The notes beneath the pieces were generated by a model. It made no database searches and was not told where the DNA came from. It saw only the letters and a program-made list of their open reading frames with translations. A DNA stretch of 63,195 bases, filler included, from Reticulomyxa filosa (taxonomy: Eukaryota > Protista > Foraminifera): the NCBI GenBank assembly GCA_000512085.1. It is 20 parts of 20 records of this genome, joined end to end, with 100 filler letters (N's around TTAATTAATTAA, not from the genome) between each part and the next. Parts side by side here need not be neighbours in the genome. Positions count along the whole stretch, not along the records: positions 52,079 to 56,699 come from ASPP01023435.1; 19 more parts are not named here. One strand, 5' to 3'. The position numbers were made by a program, and so were the translations under genes. Below are positions 1 through 63,195 of the stretch, piece after piece (the stretch's first letter is position 1; each line of letters opens with the position of its first letter).

Positions 1-978
1 TGATTGTGATTGTGATTGTGATTGAGATTGAGATGAAGTGGGTTTCCTACAATCATGAAATAAGCACCAAAGATTAGTAATATTACTACAAGAATTATGA
101 CCAATGCCATCCACAATCAAATGGATATGACATAAACGTTGAATGCTATCATACAAAATGGAGTTGAATCGACAATTGGTCTTGTCGCAAAGATAAGTTT
201 TAAACGAACACATATCGGATTCCTTTTGCAAGTGATCAATAATAGCAGAATCATCCACAAATAACTCAAAGGCATAGCGATTGCGCAATGTGTGTTCGTT
301 GGTATCTATAAAGATATCATCAAATTCGGGTAAGAAATATTCGACTCCACAATATTGAATAAGCACTGTCCCCATCGGAATATCGCATTTGGCTTTCAAT
401 CCTATTTGTCCATTTAACCAATGAGCATTATCATTTTGTTCGATCTTTACTTGGTCCAACATTTCATCACAAGTCATTGTTTTATACTCCAATTCCGTTT
501 TATTGCCAGTGCCATTTTTCCTTGAATTTTTATTTATTTTTACTTCTGATGGAATTACACAGCGTTGTGGATTCGAATTCCATTCACCATTAAGTTCAAT
601 AAATTTTTTGATACTGAGTGAATAACTTTTGTGCGATTTTTTATTTATTTCAATTGTCAGCTCCTTTTATTTTTATTTTCGTATATTTTTTTTCACATGA
701 CTAAACTTTTTTAAAAGTTTTTTTTTAACATTTCTAAACACGCTGCGACAAAATGTACGGACTTGGCCAACATGACTGCTACATTGGAAAAAAGACCCAA
801 TGTTCATGTCATTCTTCCATAGCTCCACTTTCCATAGACGTGGTGGTTCACCATTAATCACAAGATCGCCCAAATAGTTCGTCCTTGATTGCAATTCCAC
901 AAGTCTTTGCTTCAGCTTTTTATTCTTTTCTTTTGCGTCGATCAATCTCTTTTGAGGTTCCTTCAAATCAATTATCAT
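1..978 (-). CDS. SET-domain (lysine methyltransferase-like) protein, 3'-truncated by the window start; 2 exons (intron ~729-664)
   Basis: Manual translation of 663->1 is open throughout: ...WLNGQIGLKAKCDIPMGTVLIQYCG...RYAFEL...LIVDGIG...FHDCRK, matching SET motifs (GxG-L-A---I--G--I-EY-G, IDg, NHxC-like). A 66-nt GT..AG phase-0 intron joins it in frame to ORF 978-730. Confidence 0.6.
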
Positions 979-1636
979 TTCTTTGTATTTTTTTGCCTGT
1001 ATTTTCGTTTACATTTTCCACAATACAAAACACTTTACCAATCTTTATTATTTTAAAAAAATAACCTTACCTGCGACAAAAAAAAATCAATTTCTTCCTG
1101 CTGCCTTTCATAGGCAAGTGCCAATTCCAGGCAATCTTTTTTTTTTTTTCAAACTCCTCTGGAGTATCCTCCTCCACCTTTAACATTTCTAAGAGTAATT
1201 TTTTTTTTTTGTAAAAAAAAGTTAACCCCTGTTTTCGTTGTTTACTTGTTTTTTCTTTGTGGAATATGTATTTGTTATAATAGTGATGCAGATAACTATT
1301 GTTTGATGGATTATCATATTATTGATAAGAAAAAAGAATTTTCAATTGGAAGTTACGGAAAAGATAGATTAATTGTTATTTTTAATTTTTAATTTTTTAT
1401 TTTATCAAAAAATGATAATATAAAATCAACTAGACATCAAATAAAGTCATTGAAAAAATGTGGTTAATCAGTTTATATTCATCAAAAATCCTTCTGAAAC
1501 GATTTGTAGACTGATCACAACAAGCTCAACAAAATTCTTTTTGTTGTAAGGATTTTCTTTTTTTTGGCAGAATGAACTATTGAAAGACAAGGGAGAAACA
1601 TAAAGGCAATAAAGTTGTAAGACTAAGATTTAAGGA

Positions 1637-2061
1637 ATGACGAGCAGTCAAAAAGTACGACTAGGAGCTGGAGGATCTCGACGCCCTGAAGCGGCCCTTA
1701 AAAAATTTACGTTTAAGCAAATTCAAGAGAAGGTAGCAGAGCGATGGCAAATACCAGAATATTATGATATATTAATGGAAGCTGCAGAAAAAGAGGATGA
1801 TGAGGGAGTGTATTTTAACTTAAGGCACCGATCGTCCCAGTCAGAAATTAGTCCGAGATGCCTGCAGGCACATAGGTAGACCAAAACACACTTTTTTTGG
1901 TGTTGTTGAGACTTGATTTGTGCGTATGTGTGTGCGTATAATGATCAAAAGGCATTCCAGAACGATTGAGAGGAAAGATATGGAAGATATTGCTTGATGT
2001 TCCCACTAAGAAAGCACAAATGGTTCGTGAATATGAAAAGATAAAAAACAACAATAAAAAC

Positions 2062-2093
<32 letters not shown>

Positions 2094-2733
2094 CAATAAT
2101 AATAATAACAATAATAATAATGATGATAATGATACCAATGACGATAATAATGAGATAATAAATGAAATTACTCCAATAAAGGCAGATATAGCAATGATCG
2201 ATGTCGAAGGGGACTCGAGTATGAACATATACGCGCCTTTGAGGGAAGACCCCCCTCATTTATCGAACCAACGCGTGATTCAAGCGGATATTGAGAGAAC
2301 GCGTCCCAATTTGAAGTGCTTCCAAGAGCCACATGTTCGAAGAGAAATGGAAATCATATTGACCGAGTACTGCCATCGCTATCAAGTGAGCTACAAGCAG
2401 GGAATGAATTACATACTGGCCCCGTTTTTTATGGTCGAAATGAAAGATCGAACTGACATTTATTTGTCATTTCAATCATTTTTAGAAAAGTATTTGAACT
2501 CAACCTTCAAAGACGACGAATTTGGATCCTTGCAATGTATCTTTCGTTTGTTTCGATTGCTTGCGCAGTATCACGATCCTTCTCTCAGTGTATTTTTAGA
2601 CCAACATGAGATTGTCCCTGAGGTTGGTTATTTATCATATATACTTTTTTTATTTTTATTTATTTGATTAACAACCAAATGACAAAAAAAGATAATATGT
2701 CAATCTCTTTAATTTATCTTGTCTTGTTTATAT

Positions 2734-2776
<43 letters not shown>

Positions 2777-5776
2777 AATGAACAGTTGTTTGCGTCTGGC
2801 TGGTTTATGACAATCCATGCAAACAAGTCGGATCAAGCGACGCTGCTGCATTTGTGGGACGAAATTTTGTTGGAAGCAGACACGTGCTTCCACTATTTTG
2901 TGGACTTGGAATTGCTGAAATTTAACAAGGAAAATATCATGGAAAGGTCGAGCGAAGAACTGCCTCAGTTTCTGGTGAACATGTTAATTGAAGACAAAGA
3001 TCACGCGCGAAGACTGATCAAAGAAGCACACAAAACATCGCACAACACACCCTCTTCTTTCCATGAATTGTTGCACAAGTGTTCCAAACACCAAGTGACA
3101 GTAGATGGTGATTTGTACTCACTTTTAGAACGCTTGCCGTGTTTGTCTATCGAATGCAGGGAATTGATTGGTCATTGCTATGCCGATACATTGCTTGCAC
3201 AAAGTGCTGAAAGTATTCGAGACAGTTTGCCATTACTTTTTCTTTTCTTTCTTTTTCCTTAATCTGTCACTGTTTTGACTGTATGTTAACATAAGCGTCG
3301 CCATTAACTCCGGCCATCCAAGCAGACGCAAGCAAAGGTCGATTCAATTTGAAGCGCAAAAAAGCAAGACGATCTTCAAAGATTACGACGTCTTCGTCTT
3401 CGACTTCGCTTTTGCCGACCGCGACGTCGGAGGCCAGTACCGACGCCGCGACAAATGCCACGCAAAGAGAAAACGACAAAGGGAAGGACGGCGACACCGA
3501 CAATAAAGATACAACGAGCAGCGATCACAATAATGACAACGCAAATGACATTGGCAATGCAAACGACAACAATATGGACTCGAATAATGCAAACAACGAA
3601 GATGCGGACTCAAAACAAAAAAAAATGAGTCCAAGAAAGGTTCGAAAGCAATTGAAACAAGCAGCAAAATACGCCGAACAAAAGCATTTGAAATTTTTTA
3701 TTATCGATTGCAGACCAAAGGAACAATTTGAAGCGGGACATTTGCCGTGTGCTTTTCATTTGGATCCCACTTTGGTAACTATTTATTTATCTGTGTTAAT
3801 ATGTGTTATGTGTGATAAATGCATTGCAATGTCCCAATAATAATTACAGGATGTTTCGAGCGAAGAGCTGCGCGAAAAGTTAATGTCTTTGTTATCAATG
3901 AGTGGCTGTCACTTTGTACTATTTGGTAACGGCCGAAGTGAAACGGAGGCACCCCCTCGTTTTTATGGGTCTCCTCACAACCATGCCAACGCTGATTCCG
4001 AATCTCGTGGCAATGACAACGAGTCGGGCAAAGGAAAAACGTATGGCTCGTCGTCAGTGCGGAACTCAGCCAAGCAATAATTTTTGCAACGAAGCTATTT
4101 GATGTCTTTTTAGAAAAACGCGTGAATACATATCCATTTGCGAAGGGGGATATGCGGGCTGTCACGAACTAATTGTCAAAGATTTGGAGCTAATCGATCA
4201 CGACCCGGACAAATGCATCGAATGTAACGAAAAGTGGAAGCAATGGTCGATGATCACGTCCATGAAACAAAAACTGACAGAGGCCGCACAAGGCATGAAG
4301 CGTCGTGTCATTCAATCCATACCCTCGTCGTCGTCTGTGATCAATCCCACCTCGCTCATTCCTTCCAACAAACGCAATGCTTCTTCTTCGCAACCCACAA
4401 AGACTATGCCTTGTTATGACGCTGCCGAATTGTGCAATTATTTCGATTCCAAAGAGATCCCGTCTCATCTTACACAAATCCATTTGTGCAAAAATGATCC
4501 CATGATTATGATATTTTTATCCATTGTTAATTTGTTGTGTTTTTTATTATTATTATTATTATTTTTCCTCTTTCGTTTGCAATTTCCAATTCTCAAAGTT
4601 CAAATGCTAATCCCCTTTTTCCCCTCCTCTGTATGTCTGGCCATGCGGCTGAAGCACAGTTGAGAGACAAAGAGACCAAAGACATTGAAAGATTTCGGAT
4701 GGCGACGCAAAAGATACTTTTGTTGATGTTTCAACAAATATTGCAATATTATTACTGTGAAATTGAACACATTGGGACTGTCGCGACCGAACACATTACT
4801 GCAACGGATTTGATCCCTTCCTTCAAACATGTCCCTTCTTCTCCCGCCTATTCTCCTCTGATGTTTACTCAAGTCACGAAACAGTCGCCTTTTGATTCAC
4901 CGTTTACATGCCTTGTCGGGGGTACTACTTGACTTGCTATTTACTATCTTACATAACAACAGCAATAACAATAATATTGGTTTTTTTTTTTGTTTTTCAA
5001 TATTATCTCCATTTTCTTTTGCAATTGGTCAGATCGTGGAATATATGGAGTCGCTCTGAACGACAGCAGCGAACATGCTCTGCAGAACGTATTGCAGTGT
5101 TTTGCTCCAATGATAAAAAGCGCGATCGGAACGTTGAAAGTAGAAGAGTTCTTCACACAAGACAAACATGGCACTCTTCGCTCCAATCGACAAGCGATCG
5201 CATTAATGCCCAAAGATATCAACAGCAGAGTTGTTATGTTGTTTCATCCGGTTGTTATCCAAAACGAACTCAATTCCGCACTCGAAGCCTTGCTAAGAGT
5301 TTAACAAAACACACTTAATGTTTTAATCACAGAGGAACAAAAAAAAAAATTGTCTCAATACACAAACACAGCTCGGTGCAGTTGAAAAAGATATCATTGT
5401 ACTTACGCTTATTGCGTCTCGGACAGCTTTAATAGCTTTAGTCGAACGCTTTTCTCACGTTCATGTATGGTGTGCTTGTGTCGACACAATGGAACACGGC
5501 AAAATCACTCCCGGAATTGGAAGCTTTGAGCAAAGATACAAATTCATCAAACCAAAGGGTTCAAAGAAAAAATCGCAAACTGCCAAAATAAAAACGCCGG
5601 AAAACAATGATGACAATGACAGTCCAGCAAACACACCTATGTCACCCGATCGTCCTGGACAAAGCGCAACTGATAATCACGAAAACAACGACGGCGAACA
5701 TAGCCATCCACACAATGTCCGCAGTGAGGATGTTACAGAAAAAGTCGAATCGCAACAACAAAGTCAAAGTACATAA
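1637..5776 (+). CDS. Multi-exon TBC (Rab-GAP) + rhodanese-like + C-terminal degenerate uracil phosphoribosyltransferase-fold protein (TBC1D23/TBCK-like N-terminal half)
   Basis: TBC motifs GIPERLRGKIWKILL, IQADIERT and YKQGMN. Rhodanese motif FFIIDCRPKEQFEAGHLPCAFHLDP...EGGY. UPRTase-like segments LRDKET, MPKDINSRVVMLFHP and ITPGIGSFEQRY. Phase-consistent GT-AG introns at 4526-4659, 4922-5032 and 5299-5371; the 5' exon structure is unresolved. Confidence 0.8.
2048..2120 (+). repeat. (AAT/AAC)n microsatellite encoding poly-Asn inside the TBC domain
   Basis: Direct trinucleotide repeat, in frame with ORF 1966..2667. Confidence 0.95.
2734..2776 (+). repeat. Intronic (GAT)n microsatellite
   Basis: Direct repeat just before the acceptor AACAG at ~2785. 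Confidence 0.9.
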
Positions 5777-7340
5777 CCATAATACTCAAATGTTAAACAA
5801 TCATCTCCCCATCACATTGGGAAAAATCATAAGTAAACAAAAGACTTGAATTAATGTCTATCTTCTTGTTTTTTTTGTTTTGTTTAAATATGCTATTTTT
5901 GTTGCTTAATGTTACCATTCTTTGAACAACAAATTCTTCTTCTTCGGATTCGCAAAAGCATCCGCTCAAGTAGTCATTGTTGAAAATATGTTCAAAGTTC
6001 ATTGAACAAAATTGTATTCACAAGCTTTGTTTAAAAAATATGTTTCACCGTTTTCATAATTGTAAGAAATTTAAAGTGGACGAGTTGAGCATAGATCTTT
6101 TTAAGGAATCATTTTGAAATATCAAAGTAGTATTTTATTGGAGAATTCTTTTTTGACAAAAAATAACTTGAAAATTATCAAACAATCGTATTGAAGAATT
6201 CATATATAGGTAAATATTACCAAGAGAGTAGTTCCTTCAGTCGATCCACTATAAAGTTATCAAAGTAATTTTAATATTTATAGCATTACTGATATGAAGG
6301 ACAATCGCTCTACGATGCTCTATTGCTTAGATCACTAAGAGCGAAAGCGAGTTCAAAGATGTGGAGATTTGGAATGCCGATTTGCTTTGCTAAAGATATC
6401 AAAGAAAACAGACAAATCTTTGACGCAATGGAAAACATAACATTAATGTTACAAGTAGAAAATTCAAATCATTTCTAATTGTTAAAGTGTTACGTGAGTA
6501 ACAAAAGTCCGCACATGAAAATACAAATCTTTTATCTCTTTGTAGTGCAATGCCCTACTAATTACAGGAGAAGTTCCGTATGAACGATGGAACCCTTTTT
6601 CCTCAGCAACCTTCACTGTCTTCTTCACTTTTCTGTTTTCTTATTTCTTTGTCAGTGAGTTGTTTATCTCTTTATTATTTAACTACTCTTGTTTTCCTTT
6701 TCAAAACTCTTTTAGTAATTACTTTCTTGCTACACTTTGGTGCTGCCTCTCACTCTTCCTACGTCTTCTTTGTTTAATTGCGTTTTATTATTTTTGTAAT
6801 TTTGCACTCAGTACAAAGTTTTTTGTTTTATTTACTCGTTTTTTTCATTAATATTTTAACTAAAACGTATAAAGAGAAAACGAGTTTGTTTTTTTTATTA
6901 AATTAAAAAAAAAAAGATGACATATGGAGTCATTATGATGTGGAATATCCCTTAAGTAAAAAATAAGAACATGACAAAACACTAAAACTGAAACTAATTC
7001 ATCAGAGTTAAAGTATTACATGTTTTTCAAGGAGTTATATGCATGTTGTTTGCAATTTGTTGAACTTTCATTAGTTTGATGCATTTGCTTTTTTGTTTTT
7101 ATAATATACTTCTGCCAAATTTCTATTTTGGATTTTTTGGAAAAGGAATAAATACATTTTTTTTCGTTTGTTGTTTGCGATATTTAATTAGTTCTTGAAT
7201 AAAGTAGTACATTGTCCCGCGTTCCAATGCAGCATGTTGCAAGGAAAAAATTCAGTGGGCTTTGAACTTGAAAAATTCGCTTGTCAGGGTTTTTTCGGCT
7301 CTTAATCCGACGAAAATCAAGTATCGAGTTCAAATAGATA

Positions 7341-8043
7341 ATGTCGGACGAGAAAACTGAACATAGCATTTCCATAAATCCTCCGGATGACGTGTCACCG
7401 GTATCTTTGCAGAACGTGTCAGCTCCGCTGTCGCCCTTACAAGAAGATAAATCATCAACAACACCCCAAGAAAAGAAATCTCCATCCAAGAGACTTTCTA
7501 GATTATCTAGCGGTCAGATATATTTCTGAGATAACCTAAAACCTAATATTGTGTATATCTTTATTTGTGGTGTAAGTAAATTTTAAATCACTTCAAAAGA
7601 GTACTCACAAATAAGTACGAATTAAGCATTAAAAAAAACAAAAAAATAGGCGAAAGCTTGGATGAGTTGCCGGCAAAGTCAACAGGACTACACGAATCGC
7701 AGGGATTAAAACGAATGAGCTCGCGTTCGAAAATCGGACAAGCTCACATCCGCAGTTCTTCGCAGTTGTCAGTGTCATCAGCACACGAAGATGAAGATTC
7801 GGTGAGCGTGGATTCAGAAGTAGTCTACGTTCCGGGAATGAAGATAAATGATGAAGAGGCGAAAAACTTATTAAAGCAATTGACAGATAAAAAAAAAGAG
7901 CTGAGTCGATGTCAAGCGGAGCTGCGTAAAGTAAACGCGGAAATGAAATCGCTGCAGACGTCGCATGACAATCAATTGCGACGTCTACAAACCCAAATTG
8001 AAAAGTTGGAAAAGGCAAAAGAAGAGGCGTTATCGATAAAAGA
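7341..8043 (+). CDS. Ser-rich/coiled-coil protein, N-terminal part (2 exons, truncated by contig end)
   Basis: ATG at 7341, intron ~7513-7650, second exon with heptad-like K/E/Q/L pattern running into the linker. Confidence 0.6.
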
Positions 8044-8143
8044 NNNNNNNNNNNNNNNNNNNNNNNNNNNNNNNNNNNNNNNNNNNNTTAATTAATTAAN
8101 NNNNNNNNNNNNNNNNNNNNNNNNNNNNNNNNNNNNNNNNNNN
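8044..8143. other. Artificial contig linker (N~44-TTAATTAATTAA-N~44); first of 19
   Basis: Identical core at 8088, 13332, 17253, 21828, 24316, 25469, 27261, 28601, 37839, 39035, 40746, 41932, 48751, 50885, 52023, 56744, 59352, 60452 and 61664; it places stops in all six frames. Confidence 0.99.
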
Positions 8144-8460
8144 AAACTGTATTATCATCTGATCCAGAACAAATGAATTGATAATCATCAAATATTGAAT
8201 AATCAATACTCTGCACAATGCTTGTATGTCCAGTGAATGTATTGATTAATTTGGATGATGAACGAAATGTGTCAAACATGAAGAAAGTAGATACCTATGT
8301 TAAATAAACATTTGAATATTTTGATTAATGTTTAAAAAAGAAAGAAACAAATGAACTAACATAATTGACAACAGTTTGTCAAAATCTTTGATCCATCCTA
8401 ATTTAATGTTTAATGTTCGAATCCAATGATGAATAATTATTTGAATCTCTTCTTCTTTTG
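8144..8460 (-). pseudogene. 5' part of an expanded-family WD40 gene; apparent 1-nt deletion in the module exon
   Basis: KEEEIQIIIHHWIRTLNIKLGWIKDFDK exon, then MFDTFRSSSKLINTFTGH...FICSGSDDNTV, paralogous to 54908..56297. AAACTGTTGTC lacks one base compared with paralogues. Confidence 0.65.
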
Positions 8461-9235
8461 ACTGTTTCAATCATAAAGCAAAATGGGAAAAACAATATAA
8501 CAAAAACATAACTAAAGAACTTAAACGAAACTTTCATTACTAAGTTAAAGTATCTTCTTTTTTTTACTTGAGATGATCTTTGATGATGCTTTTTTTAAGG
8601 GCACGAAGGGTCAATAAAAATTGAAATGAATTTGTTTTATTTACTAAATATAAACTTTGTAATGAGAACAACAAGAAATTTTTTTAAATTTACTCAAAAT
8701 TATATGAAATGGGCAATTTGAATGCACAAGCACGTACAATTGAATATGAATTATTGTTTTTTTGAAAACTCATTTCAAACAATTCCCGTTAATAGTTTAC
8801 GAAGTGTTTTTAGACTGGATTATTGGATTTAGAGTTATTCTTTGTTCAATGTTTTTTCATTGGTTCTTATTTTATTTTTTTTGACAAAGAGCTCTCTTTA
8901 AAATTCTTTTTTTGCAAATATGCAATTAATTCATAAATACGTTCAAGAAAAAGATATTAATGATTTTATCGCAATTTGGTGAATAATAAATAAAATAAAA
9001 TAGATAATTTTCCGTCATTCATCCAATCTCTTAAAGGTACAAAATGTTAATATTTTAATGTACTTTATCCTGTCCCAATAATTTCCAAAAACACAAAAAT
9101 GAATTGTACAAAGACCAATTTGAATAATTTTCATAACTTTAAATATTTTTAATTTTTCAAAAAAAAACAACTATGTTTTGATTTAAAAACTAAAAATAAT
9201 AGTGTAATAATATCAAAAGTATCAAGTGTTTTCAT

Positions 9236-9480
9236 TTGAAACATATTAAATTTTTGACATTTTTTTATTACACATTTGTAAAAAAGATACACCTTTCATT
9301 AGATGGTTCTAAAGTTATTTCATATTCAAATGACAACACTATTCAAATATGGGATGTGTTTTTAGAGAAACAAATGAAAGTACTAGAAGGACATAATGAA
9401 GCTATTAATTACATTTTTGTATCATCCGATGATTTAAAATCAGTGTCGTGTTCTCGTGATAAAACAATTCGATGATGAGA
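9236..9480 (+). pseudogene. Degenerate WD40 fragment (SPDG-type subfamily)
   Basis: SLDGSKVISYSNDNTIQIWD...LEGHNEAIN...SCSRDKTIR**D, with stops where LW is expected. Confidence 0.65.
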
Positions 9481-9699
9481 TAGTGATAAAGAAAAAATCA
9501 TCGACGTAATGATACAACTAAAAATAGAGACATCAACGTTATTTGTTTACAAAGGATATAATCATTAATTAGCAATTGAGACAATCTATTTTGTCTGATG
9601 TTATCCAAAATGTTCTATAAAAGGTAGATTAATGTGCATAAAATTGTATCATTTCCTCTAATTCTATTTTCGTTTCGTCAATATCGATTATTTCTTTGT

Positions 9700-9890
9700 C
9701 ATCCTCTATCCATTGTTCTTCTGTGCATTGGGATATATTCATCATCACCAACCATTCCAAGAATATGAATGAACATCTTGTCTTCACTTAATATGGCATG
9801 TCGTATCTGAATAAAACAGGCAAATCGTATTTATATTTCATCCATTTGTTTTCGGCTATGGAGTATTTGTGGATACATTTCTTCACTATG
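9700..9890 (-). pseudogene. Degenerate kelch-family C-terminal fragment
   Basis: Reverse strand gives KCIHKYSIAENKWMKYKYDLP / AILSEDKMFIHILG..MHRRT (frameshifted), aligning to the end of the 58504..58905 kelch ORF. Confidence 0.55.
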
Positions 9891-10256
9891 TTTTTTGGCC
9901 AATTTCTTATTTATTCGACTTTTCATCAATTGCACTGATTTATTTGCATAATTGTCGTTCTTACACTTTCGCTTATTCAAAAGCTGCAGTTTACAGTTAT
10001 CTGTTGGTTAGTCACTTCTTAAATTTCTATCTTAATAATTATCAAAAACAATTTTTTGTTGAAAGTAAAACTATTTGAATTTCATAAAGGCCTATAATGA
10101 ATTTGAACAAATAAGAAGTAAAAATTTATTGACTAATAAATTGTGTTCATTTTGATCATTTCATATCGTGACAATTCAAATTCATTGTTAGAAAACTGTG
10201 GTTTCTTTGAAAAGAGTCTTTGGGGACCAAAATTTTTCTTCACAACCATAAAAATT

Positions 10257-10420
10257 ATGGTTGTGAAATTAGTGGCGATATGAGACAGAGGTGTGGGTAA
10301 GACAAGTTTGTTGTTGATGTATACAGAAAAAGGCTACCCAACAACATATTAGTCCTCAGTTTTTGTCAGTGCACAAATAACCCTGCTCCTGCAAGGAAAA
10401 GAAATTTCTTGCCATTCTGT
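10257..10420 (+). pseudogene. Rho/Rac-family small GTPase relic
   Basis: MVVKLVAI*DRGVGKTSLLLMYTEKGYPTTY*SSVF...LQGKEI aligns to the Rho G1 and effector loop (KLVVVGDGAVGKT...YxPTVF), with two in-frame stops. Confidence 0.7.
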
Positions 10421-11191
10421 TCAAAAATTCAAAAAGAAAATTACACATTCCTTTTTAAAATTTGCCCATTATAGTTATTCCTTGGCATCCAAAACAATAT
10501 CATTAATTTTTATCAAATATATCCTGCAAAAACAGAACTAATCAAAACAGGATGTTACTTTTTAGACTGACTTTCTTTCAAAAAAAACTTAGTTTTGTTG
10601 TTTAAAAAAACTAAGATTTTCAAATTATTAATTCTAATCGAAAACATAAAAAGTATTTATAAAGTAACTTTATGTTTGATATTTTTTTGCATATTGGTTC
10701 CTTGTATATTTTTTGTTTTCGAGCACGCAAGATATCTCCGTAGACGTATCTTTTTTGAAATACGAAAGGAAATTTACTTTCGCACTAATTTTTCAACAAA
10801 TAAAACGAATTGAATAAAAGGGCTCAACCAAGAACAAAACAGGGCATGTTTTTCGTGAGTAGAAAAAAAGGAAAAGTTTTAGTCCCTTTTACGTATTGTA
10901 TAATCCTAAACCCATTCCGTCCAGCCAAAAAAAAATGAATCAATCATTGATCCAATAAAAATGTTTGACTTTATACTTCTTGTAGCTTGTTTGCGATTGA
11001 CACTTTAAAAAAGGTTTGCTTGATTTACGTCCCCTTTCATTAAAAAAAAATCAATTATTGAAACAATAGAAAAAAAGGTAATGCGGTCCACAATTTAACA
11101 TATTTTTGTAATCTCCTTTTTTTTCCAACAAAAAAAAGTTGTCCATCAACACGCCAATGAATCAGTATCCTTCTTTTTTTTTATTTACACA

Positions 11192-11700
11192 TCAAAATGT
11201 AACCAAAATTGGAAATCGAACAAAAGTGGCGCGTGCAATGTCAGTCCTGTTTGTAGTCAGACGTGCCCGTCTCAATTGCACCAACTTTGACATCCGCTTT
11301 GCCGCCTGCGTGACCTTTAATGCTCGAAACCTTTTGTTTGACTTTGTCAATGGGAACAAATATCCCAGCATTTTTCGTTTGGTCGATATTTTAAAGTACG
11401 ACTCGCCATTTACTGTTCCGTTATTCTTTCCTTCGTGTCCATCAGCCATTTCCAGTCCGACCCATATTCCTTTCCCAAATCCTGTTTTTCCTAAGTATCG
11501 AACCGTACCTGACCATTTCGGATATGACATAACACATCATACAATAGAATTTTTTGTTTTTATTTTTGGGAGAAGACCCCTTATCCCCCTTTTCAAACCC
11601 GATCCGTATACTATCTTACCAACTTTCCCGTCTGCTGTTTCATAGACAAAACCCATCTTCACTTCCAAGCCTTTTTTGTTTTTTTGGGCATTAAATTGTG
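11192..11700 (-). pseudogene. CAP-Gly domain gene fragment, probably decayed
   Basis: GTVRYLGKTGFGKGIWVGLEMADGHEGKNNGTVNGESYF is a canonical CAP-Gly (GKNNG); the upstream ORF holds a broken second repeat (GKVGKIVYG). Confidence 0.6.
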
Positions 11701-12843
11701 CATAGGCATTCACATTTCCCAAAGCCATGATTTTGAGATGCTCACTGCGTCGATGACAAAAAAAAAGGGTTTTTTGTGGATAAAGGGGGAGCGACAAGGC
11801 CCTCCGGAGAAGACAAATCTTGTTTTTATAGTTGTTGTGACAGGCTCAAAATGCCTTAGTAAAAATGTATTCTTTGCTCAATCTGTTCGAATCATTAATC
11901 ATCTTTGATTCTACTGCTTGAACTATCACATTTAAAATTATCCACATAATTAATTATAGAGATAATTGATTTCCTCCAGCAATGAATTTGATTTGATGAT
12001 ATTTTGATTAACTTTTAACAAAAAGTCTAAGTTTTGGTCGTCATTGCATAACTCAAGTTGAATAATAAACTACTTTGCTTGTCTTAATAGGTTTGCCAAA
12101 CAGAACAAAATGCTAAAATAATAGAAGAATTAATCATATTTTTAAAATCTGTTTGTGCAACTTTGTGAAATCATTTTCATCTTCTATCTAAATTGGGGAA
12201 TAGTCATATTAATGCGAGCCTCGGATTTAGCAATTGTCACAAACATCAACTCGTGGATTATTGTAAAAAGATTATCTTTCATTTGAAATAAAGATTACTT
12301 GTGTGATAGTTATAAATTAAATACATTTGAAAATGACAAAACCAAGACTTAGAAGAAGTGTCAGTTAAAAGATAAAAGTTTGGTAAATGCAGCATCATGA
12401 TTTGGATTGTTTTGGTTCAAAAGATTTTAGGTATGCCTGATAAAATATATTCTAAAAATTATAAAAAATATTAAAATATGGAAAAAACAGCGCTTTTAAC
12501 CAACCTAACATAAAGATATTATAAAACTAATTTTACACTTAAAAACTACAAGATTTAAAAATAAATTTTCTCATAGGGGCCATTCTGGTATGCAAATTTT
12601 TTTTGCAACATACTGTAATTTTTTCTTTTTTCAATCATTTATATTTTTGATTAACTCAAACTATTTTTATTGAAAATTGATATTATCCTTTCAAAGATTG
12701 TGCATAAAATCCTTTTATTTTTTTTGTTATTGTTCAAAACAAAACAAAACACCAAACATGAATTGCGGTTATTCAATTTATATTTCAAAATACTTCAACT
12801 TCCAAATTAAAACATAATTTGAAAATAAAAAAATAATATCAAA

Positions 12844-13287
12844 TTATTTATGAAGCCTATTAAATGGTTTTGGATTAATTTTTTTAACATCATTTGATGA
12901 TGGTTCAATACCATAAATTGCAATTCTTCCTTTTCCTCCACTTCCTCCACTTCCTCCAATACATGTGATAGTTCCAAAAGTTTGTTTCAATTCATTTGAA
13001 TAAGATTGAGATTGACATTGCAATTCAATCAATATTGACCCTCCACTTCCACCACCACTCCATGCATCTACTCCCTTTCCTCCATTGGATTGAATCGATC
13101 CATGATTGATCAATTGTTGTTCAATTATCAGTTCAATTATTCCACCACCACTTCCTCCAATGTAATTAAATGCGCTTCCACCTCCACCACTTCCAAAATG
13201 AATTTGTTTCAACAAAGTTTCTTCTCCATACATTTCTCCACCTTCTCCATCATTTCCTTCTCCTTTCGTTCCATATCCACCACTACC
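12844..13287 (-). CDS. C-terminal Gly-rich repeat domain (FGSGGGG/GGGIIEL/GGSGGSILI/GRIAIYG) of an expanded lineage family; 5'-truncated
   Basis: Open frame from the contig end to the stop at 12844; periodic GGxGG-I-L motifs. Confidence 0.7.
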   Translation of the reverse strand, partial: GSGGYGTKGEGNDGEGGEMYGEETLLKQIHFGSGGGGSAFNYIGGSGGGIIELIIEQQLINHGSIQSNGGKGVDAWSGGGSGGSILIELQCQSQSYSNELKQTFGTITCIGGSGGSGGKGRIAIYGIEPSSNDVKKINPKPFNRLHK

Positions 13288-13387
13288 NNNNNNNNNNNNN
13301 NNNNNNNNNNNNNNNNNNNNNNNNNNNNNNNTTAATTAATTAANNNNNNNNNNNNNNNNNNNNNNNNNNNNNNNNNNNNNNNNNNNN

Positions 13388-13887
13388 TTAATCATTTCAA
13401 CATCTGCACGATACTTGAGCAATTCTTGTTTAGAATCTCTTTCCATTTGTTTAATTCGGCTATCTTTTAATTGAATTTCTTGTTTTATAGAATCGAATAA
13501 TTGATTAACTAAATCAAAATGTAATTTCATATTTGTAATTAAATGATCTTTTAAGTCGTGGTTGAAGCATGTATGATTACAACCAAATGGGTTAAACCAA
13601 CAATTAATTAAATTCAAAGGACACTCATTCATTAAATGAGCATTTAAATCTTTTAATTTTCCTTTGAAATCACATTTAATCACTCCTGGTATTTCTCCTT
13701 CTCCTTCAGTTTCATTTGATATCTTCAACTCTTGTTCAAATTGTCTTATGCACATCACAGTTAAGTCACCAATTTGTCTTCGTGCTAAATTACTTTTTGA
13801 ATAATGGCAATTGTCATGTGGTTGAATTGGGCAAGAGTTATTGTGATTTTTAAGAAATGACTTTAAACAATTTTCTCCAGCAATCAA
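13388..13887 (-). CDS. TRAF-type zinc finger + coiled-coil protein fragment (5' end apparently missing or decayed)
   Basis: GENCLKSFL..CPIQPH..C; CDFKGKLKDLNAHLMNECP; CWFNPFGCNHTC...LKDHL..H (TRAF Zn-finger pattern). Confidence 0.7.
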
Positions 13888-14619
13888 TGTTTCAATGTGT
13901 TTATTTCCAAATTTTTTTCAAAACAACAGATTTTGCAAGTAGGGAAGTAACAAAAATTAGTTGAAAACATACATCAAAAACAAACATCATAAATTTTGTA
14001 TTAAGAACGCCATGATTTAAGCAAAAATTTTTTCAATAAATCAGTCAAAAACTTTCAAAAGATTTTCTTTTTCAAAATGAATATTATTTTCATCATTATA
14101 ACAATCTCAGAGAATAAACAAGACATAACTCTAATCAAAGTAATAATAAAAAGTAAAATGCATAAAAGCAGCCAAACACAAAAATTTTCAAAAAAAAAAC
14201 TTGAAAATTTTGCACAAAACACATTGCTTGAATAATTGAATTTGTTGTTGTCAATATTTTATATATCAACGGTTTTATCATACAGTCTAGAGCAAATGAC
14301 ACAATTAGATTTGTGTATCAAATATTTAAACATTAATTTAATCAAAATATTTATAAAAGTAAGCTTTTGATGAATGTTTTGTAATTTGTATATTCAATCA
14401 TAAATCATAACCAAAATTTTGATATGAATATCGTCAAAATAGTTTTAGGAAGTCCCTCTTATTGATAGAAAAGGCACATTTATTTTTTTGCATCAACATT
14501 ATCATATCATCATTAATCATGTCCTGCAGTTATGGCTTTCATATCATCAACAACAGCACCAACATGAACAGATAAATCTTATTGTATGTCAATGACAACT
14601 GGTTGGAAAATGGAACATG

Positions 14620-15985
14620 TGTCGTCACTGGCTACTGTGCCATCAATGACCCTGTGTCATCACTGGCTCATTACTGATTCCTGTGTCATCCGTGTTTTTT
14701 TTGTCATTTCTATTTTATATGTCATCAATAGCTCATATGTCACCACTAATTCCTGTGTCATTCCTGGTTATTGCGTCATTCCTGGCTCATGTGACATCTC
14801 TTAATTTTGTGTCATTCATGGCATTGGTATCGATCTTGTCATTGGTGTCATTCCTGTATTAATGTTATTCCTATCATTTGTGTCATCCCTGTTATTGGTG
14901 TTATTTTTGGCATTTGTGTCATTTTTGCAATTGGTGTCATTCCTGTTATTGGTATCGTTTCTGTCATTGGTGTCATCCCTGTTGTTAGTCATTCATATCA
15001 TTGGTGTCATTCCTGGCATTTTTATCATTTCTATCATTTGTGTCATTCCTGACATTGATGTTATTTCAAGCATTTGTGTCATTCCTGTTATTGAAGTCAT
15101 TCCTGTCATTTGTGTCATCCCTGTTATTGGTGTCATTACTTACATTTGTGTCATTCCTGTCATTCTTGTCATTGGCATTTGTTCTGGTATTGGTGTCATC
15201 CCTGTTATTGCTGTAATCGCTGTCATTGGTGTCATTCCTGTAATTGGTGTCATTCCTGTAATTGGTGTCATTCCTGTCATTTGTGTAATTCATGTCATTA
15301 ATCATTTGTGTCATTCCCGCAATTTGCGTCATTCCTGTTATTGGTGTTATTTATATCATTGGTGTCATTCCTGCAATTGGTGTTATTACTGTCATTGGTG
15401 TCATTACTGTCATTGTTACCATTGGCATTGTTTCTGGCATTAGTGTCATCACTGATTGGTGTTATTACTGTCATTTGTGTTATTTCTGCCATTGGTGGCA
15501 TTCCTATCATTGGAGTCATTCCTGTTATTGGTTCATTTTTTGTCGTCTGGGTCATCCTGTCATTGGTGCTATTTTTGGCATTTGGGTCATCCCTGTTTTT
15601 GGTAATATTCCTGTAATTTGTGTCATTCCTGTTGTTGATGCCATTTTATAATTGGTGTCATTTTTATTATTGGTGTTATTCCTGCAATTGGTGTCATCCA
15701 TGTCATTTGTGTCATTCCTGTCATTGGTATCGTTCCTGGCATTTGTGTCATCCCTGTTATTGGTGTTATTTTTGGCATTTGTGTCATTCCTGTTATTGGT
15801 GTCATTACTGGTATTTTTATCATTTCGGTCATTTGTGTCATTACTGGTATTGGTATCATTTTTGTCATTTGTGTCATTCCTGTTATTGGAGTCATTCCTG
15901 TATTGGTGTTATTACTGCCATTCTTGTCATTAGTATTGTTTTTGTCATTTGTGTCATTTGTGTCATTTGTGTCATCCCTGTTTTT
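14620..15985. repeat. ~1.4-kb degenerate minisatellite with 9-nt subunits (TGTCATTCC / TGTTATTGG / TGTCATTTG) and 18-nt higher-order period
   Basis: Visible periodicity; produces overlapping repetitive ORFs in five frames (VIPVIG, CHSCYW, SFLLLV, NRNDTN, TGMTPI). Confidence 0.95.
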
Positions 15986-16111
15986 TTGTCGTTCCGTTAG
16001 CAATGTTATGTTGTTGTTTTTTTATATTTATGTATACATATATATTTATACTCAAAAAAACAATATTATTAAACAACGACGAGAAATATAAGTGAAAACT
16101 TATTTCTCCGG

Positions 16112-16190
16112 GCAGTTTATGCCTTTGGTAGGCAATGCGATAATATCGCTTTCTCTTTTCGAGTATTGGGTTCGAATCCCAAAAACTGCA
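16112..16190 (+). tRNA. tRNA or tRNA pseudogene with type-II (long variable arm) body; anticodon AAT in the 7-nt-loop register, or Leu(TAA) with a shortened loop
   Basis: Acceptor GCAGTTT/AAACTGC + discriminator A; D stem GCCT/AGGC; anticodon arm ATGCG-ATAATAT-CGCTT; variable arm CTC-TTTTC-GAG; T arm TTGGG-TTCGAAT-CCCAA; T5 Pol III terminator ~5 nt downstream. Confidence 0.75.
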
Positions 16191-16579
16191 ACAATTTTTG
16201 AAATTATAATGAAATTGAAGGATAATCGAAAGATTGTTAATCTAAATATTGCGTTCAAGAGTATAATGGATATGTCAATTAACAATAAATTACGTTACCA
16301 AATGTATATTTTTAATAAAATTGTAATCAACTTTATGCTAACACAAACATGAAATTACAATAGATGTTTGTAATTTCCAACTTGAAAGTTAAATGTACAT
16401 ATATTACTTAAAATAAAGCAAAAAAATGAGCTAGAGAAATGTGTTTGCATATTTTGCAAAATGTTTTAAATATATTAGATATAATTAGATTGATATAAGC
16501 TTTTAAGTGCAGATATATTAGCAAGTATTATGTAATAGTTATTATCAATATAATGTAACTCAATTTTTACATCTCAATA

Positions 16580-17010
16580 GATTTGAATAAAAAACAATTG
16601 AATAATACATTTAATTCTTTAATAGATAGATTTGATGATAAAGATAAAGAAATTATAACTTGTATGCACAATCTATTGGATATATTTTAATAAAAGCAAT
16701 TGAATATGGAGATTATTATGTCTACGTCTTGGAAACATTTTCAACAAAATTGAATAAACAATTTCAATATTGTGGGTACACAGTCATTAAATAGAGTTAT
16801 CTAAATGAGGCAATAATAATAACAATAATGGCTATATTTTATATACCTGTTTGAATAATGGAATGGAGCATTAAGATCAAAGGATTTGTCGTAATTCTAA
16901 ATGATATTCAAATAACGAATATCGATAAATTACATTGCATTTGGCAGTCAATAATAGACATTGTGATATCTCCCGTTATTGCACTGAAAAAGGTGCATCT
17001 ATTGATTTGA
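16580..17010 (+). pseudogene. Decayed HEAT-like repeat fragments followed by one ankyrin repeat relic
   Basis: LNKKQLNNTFNSLIDRFDDKDKEI and LETFSTKLNKQ (HEAT-like); TLHLAVNNRHCDISRYCTEKGASIDL (ankyrin pattern); stops and frameshifts between them. Confidence 0.45.
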
Positions 17011-17415
17011 AAATATTGCTGAATTCATCACGAAACGCAAAAATAAAAATATTCAAATGCAATGGAAACATGTAAATGGATATTAAAACTTAAAACCTAA
17101 GTTTGACTCCAAACAGGGCATTGACTTCAGTAAACTGACGGTATGAATGAGAGTAGCACGTTCGAAAAGATCATTTTGGGAATTCACTAACAGATGGATC
17201 GACAATCCNNNNNNNNNNNNNNNNNNNNNNNNNNNNNNNNNNNNNNNNNNNNTTAATTAATTAANNNNNNNNNNNNNNNNNNNNNNNNNNNNNNNNNNNN
17301 NNNNNNNNTTTTTTTTTTTTTTTTTTTTTTAAAAAAATCCCATTTTTAAGTATACGTTTTTTTTTTTTTTTTTTTAAAAAAAAAAATGGCAAAGGGGATA
17401 TAAAAAAACAAAACC

Positions 17416-17872
17416 TGTAATGATTTGCAAAAGTGACTGATGGAAACACTGGTATAATACGTTGAACATAGGCACCTTGTTGAATAAAAGACTGAAGATT
17501 TGGCGTGGAAATGCCGAACAAATTCTGGTATTCCGCGGAAAGATACGATGCGCGAAAACCGTCCATTGAAATGATTAACACTCGGTGAGATGTCAGATCA
17601 CAGCCATTTGCGGTGCTTTGCTCGGATTGACCTTGCTTTTTTGTCAGGAAATACGCCAGACAAAATATCACCACAAACGTCACGAGGAAACACACAACAC
17701 CTCCTATTAACATCGCTCTTCGCTTTCTTCTCACTGCTTGTACGTCGGATGGCTCCAACGCCGTGTATGACCAATATCTTGACCATTTGAAATATAGTGA
17801 CGTTTTTGGACTACTCTCAATTTCAACTGGACCTTGAGACATGGGTTGATTGATGGATGGAGAGTTTGACAT
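17416..17872 (-). CDS. Type II membrane ectonucleotide pyrophosphatase/phosphodiesterase (ENPP family), first exon
   Basis: TM helix followed by VLIISMDGFR..YL, TPNL and PVFPSVTFANHY (catalytic Thr motif); a GT donor follows. Confidence 0.9.
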
Positions 17873-20800
17873 TCTTTAAGTTTAAAGAGAGAGATTTTAA
17901 TGCATAACAAAATTATGGCAAATGAGAGAGTTTTTTTGATCTAGTTTTTCTACTGGCTGTCAAATCGCACTGTAACTGAAGAATATAGCTTTTACTGTTT
18001 AGTCAACGATTTGTCGTTCTTCAAAATTTTTCAAAAATGTTTGATAATTTTATTTGAAATAATTTTACCAACGAGTAGTTTTCACAAATTTCTATTGTAA
18101 AATAAAAATTTTCAAAGTTTAAAAAAATCACTATATTACATTATCTTCAATAATAACACTGTGTGCAATCAGATAGTATTTTGTGCATGCACACATACGG
18201 GAAAACTGAAAGAAATTAATTTTAATAATAGCGATTGTTAATAGCTTTTAGAACTTGCGTCGATTTGGACTACTTTATGTGAGCAGAAGCTTCATTGAAC
18301 CGGTTAGTAGTCACAAATTGTGATACACTAGAAGTTACAGTTGATACAAATGTCAATCGCATTGCCCTTTTGCAGTGCCAAACTTACTTATATACGAACT
18401 TCTGCTAATGCATCGTCAAATGATCTGTGTATTCCATATTTCGTTTGGCGCATTTCTATCTGTTTTTTTTTAGTTTTTCTGAAATAAAAATTAAGTTTCC
18501 TTTAAATTTTGTTGCTGTCATTTGATGGTTTCATGTTGCTAGTGATGCCAATGTCGAATATTGTCATATCAGAGCTTATAACGGACTATTTCATAGATAT
18601 CAAGGACATTCTTTACTATTAAAACATTAACGATATTCTGCTTCATGCTGAAGACTTGCTTTTGATATTATGTTGGAAATACTAGTACGACTAAACCATG
18701 TCTTGCAATTATTTTTTCCATATGGATATATAAGCGCATAGTCAGTATTTTTATACATTTTTGCTTTGCATTGTTAAACACAACGATATAATCTGTCTTT
18801 TGATATTGATATACCAAGACGAAGATACAATATTGCATTTAGATAATTGTCTTCGATGCATGTATGAATGTAACGTTTCGGCAATGCATGAATGTATGAC
18901 GGTGATTTGTTGAAGGATAACGCTGTAAGTATTTATGAGATATAGTATGATGTTATTTTCAAATTGTTTGCAATATGAATGGAAATTCTAGATGTAAGTA
19001 TTATATATGATATTATATTCACTATGTGTTTATTTGTTGTGTAGTGACAATATTTGATTACAATCATATATGGATGAGTTCAAATATTCAGTGTCAATCT
19101 ATATTTTATCAAAAAATAAATTGCAATGTACTTTATGGAGAATGTCTGTTGCCACTGCAGCTGATGCAATGAACAACTCGCTGGAGCAGTTTTCAATTGC
19201 GCACATTCAACTAACATAACTTCAGTGGAAACTGACATTGATTACATTGAGACGTTTGAATAGTCCTTCCAAAAGTTGTTTGATACATTGTAGCAATGTT
19301 TTGTCGAATGAGTATTTTAATTAGCTTGTAACATTAATTTAACCGATTATTATACAATAATTTATTTTCGATAATTGGATGTAATGCATGATTATTAATA
19401 ATGCGGTTTGAATGTGACCAAACTTTAATATGTAGTCAAAATTCACATTTATGTCTTCAATCTTATCAAGCATGATTGTGTGTTTATATTTTGTGATTAT
19501 GCTATTATTGACTTTTGAATCTCTTGTGCAATACGTACTGTATGAAGTGAGAATTTAATAACGACTCTATTGTAGTTAATTTTCGGGCGGTCGCGCTTAT
19601 AAATGCGAACTAGTTTTAACTTTTGTTTTGTTTGCTTCATCAAATTAGCTTCTACTTATTCGAAAAACTTTTTATGCATGTGTTGTATCAATTGATAGTA
19701 ATATATTGTAGTTTTACTATAGTTGCAAACCGTTCGGAAAATTTTTGTAAATAGTCAATATGCAAGTCTACTTACAGTTTATTTTGCGTGTAAAGATATA
19801 TATAAGTGTAAGATTATCTTTAACTGCATTGTAATAATTGCTTTAGATAGCAAATATCTTAACATGTGTATAAACTTTTATATTCGATGTCGTGATAGTA
19901 AGATTTAGAGTCTTTCTATTGATTTCCACCAGCCTATCTGAATTCTCTATCAAACGCTGTTAGCTTATCTTAATTTATCGATATAAACAGTATATTCATC
20001 AATTTCTGCATTCTCACTATCATACACACGTTCACAGTGATTTACTGTGTCTTCTTCGTCACTGTTGCAGTAATCATTTTTATCACTTGCAATCTAATGA
20101 TTATATTGCAATTTCATATTCTGCATTTTACTGTTTAATTGACTCATTACGTTTGAAATGCTGCTCAAACAACATTACATTGACATAGCTGTTATGTTAT
20201 ATTTTTTTTCGAATCACTCTTTACACTAGTTCGTTCAGCTGTGTTAGTGGCACTAAATTGCCAATCATAAAATATATTTAGCTGTTATTTCACTCATTGA
20301 TCAATACTTGTTTGACGCAAAAACGCTTTTTGTTTTTGGTGAGTTGTATGTATTTCTTGTTAATAAACACTTTGTATTGTCTGTTTTAAATAAGATACTG
20401 TTGTTGAAAAATTGTTGATGTCATTGGACTATTGTCACGTTCACTTATGCTATCGGTTTCGTGTTTGTCCTTTCTGCAAAGCGCATAAGTCGTACACCTG
20501 GCAGTAGTTGTAAATATCTTCATTGTAAGATGTCCTTACCAATCAATGTCGCACTGTATTTGTCTCAAGACGCTCACAATCACTTAGCAACTGTAAGCTA
20601 TGCTGACAGTAGTCTTCTTCATTGTTTTTTGCAACTCACGATTGGACAGGTGACACGCAAGTTCAAATAGTTTAGTTGTCATGTTCAGCGGTGCTTGGCC
20701 GTACATAACATCTCAACATTGCTACTTAAACCAGATAATACAAGCATCATTGCCACTCTTGGTGTGTTGGGTCGGAATGAGTTGGTATTATTGATGAAAG

Positions 20801-21007
20801 AGTTGTATTTTATTTTTTTTTAAAACTACAAGACTCAAATATATTTTTTAAAAATTTTCATTGAATATTGTTTTTTCGTTGAGAAGATCTATAGCCTGTT
20901 TAAAAAAGACAAAGCACAGCTGAGCTTTCTTACGAGAAAAAAAAAGGTCTTTCTTTTAAATATTAACTAAGTAAGTACCAACAAAAAAAAAAAAGAAAAA
21001 ATTAATA

Positions 21008-21783
21008 ATGGTCACACTAAATGGAAGTACCGAATCTGGTCAAAATGTGATGTTTCCCTGTTATTTTTTGTGCTTGTCGATACTGACAGTGTTGTTAACA
21101 GTGCACATAGTTGTAGCATACCGGCAGCAAGAGCGAGTGCGAGCTCGTGCAGGGAACGGCGCCACGAATTCGTCACAGTACCCATTTCGCCAAGTGTGTG
21201 GGAAGAACAGTGTGTTTGGAATGATGACGTATTCACAAGTGGTGCACACAGTGTCAATCCTCGCGATCGTGGCAGGATGGTTATGTTTACTAATAAGCGT
21301 ATTGCCGTATCACCAATTCAAGTTGCAAACAAAGAAATGTAATCGTTTCGGATCATGGGCACAAGTGGCATATTTTTTCCACAAATACTTTATTTATTCG
21401 TGCCTAATAATCCGCTTGCAGGCGTCATTTGCAGGGAGTGTATACGCATATTCGCACTGGTTGACACGAGCGTTGCACGCGTTCAATACAGTGACAGTGA
21501 TCCTCTTCAGCGTGATATTGGTGGTGGTAGTGAACCCACTGTTGCAATACGACTCGAAGCAAGCGAGCAACGGTGGTTACATTTGCATGGCGACCAATTC
21601 GTACAACGTAAGTGGCGTAGTAGCCTTGGTTGACATTATCATGAATGTAGTGTTGCTGTTGCTGTTCGTGAAGCCTTTGTCTGAGTTGGCCAAACAAGCA
21701 TCCGAGTTGCGACAAGCCGCCATTGGTCATCGATCCGCCGATATCAATGATCAAAGTCACATGGCATCAGCATCGCATACACC
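21008..21783 (+). CDS. Multi-pass membrane protein, GPCR-like (TM1-TM5 visible), 3'-truncated
   Basis: Five hydrophobic helices, Cys before TM3 (KKCNR) and in the loop before TM5 (GYIC), LIIRL at the end of TM3. Confidence 0.6.
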
Positions 21784-22374
21784 NNNNNNNNNNNNNNNNN
21801 NNNNNNNNNNNNNNNNNNNNNNNNNNNTTAATTAATTAANNNNNNNNNNNNNNNNNNNNNNNNNNNNNNNNNNNNNNNNNNNNTTTACTATCATAATTCC
21901 AAATATCAAACCAACCATTTTTTCAAACACTTCTATATCCTGCATTTTAACTTCACTTTTCAAATACAGTAGAATAAAAAAGAAAGTTGACACCTAAAAT
22001 GGCACTTTATGAAGACGATGATTTTTTCCATGAAAAACAATATTAAATCAAAATTTTTTTTTATTTAAAAAAATATCTATAAATCGTGTAGTTTTTAAAT
22101 ATCACTTTGATTTTAGTCTTTGAAATTTTTTCAAACATTTAAATTTTTTCTCAACCTCTTTTTGCAAATTAAAGCTCACAAAGCATTTTATGATTGTAAA
22201 GAAAAAGTGTCACTTTTTATAAGCGAAAAAACATCAAAATATCTAAACATTTAAACTTGTAAAACTTTTGATTAAATGCTTAGATATTTTTTTAAATAAA
22301 AAAATTTTGATTGTGTTTATTTGATAAAATATTGTGTATTTAATCATATTAATGTTGCGAAAATCCTCTTTACA

Positions 22375-22882
22375 ATGGTCTATACTACAAATTGTCTCAT
22401 GCCAAGAGTTGTGTTATGTGAAACAAATATGATTCACAGAACAAATTCTACATTATTTTAAACATTTCAAAAAATATTGGACGTCTTTGTTTGCAATAAT
22501 GAATAGAAAATACAGTGAATCTTTTAGTTGTCTTGATTGCAAAAAAAACAACAATCAATTTAATTGTAAAAATGAATAATATTGGTGGATTGGTGGAAAT
22601 GGACATACAATTTGTTTTGGACCATTTGATAAAACCATTCAAATATGGGATATTGAAACAACAAAACAATTCAATGTATTTAAAGAACATACGGAATGTA
22701 AAATATGGATCAAATTATTAAATACAATATTCCGGACCAAATGATAATAGTGTTCGTTTGTGGGATATTCGATCAAATAAGAATGAGTTTATGTAATGAG
22801 AGTAAATGAAGGTAATAATGAACAAGAATCAAATTGTGTTAGTTTATGCTATGGTTCAAAGGTTAGTTCATATTCGGGGATA
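22375..22882 (+). pseudogene. Degenerate copy of the expanded WD40 family
   Basis: Fragments NGHTICFGPFDKTIQIWDIETTKQF, VKYGSN, DNSVRLWDIRSNK and LCYGS..IRG* in several frames. Confidence 0.75.
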
Positions 22883-24146
22883 GACACTATCAATGAAAAC
22901 AACTGATAAAAATCTGTCTTGAATGAATTTGTTTGCAAAAAGAAAACTTATTTTTTGATATGAAATGATTAAAATTATTTTCATTGATAATTGAATTTTT
23001 TTAAGTACTGATCGTTTAAGTTAGATTCTGGAGAAAGTAATGCTTTTGATACTTCATCCTGTTCCTGTTTTGAGTATTTTGATGCTGCTCACTCAATGCA
23101 ATTTGACATATTCCTCATTTTTCAATAGATAAAAAAATATCTATTAAGAATCTAAAATTTACTACTGGACGACAAAAACAAAAATCACATAAAGTTGTTT
23201 CACTTTTAAAATAAAAAAGATAATATTCTAAAGGATGAATCATAAGAATATTTGTTGTTAGAGTTGAAGGTAAAAAACAGATTTTATTTTTATGTTTATT
23301 TTCACACAAAACGAATACAAACATATTTATTCAAATAATTTAAAAGTTCAATTGCTGCGAACGATAACATGACCAATTACGGAATTTAATTTCAAAAGGA
23401 GTTTATATTACACTATTTTTGTGTTTTTCAATTGATAAATTTAAATAAAATTACATGCAAAGACGCGTGAGTTGTTACTTTGGGAAAAACTCTGCTTTTG
23501 AGAAAGTATAATTAAATAGTGTAGTCCCCTTTTTTTAATGCAATTTTATCACGTTAAAATTTGTGATGTTATCTGATGATTCTACTTTTCATCAAATACT
23601 TTTGGTAAGATAAATGAGAAATCGTTTTATTGAAATTGTAATTGTTACTAAAAAGTTGATTTTGTGATCACAACAAAATCATTAATTTTGTTAGAATTTG
23701 ACTATTTCTTTAGAAAAAAAAAGTACACAACAACGTTCTTCTTTTTTTGTTGTTGTAATTTCTTTATCATTATCGTATTTTAATGAAAAGAAAACGTTTG
23801 GAAGATATTCCATCCAAAGGAAATGAGAATAATTTTATTTGAATACTTAAAAACATATTATGGATAAAATGAATTTAGCAAGTTGCGCTGATATTATATC
23901 ATTAAACAGGCAATATACAAACTCATAATTCTATTTTGTTTGGTAAAAAATCATTTTCTTATTTTTTTGTAATTATCTAATAAAAGATTTGATGAAGTCA
24001 CTTTTAAAATACTTTTAAAATCATAATTATTTATTGAAAATCAAAACATTCAATCATTTCTAAGCAGATTGTCAATTTGTCGTATCAAAATGTTCGTCTA
24101 AAAAAAAGGGGTTGTTAGGATATTTTTTTAAAAAAGTACATCTAAC

Positions 24147-24271
24147 ATGTCTACTCAAATCAACAACATCTTTCAAACTTTACCCAAGCCATTCACAATT
24201 TCACAATGTATTTTGTTCAAGGATGAAATCCTTGTTTGTGGAGGTTATCAACTCAACGACTGTTACTCGTA
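24147..24271 (+). CDS. Kelch-family gene start (truncated by contig end)
   Basis: MSTQINNIFQTLPKPFTISQCILFKDEILVCGGYQLNDCYS, paralogous to the start of 57907. Confidence 0.7.
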
Positions 24272-24371
24272 NNNNNNNNNNNNNNNNNNNNNNNNNNNNN
24301 NNNNNNNNNNNNNNNTTAATTAATTAANNNNNNNNNNNNNNNNNNNNNNNNNNNNNNNNNNNNNNNNNNNN

Positions 24372-25319
24372 AAAGAAGAAGAAGAATATCCAAGTATCTC
24401 CCTTCCATCTTTGGTAACAAAGGCCGTAGCGGAAACACCAAGCAAAACACAAAATGGCACTTGTGTGGCCAAAAAATCGGTGACAACGGAGCAACATGAA
24501 GACCATAAAAAAGAAGACATTGTCCGAGTGCCCAAATCGAATGCAAATGGCAGTCCCACAAAACTCAATGGATTTTCTTGTGCGTCTTATACTTTGCTGT
24601 ATTGTTTATACAGCGACACCACAACCAAGGATAAAAAATATATTTCTATATCTATCTTTTTGTCCCTTTGGGTGTCCACAATTGTGTATTTTGAAAACGG
24701 ATAATTGAACATTGACACACACAATAAGCGCAGCGCCGAATAGACAAGGGACTAACCAAAATGGGGTCATTGCAAAAACAAAACAAGCGAACGGTAGCGT
24801 TGTAACCAAAACCAACGAATCCCCAAAACCAAAACAACAATCGTACTCACCAAATTCGTCACCCAATCGCCAAGTCTTATCACTTCCCTGGCTATGTGAG
24901 GTCCTGGAAAACGGGGACAATGTTACCTCGCCTGTCGGATTGACGAATTTGGGAAATACCTGTTTTCTGGTATTTCTATTTTATCTTTTTTTCCTCTGTT
25001 GTGTTCTCATTTTTTAAACATACATACCATACATTTATGAACTCAGAATTCCACATTGCAATGTCTGGCACACACATCGCTGTTGCGACGATATTTTTTG
25101 CAAGACAGCAAATGGTGTAGCCATCTGAATCGCAGAAATCCGATCGGATACGAAGGCCAAATCGCATTGCATTTTGCGAAACTGTTATGTCTCACTGTCA
25201 AACGCGCTGTCATTTCACCTGGAGAATTGATTCACCGTTTTACTGGGTCGTTGAGAAGCTTTTCCAATGGCAGACAGCACGACGCACAAGAGTTTCTTAC
25301 CAATTTCTTGGACGGTTAA
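24372..25319 (+). CDS. Ubiquitin-specific protease (C19/USP) fragment, multi-exon
   Basis: Cys box GLTNLGNTCFL|NSTLQCLAH reconstructed across intron ~24970-25046; QHDAQEFL..FLDG motif. Confidence 0.9.
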
Positions 25320-25524
25320 GCAAGAAAAGTTGTTCAAGGGGATGTCCTTTGCGAAGTTCTTTTTTGTCTACTGCACGAGAAGGGATTAAATAAGAAGGGG
25401 AAATAATAATAATAATAATAATAANNNNNNNNNNNNNNNNNNNNNNNNNNNNNNNNNNNNNNNNNNNNTTAATTAATTAANNNNNNNNNNNNNNNNNNNN
25501 NNNNNNNNNNNNNNNNNNNNNNNN

Positions 25525-26579
25525 ACCTGGTTCTTCTTCTTCTTCTTCTTCTTCTTCTTCTTCTTCTTCGTTGTCTTTGGCTCCAGGCTCTGATTTGTTT
25601 TTTTGCATTTTTGTTTATCTTTGTACTTGTGCTTTGCAATGGTCTTCCTTCTTTCGCATGATGGACGTCTCTCATCTCTTCATCCGAGTCATCACTATCA
25701 TTACTATTATCATTATCATTATCAGCAGTAGCAGTAGCAGCATTGCGAGTGGAGGAAGTGGTTGAATTGGCCGAGATGTGACCCCAGACAATAGACTCCC
25801 ATTGCTTCCAGTCAATCATAGTAAAGGCGTCGGCAATGACATGGGCCAAAGTGTCCCAAATGTGTTGCTTGAGGGCCAATGAGGCTTGTGTTTGTGGGGA
25901 CAGCAAGAGACGATACACGATGGAGATAATGGTTCGATTAATGGAAAACACGCGCAAGCAACTGTTGAAAGCACCTTGCCAAAGGTTGGACTCGATGCTA
26001 ATGTGGTCGCCCACTTCGCGATGCAGGTCGCATGTATTTTGAAGCAAGACGAGAACTTGACACCATTTGATAAGGATGTCTCGTCGATGAGAAAATAGAT
26101 AAGGCACGACCGTGTCATTGGTCAGAATATACCTGATATCAAACAACGTCGTGGTCATACTACGGTCCTTCTTTCCGATAGCCAAGACTGCTTTGCGGGT
26201 ATGCCTGTTTTGCGCTCGACTTTGTGGGGTTGTCCTCGGCTGTCCTTTTTCATCCACGTCATTCTTTTCGTTCATCAGCTCAAATGCGTTCTGATTGCTT
26301 GGCCCTTTCGTCAGATTCGGCGGAGTGGTGTCGCACAGAAAGTGCATCAGACTATTCATCACAATTTCCAGCAAATTATGTGTTCGAGACACCCCGCATG
26401 TCATCGATGGAATGGTAAACAGCTGTACTGATAAATTGAAGAACGTTTCTCTCCCATCTGTAATGCTCAAATTCGTGGCCAACTTTTGATATGCAAATGT
26501 AAACACTTGACACATACGATGTTTCAATGGGGGGATACACATTAATGCAAACCATATATCATTCAATGATTCTCGATAG

Positions 26580-26620
<41 letters not shown>

Positions 26621-27065
26621 TATATGTATATAATTATTAAAAGTAAATCAGATACGTAAAATAATATGTTTCAATAAAATGACTCAACTCCTCCAGCGCA
26701 AAATCGTTCATAACGAAATGCCAAATCGGAGTTTTGGTTTCATGAACAAACTCTGGCGTTTTGTAACGGTTGTGATAATCTGTGGGTACATTTGTTCCCA
26801 ATGACTTATGTGTGGGTAGATCCGTCCACTCTTTTCCATCGTCAACCCAACCTGGGATTTTCACTTCCAAAGAGTACGTATCATAAAAGGGAGTGTCGCA
26901 ATTCCCCAAATTATCCGCATCCTGCATCAAACACTGTGCGATCACGCGGCGCAATATTTCGCTCTTCATCCACGCGCTCAGTTCTTTCAGCAGACCGGCC
27001 ACAAGTGTATTCGATATCACACGAACATACTTATTGTCTTTTATGTTCAATATTGACGTGCTCAT
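25525..27065 (-). CDS. UBR1: UBR1/PRT6-like N-end-rule E3 ligase, internal exons
   Basis: FNLSVQLFTIPSM motif, then DIRYIL and REVGDHISIESNLWQGAFN, typical of the UBR1/2 N domain; intron ~26650-26584. Confidence 0.7.
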
Positions 27066-27799
27066 ATTATTTCCTTCCCATATCTTTTTTTTTTTTTTTT
27101 TTAATTGGTGTTGATCGTCAAAACTGGTTATAGCAATGAGGACAAAAAAAAGGGGGGAAAAAAAAAGGGAGGAAAAAAAAAGGGAGGAAAAAAAAAAAAA
27201 AAAAAAAAAAAAAAAANNNNNNNNNNNNNNNNNNNNNNNNNNNNNNNNNNNNNNNNNNNNTTAATTAATTAANNNNNNNNNNNNNNNNNNNNNNNNNNNN
27301 NNNNNNNNNNNNNNNNCATTGATAATTGGTGAATAGAGAGAGATTATTGCATTTTCTGGCCCCATTACTGCAATGGCTATTTGCCTTGCGTTCGTCAAAA
27401 GAGCGCATGTAATCTTTGCTGGACTGTCTCCAGGATCGACTATTGACGACTGGTAACGTGTTGAACAGCACTCAAGAAAGCAAGCAAGAAGAACAATAGC
27501 GAATACGTCAAAAAAAAAGGAAATACAAATGATACCTTAACTCATTGGATCGTCAGCCCAAAAATTGTTAAATGGACGTATGTTGATGGATGCAAGAATT
27601 TCCAACAACGACAGTTATCCAAGGTCAAATTGTGTATCTTATTACAATGGTGATGATAGCGAATGAATTTGGTATTTAGAAAATATCTATTGCGTATGAC
27701 TGCATTGGAACAATCGAAGAGTGAGAGGAAAGTATGATAAACTCTTGGCAACAAAGAGTCATTGCACAAAGACCAAATCGAGACCAATTCAAATAAGAG

Positions 27800-28540
27800 T
27801 TGCATCATTTGAAAACATCACCTCCTCCAACTTTGCAAAACATTCGACCAGTGAACGGAAGCAATGATGAAATATTTTTGGACGATATCAAAAAAGCAAG
27901 TGAAGACAAAGAACGAGAAAGCGATGAAGATGCAGAAATGAATGACGATGAGTACAAAGACAAAGACAAAGACATAAAGCCAAACCCGGATGCGCAAAAA
28001 GCGTGGTGGTAAATTTGGTTGACGTGGCTGTCGGCGATCGAGTTCGAGTCTTGGGAAACAAAACAAGAGTTGTGCACTATCTTGGCGATATGGAGCTTTC
28101 GAATGAAAAACTTATTGAAATTGAGCTGGATAGTTGGCATCCTAACATAATCGACCGAACTGTGCGAGGAAAGACTTATTTCAAAGTTAGTTTCAATTTA
28201 TTTGTGTATTTATTCTTGTTTTGTTTTAATTTTATCTTATTGTATTCTACTTCGTTGTGGAGAATCTATGATTGATTTATTTATCTTAGAAAAAAATAAA
28301 TAAATAAGTACTTGATTATTGTGGATTTTATTTTGATTTAGGAAAGCAAACTGATGACAACAACAATAACGACCTCTGCAATCGCCATTGCGGTCCGAAA
28401 ACCTCAAACACGATCCTCCAATTGAAACCATTCGAGCGCAACGATCACATAATCTTCGTCAATGGAGACAACAGATATTGTCACATGGGTTATCCTCTTT
28501 TTTTCGAGGACAAAGTTATTGGCATTGAACTAGATTTGTC
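27800..28540 (+). pseudogene. Degenerate tandem CAP-Gly gene
   Basis: VAVGDRVRV..VHYLG..LIEIELDSWHP..RTVRGKTYF; frameshift near 28005; broken second repeat (VIGIELD) near 28520. Confidence 0.5.
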
Positions 28541-28667
28541 TTTTTAGAAACAATTTNNNNNNNNNNNNNNNNNNNNNNNNNNNNNNNNNNNNNNNNNNNN
28601 TTAATTAATTAANNNNNNNNNNNNNNNNNNNNNNNNNNNNNNNNNNNNNNNNNNNNTTTTTTTTTGT

Positions 28668-29318
28668 TTACCTGTTTTCTTGGATTAATGGAGATTGAGC
28701 CAAACGAGGGACAAAGCTATTTAATATATCCCCAACGAATCGCGGAAGTAAAAAGCAAAGGCAATTAAGCCATTGATAGCTAACAACAGTAAAGAAAGAG
28801 ACCACTCCATCGATGCCAGTGTGATCACCAACATCGATCGAAATGATACGTTCATACATATTTTTCGGTCAAATTTGCAAGCGAGATAACCGACAACACT
28901 TCCCCAATCATGAATCATTAATGTCACTTTCTCATTTTGCGATTCCTTGCGATTCAATATCTGTGTTTCTACGCAGGTGTTCACGCTTTTCGCCAACTCG
29001 ACCAAATCGTAACCCCATGAGTTTATGCCTTCATAATTTTTCGCTTTCATATCATAGTTAGGCAAGGTTATGCGATAACAATCGTATTTCTTTGTCAGCT
29101 CTGGGATCTGATACTTCCACAACGAGGCATTATCCGGCCATCCGTGAATTAACACAATCTTCTTTGGAGGAGTACTGCCCTCATTTACACACTTATCCAC
29201 GATAAAATCAATGGGGGCCGGTTTACGACTTTTCATTACGTTATAGTGCACAACCAACCATAATATCCAAACAGAAAGTATCACAAAAATCCATGTTGTT
29301 AGTGTCCAGTCCGTCATG
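28668..29318 (-). CDS. Membrane-anchored alpha/beta hydrolase (epoxide hydrolase-like), with a 1-nt frameshift near 28865; 3'-truncated
   Basis: N-terminal TM, IVLIHGWPD oxyanion motif, IHDWGS nucleophile elbow; continues as MYERIISIDVGDH in another frame. Confidence 0.8.
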
Positions 29319-29839
29319 ATACCTTTTATCTTTATAGAATTCTTGACACAGTTGAACGAAGGCCTCCTAAGTGTTTTTTTTAGTGACCTTACATTATTCT
29401 TGAGCACGGCCGATTTTGGCTTACAGCCCTATGCATATGAGACCTATTCTTATTTATTGCTTTTCTATGGTCGCATTAACTCAAAAATGCAAAAAATAAA
29501 GGCATATTCTGATAGCTGTGACAATCCCAAATAACACAAGATAGTTTGTGTTTGAAAGTAATGATAAGTTTGGTGTAAATCAACAAGACTTATTTCACAA
29601 AGAGCAAAGGAACGAGGCCACACGATGAAATTGTTTTTTAGTTTTGCATTTGGTTTCTTTTTTCAAAAAAAAAAAAGAAATTCCAAAAATGTGAGAACCA
29701 CCATAACCACAACTCTTTCACACATCAGGCACCTTAGTTTGCCATATTCTTATTTTAGTTTTGTTTGCATTTGTGCGGAAAAAATTAAAAAATTAGTGGA
29801 TAATGACCCAACCTTGCTCACACATGGTTCATTTCAACT

Positions 29840-30701
29840 AAATTCAAGCAAAAGAGGGTACTGGTGCATCAACATTATTTCTTCCTTGTTCCCATTCTCT
29901 GACTCTCTTGAAATATTCGCGTTCTTTTTGTTCTGGGGACAATCGTGCCGCTTCACGTTCCGAACTGCTTCGGAATACCCAAGGCAATGTGTTCTTAGCT
30001 TGTTGTTCTTGCAAGTATGATTCCTATCGAGTATAATTCAACATATGTTTTTTTTATCCCTCAAAGACCTACTGATTTTTCTTTTTCATGTGTAAGTCTC
30101 CTTTTTCTTTTTTTTTAAGAAAAAAAAACATACTTTAGCAGCTTGCAAAAAGCGCTCATAGGTTTGTTGGAACAAGTTCACGTCGAATACAACACTTTCG
30201 GAAGACAATTTAGCTTTGTCCAGTGTTGAAAATTGATGCAATGCTTCTGACGTAAACGTATCCCTTTCGCTCTTTTGATCCAATTGTCGCAATGTTCCTT
30301 CCAGTGCTTGTTTGTGGAATTGTTTTTCGGCATCGCGTTGGGCTGATGTCTCTTCACTTATTTTCTACCACCCAGTCAACCACATAATTCAAATACAAGT
30401 ATTTGATGACTCATCAAAATTCAACATGTTTATTATCTCTCAAAGGACACAAAACATCTTGCAATTTTTTCAAAGTTCCGTCGATAATGCGTGAAACGCG
30501 GTTGCTCAAGCTCTTTTGCAATACTTTTTCAGACAACGTGTCCCGATAGGCCATTAAGCTAAGCAAGACTTGTTTTTCGTCCGGTTTGGTTGCAAGAGCT
30601 TCCAATTTCTCGTGTAATTCCTTCACAGCTTCTGTGGCTGCAAAGTATTTTCGATCAAATTGTTCTTGGACTGCGGTTCCTTCAACTGTTTTGCAATTCA
30701 A
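29840..30701 (-). CDS. Multi-exon helical/coiled-coil protein of unknown function
   Basis: Coding-like ORFs 30414..30701 and 30086..30292 plus a segment near 29850-30030, separated by AT-rich intron-like tracts. Confidence 0.45.
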
Positions 30702-30897
30702 ACCATATTAATCATGTTTTTTAAAATTATATTCCAAAAAAAAAATTATTATTATTATGACAATATACCATTCACAAATGTGTGATATATTATATACAAT
30801 GTATAATATGTGATGTAAAATAACAAATAATCAATCATTTAAAAAAATTCTTTTTTGCAAAAAATGCAATAAACACTCATTAAAGTCTAATTTTTGC

Positions 30898-31985
30898 TCA
30901 ACTCCAAGTAAACCAATCGGCAAAAATGGCCATACCAACACCAAAGAAACTCCACGTCAAAACGCCTTCCCAAACATCGTGAGATGTGAACACCACCTGT
31001 TCTTTCGTCAGCCATAATACAAGGAACGTGGCAAACACCGCATGTCCATTCCAAGTTTTCCAAATTGAAGAGGTTTCCGGTGGCAATTCACGGAAGTTTG
31101 CCAAACTGCCACGACTACGTCGCACTTGCTCTGCTGTTAAAAATTGCACTGGGGGGATTCTTTATCATTTTGTACAACACACACACATTACATACAATTA
31201 AAGATTATCATCATTGGTTTTAATGATTTGGTTCACATCAAATGTTCCACATTCCATTTCCATTACACACACACATACATAAATACTTAGAGACAGAAAC
31301 AAAGCGAACAGACTCACGGTTGTCTTTTCACTGGGCTGTAAAGGTCTCCGTTGATGTAGTTCGAAGGATTGATTTTCTTACCTCGGCCAAACTGAGCACC
31401 TTCTTCGTTTGGTGTTCCATAATGAATAAAGGCTATTTTACATTCCAAAAAAAAAGAATTCTTTTTTGCCCCTTTCTAAAAAAAAAAAAAAATAACAAAT
31501 CTTTTTTTTAAGTTCATTGGAAAGGGAAGGGGAAAAAAAATAAATGCTAAATGAAACACCTCCGAATAACCGATGTTTTGTTAGGTGTCTTTTTTGTGAA
31601 AGGGGCGCTGAAAGGGAGCAAAAAAAAAAATTTTTTATAAAAAAAATTAACGTCGGTCGGTTTGGTCTTCCCATCCGAATTCATTCCACAGTGCATTGTA
31701 TTCGTCAGTGTTGCGGTATTTTTTGTCATATTTCTTCATTCGCTCTTCGATTTCGTCCAAGTACAATTCCTCTTTTTCAAATTCGTCGTCTTTGGCGGAA
31801 GGAGGCTTGTGAATGGCATCGTAGTGCTGAATTGCGCCTTGATACATAAAATCACTTGTTGGCCATGGGCGGTACGGGCCGTCTCCTGCTGACGACTGTC
31901 GGCGCTGGAAATTGAAATGCAATAACCCTTGAAAAACTTGAGGTCTTCTGCATTTCAACAAATGAGCAGATTTATAAAGAGACAT
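30898..31985 (-). CDS. Three-exon protein (~235 aa) with mitochondrial-presequence-like N terminus and two C-terminal TM helices
   Basis: Exons ~31985-31653, ~31431-31318 and ~31160-30898 join through GT-AG introns with matching phases (1, then 2); the N terminus is Arg/Ser/Leu-rich and acid-free. Confidence 0.6.
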
Positions 31986-32271
31986 GGCTTGAACTTATTT
32001 CACCAATTAAGTCAAGGAGGAAAAAATGGATTTTTTCAAAAACAAAAAAGGCTGTGTGGTGTTGTTTTGGTAACTTGTGCTGTTACTTTGTATTTTATCA
32101 TGGTTATTGAAGTTATAACATTAACAGTTATTTAATTTCACAGAATAAAAAAAGTTTGTGGGTCAGCAAAGTTATACTTCAATTACTTCTTTATGAGGAA
32201 AAAAACTTAAACAGTTAGTGTTTTGTTTTCTTCTTTGTTGTAAATTGGTTAGTGTTTAAAGGTGAATTCTA

Positions 32272-34527
32272 ATGTTGACAACAACACCTGAAGAGAGTCG
32301 TTTATCGCTTTGGTGTAATAACAACAAGTTTCCTTATTTCAATGCTTTAAAATTTGAAGCAGGAATTGAAACAGTAGAAGATTTGAAAAAGATATCAAGT
32401 GAAGAATTGGAAGACTTAACAGAATTGTTGAAACTAAATGGTGAAAAAAAGGAAGAGTTTGTGAAAGCGGTCAAGGCATTGCCAACTTCTTCTCCAATCC
32501 AAGTTTTTTTCTTTTGTAGAGACATATTCTTTTTAAGAGTTTTGTATGGAGTCATTTTTTTGCAAAAAAAAGAGCTGGTGTGACTCCATAAATTTGGGAC
32601 AATTTGGCAACAAATTGATTAATGTTGGAATAACTAACCCGATACAATTAGCAAAAATGAATGAAAGAATTAAATGATATTATTGCAACAATTGGATTAA
32701 AGTTAGGCTTCAAACAGATATTCTTGAAAAAGGTAGCCGAGCTAAAAACAAAAGAAAATGAGGAAATCAAAGGAAAAGAAAGTATAGAGGGATTGACTAA
32801 TTCTCAATCACTCAAAGCTAATCAAGAAGTTATCAGACATTACAATTATTGTATTATTTTTTTATTTTAATTTTACTTAAGTGTATAAACAAAAAAAATT
32901 GAAATAATAGCAAGTCAAAACTTCTAGTAAAAAGAAAGATGATCAAAAAGGTATAATACCTGTATCTTTCAAATCGAAAGAGCCTGCAAGCAATAATGGA
33001 AGAAATATTCGCAGGATTATGGTTATTGGAGAAACTGGTAGTGGTAAAACAACAATGTTGAATTCAATGATGAATTATCTGTTTGATGTCCAATTTGAAG
33101 ATAAATTTCGATATAAATTGATATTTGATGAAAAAAACGCAAAGAAATCAGATCAAAGTCAGAGCCAAACAGCATACGTAACTCCATATTTTATAGAGTT
33201 GCCGAAAGATAAGTTTGATTATGATCTAAATGTAATTGACACTTGAGGATTTGGTACTCATGATCCTACTGTAGACAAGAAAATTACAGGAGATATCAAA
33301 GAATACCTTGAAAGTATTGAATCAATACACATTGTATGTTTTGTGATTCGAGCTTCAAATGGCAGACTCGCCGTTAGTCAGAAGTACGTATTTGATTGCA
33401 TTTTGAAATTGTTTGCACAAAATATTGCAGAGAATATTTTTATTTTATTTACATTTGCTGATGGAAATAAACCGGTAGCTTTGTCTGCGGTTATTGATTA
33501 TAACGTGAAATTTGCCAAATATTTTAAACTGAATAACAGTGCTTTTTACAATGGATTTGAAACTGACTCTAAAGATAATACCTTAGAAGATATCGATCAA
33601 GAATTTACATCAATGTTTTGGAAATTAGGAATGAAAAGCTTTGAACAGCTGTTTATAGAAGTAAGCAGAATATCTCCTAAATCATTAACATTGACAAAAG
33701 AAGTATTAAAGGAAAGACAAGCATTGGAAGTGTATGTTATTCGCATGAAAGACAGAGTAACAAAGGGAACGAGCCAACTAACAGAACTTCGCCAATTAAT
33801 ACAAGCTTATGCAGACAATGAAGATATTATTAACTCCAATAAAAATTATCAAATTTCTGTGCAAAGACTTGCCTTTGAGAGAGTCTCTCTGCCTTCTGGT
33901 GTTTATTCTAACATATGTCAAAACTGCAATCGTACGTGCCATGAAAATTGTAGTACTCCAAATAACTCAGACAAAACTGGATGCTTTGCAATGTCTAATG
34001 GCTATTGCACTGTGTGTCCTGGAAAATGCCATTGGTCACATCACTCCAATCTACCTTTTGTCTACAGACGTTATGTTACAACTGAAGTAGTTACTCATAA
34101 TGAATTGAAAAAAAATTATGTGACAGCAACAAATAATAAGAGAAAGTTAGACCAGATGATCGATGCAATGACAAAAGAATTTAGTAATATTCAACAAGAT
34201 GTGTATGAACAAATTAACAACATTAAGAAATCATTGGACAGATTAAATCAGATCGCATTGCGGCCAAACGCTGCTATGCTAGAAGATTATTTAGATATAG
34301 TCATTGAAAATGAACAACATGAAAACAAAACAGGTTCGCAAGAAAGAGTGAAACAATTCCAACAAATAAAAGAAGAACAAAAATATTTAGCACGAGTATT
34401 AAAGGGAGAATATAAACCATGGGAAAAAGAACTTGAAGACATTCGTAACCGCAAAGTTGCAGACATCGGATTAAAATTACAATAAAGTAATGAAGGTCAA
34501 AAGACTAAGTCCTGGGAGTTTTGGTGA
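32272..34527 (+). pseudogene. SAM-SAM + AIG1/septin-like P-loop GTPase + Cys-rich + coiled-coil gene with three lesions
   Basis: G1 GETGSGKT; G3 IDT*GFG (TGA 33244-33246, in frame with 33343..34485); LFTFAD; CQNCNRTCH..CTVCPGKCHWSHH; frameshift near 32663 in SAM2; TAA at 34483 before in-frame ...KSWEFW*. Confidence 0.75.
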
Positions 34528-37500
34528 TATTTTTATCACAAATATGCTATCTTACAAGAACATAAGTAAATCAATCGCAAATGCAATACAATTTTAAAAT
34601 TAGCGTAATTCATTACTTTAATTTTTAACACTCATTTACATCAATCTTCACAAATTTTGAACAATTTTAATGTTTTTCGGAATGTTGTTTACAAATGCTC
34701 TTTACAGATATCAGCAATCTATTGAAAAGCGCGTCATTTTGTAAAAAAATAATATACATAAAATGCCACTTTACGAAGACCTATTTCTCTGATGTAGGAA
34801 CAGTGAGGTACGACTCAGTGTAATATGAGGAAACTTTGTTTCAAGAACAAAATTTCAGTAAATGAAATTAATTAAACAAAAAAAATTCACAAAAGGCAAA
34901 GAATACAAGAAAAACAAGAAAAAAGAAAATGCTTGTAGAGAGATGCAAGAAAGAGAGCTAAGCTAAAGTAAAACGTACAAGAAAATTGAGGATAAAAAAG
35001 AATGTTTTATTTTATGAGTTGAGTTATTACAACTCTGGAGTCAGTTATGACTCATGTATCACTACATGCTGTTATAATAAACACTGATTTTGTTTCGAAA
35101 GTGAATAAATTAATGCTAGAATCACAGACAGTGTGATCGCATTTGAATATAAAGCTTCTTAAATGTTGAGCTAAAAGATTGAGTGATCTTGATCATTTTT
35201 AAGTGTATTTATTTTGAGTTATATTTTATTAAAAAAATACATGTATTATGTACAAACACCGAGCTGAAAGAATAAGCGAAGAACTTTTGATTTACGGCAG
35301 TTTTTTCAGCTATACAGATAGTTGTACAATATTATAGGTGAATCTGTTAACAAGGCCTTTGCTACTTGGCTACTGAATGTATTAACTTTTTTCCAAAATT
35401 AACTTAATGAGCAAATATTAACCAATTGGTTCTGTAATGTGAGAACATCATATTATGTATAGACAATAGCCTAGTTTTGATGGCCTTTCTTTCTAGTGAT
35501 GATCCATTATGTTACATTTTAATTCAAATTAGAGATCAAACAATTTTAACAAAAAAAACAACAATACCTGTTATTTGTTATTAAGTTTCCCCACAATTTC
35601 CTACTCTGTCAACTAAATAACATTATGATTCTTGACTAATTGATACATATGAAAAATGAGAAATATAATGTGTATAATCAGACAAAAAAGTTAATTTCAA
35701 TTGTTGTAGCTGATGAACTTAAAATAATATCTTTTTTATTTATTCACTTTAGAATAATAAATAAAAGGCTTCATGATTAATAGAGAAAAGTTGTTTTCAA
35801 TTTGGTTAAAGTGATATAACATCCAAGATAAGTTTACTATGAAATTGGTGAAGATAGAGATATAGCATTAATCTGAATGTCAGGAGAGATCACATTTGAC
35901 AAACATATTTGTTTGGGTTACCTTCTTTCGGGTGTATTAGATTACACTGTCCCTCTTTTTTTTCCCGGCAACTATTGTGCTTTCACAAATGAATGCATTT
36001 GCAAAGGAATTCTTGAGAGTGAGCTCCATATTGTGCAAGCAAGTTGAAATGACTCACTTGGCTTACTTTTACAAAAGGTTATTTAGTTCATAAGACTTAG
36101 ATCACACGTGAACCTTTGCAACTCACTCACATAAAGACAATTTTTTTATCATATGATTGCACAGCTCAAAAAAATTAGACTGAGTCTGACATGTGATGCA
36201 AAAGATAATAAGAGATTGTATAATGTTAAATTTGCTTGAACAGATTTTTTTCTCTTGGTACGTCTGTTGCGTTTGCTTCTTTACGTACTTCATGCAAGCC
36301 ACACTGAACTACAGATTTTGACATCAAAAGCATCTAACTTGGGAAAATGAGTTTCTTATGCATAGATACAAAAACCTGTACGATGGAAAAGAATATCTGA
36401 AAATATTGCTTGCGAAGTAATACCTTTTTTTATACGTGAACTATGTCAAGATATAGCTCTTTTTTTTTGACTCTGCAACTGTAAATCTTCATCTATGACA
36501 TATACAGCCACAAAATCTAAAAAATCAAAAACTTTTGAATGAAAATAATACAAAGAAAAAAGAAAAAATAGCAAAAAAAGATTCACCTAAAAAATTCTAG
36601 TTTATCCACAAATGTGGATTATAATACATTAGTTTGCAAAAAAACTTTACACCAAAAAAAAAGTGCTTTTTTAATATTTGACTTGTATATCTTTATTGAA
36701 AATTAAGTAATTTTGTAGACACATAGGACAAATCACATACTATCTTACTATATGTTGTAATATCTTATCTCTTGCATTTGAAAGATTATACATTCAATTT
36801 TTTTAGCTAGCTTTTATAGTATGACTTTTTTTATTATATCTCTATCAAAATGTAAATAAAAAATAATCCATTTAACAAACGTTTACACTTGTGTTTAAAA
36901 GAAGCTTTTATGTGATAAGATTATATGCTGTCAGCTCTTTGTTGTGTGAAAATCCACTTTAGTTTAAGTATTTTTTGTTATTTGTTAAATTAATTTTAAG
37001 CATTTGTGTATTTGCAACCACGTTTGTTGTCTTTTTTTTTATTACTGTTTTAATTGTTTTGCTCCTTTGAATTTTACAAAAAGTTTTCTGAGCCTGCAAA
37101 TGTGATTAACTTCGAACACATACAACTCGAACTTGCACATCATTGAATCCGTTCTCGAGTGTCTCCTCGTGTATGATCAAAAGCTATAAATGACCTTCGC
37201 TAATTCGCTCAAATTGGATCAATAGATAAGATCTACCTAAAAGAAGATTAGATTTTTATTTTATTTGAACTAAAAAAAGGGCAACAAAAACGGAACAACG
37301 TTAATGTATTAATCATATTTTGATGTTTTTTATTTGCCTGTTTGCATTTTTCTTTTTCGAAAAAATGTATTGTTTTTGTTGTAGCTGAGACTGATTAAAT
37401 AAATTTTTTATAAATAAAGGAAACTCATAATAAAATCTAGTTGTTTCCACATATTTCTAGTAATAAAGAAAGCACATTAACAATTTTGTACTGCTGACTT

Positions 37501-37627
37501 CTTGTACCATACATTTTAATAAATGTTTTTGGGCGGTTTACAGTTTTTTTCGTCACAAAGTTTTTTTTCTTACTGTCCTTGTTTTTAAGTACTATAATTC
37601 GTCTTTTTTACTTTTTAAGTGTCAAAA

Positions 37628-37794
37628 ATGGAACAAATTGTTAGTATCCAAAACGACATGATCTCAAACAAGAATGTCGACAATCACTTGGTACGCGAAC
37701 AAGAAAGCGTCCGAGATTCAGACAGGCTTGACCAAAACCGCTTGCGAGTTCAAACCCTTTCGGTTCCAACGTTGGAACCGAAAGGGTTTGAATT
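37628..37794 (+). CDS. Gene start of unknown function, truncated by contig end
   Basis: ATG followed by an open coding-like frame up to the linker. Confidence 0.4.
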
Positions 37795-37929
37795 NNNNNN
37801 NNNNNNNNNNNNNNNNNNNNNNNNNNNNNNNNNNNNNNTTAATTAATTAANNNNNNNNNNNNNNNNNNNNNNNNNNNNNNNNNNNNNNNNNNNNTTTTTT
37901 TTTTTTTTTTTTAAATAAAAAAGGTGGCT

Positions 37930-38705
37930 ATGCACAAGATAAGCCACTAATATCTCCGCAGCTGTCGAACCATTCGAGCAACGAAACAAGAGCGAACAAA
38001 GGGAAAGCGAGCGCGAAGGAAGCGACGGAGAAGAATGTCGGGACGACGCGCCCGACGAAGCGACAATCGAAAGAGCAGCGAGCGCCGCCGGTGCATTCGT
38101 TGACGAGCACAAGCAATGTGACGTACACCCCTCGCATATTGGAGTTGACGCAGCTGGGGTTTTCTCGAGCAGAGACACCCGCACATATCGTGGAGCGCAG
38201 CGATAACGATGACGAGAACATGTTGGTGATATCGCTGTCGGACAGCGTAGAAAAGGATGGCAATGAAAATAGCACGGACCAACTGAAGATTTTGTCGCAA
38301 TACTCGTCGTCCAAGCGTCCTGCACATTCGAGACATCACACGGTGGGAAAAGACCACGACATTGAAGACAGCTATCACTACGGATATCGAACCAATGACA
38401 GTCAGGCAAATAGCAATGGTACCAACACGCATATCCACAATCACGGCAGTCATCGTCGTCATCACAAACATAAGACCAAGTCCAAACACAACAGCGACAC
38501 CATTGAAAACAACAGCAATTCCATTTACTCAATGCTGCATTCCATGCAACGTGACCTGAGTGATCACACTCATTCCGTCGACTCCACACAGCCAAAACGA
38601 AAGAGCACTGGCAATTTAACCCTTGACAATAGTGGCACTTATGACTTAAGCGGTTTTTTTATCTTATATTTTGGTGTAATATTTTCCCAAGATAAATTTA
38701 AAATT

Positions 38706-38745
<40 letters not shown>

Positions 38746-38990
38746 GGGGGCGATGCAGATCGAAAAGAATTGAAAGAACGAATGAAATTGGCAACAGCGG
38801 TGGAGACGTGGAACCAATACATTGATCGAGACGAGTACATCAAGCAAAAGTATCCCACGCAATATCGCGATCGACACAAGGCGTGGTCGCAGTGGACGCA
38901 GCAACTGGACAAGGCGGAAAAGGACTCCCACATGTTATTGAGTGCATCGTTGTCCTTAGTCTGGTCCTTCATCGACTTTGCTCGCATGAG
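37930..38990 (+). CDS. Internal exons of an unknown Ser/His/Asn-rich protein
   Basis: Higher-GC open frames 38091..38651 and 38760..38990 separated by a poly-T/poly-A intron. Confidence 0.5.
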
Positions 38991-39160
38991 NNNNNNNNNN
39001 NNNNNNNNNNNNNNNNNNNNNNNNNNNNNNNNNNTTAATTAATTAANNNNNNNNNNNNNNNNNNNNNNNNNNNNNNNNNNNNNNNNNNNNTTTTTTTTTT
39101 TTTTTTTTGGAATAATGTATATGAGTCCATACCTTTGTGATTTATTTCAAAACAATTTAG

Positions 39161-40203
39161 TTTTTGGTGCATCCTGAACGCCGATTCATCAAATCAGGAT
39201 TATTGACAAAACAGTCGTTAAAAGGAGATCTGGTCGTGTACCAATTTTATCTGTTCAACGACTTGTTGGTGTATGCGTCCGAAAATCGTGGCGTGTTAAC
39301 AGTTCATCGTGTGTTGCAGCTGTCACTCTGTCGAATTGCAGATTTAAGGGATGGATTTGTTCGAAATATCAAAAATGCTTTTCGAATTGTGTCACCCCAA
39401 AAACCTATCATTTTGATCGCTGAAACGGCACAAGAAAAAAGAGAATGGTTCCAAGCCATTCAAAACTCAATTGAAGAACAAGCTGAAGCACGCAATCGCT
39501 GGGTCAATGGTATATATATTTTTATTTTTCTCTCTTTTCTCCTGGCCTCAAATTTTCACAAATATCTTGACATATTTAAACGTAATGTGCAACTATGATA
39601 CAGAAAATATCAACTCGTTACAAGATATGCATGCAACGGCACAAATATCACAATATATCGGAAGAACTGTTGGACCTAAGTTTAGAGATGTGACAATATA
39701 AGAGAGATAGAGAGGGGAAAAAAAATACCAAAACAATTGATTAAACAAAGAAAAATTGTATTTTTACTTTAACAAGGCGTCATGAATTAAAACGAGTTCA
39801 AGCAGGAGAACAAAATATCAATTCCAAAGATATCAATCCTGATGTTAAACTGGAAATTGCAGCTTTTCAAAGACAGCCACCATGCAAACTCTGCATTAAA
39901 CCTTTCAAGAGATTTGCACGCAAAGTTATTTTTTTAAAAAGATTTACATAAACACAAGACAGTTTTTTGTAAATAAATGCAATCTATTTTTGTTAGGTGA
40001 AATGTCCTTGGTGCCAACACATGGTATGCACTGAATGCATTGGACGTAAAGCAAAAATTCCAACTAACAAGAAACCATTGAAAGTTTGCGATGGTTGTTT
40101 TGGTGCCATCAACTACTATATAGCGGATATGAATCACACTGATGTTGAATTTTCAACCACCGACGCTAGTGTATTACCCGCGGTGGACAAGCAGTCCTCA
40201 TAA
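39161..40203 (+). CDS. PH domain + atypical FYVE-like finger, C terminus of an FGD-like protein
   Basis: RRFIKSGLLTK..FYLFNDLLVYA..AETAQEKREWFQAI (PH); spliced CKLCIKPFKRFARK|VKCPWCQHMVCTEC..KVCDGCF. Confidence 0.75.
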
Positions 40204-42029
40204 AGAGGAAAGAAAAATTAAAAAAAAGGAAAATATTTGTCAAAGTTTACCAATCGTTGTTTGTTTTGTAAATTGGGGTTTTCAGAGAATTTTTTGTTTT
40301 GTTTTGTTTTGGTACTTGTTTTCTCACTTGAATGTCGCTACTCCATGTGCCAGTTACGTTATATCGTGTGGTTGTAAATACGTACTTTTCATAGTAAAAG
40401 GGAAAAGTTGGCCATTGAAGACCTAACACTTTAGAAATATTCCTACTGCTATTCATTCAAAAATTTTCGTCTAACACTTCGCTTTTTTTTATACCACTTA
40501 AAAAAAAACAGTTTAAAAAATAAGTAAAATAAAGCCAATGTAGGACTCTTCAACAGTAAATGGATTGCATTTATGCTTTAAAAAAACGTGAAAAAAACGA
40601 AAATTAAAAAATTTTCCAGGCGAACCATTGGGTCGACTGGCCAAATTATTCAATTTTTGGTTTTTTTACATTTTTTTACTATAGTAATGAAAAAAGTAAG
40701 CNNNNNNNNNNNNNNNNNNNNNNNNNNNNNNNNNNNNNNNNNNNNTTAATTAATTAANNNNNNNNNNNNNNNNNNNNNNNNNNNNNNNNNNNNNNNNNNN
40801 NAGCTCTAATCTATTCCTAATGCTTATAAACGTTCTATCTTTTCCATTACGTAGTTTATATAAAAAACAGCAGTGCTAAGAAATTGGAAAATGCTAATTA
40901 GCATAATCAAGCAAATGACAAAAAACTTTTCAGTTACCCCTTTTTTGTTTGTTTTGTTAATTTTTTTTGTTCAATTATCTGTGAACATCTTGGTGTTTTT
41001 TTTGTTCAATTATTTATGAATGTCTTGGTGTTTTTTTTTGTGCTGCGCGGTAATGTTTGACCTTGTGGTTTTTTTGCACTCGTAAAAGCGCACAAATAGG
41101 TAAGTTTAAACAAAAATGAAACTTATAAACTTTAAAAAGACGAGAATATATAAGCCACGGCTGACTTTTTTGATGAAAATGTCTCCACGCGTTCTGATTT
41201 TTTAAAAATATACATATAAAAATATTATTTTTAAAAAACAAGTAACTGCATTTTTTGTTTGATTGTTATTATATAGTATAGATCGAAAACCAGGACACTA
41301 AAAAAAAGTGTTTATTATTAAATTGTACTGTGTTGGTGTTTTTTTGTCAAGTTTGGCTGAATTTTCCTGTGAAAAACAATTATTTAATTTTTCATTTTGC
41401 AAAAATAAATTTAAATTAAAAGTGTAGCATACAAAAAAAAATTAAAATATTCGTCTATCGTTTGTGCAGTTTATCAAACGGTCAAACGACGATCTTAATC
41501 TAATTTTTGGAGTATGGAACTGAAATGATTTGTTCTGTAACCATCAAATCTTCCAGAATTTTATGGATCAATAATTTTTTTCCTTGATCGAAATTTTTAC
41601 GTTCCATTAAAAAAAAAGTTTTTAAACTTTAACATATCCTAAGATAATTATCAACAAACTATTTTTCAGACAAGAAAATGAGTTTTTTTTGCGCTGCGTT
41701 GTGAAGTTTCAAGAGCTATAATGATATATCAGAAAAAGTATCAATAACAAAAAAAAATATAGACAAGACAATTATTGAAGCAATTTAGAAAATCAACAGC
41801 AAATAAATTTTCGAAATAACAATCGTGATGATTGAGTATGCCTTTTAAAAGAGCATTTATGATTGCCAGAAATTGCTATTCTACACANNNNNNNNNNNNN
41901 NNNNNNNNNNNNNNNNNNNNNNNNNNNNNNNTTAATTAATTAANNNNNNNNNNNNNNNNNNNNNNNNNNNNNNNNNNNNNNNNNNNNAATAATAATAATA
42001 ATAATAATAACAATAATAATAATAATAAT

Positions 42030-43003
42030 ACTGCCAATGCTAATGCCCATAATACCACAGCGACGACGCCAACGGGGAGGAAACCTCGACTTGGAATCGG
42101 ACACTTGGGTCAACACACGCCCACCGGTCGATCGTCCATTGGCAAGCTACCATCGGTGATGAGGATGCGCAGTGAAAGCGGTAGAAGCCATTCGAACTTG
42201 AATGCAAGTACTGCAAATGCAAATGCAAATGTAAATGCAAATGCAAATGCAAATGCAAATGCAAATGTAAATGTAAGTCTTGCTGTCCTTTCATCTGCCA
42301 ATGCCGGTACCAATATCATCAATGCCAATGCCAATGCCAATGCGACCAGGAAAAAGTGGCACTGCTTGTGCGCCATGGACGTGATCCAACAACCCAGCCA
42401 CGATGCACCCGTCGACGTCCAAGTGCTCAGCGTCGACTGGGCACCGCACTTGGCCAGACACTATCATTTGATCGCTGCAGGGTGCAGTGATGGCTTCGTC
42501 CGGATCATACAAGTTTCGAGAGCCAGGCAAATTGATGGATATTTCGGTTCAGTTTTTTTTTTTTTTTTTTTAAAAAATTATTTAAATTGTTATATGTATA
42601 TATAAACAAATGAATGAATGAATGAATGAATGAATGAATGAATGAATGAATGAATGAATGAATGAATGACAAAGAAAACAAGAAAACGGAAAATGAATTG
42701 AATTACAAAATCGTGTTTGCAAGTGGTGAACATCGATCACGCGTGTGTCGTGTGAAGTGGAATTTGACGGGAACAATACTGCTTTCGACGGGGGACGACG
42801 GGTGCATTCGATTATGGAAGCAAGCGAAATTAGATCCGTATTCCCACCAATGGCTGTCTGTCGTCGTCAACAAACCGGCAAATGACAACGCCGTGGCATC
42901 ATCATCATCATCATCATCATCGTCGTCGTCCTCCTCCTCCTCCTCGCAGTCGCAGGATGTGGCCGACAACTTTCTAGTCTTCAAGACTTTTCAAACAAAA
43001 TAA
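42030..43003 (+). CDS. SEH1: SEH1 nucleoporin/GATOR2 WD40 subunit, C-terminal exons
   Basis: VDWAPHLARHYHLIAAGCSDG and HRSRVCRVKWNLTGTILLSTGDDGCIRLWK match the last SEH1 blades. Confidence 0.8.
42610..42668 (+). repeat. (GAAT)n intronic microsatellite
   Basis: About 14 perfect copies. Confidence 0.95.
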
Positions 43004-43949
43004 AGACAAGGACAAGAACAAAGATAAGGATAATGACCAGCTTAACAGTTATGATCATTATGATGATAAGTACGACAGCAAGGATGATGTAGATGTCAAC
43101 ATGGATACAAATGCAAATGCAAATGCAAATGCAAATACAAATACAAATACAAATGCAAATGCAAGTGACAATTATGAGAAGGACAACGAAGAGGATCATT
43201 TCAATTTTCAAGACGATGATCGACAACACGAACCCAAAGAACAGTCACTTGCACTTTTTGGGTCCGATTCAAATGATAAATTCACGACGGACATGCTCTC
43301 GAAGGACTCCATGGAAAACAAAGACCAAATGGCCCAGAAAGAGGACAATATTTTTGCTGGTTTCGGAGATGACAAACTCAATGATAATTTTTTTTCCAAT
43401 AAAAATGTTGTTTTTGGAAGTGAAGAGAATGATCTTTCTTGGGACTGATTTTTTTTTTTTTTTTTTGCTTTATTTACCAACAACTGTTGCCCGACATTTT
43501 TACCAAAAAAAAAATTTTGCAAACCAACTCGAGAAGCAAGGGGAGGGAGAGGAGGGCAGCCATTGGTTTGTTCTTATTATTATTATTATTTTTTTTTTTT
43601 AATCCTTATTTTGTATTCTCTTTCTCTCTTCTCCTTCCTCGTGATGTTATTTTTCATAAAACAAGTTTTCTGTTATTTAAATTTTCGTATGCAATTTTTT
43701 AAAAAAAGTAGTCACGGTGTTTTCTTTTGGGCAACAAATTTGGATTTGGTTTATTATTTATCGATATCAATTGCTTTTTAATCCCTTTTTTCTTAAAAAA
43801 ACAGGCTTTGCAATGTATTTTTTTCATCAAAAGGCCTTTACTTTTAATAGAAAAATAAACAAGTTAAAAAAAAGAAAATTTTTTTACCTCACTTATTATT
43901 GACATTGACAAAATAACCCGATATTACAATTAAAAAAATTAAGGAAGTG

Positions 43950-44170
43950 CGATACAGATCGAACTTCAGACATGTTATTTTCTTTGAATTTATTGCAAAG
44001 ACAAGAAGAAAATGCTTATGTTATATTCATGGGATCAGACAATTTGATTATGGGATATATCTTCAGAAACAAATTCAACTATTAGAAGTATTAATTGCAT
44101 TCACATATCACCCGATGGTTTAAAACTAGTATCATGTTCAACAGATAAAACGATTTGATTATGGGGTAGT
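43950..44170 (+). pseudogene. Degenerate SPDG-type WD40 fragment
   Basis: IHISPDGLKLVSCSTDKTI*LWG. Confidence 0.5.
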
Positions 44171-44688
44171 GGTAATGGTGACATTGCTGATGTAACTGAA
44201 GCTGGTGTAGTGAATTGTATTCGGAAAGTAGGCATTCAAAGTGGTTTATCAATGAAAGATAGTATTTGGAAGAGCGCAAGAGGTTTAGAAGATGAACAAG
44301 AATTGCTTGTGAAACAGCGTGGTGGAATATTTTGATTTTTTTATAAAATTAGTTTTTAGGTATTCTTGTTAAACATTTTCTCAAAAATAAAATTTGTCAA
44401 CATTGTTAAACTACACATAAAAAAATTTAAACATCAGTTGGCACACGGTTACATTAAAAGTAAAATAAAGTATACGCTTAATTTTCAAACTATGTTTGCT
44501 ATCGAGACAATGAAAACAGTAATAATATTTTAGTAAAACAGTGAGGTAATAGGATATTGGAATATTTGTTTCACTAAAACATGCAAACTACAAAAGCAAT
44601 GAAAATTTAAAATGAATAAAATATTCTGTGCGAAAGTTAAAGTTAATAAGTTCATAAAATATTTTTATTGTTGAAAATGACAATATCA

Positions 44689-46050
44689 TCAAATATTAAT
44701 CGAACCCTTGTTTGAACCATAACACAGATTAATACCACAATCACTATAACTTTTTGCTTTCCTTTTTAATTGTAAAAATTTAAGACACATTATTCCACAA
44801 TCTCTTTCGCCATTTCCATTGATCACATACAATTCCCTCTTATTTGATCGAATATCCCAAAATCGAATTGTATTATCCCAGGATCCAGAACATATTACAT
44901 TTGAAATACCACTAATTTCAACATTATTTACTACAAATGGTGAATATTCAACAGCATATACATAATTGGTATGCCTTTTAAACACTTGAATTTGTTGACC
45001 AGATCGAATATCCCACAAACGAACACTTTTATCCCTTGATCCAGATAATATTGTATTTGCACTACCATTAATTCCTAATTCATTTGACCCATATTTTACA
45101 CTCCTTACATAAGCTTCATGCCCTTTAAATGCGATAAATTGTTTGGTTTTTTCGATATCCCATATACGAATAGTTTTATCATCTGATCCAGAACAAATGG
45201 TGTATCCACTTCCACCAATCAAACCAATGGTTTCATTGTTATTACTTTGCAGTGGTGAAATATCAACACACCAAATAATATCTTCATGTCCATTGAAAAC
45301 ACATAATGGTCTAGATGTTTTGACATCCCATAAGCGAATTGTTTTATCATATGATCCAGAACATAAATATCTACCACCTTTGAACGATGAAAATTCGATG
45401 CCACAAACACTACCGGTATGTCCATTGAATAATTGCAATTGTTGATTATTTTTGAAATCCCAAAAACGAATAGTTTTATCAAATGACGAAGAGCAAATGA
45501 CATTGCAATGATAATTATAATAATGATATAGCGAAAATTTTACGCAATACACAGTACAAGAATGTCCATTGAATAATTGAATTTGTTTATTGGCTTCAAC
45601 ATCCCATACACGAACTGTTTTATCATTTGATCCAGAACAAAGTAGTTGGTCGCTATCGAATGTGAAATAATCAATACTATAAACCCAACTATTATGTCCA
45701 GTGAAAGTTTTGAGTAGTTTAGGTGAGGAAAGAAATGTGTCAAGCATGAAGATAGTAGCTGCCTGTGTTGTATAGTAATTATGAAAACAACAAATACATA
45801 TTTAATCGAGTAAAGCAGAAAACAAATAAACTTAACATATTTAATAACAAATTTGTCAAAGTCATGAATCCATCCTAATTTAATGTCTAATGTTCGAATC
45901 CAATGTTGCATAATTTTTTGGATATCTTCTTCTGACTGACTCAATCACATACAATAAAAAACTAAAGTGACTAGTTCTTCCGAAAGAGCGAAAAAAGCTT
46001 ACCAGTGATAGCTGCGTTGACCCTTTTTTTTCATTTCTAAGAGTAATCAT
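44689..46050 (-). CDS. Expanded-family WD40 protein, 3 exons (46050-46003, 45935-45837, ~45762-44689)
   Basis: Repeated CSGSxDKTIRxWD blades; exon structure matches 54908..56297; ends INI* where paralogues end IWG*. Confidence 0.9.
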
Positions 46051-46777
46051 TCTTCAGCTTTTTTATTTTTTCTCTTGAGCTCTTAGATGATACAAGATGA
46101 AAAATGTTCGAACTTTTCATCCAAGATTTGTGAAGGGACTGTTAAAAAATTTGAGACATAAGTTGAACAACATATGGTCTCTTTCATGAGAAGAAACAAT
46201 TGTTCAACATTGAGTACAGTATGTATCTTACTGAGATTTTTTTATTTTAAAAAGAAGATAACAAGAGTAAGTTTATCAACTGCAATAAAATTTGACAACC
46301 AAAGGGATAATGATGACAGTGATTACAAGAACTTACCACGAACTGACAGCAAAAACAATTCTACAATGCAAAGGTTCCCAATAAAAAATATTCACCATAG
46401 AAAGGCATATTGTAAACTTTAGATCTTTCATCAAAGATCAATATTCGAAGAAAACATATCTTTATAAGAGGAGACAAATAAGAATAAAAAAAATTATCAT
46501 CACGTATCTGCCCCAGTCCAAATATTATATATTTTTAGTGCAACCTGAAGTTATTATTTTATCGTTTGTTATTTTGAGAGAAGATAGTATTCATAAGTTT
46601 TTATGCACAATTTCTTTAATCTTCGTTGAAACAAAGCGCATTTAACAAGCATGACTTTTTACAAAAGAGTAAATGATAAATTTATTGGTCTGAAGTAAAA
46701 GATATGATCAATTCATACCAAACAACATTCCAAATTTTAAAATGAATAAATTGGGAAAAAACTTCATTTATTGATGT

Positions 46778-47346
46778 TCATCCCCAAACATGAATTAGGC
46801 CTATGTTTGAACCGTAACATAAATTAACACAGCAATTTTCATTTGATATTTGTTCATTGCTCTTTGTCTTCTTTTTCAATGATAAAAATTTAAGACACTT
46901 TATTCCTCCATGTTCTTCATCATTTCCGTTGAGCACATACAATTGATTCTTATTTGATCGAATATCCCAAAATCGAATTGTATTATCATCTGATCCAGAA
47001 CATATTACATTTGAATTACTACCAATTTCAACATTATTTACTACAAATGGTGAATACTCAGCACAATTTACACTATCTGTATGTTCATTGAACACTTGGA
47101 TTTGTTGACCAGATCGAATATCCCATAAACGAACACTTTTATCATTTGATCCAGATAATATTGTATTTGCACCGCCATTAATTCCTAGTTCATTTGACCC
47201 ATATTTTACACACTTAATATGACATTTATGTCCTTTGAAAGCAATGCATTGTTTGGCTGTTTCAATATCCCATATCCGAATAGTCGTATCATTGGACCCA
47301 GAACAAATGGTATATCCATTTCCACCAATCACACCAATATTATTCA

Positions 47347-47382
<36 letters not shown>

Positions 47383-48700
47383 CATTTTTGTTATTGCTTT
47401 GCAATGGTGAAATATCAACACACCAAACAGTTCTTTTATGTCCCTTAAAAATATGTAATGCTTTTGATGTTTCAACATCCCATAAACGAATAGTGTAATC
47501 ATATGACCCAGAACACAAATATCGACCACCATTAAATGGTGAAAATTCAATGCCACAAACACCATATTGATGTCCACGGAATAATTGCAATTGTTGATTA
47601 TTTTTGAAATCCCAAAAACGGATGTCTTCATCTAATGATGAAGAACAAATGACATTATAATGATGACTTTGATAATGATATGGCGAAAATTTTACACAAT
47701 ACACTTCAGATAAATGTCCATCGAATAATCGAATTTGTTTGTTTTTATCAATATCCCATACACGGACTGTTTTATCATTTGATCCAGAGCAAATGAATTG
47801 GTGACCATTGAATCTTGAATAATCAATATTATAAATGCAGCTATTGTGTTTAGTGAGTGTATTAAGTGATTTGGATGATGAACGAAACAAATCAAAGCTG
47901 AATGTATACGATAGATTGGATTTGGATTGTAATATTTGATAATTGGAGTCATGTTCTTTTTTATCTTCGTTATGATTGTTTATTTCATGAGCTTGATTTC
48001 CTTTGAATTTAATTTCTTTTTTTAATTGCTCAATTTCAATGAAAAGATTATCCTGAGGAACGTCGTTTGTTTATCTGTTTGTATTATAAAAAATAAAAAA
48101 TAAGAAAAGAAGTATACCAGTTGTTGTTTTAAGATTAGATTGTTATTATCCATTTTTGAAATTTCTTCATTTTGATTTTTTTCATTTAGTTCTTTTTCTG
48201 ATTTTAAATGCTTAATTTCCTATTTTGTCATTTGATTGTTGTTATCACGTTATTTTGAATTACTTTCAAGAAATAGTGCATATGCTGACAAATGTTTTTT
48301 TTTTTTTTTTTTTTTTTACATTAATTTTCTCGATTTGTTTGCATTGTTCATCATTGTTGCTTTTTACAAGTCTTTCCAATCTGTTCGTGCAAGTATACAC
48401 ATATTTTGATATTATTTAAGTTTGATTCATTTTTTTTTTGACTTTAACTGTTGGATGCTGTTTTTCAATTCAGTTATTTGCGTATCTTTTTTCACAGATT
48501 CATGTTGTAAATTATCAATTTGTTTCTATTTGTTCAAATAGTAAGGAATTAATGCACAGAAAATATTTTAAATATAGAAACATATACATTAAGTTGTTGA
48601 ATTCGTTTGCTTTTTTCGTTATCATTTTCTTTTAGCTTTTCAATTTCTGTGTTATTTTTCAAATGCATTTCTTTTAATTGTTCCTTTTTTTTTTTTTATA
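46778..48700 (-). CDS. Expanded-family WD40 protein with coiled-coil N-terminal exons; 5'-truncated
   Basis: 370-aa WD40 ORF extends upstream in frame to ~48052 (DNLFIEIEQLKKEIK...); further K/E/Q-rich exon-like segments run to the contig end. Confidence 0.85.
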
Positions 48701-48806
48701 TATATANNNNNNNNNNNNNNNNNNNNNNNNNNNNNNNNNNNNNNNNNNNNTTAATTAATTAANNNNNNNNNNNNNNNNNNNNNNNNNNNNNNNNNNNNNN
48801 NNNNNN

Positions 48807-49055
48807 GGAGTCAGTATTGATATCTTTTCTTGCTAAATCATCCTTGTTCAATTGGATACACGTGTACGGTTGTTCAATGTCTGAGCAAACTTGCTGCACT
48901 GTGCACTGTTCTGATGTTGTGGGCTGATCATTTTGTTTTTCAATAACCTTGTTGCTCTCGTCGGTCAAAAGTGTACTCTCGGCTTGTTTTTTTTCATTGA
49001 TTTCAAGTACATTTGTGGTTACAGCTGATGATACAGGTATACCATTTTGTTCCAT
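48807..49055 (-). CDS. N terminus of an unknown protein, truncated
   Basis: ATG at 49055, open to the linker; divergent from the gene at 49589. Confidence 0.45.
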
Positions 49056-49588
49056 TTCATAAAATTCTTTAGGCTATTGAATTTTGGTTATTCATGCAGA
49101 AAGAGGTAAGTAAACAACAAAAAACAAGTTTTGCTGTTAACAACGGAAAAAACAACTCAAGAAACGAAAACATTTTGAAAAGGTAAATGTGACCTCAATC
49201 TGCAAAGCTTGTTTTTTTTGAAACGATTTTTTTTACTGTTTTGAGAAAAGAAAAAGAGGTGTCCAACTTGGAGGTTTTTGAACCACGCAAAAAAACAAAG
49301 GGTAGAAGCAAATTTGGTAAAAAGGTACAATCACAACACAGTCATTTTTAAAGAAATAAACTAATTTCATTAAACAAATTTATTCTTTAGTAAAAGCAAA
49401 ATGCAATGATAAATAGCCCGGTTGTTGCTTAGCTCGAAACTATTTCCAGAATTAATTTTATTCGACAAAGGGCTGAGTAATTTGATCGTGTAATTTATTA
49501 TTAAAAGTTTGTGCGACGCTTCTTTTGATTTACTCGATCGTGTTTCGATAAAACAGTACCCTTGACCAAACACTGAATCAATACTTTC

Positions 49589-50840
49589 ATGAACTTTTCA
49601 ACCAAGCGTACCATCTATCACATTAAACGGTGTTTCCGTATCTCTCATTATCATGTCCAAAGACCACTTGTTTTTGGACAAAGTAATATATTCGCTGCAC
49701 ATTGTAGTTATTCCACTCGAGCCAAGCTAAACAAAGAAAGGGAAACAACAGTGAAACTGGCTGTTTCAAAACCAGAAGAGCGAAGAACACAACAGTGGTA
49801 TAAATGGAACAACTGGTACATGAAAGTGCTAGTACTTTCGATATTGGGAGGCTGTTGTGCATTATTGGTATTTGTAAACAAGGAAACCGAATTATCAAAA
49901 GCCAATAAAAAATGGGCGAAAGGTTTGCATTTTGAGAACGAACAGCACGACCTCACACAAGCAAAGAACTACTATTTGCAAGCAATTGAGTGTACACATG
50001 CGACCTATCCAATCCATTTGCATGACTTTGGCATGTTCTTATGGCACAAATGCTCGAACAAAGTCGGTGTGTACATTATATATATAAACAAATATACAAA
50101 TATATGTACGTATGTATATTTGTATATATATAATGTACACACACATTGGGTTGAATGAATATAGAAGCAGAAAAGTATTTGAGAAAGGCAATCCTCTACC
50201 ATTCCACAAATGCGCAGTATCACCATGATTTAATGGACCTGATAGCAAGCGAGAGGGAAGCACGAAAGGAGGACTTGAAACAGCAAAAGGAGGCCACAAT
50301 CGAGGCACATTTGCGTGAGATGCAATATTTTCTGTCTCTTGCGGCCAAGTCGACGGAGCCAATGTCGCAGTTGACAGGGATAAAAAGCAAGGCCAAAGAG
50401 CGCGAAGAGGCCGAATTGGAGCGCTTGCGTAAAAAGAGGAATGGTCCATTGGCTTTTTTTTGGACACGTATTACAAAAAAAAATTAGAGACATTGAAACG
50501 CTGCAAGAGCTTCAGTACAAGCAAATGAATGTCAACAATTGCCAAGTTGCAAAGACACATGCTGAATATGCTCTTACTATTGCTCGTATGTAACACAAAC
50601 AAACAAATAACTCAAAATTATTTTTTTTTTTGAAAATTAAAAAAAAAAAAAAGAAGAAAATCCCGAGTTGAAGATGCGAATCTACGAAGAAGTGCAAGAG
50701 ATATTTTCCAACAGCAGCTATCCCAATGTGAGTGAAGAGTATTGGCAAAGGGCATTACGTGAATACCCGAATGAAATGCCAACGAAATATGGAATACATT
50801 TGTATGAAAAAGAGCGCTATAAAGATGCAATGAAAGTGTT
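49589..50840 (+). CDS. TPR-like protein with mitochondrial-like presequence and a single TM, multi-exon, 3'-truncated
   Basis: Basic N terminus, TM segment, AKNYYLQAI / AEKYLRKAI / EEYWQRAL helix-pair motifs. Confidence 0.6.
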
Positions 50841-50940
50841 NNNNNNNNNNNNNNNNNNNNNNNNNNNNNNNNNNNNNNNNNNNNTTAATTAATTAANNNN
50901 NNNNNNNNNNNNNNNNNNNNNNNNNNNNNNNNNNNNNNNN

Positions 50941-51918
<978 letters not shown>

Positions 51919-52109
51919 GTCTACCTCGTCATGAGTTGGGCAGAGCAGCCGACAAAACCCGCCCCCGTCCCGAAGGCCNNNNNNNNNNNNNNNNNNNNNN
52001 NNNNNNNNNNNNNNNNNNNNNNTTAATTAATTAANNNNNNNNNNNNNNNNNNNNNNNNNNNNNNNNNNNNNNNNNNNNATAATAATAATAATAATAATAA
52101 TAATATAAT

Positions 52110-53100
52110 CACTCCTGGTAATCTATTGTATGTAATGGATGCTCGACCAAAAATCAACGCGCAACTAAACAAGGCCAAAGGAGCAGGCTTTGAAAATGCA
52201 GCTTTTTATAAAAATATTCGCATTGAGTTTTTAAACATCCACAATATCCACGTGATGAAAAAGTCGCGCCAAGCGCTGGCAAAGATCATCCACACACCCA
52301 AACACAAGGACAAGGACTGGCTGGCGCAGCTGGGGAACACCGAGTGGCTTTCGCACGTGCGATCATTGCTGAAGGGCACTCTTCGCATTGTGAATGTCAT
52401 TCATCATCAACGCTGCAGCGTTCTTTGTCACTGCAGCGATGGCTGGGATCGCACGTCGCAGCTATGCTGTTTGGCGCAGCTATGTTTGGACCCTTATTTC
52501 CGCACGACAAAGGGATTCATTGTTCTGATCGAAAAGGACTGGCTTTCGTTTGGACATCAGTTTGACAAACGCATTGGACATCGCACCCATGATAATACCA
52601 GCGACAGCGAACGGTCACCGATCTTTGAACAGTTTATTGACTGCGTCTGGCAACTCACGCAACAGTTTCCTTCCCACTTTGAGTTTAGTCAACACTTTCT
52701 CATCACTTTACTCAACCACGTATATTCGTGTCGATTTGGCACTTTTCTCGGAGACAGCGCCAAACAACGAGACGACTTGAAACTCAGTAAGTTCACTTTG
52801 TCGCTCTGGACCTTTCTACAAAATTGTCACGCCAGTGAGTCTTTTGTCAATGTCTTTTACGACTCTCACGGCACTCGAAACGATATCCTCTTCCCAAAGT
52901 ATCATTCCAAAATCATACGCTTTTGGAATAATTATTATTTGATGCACTGTCCAGAGCACATCATGAATGCCAAGCCCGAGTTTCTCGACACCAATATTTA
53001 CGAACAAAAGTTCTTGCAATTGCAAAAAGAGTTGCAACGTATTAAAAGAAAATATCGAGCCAAATCTGATGCCCCTGTTGTTGAAGTGGACATTGATTGA
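52110..53100 (+). CDS. Myotubularin-family phosphoinositide 3-phosphatase, catalytic C-terminal part
   Basis: VMDARP, VLCHCSDGWDRT (active CX5R), LDPYFRT..GF..LIEKDW.SFGH.F, SPIFEQFIDCVWQL. Confidence 0.95.
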
Positions 53101-53435
53101 TCGCGTTGCTTGCTTTTTTTTTAACAACTTTTGAAAACAATTTACATTTTTGTACTCCCTCTCTTAGTTATCCCTTTCCAAAAAAAAAAATTCACTGTAA
53201 GAAGAGAGATGCATTTTATTTTGCTTTCTTTAAAAACATGGCTTAATTGTTGTTTTTTTTTTCCATTATTATTATCAAAAAAAAAAAAAAAGCAAACAAA
53301 ATAAACATGTTTGAAAAAATTTCTTTTTTTATTTGGATCTGATCTTCGCACTATCTTTTTTTTTTTTCCCACTCTCACTCAGTTTTAAAAAAATGCATAC
53401 ACAAAAACGTTGCATGATGAATTAATTTAAATTTT

Positions 53436-54246
53436 TTAACAACAACCGTTGCTATTTTTGCTTTCTTGTTTCTCTAGCTCTAACACATTCTTAGGCTTGT
53501 AAGCTGTCAGATGTGCAGCTTCTGCTCTTTTCAGTGCACTTTTTGCAATGGCCATAAAAGCCTCATCTACATTGGTGTTGTCTTTGGCAGATGTCTCGTA
53601 GTATGTAACGTCGTACTTATCTTTGCACCATTGACGCACTTTGGCATCGGGCACTTTTCTTTGCGTTTTGGTCAAATCTAGCTTGTTACCCAAAACCACA
53701 AACGGAAAGTGTTCTACATCCCGAGGGGCCCCTTGTATCAAAAACTCTTCCAGCCACAAATCCAGTGAATCAAACGATTTTTCGTCAGTAATATCATATA
53801 CCAAAACGCAACAGTCTGTTACGATTGGGACCGCGTTTCAAGAAGATTGAAACATTCAGAAATTTTTTATTTTTGTACTCCAAAAAAAAAAAAACAAAAC
53901 AGTATATATAAATTATACCTGCACCACGATAAAATGCCATGCCCAAACTTTGAAATCTTTCTTGCCCTGCTGTGTCCCATATCTGCAATATCACTAATTT
54001 ATCATCTATAGTAAGCTCCTTTGTGAGAAAGTCGGCTCCGATGGTGGGCTTGTATGACGACGAAAACGCTTCGTTCACGTATTTGTTCATTAATGACGTT
54101 TTTCCTACACTATCAATCACGGATAATTCAAACATGTTTTCATATCATTCTTGTTAAATCCCCCGAAGTAAATAAATAAGGCAGTTGTTACCTCGAGTCT
54201 CCCAAAAGTGTCACTTTCACCAACACTTTTTTTCTATTTCAGCCAT
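53436..54246 (-). CDS. RAB7: Rab7 GTPase, 3 exons
   Basis: [14 protein letters not shown]|[44 protein letters not shown]|[23 protein letters not shown]-terminal CC. Confidence 0.93.
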
Positions 54247-54907
54247 ACATCTGCCTAATACGTGCTTTATTTTGTATTGTCCCAACAACCTACAAGGTAC
54301 CTGTGAGACATTTTCAAATCTTCTTTGGGTTTGCACAAATATTCAACAATGGCTGTCAATGGATATGCCCTCTTTTTACAGTCTTCTTTTAAAAACAGTT
54401 GAACTTGATGTTTGTAAAATTTTCTTTACAATAAAAATACCAGCAGGAGGATTACCATCACCTCCAAGTTATTAGCAAAAGCAGATATTTGATCTTTTAT
54501 TCTAAATTTTATCGTGTAAGAATTTAAATTATCATTAATAATCACTGGCTAGCGTACAAAAGCCAGAAATATATTTGACTTTAAATATGCCTGAATATCA
54601 AGTGATAATACATTAGTTTTTGAGATATTTTATCAAAAAGAATGAGTTGTATACGTAATTTTTCCCTTCACCTTGACATGTATTCACGTATTTTCTTCTC
54701 GCTTTGAATTTTATTTCCAAATATAGATAATTGATTTCAATCATTCACTAAGTCATATTTATTGATGGAATTGTTATTTTATACTTATGTTTTAAAGTGT
54801 TACGTTGTCAGTACTTTTACAGCCCCTTCCTCACTCTTAAGAGAAAAAAGTTTAAATGCTTTAATATCATATTATCTAAGATCTCAAGAAAAAAGAGAAG
54901 TTGAAGA

Positions 54908-56297
54908 ATGACAACTCCTATTAACGTAAAAAAAAATTCAGTGCAGCCAACGCTGGTAAATTTTCCTTTTGACCTTTCAAAAGCTGTTATCTTTAGATTT
55001 TTTATTGTACTTTTTGTGTGATTTGTGGTGGACCAGTCAGAAGAAGAGATACAAATAATTGTTCAATATTGGATTCGAATAATAAAGATTAAATTGGGAT
55101 GGATCCGTGATTTTGACAAATTTGTTGTCAACTATGTTACGTTTTTTGTTTTTTTCAAAAGTAAATATTTATTTGTTGTTATTGTTTATAAACATTATCT
55201 AATAGGCAACTACAGTTTTCATGATCGATTCGTTTTGCGTATCATCCAAATTGCTTAAAATATTTAATGGACACAATACTCGTGTGTATAGCATTGACAA
55301 TTTCACATTCGATGATTGTCAGTTCATTTGTTCTGGATCAGGTGATAGAACAGTTCGTGTATGGGATGTAAAGACCACCAAACAAATTCAATCATTCAAT
55401 GAGCATTTAAGTTATGTATTTTGTGTGAAATTTTCACAATATCATTATCGTAGCAATAAGCGTACTGTTATTTGTTCTTCATCAAGTGACAAAACTATTC
55501 GTTTTTGGGATATCAAATATAATCGATCATTCCAAATATTCACTGGACATACTTCATCTGTTTATGGCATGAAATTTTCACCATTTAATGGTGGTAGATA
55601 TTTGTGTTCTGGATCATTTGACAAAACTATTCGTTTATGGGATGTTGAAACATCTAAATCATTACATATTTTCTATGGGCATGAAGGTTGTGTTTGGTGT
55701 GTAGATTTTTCACCATTGCAAGGCAATAATAAGAATGATAAAAGTAATAGTATTGGTGTGATTGGTGGTAATGGATATACTATTTGTTCCGGAGCATGGG
55801 ATAATACTATTCGTATGTGGGATATTGAAACAACAAAACAGTTGATTGTATTCAAAGGACATGAACAGTTTTTGAATAGTGTAAAATATGGATCAAATAA
55901 ATCAGGAATTAGTGGCAGTACAAATACAATATTATCCGGATCAGATGATAATAGTGTTCGTTTGTGGGATATTCGATCTGGTCAACAAATCCAGGTATTC
56001 AGACATATAAATGCTGTGTATGCTGCTGAATATTCGCCATTTATAAATAGTAATGAATTTGGCGATGATTCAAATGTAATATGCTCTGGATCATACGATA
56101 ATACAATTCGTTTCTGGGATATTCGATCAAATAAGGAATTGCACACGATAAACGGAGATGATCAAGAAGATGACGGAATATGCTGTCTTGAATTTCTACA
56201 ATTAAAAAAAGAAAAAAAGAAAAGTAATAACAACAGTGGTTATGGTATTACTCTGTGCTATGGTTCACGAAAAGGTCGTATTTGCATTTGGGGATAG
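54908..56297 (+). CDS. Expanded-family WD40 protein, 3 exons (54908-54955, 55037-55135, 55206-56297)
   Basis: Phase-0 GT-AG introns; WD40 blades; ends ICIWG*. Confidence 0.92.
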
Positions 56298-57906
56298 TAC
56301 TGTTTTTCTAAAATCATTATATCTGATAGATTTAATTCCTTTTGATTGAATTAAATGGAGAAAATTTTTTCTTTAATAAATTAACATTGTTTTAAGTCTT
56401 AGTCCTTCTTCTTTTGTTTCTTCCACTTTTTCTCCCTCTTCTGGTACTGGAGTTGACACCTTTTCTTTTGCTTTTAATAAACCCCTTTTTATTTTTATTT
56501 TGTAAATGCATGCCGTAAATTTTTTTTTTCTTCTACTTTTTTTATTTGATCGATTTTATTGTCCTTTTTTTTTTTTCCTGCACTAACATGCATCTCTCTC
56601 ACTGTTACATACGGTGTTTCGTTGTTGTGACATGCATCGAGTTCTATCAAAACCTCATTGTTCGCATTAGTATCTTTCGATTGAAGAGTGACAAGAAACN
56701 NNNNNNNNNNNNNNNNNNNNNNNNNNNNNNNNNNNNNNNNNNNTTAATTAATTAANNNNNNNNNNNNNNNNNNNNNNNNNNNNNNNNNNNNNNNNNNNNA
56801 TTTATTTCATTTATTGTATTTAAAAAAAGTTTAAGATTACTTTCGTGGACGGAATATTGTCAATTTTCATAAAATAGGTAATTGCATCATAGTAATTCCA
56901 ATGTATACTTTCAGCAAATGAAAATTCCAGCTTTTAAAAATAAAAAAAAAGTACGCACTCAATGAATTGCAATTCCAATGTTCAAGATCCCCTATTTCAA
57001 AATTTTGTTTCTCTTAGAAAATGCAAAACTTTAGCTTTCTTGATCACAAAATCATTGAAAAATGGCTTCACTCAGTCGAATCCGATATCCGATATCATGG
57101 TTTTGCAAATAACAAGTATTTGCATCAATTGGAATTCAACAATAAGGTTAATTATTTGTGATCATTGGAGAACTTCCTTCACGAGATGGAGGAAAATTAT
57201 TGAATAATTTGTCATCACTACAGTATAAGTGTTTCATGCTCAATTTGGTTGTATTTTTGATATACTCTTTCAATCATTCCTTATTTTGCTTGACATTGGA
57301 GCCACTACATTGGAAATATAAAACTAAGTGTTGCTGTGTCCATTCGCAATTATTATCAATCTTTTTAGGAGGGGATATATTAGATGGAATTGCTTTACAC
57401 AAACTTAAATAAATACAATGATCTTTATGACCAACCACTCCTTTTTCGTTTTTTTTTCATTTCATTTCAATCGCACACACGTTTCAAACAAAAATATTCG
57501 AATAAGAAATGGAGTGATTTCATTCATCATCTATTCTTTTTTTTTTGCGACTTTTCAGATTCAATAAATCTGACATTTCGACTGGCTGACAAATATAAAA
57601 AAGAATAATAGTGAATATCTCTTGCAATTATTTCAGCTTGTTTCCAAACAAAAAAGCTTGCACCTTCTTGTAACAAAGTGTAATACAATAGTATGATACA
57701 TTGAAAAGGTGTTTACAAAATTGTTGAAAAAAAAACAACATAAAAATGGAATAATTCTGATAATAGTGCATTCAGAGTGAAATGGATATTTTCTATGACT
57801 GTTTTTTAAATTTTGCAAAGCCACTTTTGATTAATGGTTATATTTTTTTTACTTCCCCCTTTTTAAAAAATCTCAACACTCATCATAGTTCCTCAACATT
57901 AATAAC

Positions 57907-59044
57907 ATGAGTGAACCCTTTGAAACTTTGAAAAAATGTCCCTTTTCACTAAAGGAGTCTCAATGTGTGTTTTACGAACACGAACTCCTCATTTGTGGGG
58001 CTTTACACAGTAAAGATTGTTATTCTTATCATACGCTTAAAAAAGAATACAGATTTATCTGTAAATATCCAAAAAATATTGAATTAATCGGACACTGTGT
58101 AGTGAAAATAAAAAATAACAAAGATAGAAATGAAATAACTTTACTGTCTTTTGGTGGACCACGTAATCGTGTATTAATAATGAAATATGTAAGTATTTGG
58201 AGTAATATATCAAATAAATCGTATAAATTGAACAATTATAATCAATGGATTCAGCTTAAAGATAATTACAATAATCCAATTCATTTTGAATCTACTACGT
58301 ATTATTCTGGATCGCGTGCAGTGAGTGAAACTAATAATGATTTATTATTTATCGCTTCTGCTTCTTGTACTATTAGCGTATTTGATTTAAATACACTTCA
58401 ATTTATTAAAAATGATAATTTACCACTTACTCGTCGAGAGATGGGATATGGTTGTTTTGTATTAAATTCAGGAAATAAATAAACACAAACAAAAATATAT
58501 GAAATGTTATTGTTTTATCGATCAACAGGATTATCAATTGAATATGATGAAAATAATAATACTTTTCAATTTCATAAATTACCTATTTGTAGAGGTATTT
58601 CACAATTCTTTGGGTATGGATACGTACTTATTAATGATGCTATTTTATTTTTTGGTGGATGTGGTGATGGTATTACAAACGCAGTACTTGAATATTTAAT
58701 TCCAGAAAAAAAATGGGTAGCATTTAAAAATACATTACCTTGTGAATTGTGTCATTGTACTGCAATATTAAATGAAAAAGATAAGTATATATACATCATT
58801 GGAGGATATAATGGAGAAGAGACAACATCAGTTCACATGAGAACAAAAGTGCGTGAATGGGATCCTTTATACTTGGTAATTATTTATTTATTTATTTATT
58901 TATAAATTTAATTTAATTTTGATTAATAATGAATAGACAATGAATGAAATAAGATTTATTATTCAATATTTGGTTCGAACTTTGAAGATAAAATTCGGAT
59001 GGATCAATGATTTTGACATAATTATTACAAGGTACAGTAGATGA
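57907..59044 (+). pseudogene. Kelch-like propeller gene with one in-frame TAA (58480-58482) and a terminal module exon 58937-59044
   Basis: ORFs 57907..58482 and 58504.. are in the same frame; GG/Y/W kelch motifs; phase-0 intron 58876-58936. Confidence 0.75.
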
Positions 59045-60507
59045 AATCATTTTTATCTTTGCTTTTAAGTTTTTTTTGCTTTGCAAATAATATGATGTTC
59101 AATACGTATTCTTTCTTTTTTTTTTATTACTCAAAAAGTTCAAAATCTAAGTAAAAAATCAATTCCGTCGAAAGAATATTTCAACTTTTCAAATGATTTA
59201 TTGTCTCTAATAATAGAAACTTTTTAAGAAAAAAGGGTATTGTGAACGATTTATTAGCTCATAAGCAATTTTTAACAATGAAAATGAGTAAAATGCGAAA
59301 CAAACTGNNNNNNNNNNNNNNNNNNNNNNNNNNNNNNNNNNNNNNNNNNNNTTAATTAATTAANNNNNNNNNNNNNNNNNNNNNNNNNNNNNNNNNNNNN
59401 NNNNNNNGTTGGAAAGTGATGTCAAAAAAATATGACATTCCTGATCATCGAGACGATTTACTTTTACTAAAAAATAATTTGAAAAAAAAAGTAATGATAA
59501 GAATAACAGTAATATTAAACAAATAAAAGAAGTAACACTATCAGTAGAAAAAGTTGAACAGCTGTCACCAACGCTTTCATTTGTCGTGGTGACAAACCTA
59601 AGAATGGGCTCTTTGCCTTTAACCGAAAGATACTCATTTCTTTTACAAGACTAGCAACACCAAATTTAAAAAATTTATGATAAGTCTCAACAAAAAAAAA
59701 GTTATTTTTAGATTGATAAATGAGTTTATATCAAGTTATAAGAAAAAGAAGGAAATTGTACTTCACTTCCTACTTTGCTGTGATTTTTTTGCTCCTTTTA
59801 TTATTTAATTTATTTCGTTTCCTTTTGTGAAACATTACCAACGATAAAAAATGATTCTTTTCTATGTTATAAGACAATCAATTTTTTTAATCGAAAGGAA
59901 ATCATGCAAAGATGTTAAAAATTTTTCAGAATCAACAAAAATCAAAAGAAAAATTGCAATTTACTGCTTTACATTAGTTCAAACAAATTTATATCTAATA
60001 AGCAACTGTAAATGTTTAAAAAAAGAGTTTAATTTTAATTTTATCCGTAAAACAGTTTAAATTTTCAAATAATTCCACTTGTTTTGGAACGTTTGTACTT
60101 TAACACAAATGTTATCATTTTAATTTTTCTGGTCTACGAAAGTGAAAGTTGGCATTGATCTAAAAAAAAAGCCTATCCCCTTTAGGATAATAATCCTTTA
60201 GAAGTGATAAAGCAATGAGCGGAAATGTTGGAGCACTTTGCGGAATGACTTGCCAAAAAAAAAAAAAAAAGGTGTGTTAAGCTTGCACACAATTACGCCA
60301 ATTGCCAAATGGATCAAGAGTTTAACATTTCTTTTTTTGCAGTTGGATAGAGTCATTGGAAAGTTGTTGCAATCGCTGACCCAGTTGTAAATGCTTTTCG
60401 GTGCAGTNNNNNNNNNNNNNNNNNNNNNNNNNNNNNNNNNNNNNNNNNNNNTTAATTAATTAANNNNNNNNNNNNNNNNNNNNNNNNNNNNNNNNNNNNN
60501 NNNNNNN

Positions 60508-61558
60508 GGCGAAGAAGCATGCCACGGCCGACGATCCGTGGGCGATGGAGTGGATGAAGACCAACACGGCGGCCAGCGGCGCCTACGTCATCGAGAGCCA
60601 CAAGCCGGGCGAGAGCACCGTGCTGCGCCGTAACGAAAAGTGGGTCGGCGGCGCCGGTGGTGCGCTCCCCTCCTTCAAGCGCATCATCATCCAGACCGTG
60701 CCGGAACCGGCGACCCGCGCCAACCTGATCGAGCGCGGCGATGCCGATCTCGCGATCGATCTGGCGGCCAGCGACCTGCCGACCATCGAGAAGTCGGCCA
60801 AGTCCAAGGTCGTCTCGATCCCGCAGACCAACGGCTTCACGCATATCTCGATGAACACGCAGATGGCGCCGTTCGACAATCTCAAGGTGCGCCAGGCCGT
60901 CGCCATGGCGCTGCCCTACGAAGACATGTTCAAGGCGGCGATCTTCGGCCGCGGTACCAAACTCTACAACGGCACCTGGGCCACCGTGCCGCCGGATGCG
61001 AGCTTCCCGCAGGCGATTCCCAACAAGACCGATCTGGCGAAGGCCAAGGCCCTGCTGGCCGAGGCGGGGCATCCCAACGGCTTCTCCACCACCTTCGCCT
61101 TCACGGCCGGCCAGACGGCGACGGCGGAGCCGATGGCGGCGCTGGTCAAGGAGTCCCTGGGCAAGATCGGCATCCAGGTTGAGATCCAGAAGAAGCCCGA
61201 CGCCGAGTTCAACACGCTCGAGTCGGAGAAGAAGATGCCGCTCTTCACCGACGGCGCGACCGCCTGGCTGCCCTACACCTATTACTTCTTCTACCTCTAC
61301 TTCACGCGCGACCAGCGTTGGAATTTCGCGAGCTTCAAGAGCAAGAAGATGGAAGAGCTCACGCTCGAGGCCCGCTACCAGACCGACAAGGCAAAGTACG
61401 AGGAAGGCTGCAAGCAGATGATCGAACTGTTCAACGCGGAGACGCCGTTGATCATGCTGTGGCAGCCCAACCACGACGCCGTGATGGCGAAGTCGGTCGA
61501 CGGATACACCTACCAGTTCTACCGCCAGGCCGACTTCCGCGACCTCAAGCGGGTCTAG
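60508..61558 (+). CDS. Bacterial ABC transporter substrate-binding protein, family 5 (Dpp/Opp/Nik-like), 5'-truncated
   Basis: High GC; SGAYVI..H.PGE..VL.RN, PFDNLKVRQAV, DLAKAKALLAEAG.PNGF. Confidence 0.92.
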
Positions 61559-61562
61559 CACC

Positions 61563-61619
61563 TTGCTGGCCGGCATCCTGCGCCGGGTCGGTCGACGCCT
61601 TCTGGCATCGATCCCGGCC
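61563..61619 (+). CDS. Start of the cognate ABC permease (DppB/OppB-like)
   Basis: TTG start 4 nt after the upstream stop; MLAGILRRVGRRLLASIP. Confidence 0.55.
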
Positions 61620-62077
61620 NNNNNNNNNNNNNNNNNNNNNNNNNNNNNNNNNNNNNNNNNNNNTTAATTAATTAANNNNNNNNNNNNNNNNNNNNNNNNN
61701 NNNNNNNNNNNNNNNNNNNTTTGTGTGATCGTAATTGTGATTGCAAACATTTTACAAAACTCGGTCTTTTGGTGAGGTCATGTACTTCGTTTCTATATCA
61801 ATTTTTTTTACGCGTTCAAAAAAAAAAAATTATTATTGGTTGTTCTTGTTGTTTTTTTTTTAAATCAATTGAATACTGAATTAACTTTTGGAATTTTCTT
61901 GGTCTTTCAAATCGTCTTGTTGTAACATGCTTAAAAGTCCACTCTTTGCAAAAAGGGATTTTAAAAAAAAATTACTTGGTTTCTAATAAATAAAATAAAA
62001 AAAAGGGGGAGGGTGAGTTGCAAAAAGGAAAAAAAAATGAACTTGTTGAGATTCCTTTCGAAGATCTCTCTGCAATA

Positions 62078-62480
62078 CTATGGAACTTCTTCAAATTCGT
62101 CAACGACTCTCTTCACGACGTTGACCAACAGCACTGGTTCTTGTGTCCAATTCACGCCGATTTTCTCGTATCGTACCTCGCCTGTTTGTGGATTAACCAA
62201 TGGGTGATTGTTGAATTCATCTGGGTTAACTGACATCTTTGGTGGTTCTTCTGGGAAGCTTGCTGGCAGCTCACTGTTTTTTTTTTGGATTGTAACATGC
62301 ATCACCCCTCCGCTCCTTTTTATTACAACACAAAGTCTCCCTTCTCCTTTTTAAATAAAAAACACAATACATTTTCAGTTGCGATTTGCCACCACCATTT
62401 TCCATGTCCACTTTGAATTGGGATGCCTCTTTTGCAACTTTCTCCACACGCTTGTAGCGCTTCAAACTGTTAACATGGTC
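62078..62480 (-). CDS. UEV/UBC-like fold protein (VPS37A/TSG101-like), partial, multi-exon
   Basis: LPASFPEEPPKMSVNP...HPLVNPQTGEV...W motif without a catalytic Cys. Confidence 0.5.
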
Positions 62481-63195
62481 TTTCTTCTTGTTACTTCTTT
62501 GTTTATAAAATAAACAAAAACGGTCGTGTGCGTATCTTATGTTTTTTTGGAAAAACCAAAGAGTGAGCAAATATCCATCTCACTAACATGTTATTTACGC
62601 CTGAAGTGCACTTGAACATATTTTATCGTTTTTCGCTTGTATTACAGACAAAAATCAAGTCTGATAAAAACAGATTTTGTTACGTTTTTGCCCAGAATCA
62701 ACAAAAAAAAACTTTTTTTGCATGTTTTATTAAATCCGAATTAACTTTTTATATTCTGAAATCCAAACAATTCAAAAAAGAAACATGAAGTTGTCTAACA
62801 TATCGACAAACAAGCCATTCTATATTTATTGCAATTTTTGGTATATGTCCATGTAAAGTAATTTCCATGAGAAAAATATTGTTGCTCTCAACCGGCTTCT
62901 CAAAATAAAAAATGAATAGCTGTTTTGTTGAAATTGTTTTATGAAATATCTTTCACAATGAATCCACAATCTAATTGTTCAGATACTGCAATGAAAGTAC
63001 ACCTGATCTGTCATATTTTTGAAAGTACTTTAAATTCCTACTCTGATCCAAGGTAAAACAATTTATTACTGGAAAGATATAAATCAATTACTATAATTGA
63101 ATGTGTAGTACTCATGATATGTCGTAACAAGCAGTTCTCGCAATCCAAGTAAACTTTGGAACCCCTTTATTCTAACAACACACTATTCACTTTCA

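Follow-up and report, generated by a model that had tools for sequence, protein, structure and literature searches.

A predicted rhizarian form of TBC1D23 with intact catalytic fingers and a C-terminal uracil phosphoribosyltransferase homologue that lacks the PRPP loop

Does a single gene of the foraminiferan Reticulomyxa filosa join a Rab-GAP to a relic of a nucleotide salvage enzyme, and if so, what might the product do? The locus lies on the plus strand at positions 1637-5776 of the window, the whole 63,195-nt stretch of R. filosa DNA that we analysed. It is a multi-exon eukaryotic gene coding for a TBC Rab-GAP, a rhodanese domain and a C-terminal homologue of uracil phosphoribosyltransferase (UPRT). 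Both the ATG (1637-1639) and the TAA (5774-5776) are present in the window sequence. We read exon 1 from tblastn with P0001, P0002, P0013, P0029 and P0006; it holds a conserved N-terminal module, KKFTFKQIQEKVAERW... (1700-1828, frame 2), followed by the start of the TBC domain, PSQKLVRDACRHIG (1836-1877, frame 0). The layout of the gene is as follows.

1637..1875, plus strand: exon 1, with the start codon, the N-terminal module and the TBC start (tblastn, three-frame view, motif coordinates)
1876..1951, plus strand: intron 1, 76 nt, GTAGAC..CAAAAG, GC 0.37, linking ...RHIG with IPERLRGKIW
1952..2622, plus strand: exon 2, TBC domain including a poly-Asn insert and both fingers (Pfam; PDB alignments to TBC1D14 and TBC1D23)
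2623..2785, plus strand: intron 2, 163 nt, GTTGGT..GAACAG, GC 0.23, with a (GAT)n run inside
2786..3224, plus strand: exon 3, Pfam PF00566 at 2e-7, 70% identity to P0001 358-495
3225..3295, plus strand: intron 3, 71 nt, GTTTGC..CATAAG, boundary less certain because it is sited in a low-complexity region
3296..3774, plus strand: exon 4, low-complexity linker, then the rhodanese start (FFIIDCRP, 3694-3717); Pfam PF00581 at 5.6e-5
3775..3849, plus strand: intron 4, 75 nt, GTAACT..TTACAG
3850..4052, plus strand: exon 5, with GCHFVLFGNGR (3904-3936) as the central strand of the rhodanese domain, and a loop of low complexity; 3′ end uncertain
4053..4126, plus strand: stretch with two readings, intron or coding
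4127..4525 (from 4114 if the 61-nt intron is real), plus strand: exon 6, rhodanese end, linker and first UPRT-like strand
4526..4659, plus strand: intron 6, 134 nt, GTTAAT..GCACAG, phase 0
4660..4921, plus strand: exon 7, UPRT-like N-terminal helices (LRDKETKD...) and a lineage-specific insert
4922..5032, plus strand: intron 7, 111 nt, GTACTA..GGTCAG, phase 1
5033..5298, plus strand: exon 8, UPRT-like core
5299..5371, plus strand: intron 8, 73 nt, GTTTAA..ACACAG, phase 0
5372..5776, plus strand: exon 9, UPRT-like C-terminal part, low-complexity tail and TAA; Pfam PF14681 at 2.1e-6

The initial annotation had proposed that the rhodanese exon continues into the UPRT-like part and then through three phase-consistent introns. 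Indeed, the rhodanese end, YISICEGGYAGCH (4127-4165), and the first UPRT-like strand, QIHLCKNDPMIMIFLSI (4475-4525), are found in the same exon, within an ORF at 4103-4663. The introns at 4526-4659, 4922-5032 and 5299-5371 are all GT..AG and keep the frame. Exons 7-9, once spliced, give 310 aa without a stop. P0001, a single-ORF relative, is 44% identical to this product over 245 aa (E 9e-63), and P0015 is 55% identical over 146 aa; both joins are ungapped against single-ORF relatives. The peptides that had been quoted in support were all recovered in place: besides QIHLCKNDPMIMIFLSI, these are LRDKETKD (4660-4683), GIYGVAL... (from 5038), MPKDINSRVVMLFHPVVIQNELNSALEALLR (5206-5298), LGAVEKD... 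(from 5372), KITPGIGSFEQRY (5501-5539) and the finger peptides IQADIERT (2278-2301) and YKQGMNY (2392-2412). We then considered that a TBC-rhodanese gene and an adjoining UPRT-like gene might have been misread as one, since exons 7 and 8 alone match no Pfam family. Against this, the first UPRT-like strand shares the ORF at 4103-4663 with the rhodanese end, there is no need for a start codon context, and the alignment of the UPRT-like domain to Toxoplasma gondii UPRT begins inside exon 6. Furthermore, at least 11 relatives are single ORFs that hold TBC, rhodanese and UPRT-like domains together, and relatives of this kind measure 775-1272 aa. Such an artefact of the gene model is scarcely credible.

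The initial annotation made no mention of breaks in the reading frame. When the window copy is set against all close homologues, breaks appear at about 1829-1835 and about 4125, and a third may lie between 4057 and 4077. If 4053-4113 is read as an intron (61 nt, GT..AG, GC 0.39), a conserved rhodanese helix would be removed. If 4053..4126 is read as coding, the stretch yields IIFATKLFDVFLEKRV (4077-4124, frame 0), with 9/15 residues matching P0001 722-736, and this reading requires the frame to break twice, at about 4057-4077 and again at about 4125. The breaks may reflect an assembly error or a pseudogene. With these two or three breaks, the window copy may be a decaying pseudogene of a real family; the locus would then no longer make the full protein, owing to frameshifts downstream of codon 64 and within the rhodanese domain. 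Consistent with decay, 7 extra bases, absent from homologues, separate FNLRH from PSQKLV, the helix IIFATKLFDVFLEKRV is out of frame with its upstream and downstream neighbours alike, and a P0001 segment of about 76 residues between these motifs is missing from the window. However, the gene of about 1060 codons is otherwise open across nine exons with every conserved motif intact, and its TBC domain is 70-80% identical to those of relatives. At about 4125 the sequence has AA, not the AAA or AAG of a Lys codon; this break falls at or next to a short homopolymer, and the stretch at about 4057-4077 at or beside a T5 run, which is what one would expect of an assembly indel. GT-AG introns that keep the frame also offer alternatives, at 1876..1970 and 4053..4113. 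We regard decay of this copy as doubtful, but serious enough to keep in mind.

Is the N-terminal half a working Rab-GAP? Searched as single exons, exon 2, taken as 1951-2622, matches PF00566 at 1.6e-22 (80.7 bits) and exon 3 at 2e-7 (31.4 bits), both above the Pfam cut-off of 25.2. The Arg finger (IxxDxxR), in IQADIERT, and the Gln finger (YxQ), in YKQGMNY, are both intact in the window copy and align to IKLDISRT and YVQGM of TBC1D14 in the PDB alignment. Since both catalytic fingers are intact, the window protein is predicted to be an active Rab-GAP. Both R and Q are kept in 26/26 UPRT-bearing proteins. The initial annotation had set this apart from animal TBC1D23; the difference holds by alignment and by the account in PMC7274447, where the human protein is described as having neither finger and no GAP function. 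It fails as a special trait of the UPRT-bearing proteins, given that 110/116 related TBC-rhodanese proteins without the UPRT-like domain keep both fingers too. For the same reason, finger loss is a trait of the animal-type branch, not of TBC-I as a whole.

The rhodanese domain that follows is recognised by PF00581 in exon 4 (5.6e-5, 24.0 bits; Pfam cut-off 22.2) and at 21-37 bits in relatives. Alignments of its catalytic Cx5R loop, read by eye, put Leu at the human C399 site in P0004; P0001 and the window copy (GCHFVLFGNGR) keep the Arg and have a Cys four residues upstream of the C399-aligned position.

The C-terminal part had been described as tracking UPRTase, and comparison of sequences and a modelled fold agree that it is a true UPRT homologue. 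In the window, PF14681 matches exon 9 at 2.1e-6 and 27.8 bits, 0.8 bits above the Pfam cut-off of 27, over profile positions 147-203 of 206; relatives score 32-91 bits. Exons 5-8 taken singly match no Pfam family; for exons 7 and 8 the PDB likewise yields no similarity, exon 8 having no match there at E<=10. The call for the window protein therefore rests on exon 9 and on transitive homology through P0001. The C-terminus of P0001 aligns with T. gondii UPRT from one end to the other (E 1.9e-10), and P0004 665-875 matches residues 16-221 of 224 of the same enzyme (E 7e-17). A check of the PRTase fold by AlphaFold was run on the relative P0004, not on the window protein; this model, which is moderate overall (mean pLDDT 67.5, pTM 0.50), matched at least 15 UPRT structures in Foldseek with probability 1.00 and TM 0.67-0.77. 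The UPRT motifs LRDK-T, P-DI--R-V and PGIG--..RY are recognisable in the domain.

How widespread is this layout? The initial annotation did not know it from elsewhere, but it recurs: Pfam scans found TBC plus UPRTase in 19/58 related proteins, including those of Paulinella micropora (P0017) and Plasmodiophora brassicae (P0035), and some members already carry the database label 'uracil phosphoribosyltransferase/rhodanese-related sulfurtransferase'. A literature search found no paper describing a TBC-rhodanese-UPRT layout. The nearest named relatives of the window protein are from Reticulomyxa filosa (75% identity) and Nonionella stella. The UniRef name 'TBC1 domain family member 23' stands on the Plasmodiophora brassicae member and on one labelled Hirondellea gigas; P0029 carries an amphipod label. 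Our term 'Rhizaria' rests on four named taxa, most family members being metagenome or transcriptome proteins. In a FastTree tree of the TBC and rhodanese part (105 rows, midpoint rooting only), all 21 rows that bear a UPRT-like domain group in a single clade of 28 with SH-like support of 99, within the TBC1D23 (TBC-I) family, and every full-length member of the clade has the UPRT-like domain. The tree thus indicates one clade of origin for the UPRT-bearing layout within TBC-I. Searched against the PDB, P0004 matches the TBC1D23 N-terminus (6jl7) at E 1.5e-41 over residues 195-608, followed by TBC1D14 at 1.3e-17. The top Foldseek match of its model is likewise 6jl7 (E 8.5e-20, TM 0.72). For the exon 2 core of the window, 6jl7 comes first at 4.1e-8, nearly tied with TBC1D14 at 4.8e-8. 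Other TBC-I proteins end, by Pfam, in TBC1D23_C (PF19430; P0060, P0083, P0129, P0151), in PDZ plus fn3 (P0051, P0054, P0058, P0063) or in DIX (P0101). PF19430 had no Pfam match in the window exons or in the 19 UPRT-bearing relatives, where the UPRT-like domain occupies that place.

Does the UPRT-like domain keep an active site? The PRPP loop, DPMCATAGS in T. gondii UPRT, reads HPVVIQNEL in the window (FHPVVIQNEL within 5206-5298, exon 8). This replacement had been noticed before, and the alignment bears it out across the family: the loop is gone in 24/24 relatives, none of which has the acidic residue or the A-T-G-G-S run, and the window lacks these too. Two conserved arginines contribute to the PRPP site of UPRT, Arg77 and Arg102 in MtUPRT (PMC3570474); from their 25-residue spacing in the alignment, we infer that they map to the VRAG and QRDE motifs. 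In exon 8, GIYGVALNDSSE has Asp at the VRAG Arg position and LKVEEFF has Glu at the QRDE Arg position, and the Arg is present in 1/23 and 3/23 relatives, respectively. The C-terminal PG-GD-G-R-Y, which we take to be the uracil/PRPP motif of UPRT, appears in the window as PGIGSFEQRY, with PG and RY kept and GD changed to GS (Asp to Ser). Among 21 relatives aligned over this motif, three keep GD (P0012, P0030 and P0050). Long low-complexity inserts replace the flexible catalytic loop in many family members. With these substrate-binding residues lost, the domain is predicted to be without UPRT activity. The Pro of the PRPP loop and the PG motif persist in the family, as do an Arg or the GD pair in a few members, and for this reason some residual ligand binding may remain.

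The domain could still be an enzyme, of altered chemistry or substrate, instead of a scaffold. The model retains the PRTase fold at a good local pLDDT of about 75-85, and no full-length clade member has dropped the domain. However, no other conserved polar cluster stands in place of the lost residues, and the loop positions vary freely among members, which makes this reading very unlikely.

Alternatively, the pseudo-UPRT could act as a ligand sensor: an allosteric site inherited from UPRT would bind GTP, UTP or another nucleotide, and through it the nucleotide pool would switch the GAP or change its oligomeric state. GTP activates or oligomerises some UPRTs, namely those of T. gondii, E. coli, Sulfolobus and Giardia (PMC3570474), GTP- and UTP-bound structures (1jlr, 3g6w, 7rh8) are among the matches to the P0004 model, and the fold and a few motif residues (loop Pro, PG) are conserved family-wide. 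Yet with the PRPP loop gone in every member and both PRPP-site arginines in most, the classical pocket is gone, and the scarcity of PRPP-contacting residues argues against sensing of PRPP or uracil. The invariant residues are core positions (LRD, P-D, A-R-L, D, PG), and many members have low-complexity inserts for the catalytic flexible loop. Sensing of this kind is unlikely. A bolder version holds that the rhizarian-wide TBC1D23 orthologue is an active GAP in which the dead fold is a nucleotide-driven switch, ancestral GTP- or UTP-dependent oligomerisation gating the GAP or the capture of vesicles at the Golgi. Nucleotide levels would then bear directly on membrane traffic; we consider this improbable.

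The reading towards which we lean, with some reserve, is a rhizarian form of TBC1D23 (TBC-I), with a TBC domain bearing both fingers, a rhodanese domain and a PRPP-loop-less UPRT homologue, predicted to be an active Rab-GAP with a non-catalytic adaptor or dimerisation module. The TBC domain would act as a Rab-GAP through its intact Arg and Gln fingers, and the dead UPRT fold, sitting where animal TBC1D23 has its PH-like C-terminal domain, would serve in docking or pairing. A scaffold or dimer role is suggested because other TBC-I proteins bear other C-terminal modules at the same position, because conservation is limited to core residues of the UPRT fold, and because UPRTs are oligomers, either dimers or tetramers (PMC3570474). 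Orthology to TBC1D23 would place the protein at the Golgi or endosome.

What would this mean? At least one large protist lineage has a TBC1D23 orthologue in which the fingers are kept and the C-terminal module is drawn from a pyrimidine-salvage enzyme. PDZ-fn3, DIX, PH-like and UPRT-derived tails all occur on TBC-I proteins, which suggests that the TBC-rhodanese core is conserved and the C-terminal adaptors can be exchanged. The family also adds a clear pseudoenzyme case, with a PRTase fold that persists throughout and an active site that is gone. In practical terms the gain is modest, a defined hypothesis for trafficking work in Rhizaria (Plasmodiophora, Paulinella, foraminifera). Annotators should take care, since some pipelines call such proteins 'uracil phosphoribosyltransferase'.

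Among known systems, animal TBC1D23 (TBC-I; PDB 6jl7 for the N-terminal half) is one of the closest. It serves as an adaptor for Golgi tethers, has no GAP activity and is found mutated in pontocerebellar hypoplasia. It too has the rhodanese domain directly after TBC, heads the sequence and structure matches to the N-terminal half of the family, and adjoins the family in the tree. Unlike the rhizarian family, which keeps both fingers, the human protein has neither and is not a GAP (PMC7274447); animal TBC1D23 binds golgin-97/245 and captures endosome-derived vesicles, according to the same source. It ends in the PH-like TBC1D23_C (PF19430; in P0129 and P0151), whereas the rhizarian proteins end in a UPRT-derived fold and have an additional conserved N-terminal module of about 55 residues. 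The TBC-I rhodanese domain and frequent R/Q loss were described by Gabernet-Castello et al. 2013 (PMC3655817), in whose main text the term 'phosphoribosyl' is absent. Eukaryotic UPRT (T. gondii 1upf/1bd3; Candida Fur1p 7rh8) shares homology over the whole domain, the fold and recognisable motifs. It is a stand-alone enzyme, whereas the rhizarian domain is fused to a trafficking protein and has the PRPP loop replaced, VRAG Arg changed to Asp, QRDE Arg to Glu and GD to GS. Precedents for a UPRT fold in regulation or without clear activity are Bacillus PyrR and the mammalian UPRT homologue. Both are stand-alone, and PyrR keeps its PRPP site and binds RNA; neither is known to be fused to a Rab-GAP. 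A parallel in design is TBCK, which likewise joins TBC and rhodanese to a dead enzyme fold, a pseudokinase (PMC7681195; bioRxiv 10.64898/2026.04.02.716191). There, however, the dead domain is an N-terminal kinase instead of a C-terminal PRTase, and the protein belongs to another TBC class, TBC-G (PMC3655817).

The gene at 1637–5776 on the plus strand reads as eukaryotic. It comprises nine or ten exons, separated by introns of the GT..AG type that are short and AT-rich. Its product was described in the initial annotation as a TBC Rab-GAP–rhodanese protein fused to a dead uracil phosphoribosyltransferase (UPRT) domain, and every peptide quoted there was recovered from the sequence at its coordinates. 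When the exons were compared singly with Pfam, the following matches were obtained.

Pfam matches of single exons
Exon 2 (1952–2622, plus strand): RabGAP-TBC, 1.6e-22
Exon 3 (plus strand): RabGAP-TBC, 2e-7
Exon 4 (plus strand): rhodanese, 5.6e-5
Exon 9 (5372–5776, plus strand): UPRTase, 2.1e-6, 27.8 bits against a cut-off of 27

No Pfam family was matched by any of exons 5 to 8 taken alone. A PDB search with exon 8 by itself gave no match up to an E value of 10, and exon 9 alone, used as a query against longer proteins, scored none of 27 candidates. The last rhodanese strand (YISICEGGYAGCH) and the first UPRT-like element (QIHLCKNDPMIMIFLSI) lie in a single ORF at 4103–4663, which places parts of both domains in one exon. 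The three introns that follow (4526–4659, 4922–5032 and 5299–5371) preserve the frame, as had been proposed. Spliced together, exons 7–9 encode 310 residues free of stops, which align with residues 898–1111 of the homologue P0001 (44% identity over 245 residues, E 9e-63) and with a second homologue, P0015 (55% identity over 146 residues). Both joins among these exons are ungapped. Simple repeats also occur in the gene: a long poly-Asn tract, (AAT/AAC)n, at 2044–2130 is found within the TBC domain, after the GIPxxLR motif and before the Arg finger, where relatives carry different low-complexity inserts, and a (GAT)n run occupies 2736–2775 in intron 2.

We used the TBC core of exon 2 as the query in a word-based search, which returned 15 proteins; in 11 of these, precomputed domain lists place PF00566 and PF14681 together. 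The closest relative is P0001 (1222 aa, 80% identity), followed by Reticulomyxa filosa RFI_15162 (P0003), a 504-aa fragment with 75% identity. These matches suggest a foraminifer, or an organism close to one, as the source of the window. By Pfam scan, TBC and UPRTase were found together in 11 of 12, 2 of 5 and 6 of 41 proteins, or 19/58 in total. The architecture, which the initial annotation had not known from elsewhere, is therefore not a one-off. A profile built from 11 full-length members and searched against 1.84 billion representatives gave 12069 matches at E≤0.001, of which 562 reached E≤1e-30. With a custom HMM of the C-terminal domain, we detected this domain in 39 of the 170 proteins collected, about 22 of them within the 150 best representatives. 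Named members include proteins of Paulinella micropora (P0017) and of Plasmodiophora brassicae (P0035, with the UniRef name "TBC1 domain family member 23"). P0006, from Nonionella stella, ends exactly at the start of the UPRT-like domain. A full TBC–rhodanese–UPRT-like protein, P0029, has the UniRef label Hirondellea gigas, an amphipod; its nearest relative in the set is a protein of the foraminifer Nonionella stella (49% identity over 771 residues), and the two are neighbors in the tree. The label may cover a non-amphipod sequence within that data set. A Plasmodium knowlesi protein of 1601 aa, P0019, is also named "TBC1 domain family member 23"; the two fingers (DVFRT, YKQG) are retained in it, as is the beginning of the rhodanese domain. 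Its profile match covers only the TBC region and that start, and neither Pfam nor profile comparison found a UPRT-like part in it.

Database entries for family proteins exist, and some pipelines name them by one or the other domain. Literature searches worded with TBC1D23, RabGAP, rhodanese and UPRTase found no paper on a TBC/RabGAP and UPRT combination; the single match for RabGAP, phosphoribosyltransferase and rhodanese was an unrelated Chlamydomonas paper. A study of TBC evolution mentions the rhodanese domain of TBC-I, the TBC1D23 class, and the term "phosphoribosyl" is absent from its main text (PMC3655817). In a term listing, the two Toxoplasma TBC surveys gave no match to rhodanese.

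The N-terminal half is akin to TBC1D23. The homologue P0004 matches the N-terminus of human TBC1D23 (6jl7) with an E value of 1.5e-41 across TBC and rhodanese domains, and its next-best TBC protein is TBC1D14, at 1.3e-17. An AlphaFold model of P0004 has a mean pLDDT of 67.5 and a pTM of 0.50; the TBC domain reaches a pLDDT of about 85, the rhodanese domain 60–70 and the UPRT-like part 75–85. Foldseek with this model returned 6jl7 first (TM 0.72). The peptides IQADIERT and YKQGMNY of the window align to the finger motifs of TBC1D14 and provide Arg and Gln, whereas human TBC1D23, reported to be GAP-dead (PMC7274447), has Gln and Thr/Ser at these positions. Both catalytic residues are kept in all 26 UPRT-bearing proteins in which the two positions could be aligned, and also in 110 of 116 other TBC–rhodanese relatives; the six fingerless proteins include those that carry the animal-type TBC1D23_C domain. 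Upstream of the TBC domain lies a further module of about 55 residues (KFT[FYH]xQIxxKVxER..PEYYxxLMxxA...GVxF..HPSW), found at 1700–1828 in exon 1 and at residues 10–70 of P0004. It is conserved in 9/9 full-length members aligned there and forms a small strand-helix domain in the P0004 model (pLDDT about 80). The module has no Pfam match and is not in the human TBC1D23 chain 6jl7.

The C-terminal half has the PRTase fold, as judged from relatives of the window protein. Toxoplasma gondii UPRT can be aligned over its full length with the C-terminus of P0001 (E 1.9e-10) and likewise with that of P0004 (7e-17). After 6jl7, Foldseek with the P0004 model returned UPRT structures from T. gondii, Candida (Fur1p), Thermotoga, Bacillus and others, with TM of 0.67–0.77 and a probability of 1.00. 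The objection that there is no PRTase fold here fails, because the C-termini of P0001 and P0004 match UPRT by sequence and that of P0004 also by model. The ESM Atlas, queried with residues 655–885 of P0004, gave only ordinary bacterial UPRT clusters, whose scores of 0.84–0.86 are under the significance level. The PRPP loop is indeed replaced, reading HPVVIQNEL in the window versus DPMCATAGS in T. gondii UPRT. Other motifs of the T. gondii enzyme differ as well: the Arg of VRAG is Asp in the window, that of QRDE is Glu, and GD is GS. Two arginines are reported as conserved PRPP-site residues (PMC3570474), and their 25-residue spacing suggests that they map to the VRAG and QRDE motifs. Arg occurs at the VRAG position in 1 and at the QRDE position in 3 of 23 family proteins, and both the acidic residue and the run of small residues of the PRPP loop are missing from all of 24. 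Invariant in the family are LRD, P-D, A-R-L, D and PG, which make up the fold core.

Relative to P0001, P0002, P0013, P0029 and P0006, all homologues, the coding path of the window copy shifts frame at two or three sites; elsewhere, about 1060 codons read without interruption. Seven bases separate FNLRH (ending at 1828) from PSQKLVRDACRHIG (starting at 1836), where the homologues have none. The frame changes again between the helix IIFATKLFDVFLEKRV (4077–4124) and YISICEGG (from 4127), and this helix is also out of frame with exon 5. In-frame GT–AG alternatives exist at 1876..1970 and 4053..4113 (61 nt, GC 0.39), but splicing there would remove GIPxxLR, a conserved motif, or the rhodanese helix. 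A candidate intron at 3969–4069, from exon 5 to the helix frame, is unlikely given its GC of 0.53 versus 0.23–0.37 in other introns. Programmed frameshifting and an alternative genetic code were set aside, since the sites have no stop-codon or slippery context. The frame breaks may be assembly indels, or the copy may be a young pseudogene. The myotubularin gene at about 51–53 kb was uninformative as a gauge of the assembly indel rate. It is among the other coding regions of the window.

Other ORFs in the window
44692–45801 (minus), 46781–48070 (minus), 55206–56294 (plus) and 52027–53097 (plus): three long WD40-repeat ORFs and one myotubularin-like phosphatase ORF

The phosphatase ORF matches PF06602 at 1.3e-97. 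Lesser matches in the window are to a TRAF zinc finger, a type I phosphodiesterase, an alpha/beta hydrolase, a P-loop GTPase and kelch.

We built a FastTree phylogeny of the TBC and rhodanese part from 105 rows and 400 columns, after removing 14 cluster mates and incomplete rows. A single 28-row clade, with a support of 99, contains every one of the 21 UPRT-bearing rows, and at least three of its other seven rows are evidently truncated sequences. Fingerless TBC1D23_C proteins adjoin this clade. The tree does not give the order of events, because it is a midpoint-rooted, quick build. Within the clade, three proteins, P0049, P0052 and P0053, cluster with the member from Plasmodiophora; the 130–210 residues past their rhodanese domain have no UPRT-like match, and the domain could have been lost or have diverged extremely. 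Among TBC-I-like proteins from the representative search, P0051, P0054, P0058, P0063 and P0101 carry PDZ plus fibronectin-III, or DIX, after the rhodanese domain.

The clade pattern and the PDZ plus fibronectin-III or DIX tails of other TBC-I proteins suggest a conserved TBC–rhodanese core with interchangeable C-terminal adaptors. The pseudo-UPRT would be the adaptor of the clade that holds all named rhizarian members. UPRTs are reported to be oligomeric (PMC3570474). From this, from the exchange of tails and from the fact that only core residues are conserved, we predict a docking or dimerizing role for the pseudo-UPRT. The observation at 1637–5776 is confirmed, and its initial interpretation, an active Rab-GAP whose pseudoenzyme could sense nucleotides or drive oligomerization, is partly supported. 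Compared with known systems, the gene represents a form of TBC1D23 that has a pseudoenzyme as its tail and extends across a lineage; it is not categorically new.

What the first reader, a model, noticed from the sequence alone, without database searches (positions are those of the whole stretch)
55037..55135. Shuffled 33-aa exon module shared by WD40 (N-terminal) and kelch (C-terminal) propeller families: candidate novel adaptor box
Seen: the motif EEEIQIIIQHWIRTLxIKLGWIxDFDKxVxxY occurs four times: 8362-8460(-), 45837-45935(-), 55037-55135(+) and 58937-59044(+; NEIRFIIQYLVRTLKIKFGWINDFDIIITRY). In the two intact WD40 genes it is exactly one 99-nt phase-0/phase-0 exon before the propeller; in the kelch gene it is the last exon, also entered in phase 0. 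Established: symmetric exons favour shuffling, and short helical boxes on WD40/kelch propellers (F-box, SOCS/VHL box) recruit substrate receptors to cullin ligases. Inference: a lineage-specific docking box that plugs many fast-evolving, often pseudogenised propellers into a shared complex, possibly a ubiquitin-based recognition or defence repertoire.
Basis: partly seen in the sequence, partly recalled or inferred. Interest (0 to 1): 0.75.

Follow-up and report, generated by a model that had tools for sequence, protein, structure and literature searches.

The report
Foraminiferan propeller docking box
A freshwater foraminiferan carries one 33-residue tag, predicted to form two helices, on about 200 kelch and WD40 gene models whose predicted binding faces vary strongly, and the tag likely plugs them into a ubiquitin ligase as a large set of target sensors.

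Summary
Four copies score 50-60 bits against at most 0.1 in shuffles. In two intact WD40 genes the module is a 99-nt GT/AG phase-0/0 exon; in a stop-broken kelch gene it is the last exon; the fourth copy is frameshifted. The window is Reticulomyxa filosa. 203 of 262 fetched proteins carry the module, always beside kelch and/or WD40 propellers or in fragments. A third architecture, kelch-module-WD40 (11 proteins), bridges the two families, so few transfers suffice. Predicted models place it as helix-loop-helix outside both propellers. It has no Pfam or PDB sequence match and fails the BC, Cul2, Cul5, F-box and LisH consensus patterns (0 of 130). Loosely, it overlays the KLHDC2/10 VHL box and the CSA DDB1-binding helices. 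New here: propeller top-face positions are hypervariable (identity 0.19 vs 0.66), the module is not (0.70). Best reading: a divergent cullin-ligase receptor box on a diversified recognition repertoire (0.6). The adaptor is unidentified and binding untested.

The parts
55037..55135 (+). module exon (33 aa, phase 0/0) of intact module-WD40 gene
54908..54955 (+). 16-codon first exon of the same gene
55206..56297 (+). linker helix + WD40 type-1 propeller exon
   Evidence: paralogue model
45837..45935 (-). module exon (phase 0/0) of second module-WD40 gene
46003..46050 (-). 16-codon first exon of second gene
44689..45762 (-). linker helix + WD40 type-1 propeller exon, stops two codons early
8361..8461 (-). 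frameshifted module exon (101 nt) of a pseudogene fragment; WD40 exon follows and is cut by the contig end at 8144
57907..58875 (+). kelch propeller exon with in-frame TAA at 58480-58482
58937..59044 (+). module as last exon of the kelch gene, entered in phase 0
46778..48706 (-). control: same WD40 type-1 propeller with a coiled-coil-like N-terminus and no module

Best explanation
The 33-residue module is a predicted helix-loop-helix that likely docks a large family of Reticulomyxa kelch and WD40 propellers onto the adaptor of a cullin-RING ubiquitin ligase, with the variable propeller faces likely picking the targets. Shown: the module is a separate exon attached to kelch, WD40 or both; its hydrophobic and aromatic core is kept while predicted top-face residues vary. 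Predicted: two amphipathic helices outside the propeller. Inferred: helix 1 lies in a hydrophobic groove of an adaptor, helix 2 faces the cullin or adaptor, and bound targets are ubiquitylated. The adaptor is open; my split of the 0.6 is Elongin C type 0.28, DDB1 0.2, Skp1 or a Skp1 paralogue 0.12. History (inferred): the module sat after a kelch domain, gained a downstream WD40 exon (kelch-module-WD40), and was then captured in front of a second WD40 family; the direction is not rooted.
For: Module lies outside both predicted propellers (kelch: helices 318-332, 340-352; WD40: helices 7-20, 31-51). The same propellers also occur without it (47-kb gene; 10 of 120 kelch paralogues have acidic/coiled tails). 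Kelch model: alignments run through the module for KLHDC2-EloBC (8sh2: model 17-348 on 26-399, Z 20.2, rmsd 5.5, 275 aligned) and KLHDC10-EloBC (9d8p: 9-332 on 41-419, Z 22.0, rmsd 5.0, 271 aligned); KLHDC10's BC box is 402-414 (PMC10591846, passages). WD40 model: the rows covering the whole module are CSA in DDB1-CSA (6fcv: 4-401 on 1-365, Z 35.6, rmsd 3.5, 329 aligned) and WDR33 bound to CPSF160 (2 rows). Hydrophobic register of a BC box plus Cul box is kept in 98 and 125 of 130 modules (pattern set after seeing the data). Top-face hotspot columns have identity 0.19 vs 0.66 elsewhere and 0.70 in the module (41 proteins, 0 of 10000 permutations); kelch post-GG loops 0.33 vs 0.67 (74 proteins). 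Hotspot pN 0.58, 0.55, 0.39 vs gene-wide pS 0.42, 0.36, 0.33 (Fisher 0.041, 0.008, 0.32). Variable substrate face with constrained cullin-binding part is the pattern described for nematode F-box/MATH-BTB genes (PMC4334554, passage). Trypanosome kelch proteins without known boxes co-purify with a cullin and a Skp1 paralogue (PMC12816148, passages).
Against: Strict BC box, Cul2 box, LPxP, LPxE: 0 of 130 modules each; no Cys/Ala/Ser at the BC-box key position and no Pro at positions 18-26 in 195 modules. Profile scores against two viral SOCS boxes equal shuffles (185 and 212 of 300 reach them); hhalign probability 0.15. The overlays involve model parts with pLDDT about 45-75 and point to two different adaptors. 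Muskelin (8ttq: 11-353, rmsd 4.0) and an unrelated sialidase (rmsd 6.3) also extend over the module, while KLHDC3-EloBC stops at 310. The module is not more conserved than the propeller core (0.63 vs 0.67 in kelch; dN/dS 0.38 vs 0.33 between the two window genes). The three codon comparisons share genes, use 16-19 codons, and the strongest involves the module-less gene.
Confidence: 0.6

Rival explanations
1. LisH-like dimerisation motif: two copies form a four-helix bundle, giving homo- or heterodimers of kelch and WD40 propellers (avidity or combinatorial recognition), possibly in a GID/CTLH-like assembly.
For: Same length class (33 aa) and two helices; helix 1 has a LisH-like hydrophobic spacing (recalled); about half of the residues are hydrophobic; muskelin aligns over the module; LIS1 is among the tied top WD40 matches, propeller only.
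Against: LisH pattern (recalled) found in 0 of 130 modules; Gly at position 17 in 1 of 195; no Pfam LisH match for 20 members.
Confidence: 0.17
2. Docking site for a non-ubiquitin scaffold, for example a signalling or cell-death effector that reads out ligand binding by hypervariable propeller sensors.
For: Hypervariable faces show recognition but not ubiquitylation; no canonical cullin-box residues; WDR33-CPSF160 shows that the same helical placement serves non-ligase scaffolds.
Against: Kelch plus C-terminal two-helix box and helix-loop-helix plus WD40 both mirror known cullin receptor layouts (PMC9929631 passages).
Confidence: 0.15
3. Structural cap or passenger exon that packs on the propeller bottom and was amplified with the genes, with no common partner.
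For: Constraint is no stronger than on the propeller; many carriers are pseudogenes.
Against: It is kept on three different propellers and in three positions with W12, R14, I18, G21, W22, I23, F26, Y33 in 181-195 of 195 copies (W22 was a selection filter); the propellers also occur without it.
Confidence: 0.08

Closest known systems
VHL-box kelch receptors KLHDC2 / KLHDC10 (CRL2-Elongin BC)
   Same: Kelch propeller followed directly by a short helical box at the C-terminus; the predicted module overlays their BC-box and Cul2-box region; hydrophobic spacing fits.
   Different: No (S/T/P)L start, no C/A/S at the key position, no Pro in the cullin box; two predicted helices instead of three; also used N-terminally and centrally; no sequence similarity detected.
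DCAF helix-loop-helix (CSA, DDB2, DCAF12; CRL4-DDB1)
   Same: Helix-loop-helix running into a WD40 propeller; whole-module overlay on CSA; strict DWD motif in 37 of 43 type-1 propellers.
   Different: About half of the carriers have no WD40 after the module; DWD motif is also in the module-less gene and in only 2 of 8 type-2 propellers.
SOCS box (WSB1, ASB; CRL5)
   Same: Similar length and hydrophobic register, conserved Arg in helix 1 and terminal Tyr (comparison recalled).
   Different: LPxP replaced by LGWI; no Pfam SOCS_box match; shuffle-level scores against two SOCS boxes.
Nematode F-box and MATH-BTB receptor expansions
   Same: Birth-death family with variable substrate faces and a constrained second part (PMC4334554, passage).
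   Different: Different box, different lineage, two propeller types sharing one box, and two-propeller members.
Trypanosome TbCul-E kelch adaptors
   Same: Lineage-specific kelch receptors lacking recognised boxes yet bound to a cullin complex (PMC12816148, passages).
   Different: Four proteins identified there, partner known by pull-down; no homology to this module was tested.

Membership tests
VHL box | BC box (S,T,P)Lxxx(C,S,A)xxx-hydrophobic (PMC4878042) | tested here: not met
   0 of 130 modules with 8 upstream residues; position 9 is C/A/S in 0 of 195; relaxed register 98 of 130
VHL box | Cul2 box hydrophobic-P-xx-hydrophobic-xxx-hydrophobic | tested here: not met
   0 of 130; the hydrophobic spacing without Pro in 125 of 130
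VHL box | Cul2 box 8-23 residues after the BC box (PMC3355856) | tested here: inconclusive
   9 residues under my relaxed register (I13 to W22); depends on that register
VHL box | helical box placed on kelch as in KLHDC2/10 | tested here: inconclusive
   overlay at rmsd 4.8-5.7 on low-confidence residues; muskelin also extends, KLHDC3 does not
VHL box | binds Elongin C | not tested
   no complex prediction was obtained; no Reticulomyxa Elongin C in hand
SOCS box | Cul5 box LPxP and Pfam PF07525 profile | tested here: not met
   0 of 130; no Pfam family for 20 members; hhalign 0.15
F-box | LPxE start and three-helix 40-50 aa fold (recalled), Pfam F-box profiles | tested here: not met
   0 of 130; two helices predicted and the kelch proteins mostly end 0-6 residues later; no Pfam match
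F-box | binds Skp1 | not tested
   no complex prediction was obtained
DCAF helix-loop-helix | helix-loop-helix directly before a WD40 propeller (PMC9929631) | tested here: met
   predicted for type-1 WD40 proteins (pLDDT about 55-70); does not apply to kelch-module proteins
DCAF helix-loop-helix | DWD/WDxR motif (PMC5749748) | tested here: inconclusive
   37 of 43 type-1, 2 of 8 type-2, also in the module-less gene; the motif is in about half of plant WD40s
DCAF helix-loop-helix | binds the DDB1 BPA-BPC cleft | not tested
   only an overlay on CSA, rmsd 3.5
LisH | LisH sequence pattern (recalled) and Pfam profile | tested here: not met
   0 of 130; no Pfam match
LisH | homodimer four-helix bundle | not tested
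   no complex prediction was obtained
integral propeller element | contributes a strand or is required in all members | tested here: not met
   helical and outside both propellers; absent from relatives
symmetric shuffled exon | same intron phase at both ends | tested here: met
   phase 0/0 in 2 of 2 intact WD40 genes, phase-0 entry in the kelch gene; genomic DNA of other copies not available

The most novel reading that the evidence does not exclude
A new class of cullin-receptor box, position-independent (N-terminal, central or C-terminal) and lacking the canonical Cys and Pro residues, arms hundreds of positively selected kelch and WD40 sensors, including two-headed kelch-box-WD40 receptors, as an intracellular ubiquitin-based immune repertoire of a giant syncytial protist.
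Probability: 0.25. Interest if true: 0.78.

Novelty: new variant of a known kind. Interest (0 to 1): 0.55.

Why it matters
It gives a testable function for two of the large unexplained gene families of the Reticulomyxa genome. A constant box with hypervariable binding faces suggests host-pathogen or self/non-self recognition in Rhizaria, where almost nothing is known. If the box binds a cullin adaptor it widens the known box sequences, which current profiles miss, and a 33-residue peptide makes the pull-down simple. Two-propeller receptors with a central box would be a layout that I do not recall among cullin receptors.

Tried and rejected
No whole genome was held, so genome-wide counts and intron phases were not possible; counts are lower bounds from protein searches. 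Pfam: no family for the module (HMMER filters drop weak hits). PDB sequences: best E 0.15, chance. ESM Atlas: no usable feature hit; structure rows all TM under 0.5, one being a foraminiferan WD40 cluster. Viral contigs: 3 hits; the 2 read are 306-aa phage capsid-like frames matching by chance. Metagenome contigs: 161 pattern matches, none confirmed. No RNA holder was listed. The 1.84-billion-protein profile search never ran, so distant relatives in other foraminifera are untested. Redundant-PDB fold search of the WD40 model spanned only the propeller; F-box, TBL1 and DDB2 rows covering the module were not listed, which excludes nothing. The kelch tree is star-like (4 of 85 branches starred) and cannot root the history; kelch-module-WD40 members are scattered at shuffle level. 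Earlier scan findings: none. Literature listings showed no title or abstract on this module. The 2014 genome paper, the nematode F-box paper and the H-box paper were not held, so their text and supplements may bear on novelty.

Full report
Setting. The window is a chain of 20 small contigs joined by N-rich linkers. Protein searches name the source: 76 of 76 hits to the four-copy profile and all 120 listed of 168 hits to a broader profile are Reticulomyxa filosa models (48 hits were not shown). P0011 and P0077 lie on contigs of the same lengths as the window contigs holding the 55-kb and kelch genes.

Observation. The four copies are present and far above chance (50-60 bits vs at most 0.1 in 10 shuffles). 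In the 55-kb and 45-kb genes the module is a 99-nt exon with AG/GT ends in phase 0, between a 16-codon first exon and the WD40 exon, and the chains read without internal stops. The 8-kb copy is 101 nt and frameshifted. The kelch gene has an internal TAA and carries the module as its last exon. Splicing is inferred, not seen in RNA.

Family census. Of 262 proteins fetched, 203 carry the module at 25 bits or more: 88 module-WD40 (type 1), plus 3 truncated and 1 fused model; 88 scored kelch-module, one of which (P0221) continues into WD40; 10 more kelch-module-WD40 (type 2); 1 module-WD40 type 2; 13 fragments. No other partner domain was seen next to it. The two WD40 types are about 41% identical. 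Among 120 kelch paralogues selected without regard to the module, 62 have it, 34 end in apparent intron read-through at the same junction, 10 have acidic or coiled tails, and 14 are truncated or unclear. The 47-kb window gene has the type-1 propeller behind a coiled-coil-like region with no module. So the module is optional for both folds.

How much shuffling? Little. Among 184 full modules, identity is 0.72 within WD40 type 1, 0.67 within kelch and 0.53 between them; the WD40-type-1 label needs 2 changes on the module tree against 61 in shuffles (33 columns, weak support). A leave-one-out profile separated 69 WD40-set from 59 kelch modules without overlap. The kelch-module-WD40 family and the single module-WD40 type 2 protein are natural bridges: one phase-0 exon, with the upstream kelch or downstream WD40 exon lost or exchanged. 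Kelch-module-WD40 members scatter through the kelch tree (9 changes for 10 rows, shuffle level), which fits recombination among paralogues but is poorly supported and unrooted.

Structure. AlphaFold2 gives helix-loop-helix outside the propeller in both families: kelch P0161 helices 318-332 and 340-352 (pLDDT about 75 falling to 45); WD40 P0025 helices 7-20 and 31-51, the second running into the propeller (pLDDT about 55-70). Both helices are amphipathic. In fold searches of the kelch model, rows extending over the module were KLHDC2-EloBC, KLHDC10-EloBC, muskelin and one sialidase; KLHDC3-EloBC stopped at the propeller. KLHDC10's BC box is residues 402-414 (PMC10591846, passages), where helix 1 falls. 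For the WD40 model, 3 of the 50 listed rows covered the whole module: CSA from DDB1-CSA and WDR33 from CPSF160 complexes; beta-TrCP covered only from residue 23 at rmsd 6.3. DCAF receptors use such a helix-loop-helix to enter DDB1 (PMC9929631, passages). These overlays are loose, rest on weak model regions and point to different adaptors.

Sequence tests against known boxes fail. No Pfam family for 20 members, no PDB relative. Published BC, Cul2 and Cul5 consensus patterns (PMC4878042, PMC3355856, passages) and recalled F-box and LisH patterns match 0 of 130 modules; only the hydrophobic spacing is kept (98 and 125 of 130). Two viral SOCS boxes score at shuffle level. The DWD motif (PMC5749748, passages) is in 37 of 43 type-1 propellers but also in the module-less gene. 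It should not be filed as a VHL, SOCS, F-box or LisH member.

New evidence for a recognition repertoire. The WD40 top-face positions R1, R1-2 and D-1 (PMC3419727, abstract) have mean pairwise identity 0.19 over 20 columns (two of them mis-picked by the rule and left in) against 0.66 for 312 other columns and 0.70 for the module, in 41 full-length proteins. In the three window genes these codons show pN 0.58, 0.55 and 0.39 against gene-wide pS 0.42, 0.36 and 0.33 (omega 1.8, 2.1, 1.3; Fisher 0.041, 0.008, 0.32); elsewhere pN is 0.14-0.18. This suggests positive selection but uses few codons and non-independent pairs. Kelch loops after the GG turns are likewise variable (0.33 vs 0.67). The module is under purifying selection similar to the propeller core (dN/dS 0.38 vs 0.33).

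Mechanism. A constant helical tag on two unrelated propellers with variable faces is the pattern of cullin substrate-receptor expansions (PMC4334554, passage citing the nematode work), and protists have kelch receptors without recognised boxes (PMC12816148, passages). I put a cullin-adaptor docking box at 0.6, a LisH-like dimer at 0.17, a non-ubiquitin scaffold at 0.15 and a passive cap at 0.08. No binding test was obtained, and no Reticulomyxa adaptor sequence was in hand, so the partner remains inferred. Defence as the purpose is a further inference.

Novelty and verdict. Seven literature searches listed nothing on the module (titles and abstract starts only); the genome paper was not held. 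Range outside Reticulomyxa is untested beyond negative word-based and contig scans. Verdict: real, undescribed in the libraries searched, a new variant of a known kind; interest 0.55.

Noticed in passing
P0162, P0215, P0221, P0227, P0230, P0237, P0238, P0242, P0249, P0251, P0255: Kelch-module-WD40 proteins with two different propellers around a central module; gene structure not checked on DNA.
   Followed up: partly
P0146, P0155, P0160, P0163, P0170, P0172, P0174, P0176, P0185, P0189: Kelch paralogues with acidic/coiled tails instead of the module; P0155 and P0189 share a C-terminal motif without a Pfam match.
   Followed up: partly
protein set: 34 of 120 NCBI kelch models end by reading into the intron before the module exon, so the annotation likely hides many copies.
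   Followed up: partly
window 50941-51978 and 60508-61619: Two contigs with GC 0.64-0.65 and bacterial-looking frames (PEP carboxykinase-like and ABC solute-binding-like by eye); likely contaminants.
   Followed up: no
window 32911-34485 (+): Septin-like GTPase (Pfam Septin E 2.4e-6) with an in-frame TGA at about 33244, followed by a cysteine-rich and coiled-coil-like region; likely a pseudogene.
   Followed up: partly
window 13388-13917 (-): TRAF-type zinc finger plus coiled-coil fragment at a contig end.
   Followed up: no
window 12847-13287 (-): Glycine-rich frame without Pfam match.
   Followed up: partly
window 14737-16000: Degenerate short-unit tandem repeat region with long open frames on both strands.
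   Followed up: no
window 22567-22880 (+) and from about 24148 (+): Decayed type-1 WD40 remnant, and the start of another kelch gene cut by the contig end.
   Followed up: no
L004, L129, L130 (G001): A giant-virus bin holds an Elongin C-like gene and a protein with a SOCS box over Pfam's cut-off plus a weaker one; viral or host origin not checked.
   Followed up: partly
L124-L128: Skp1-like frames in viral-collection records, four with apparent introns.
   Followed up: no
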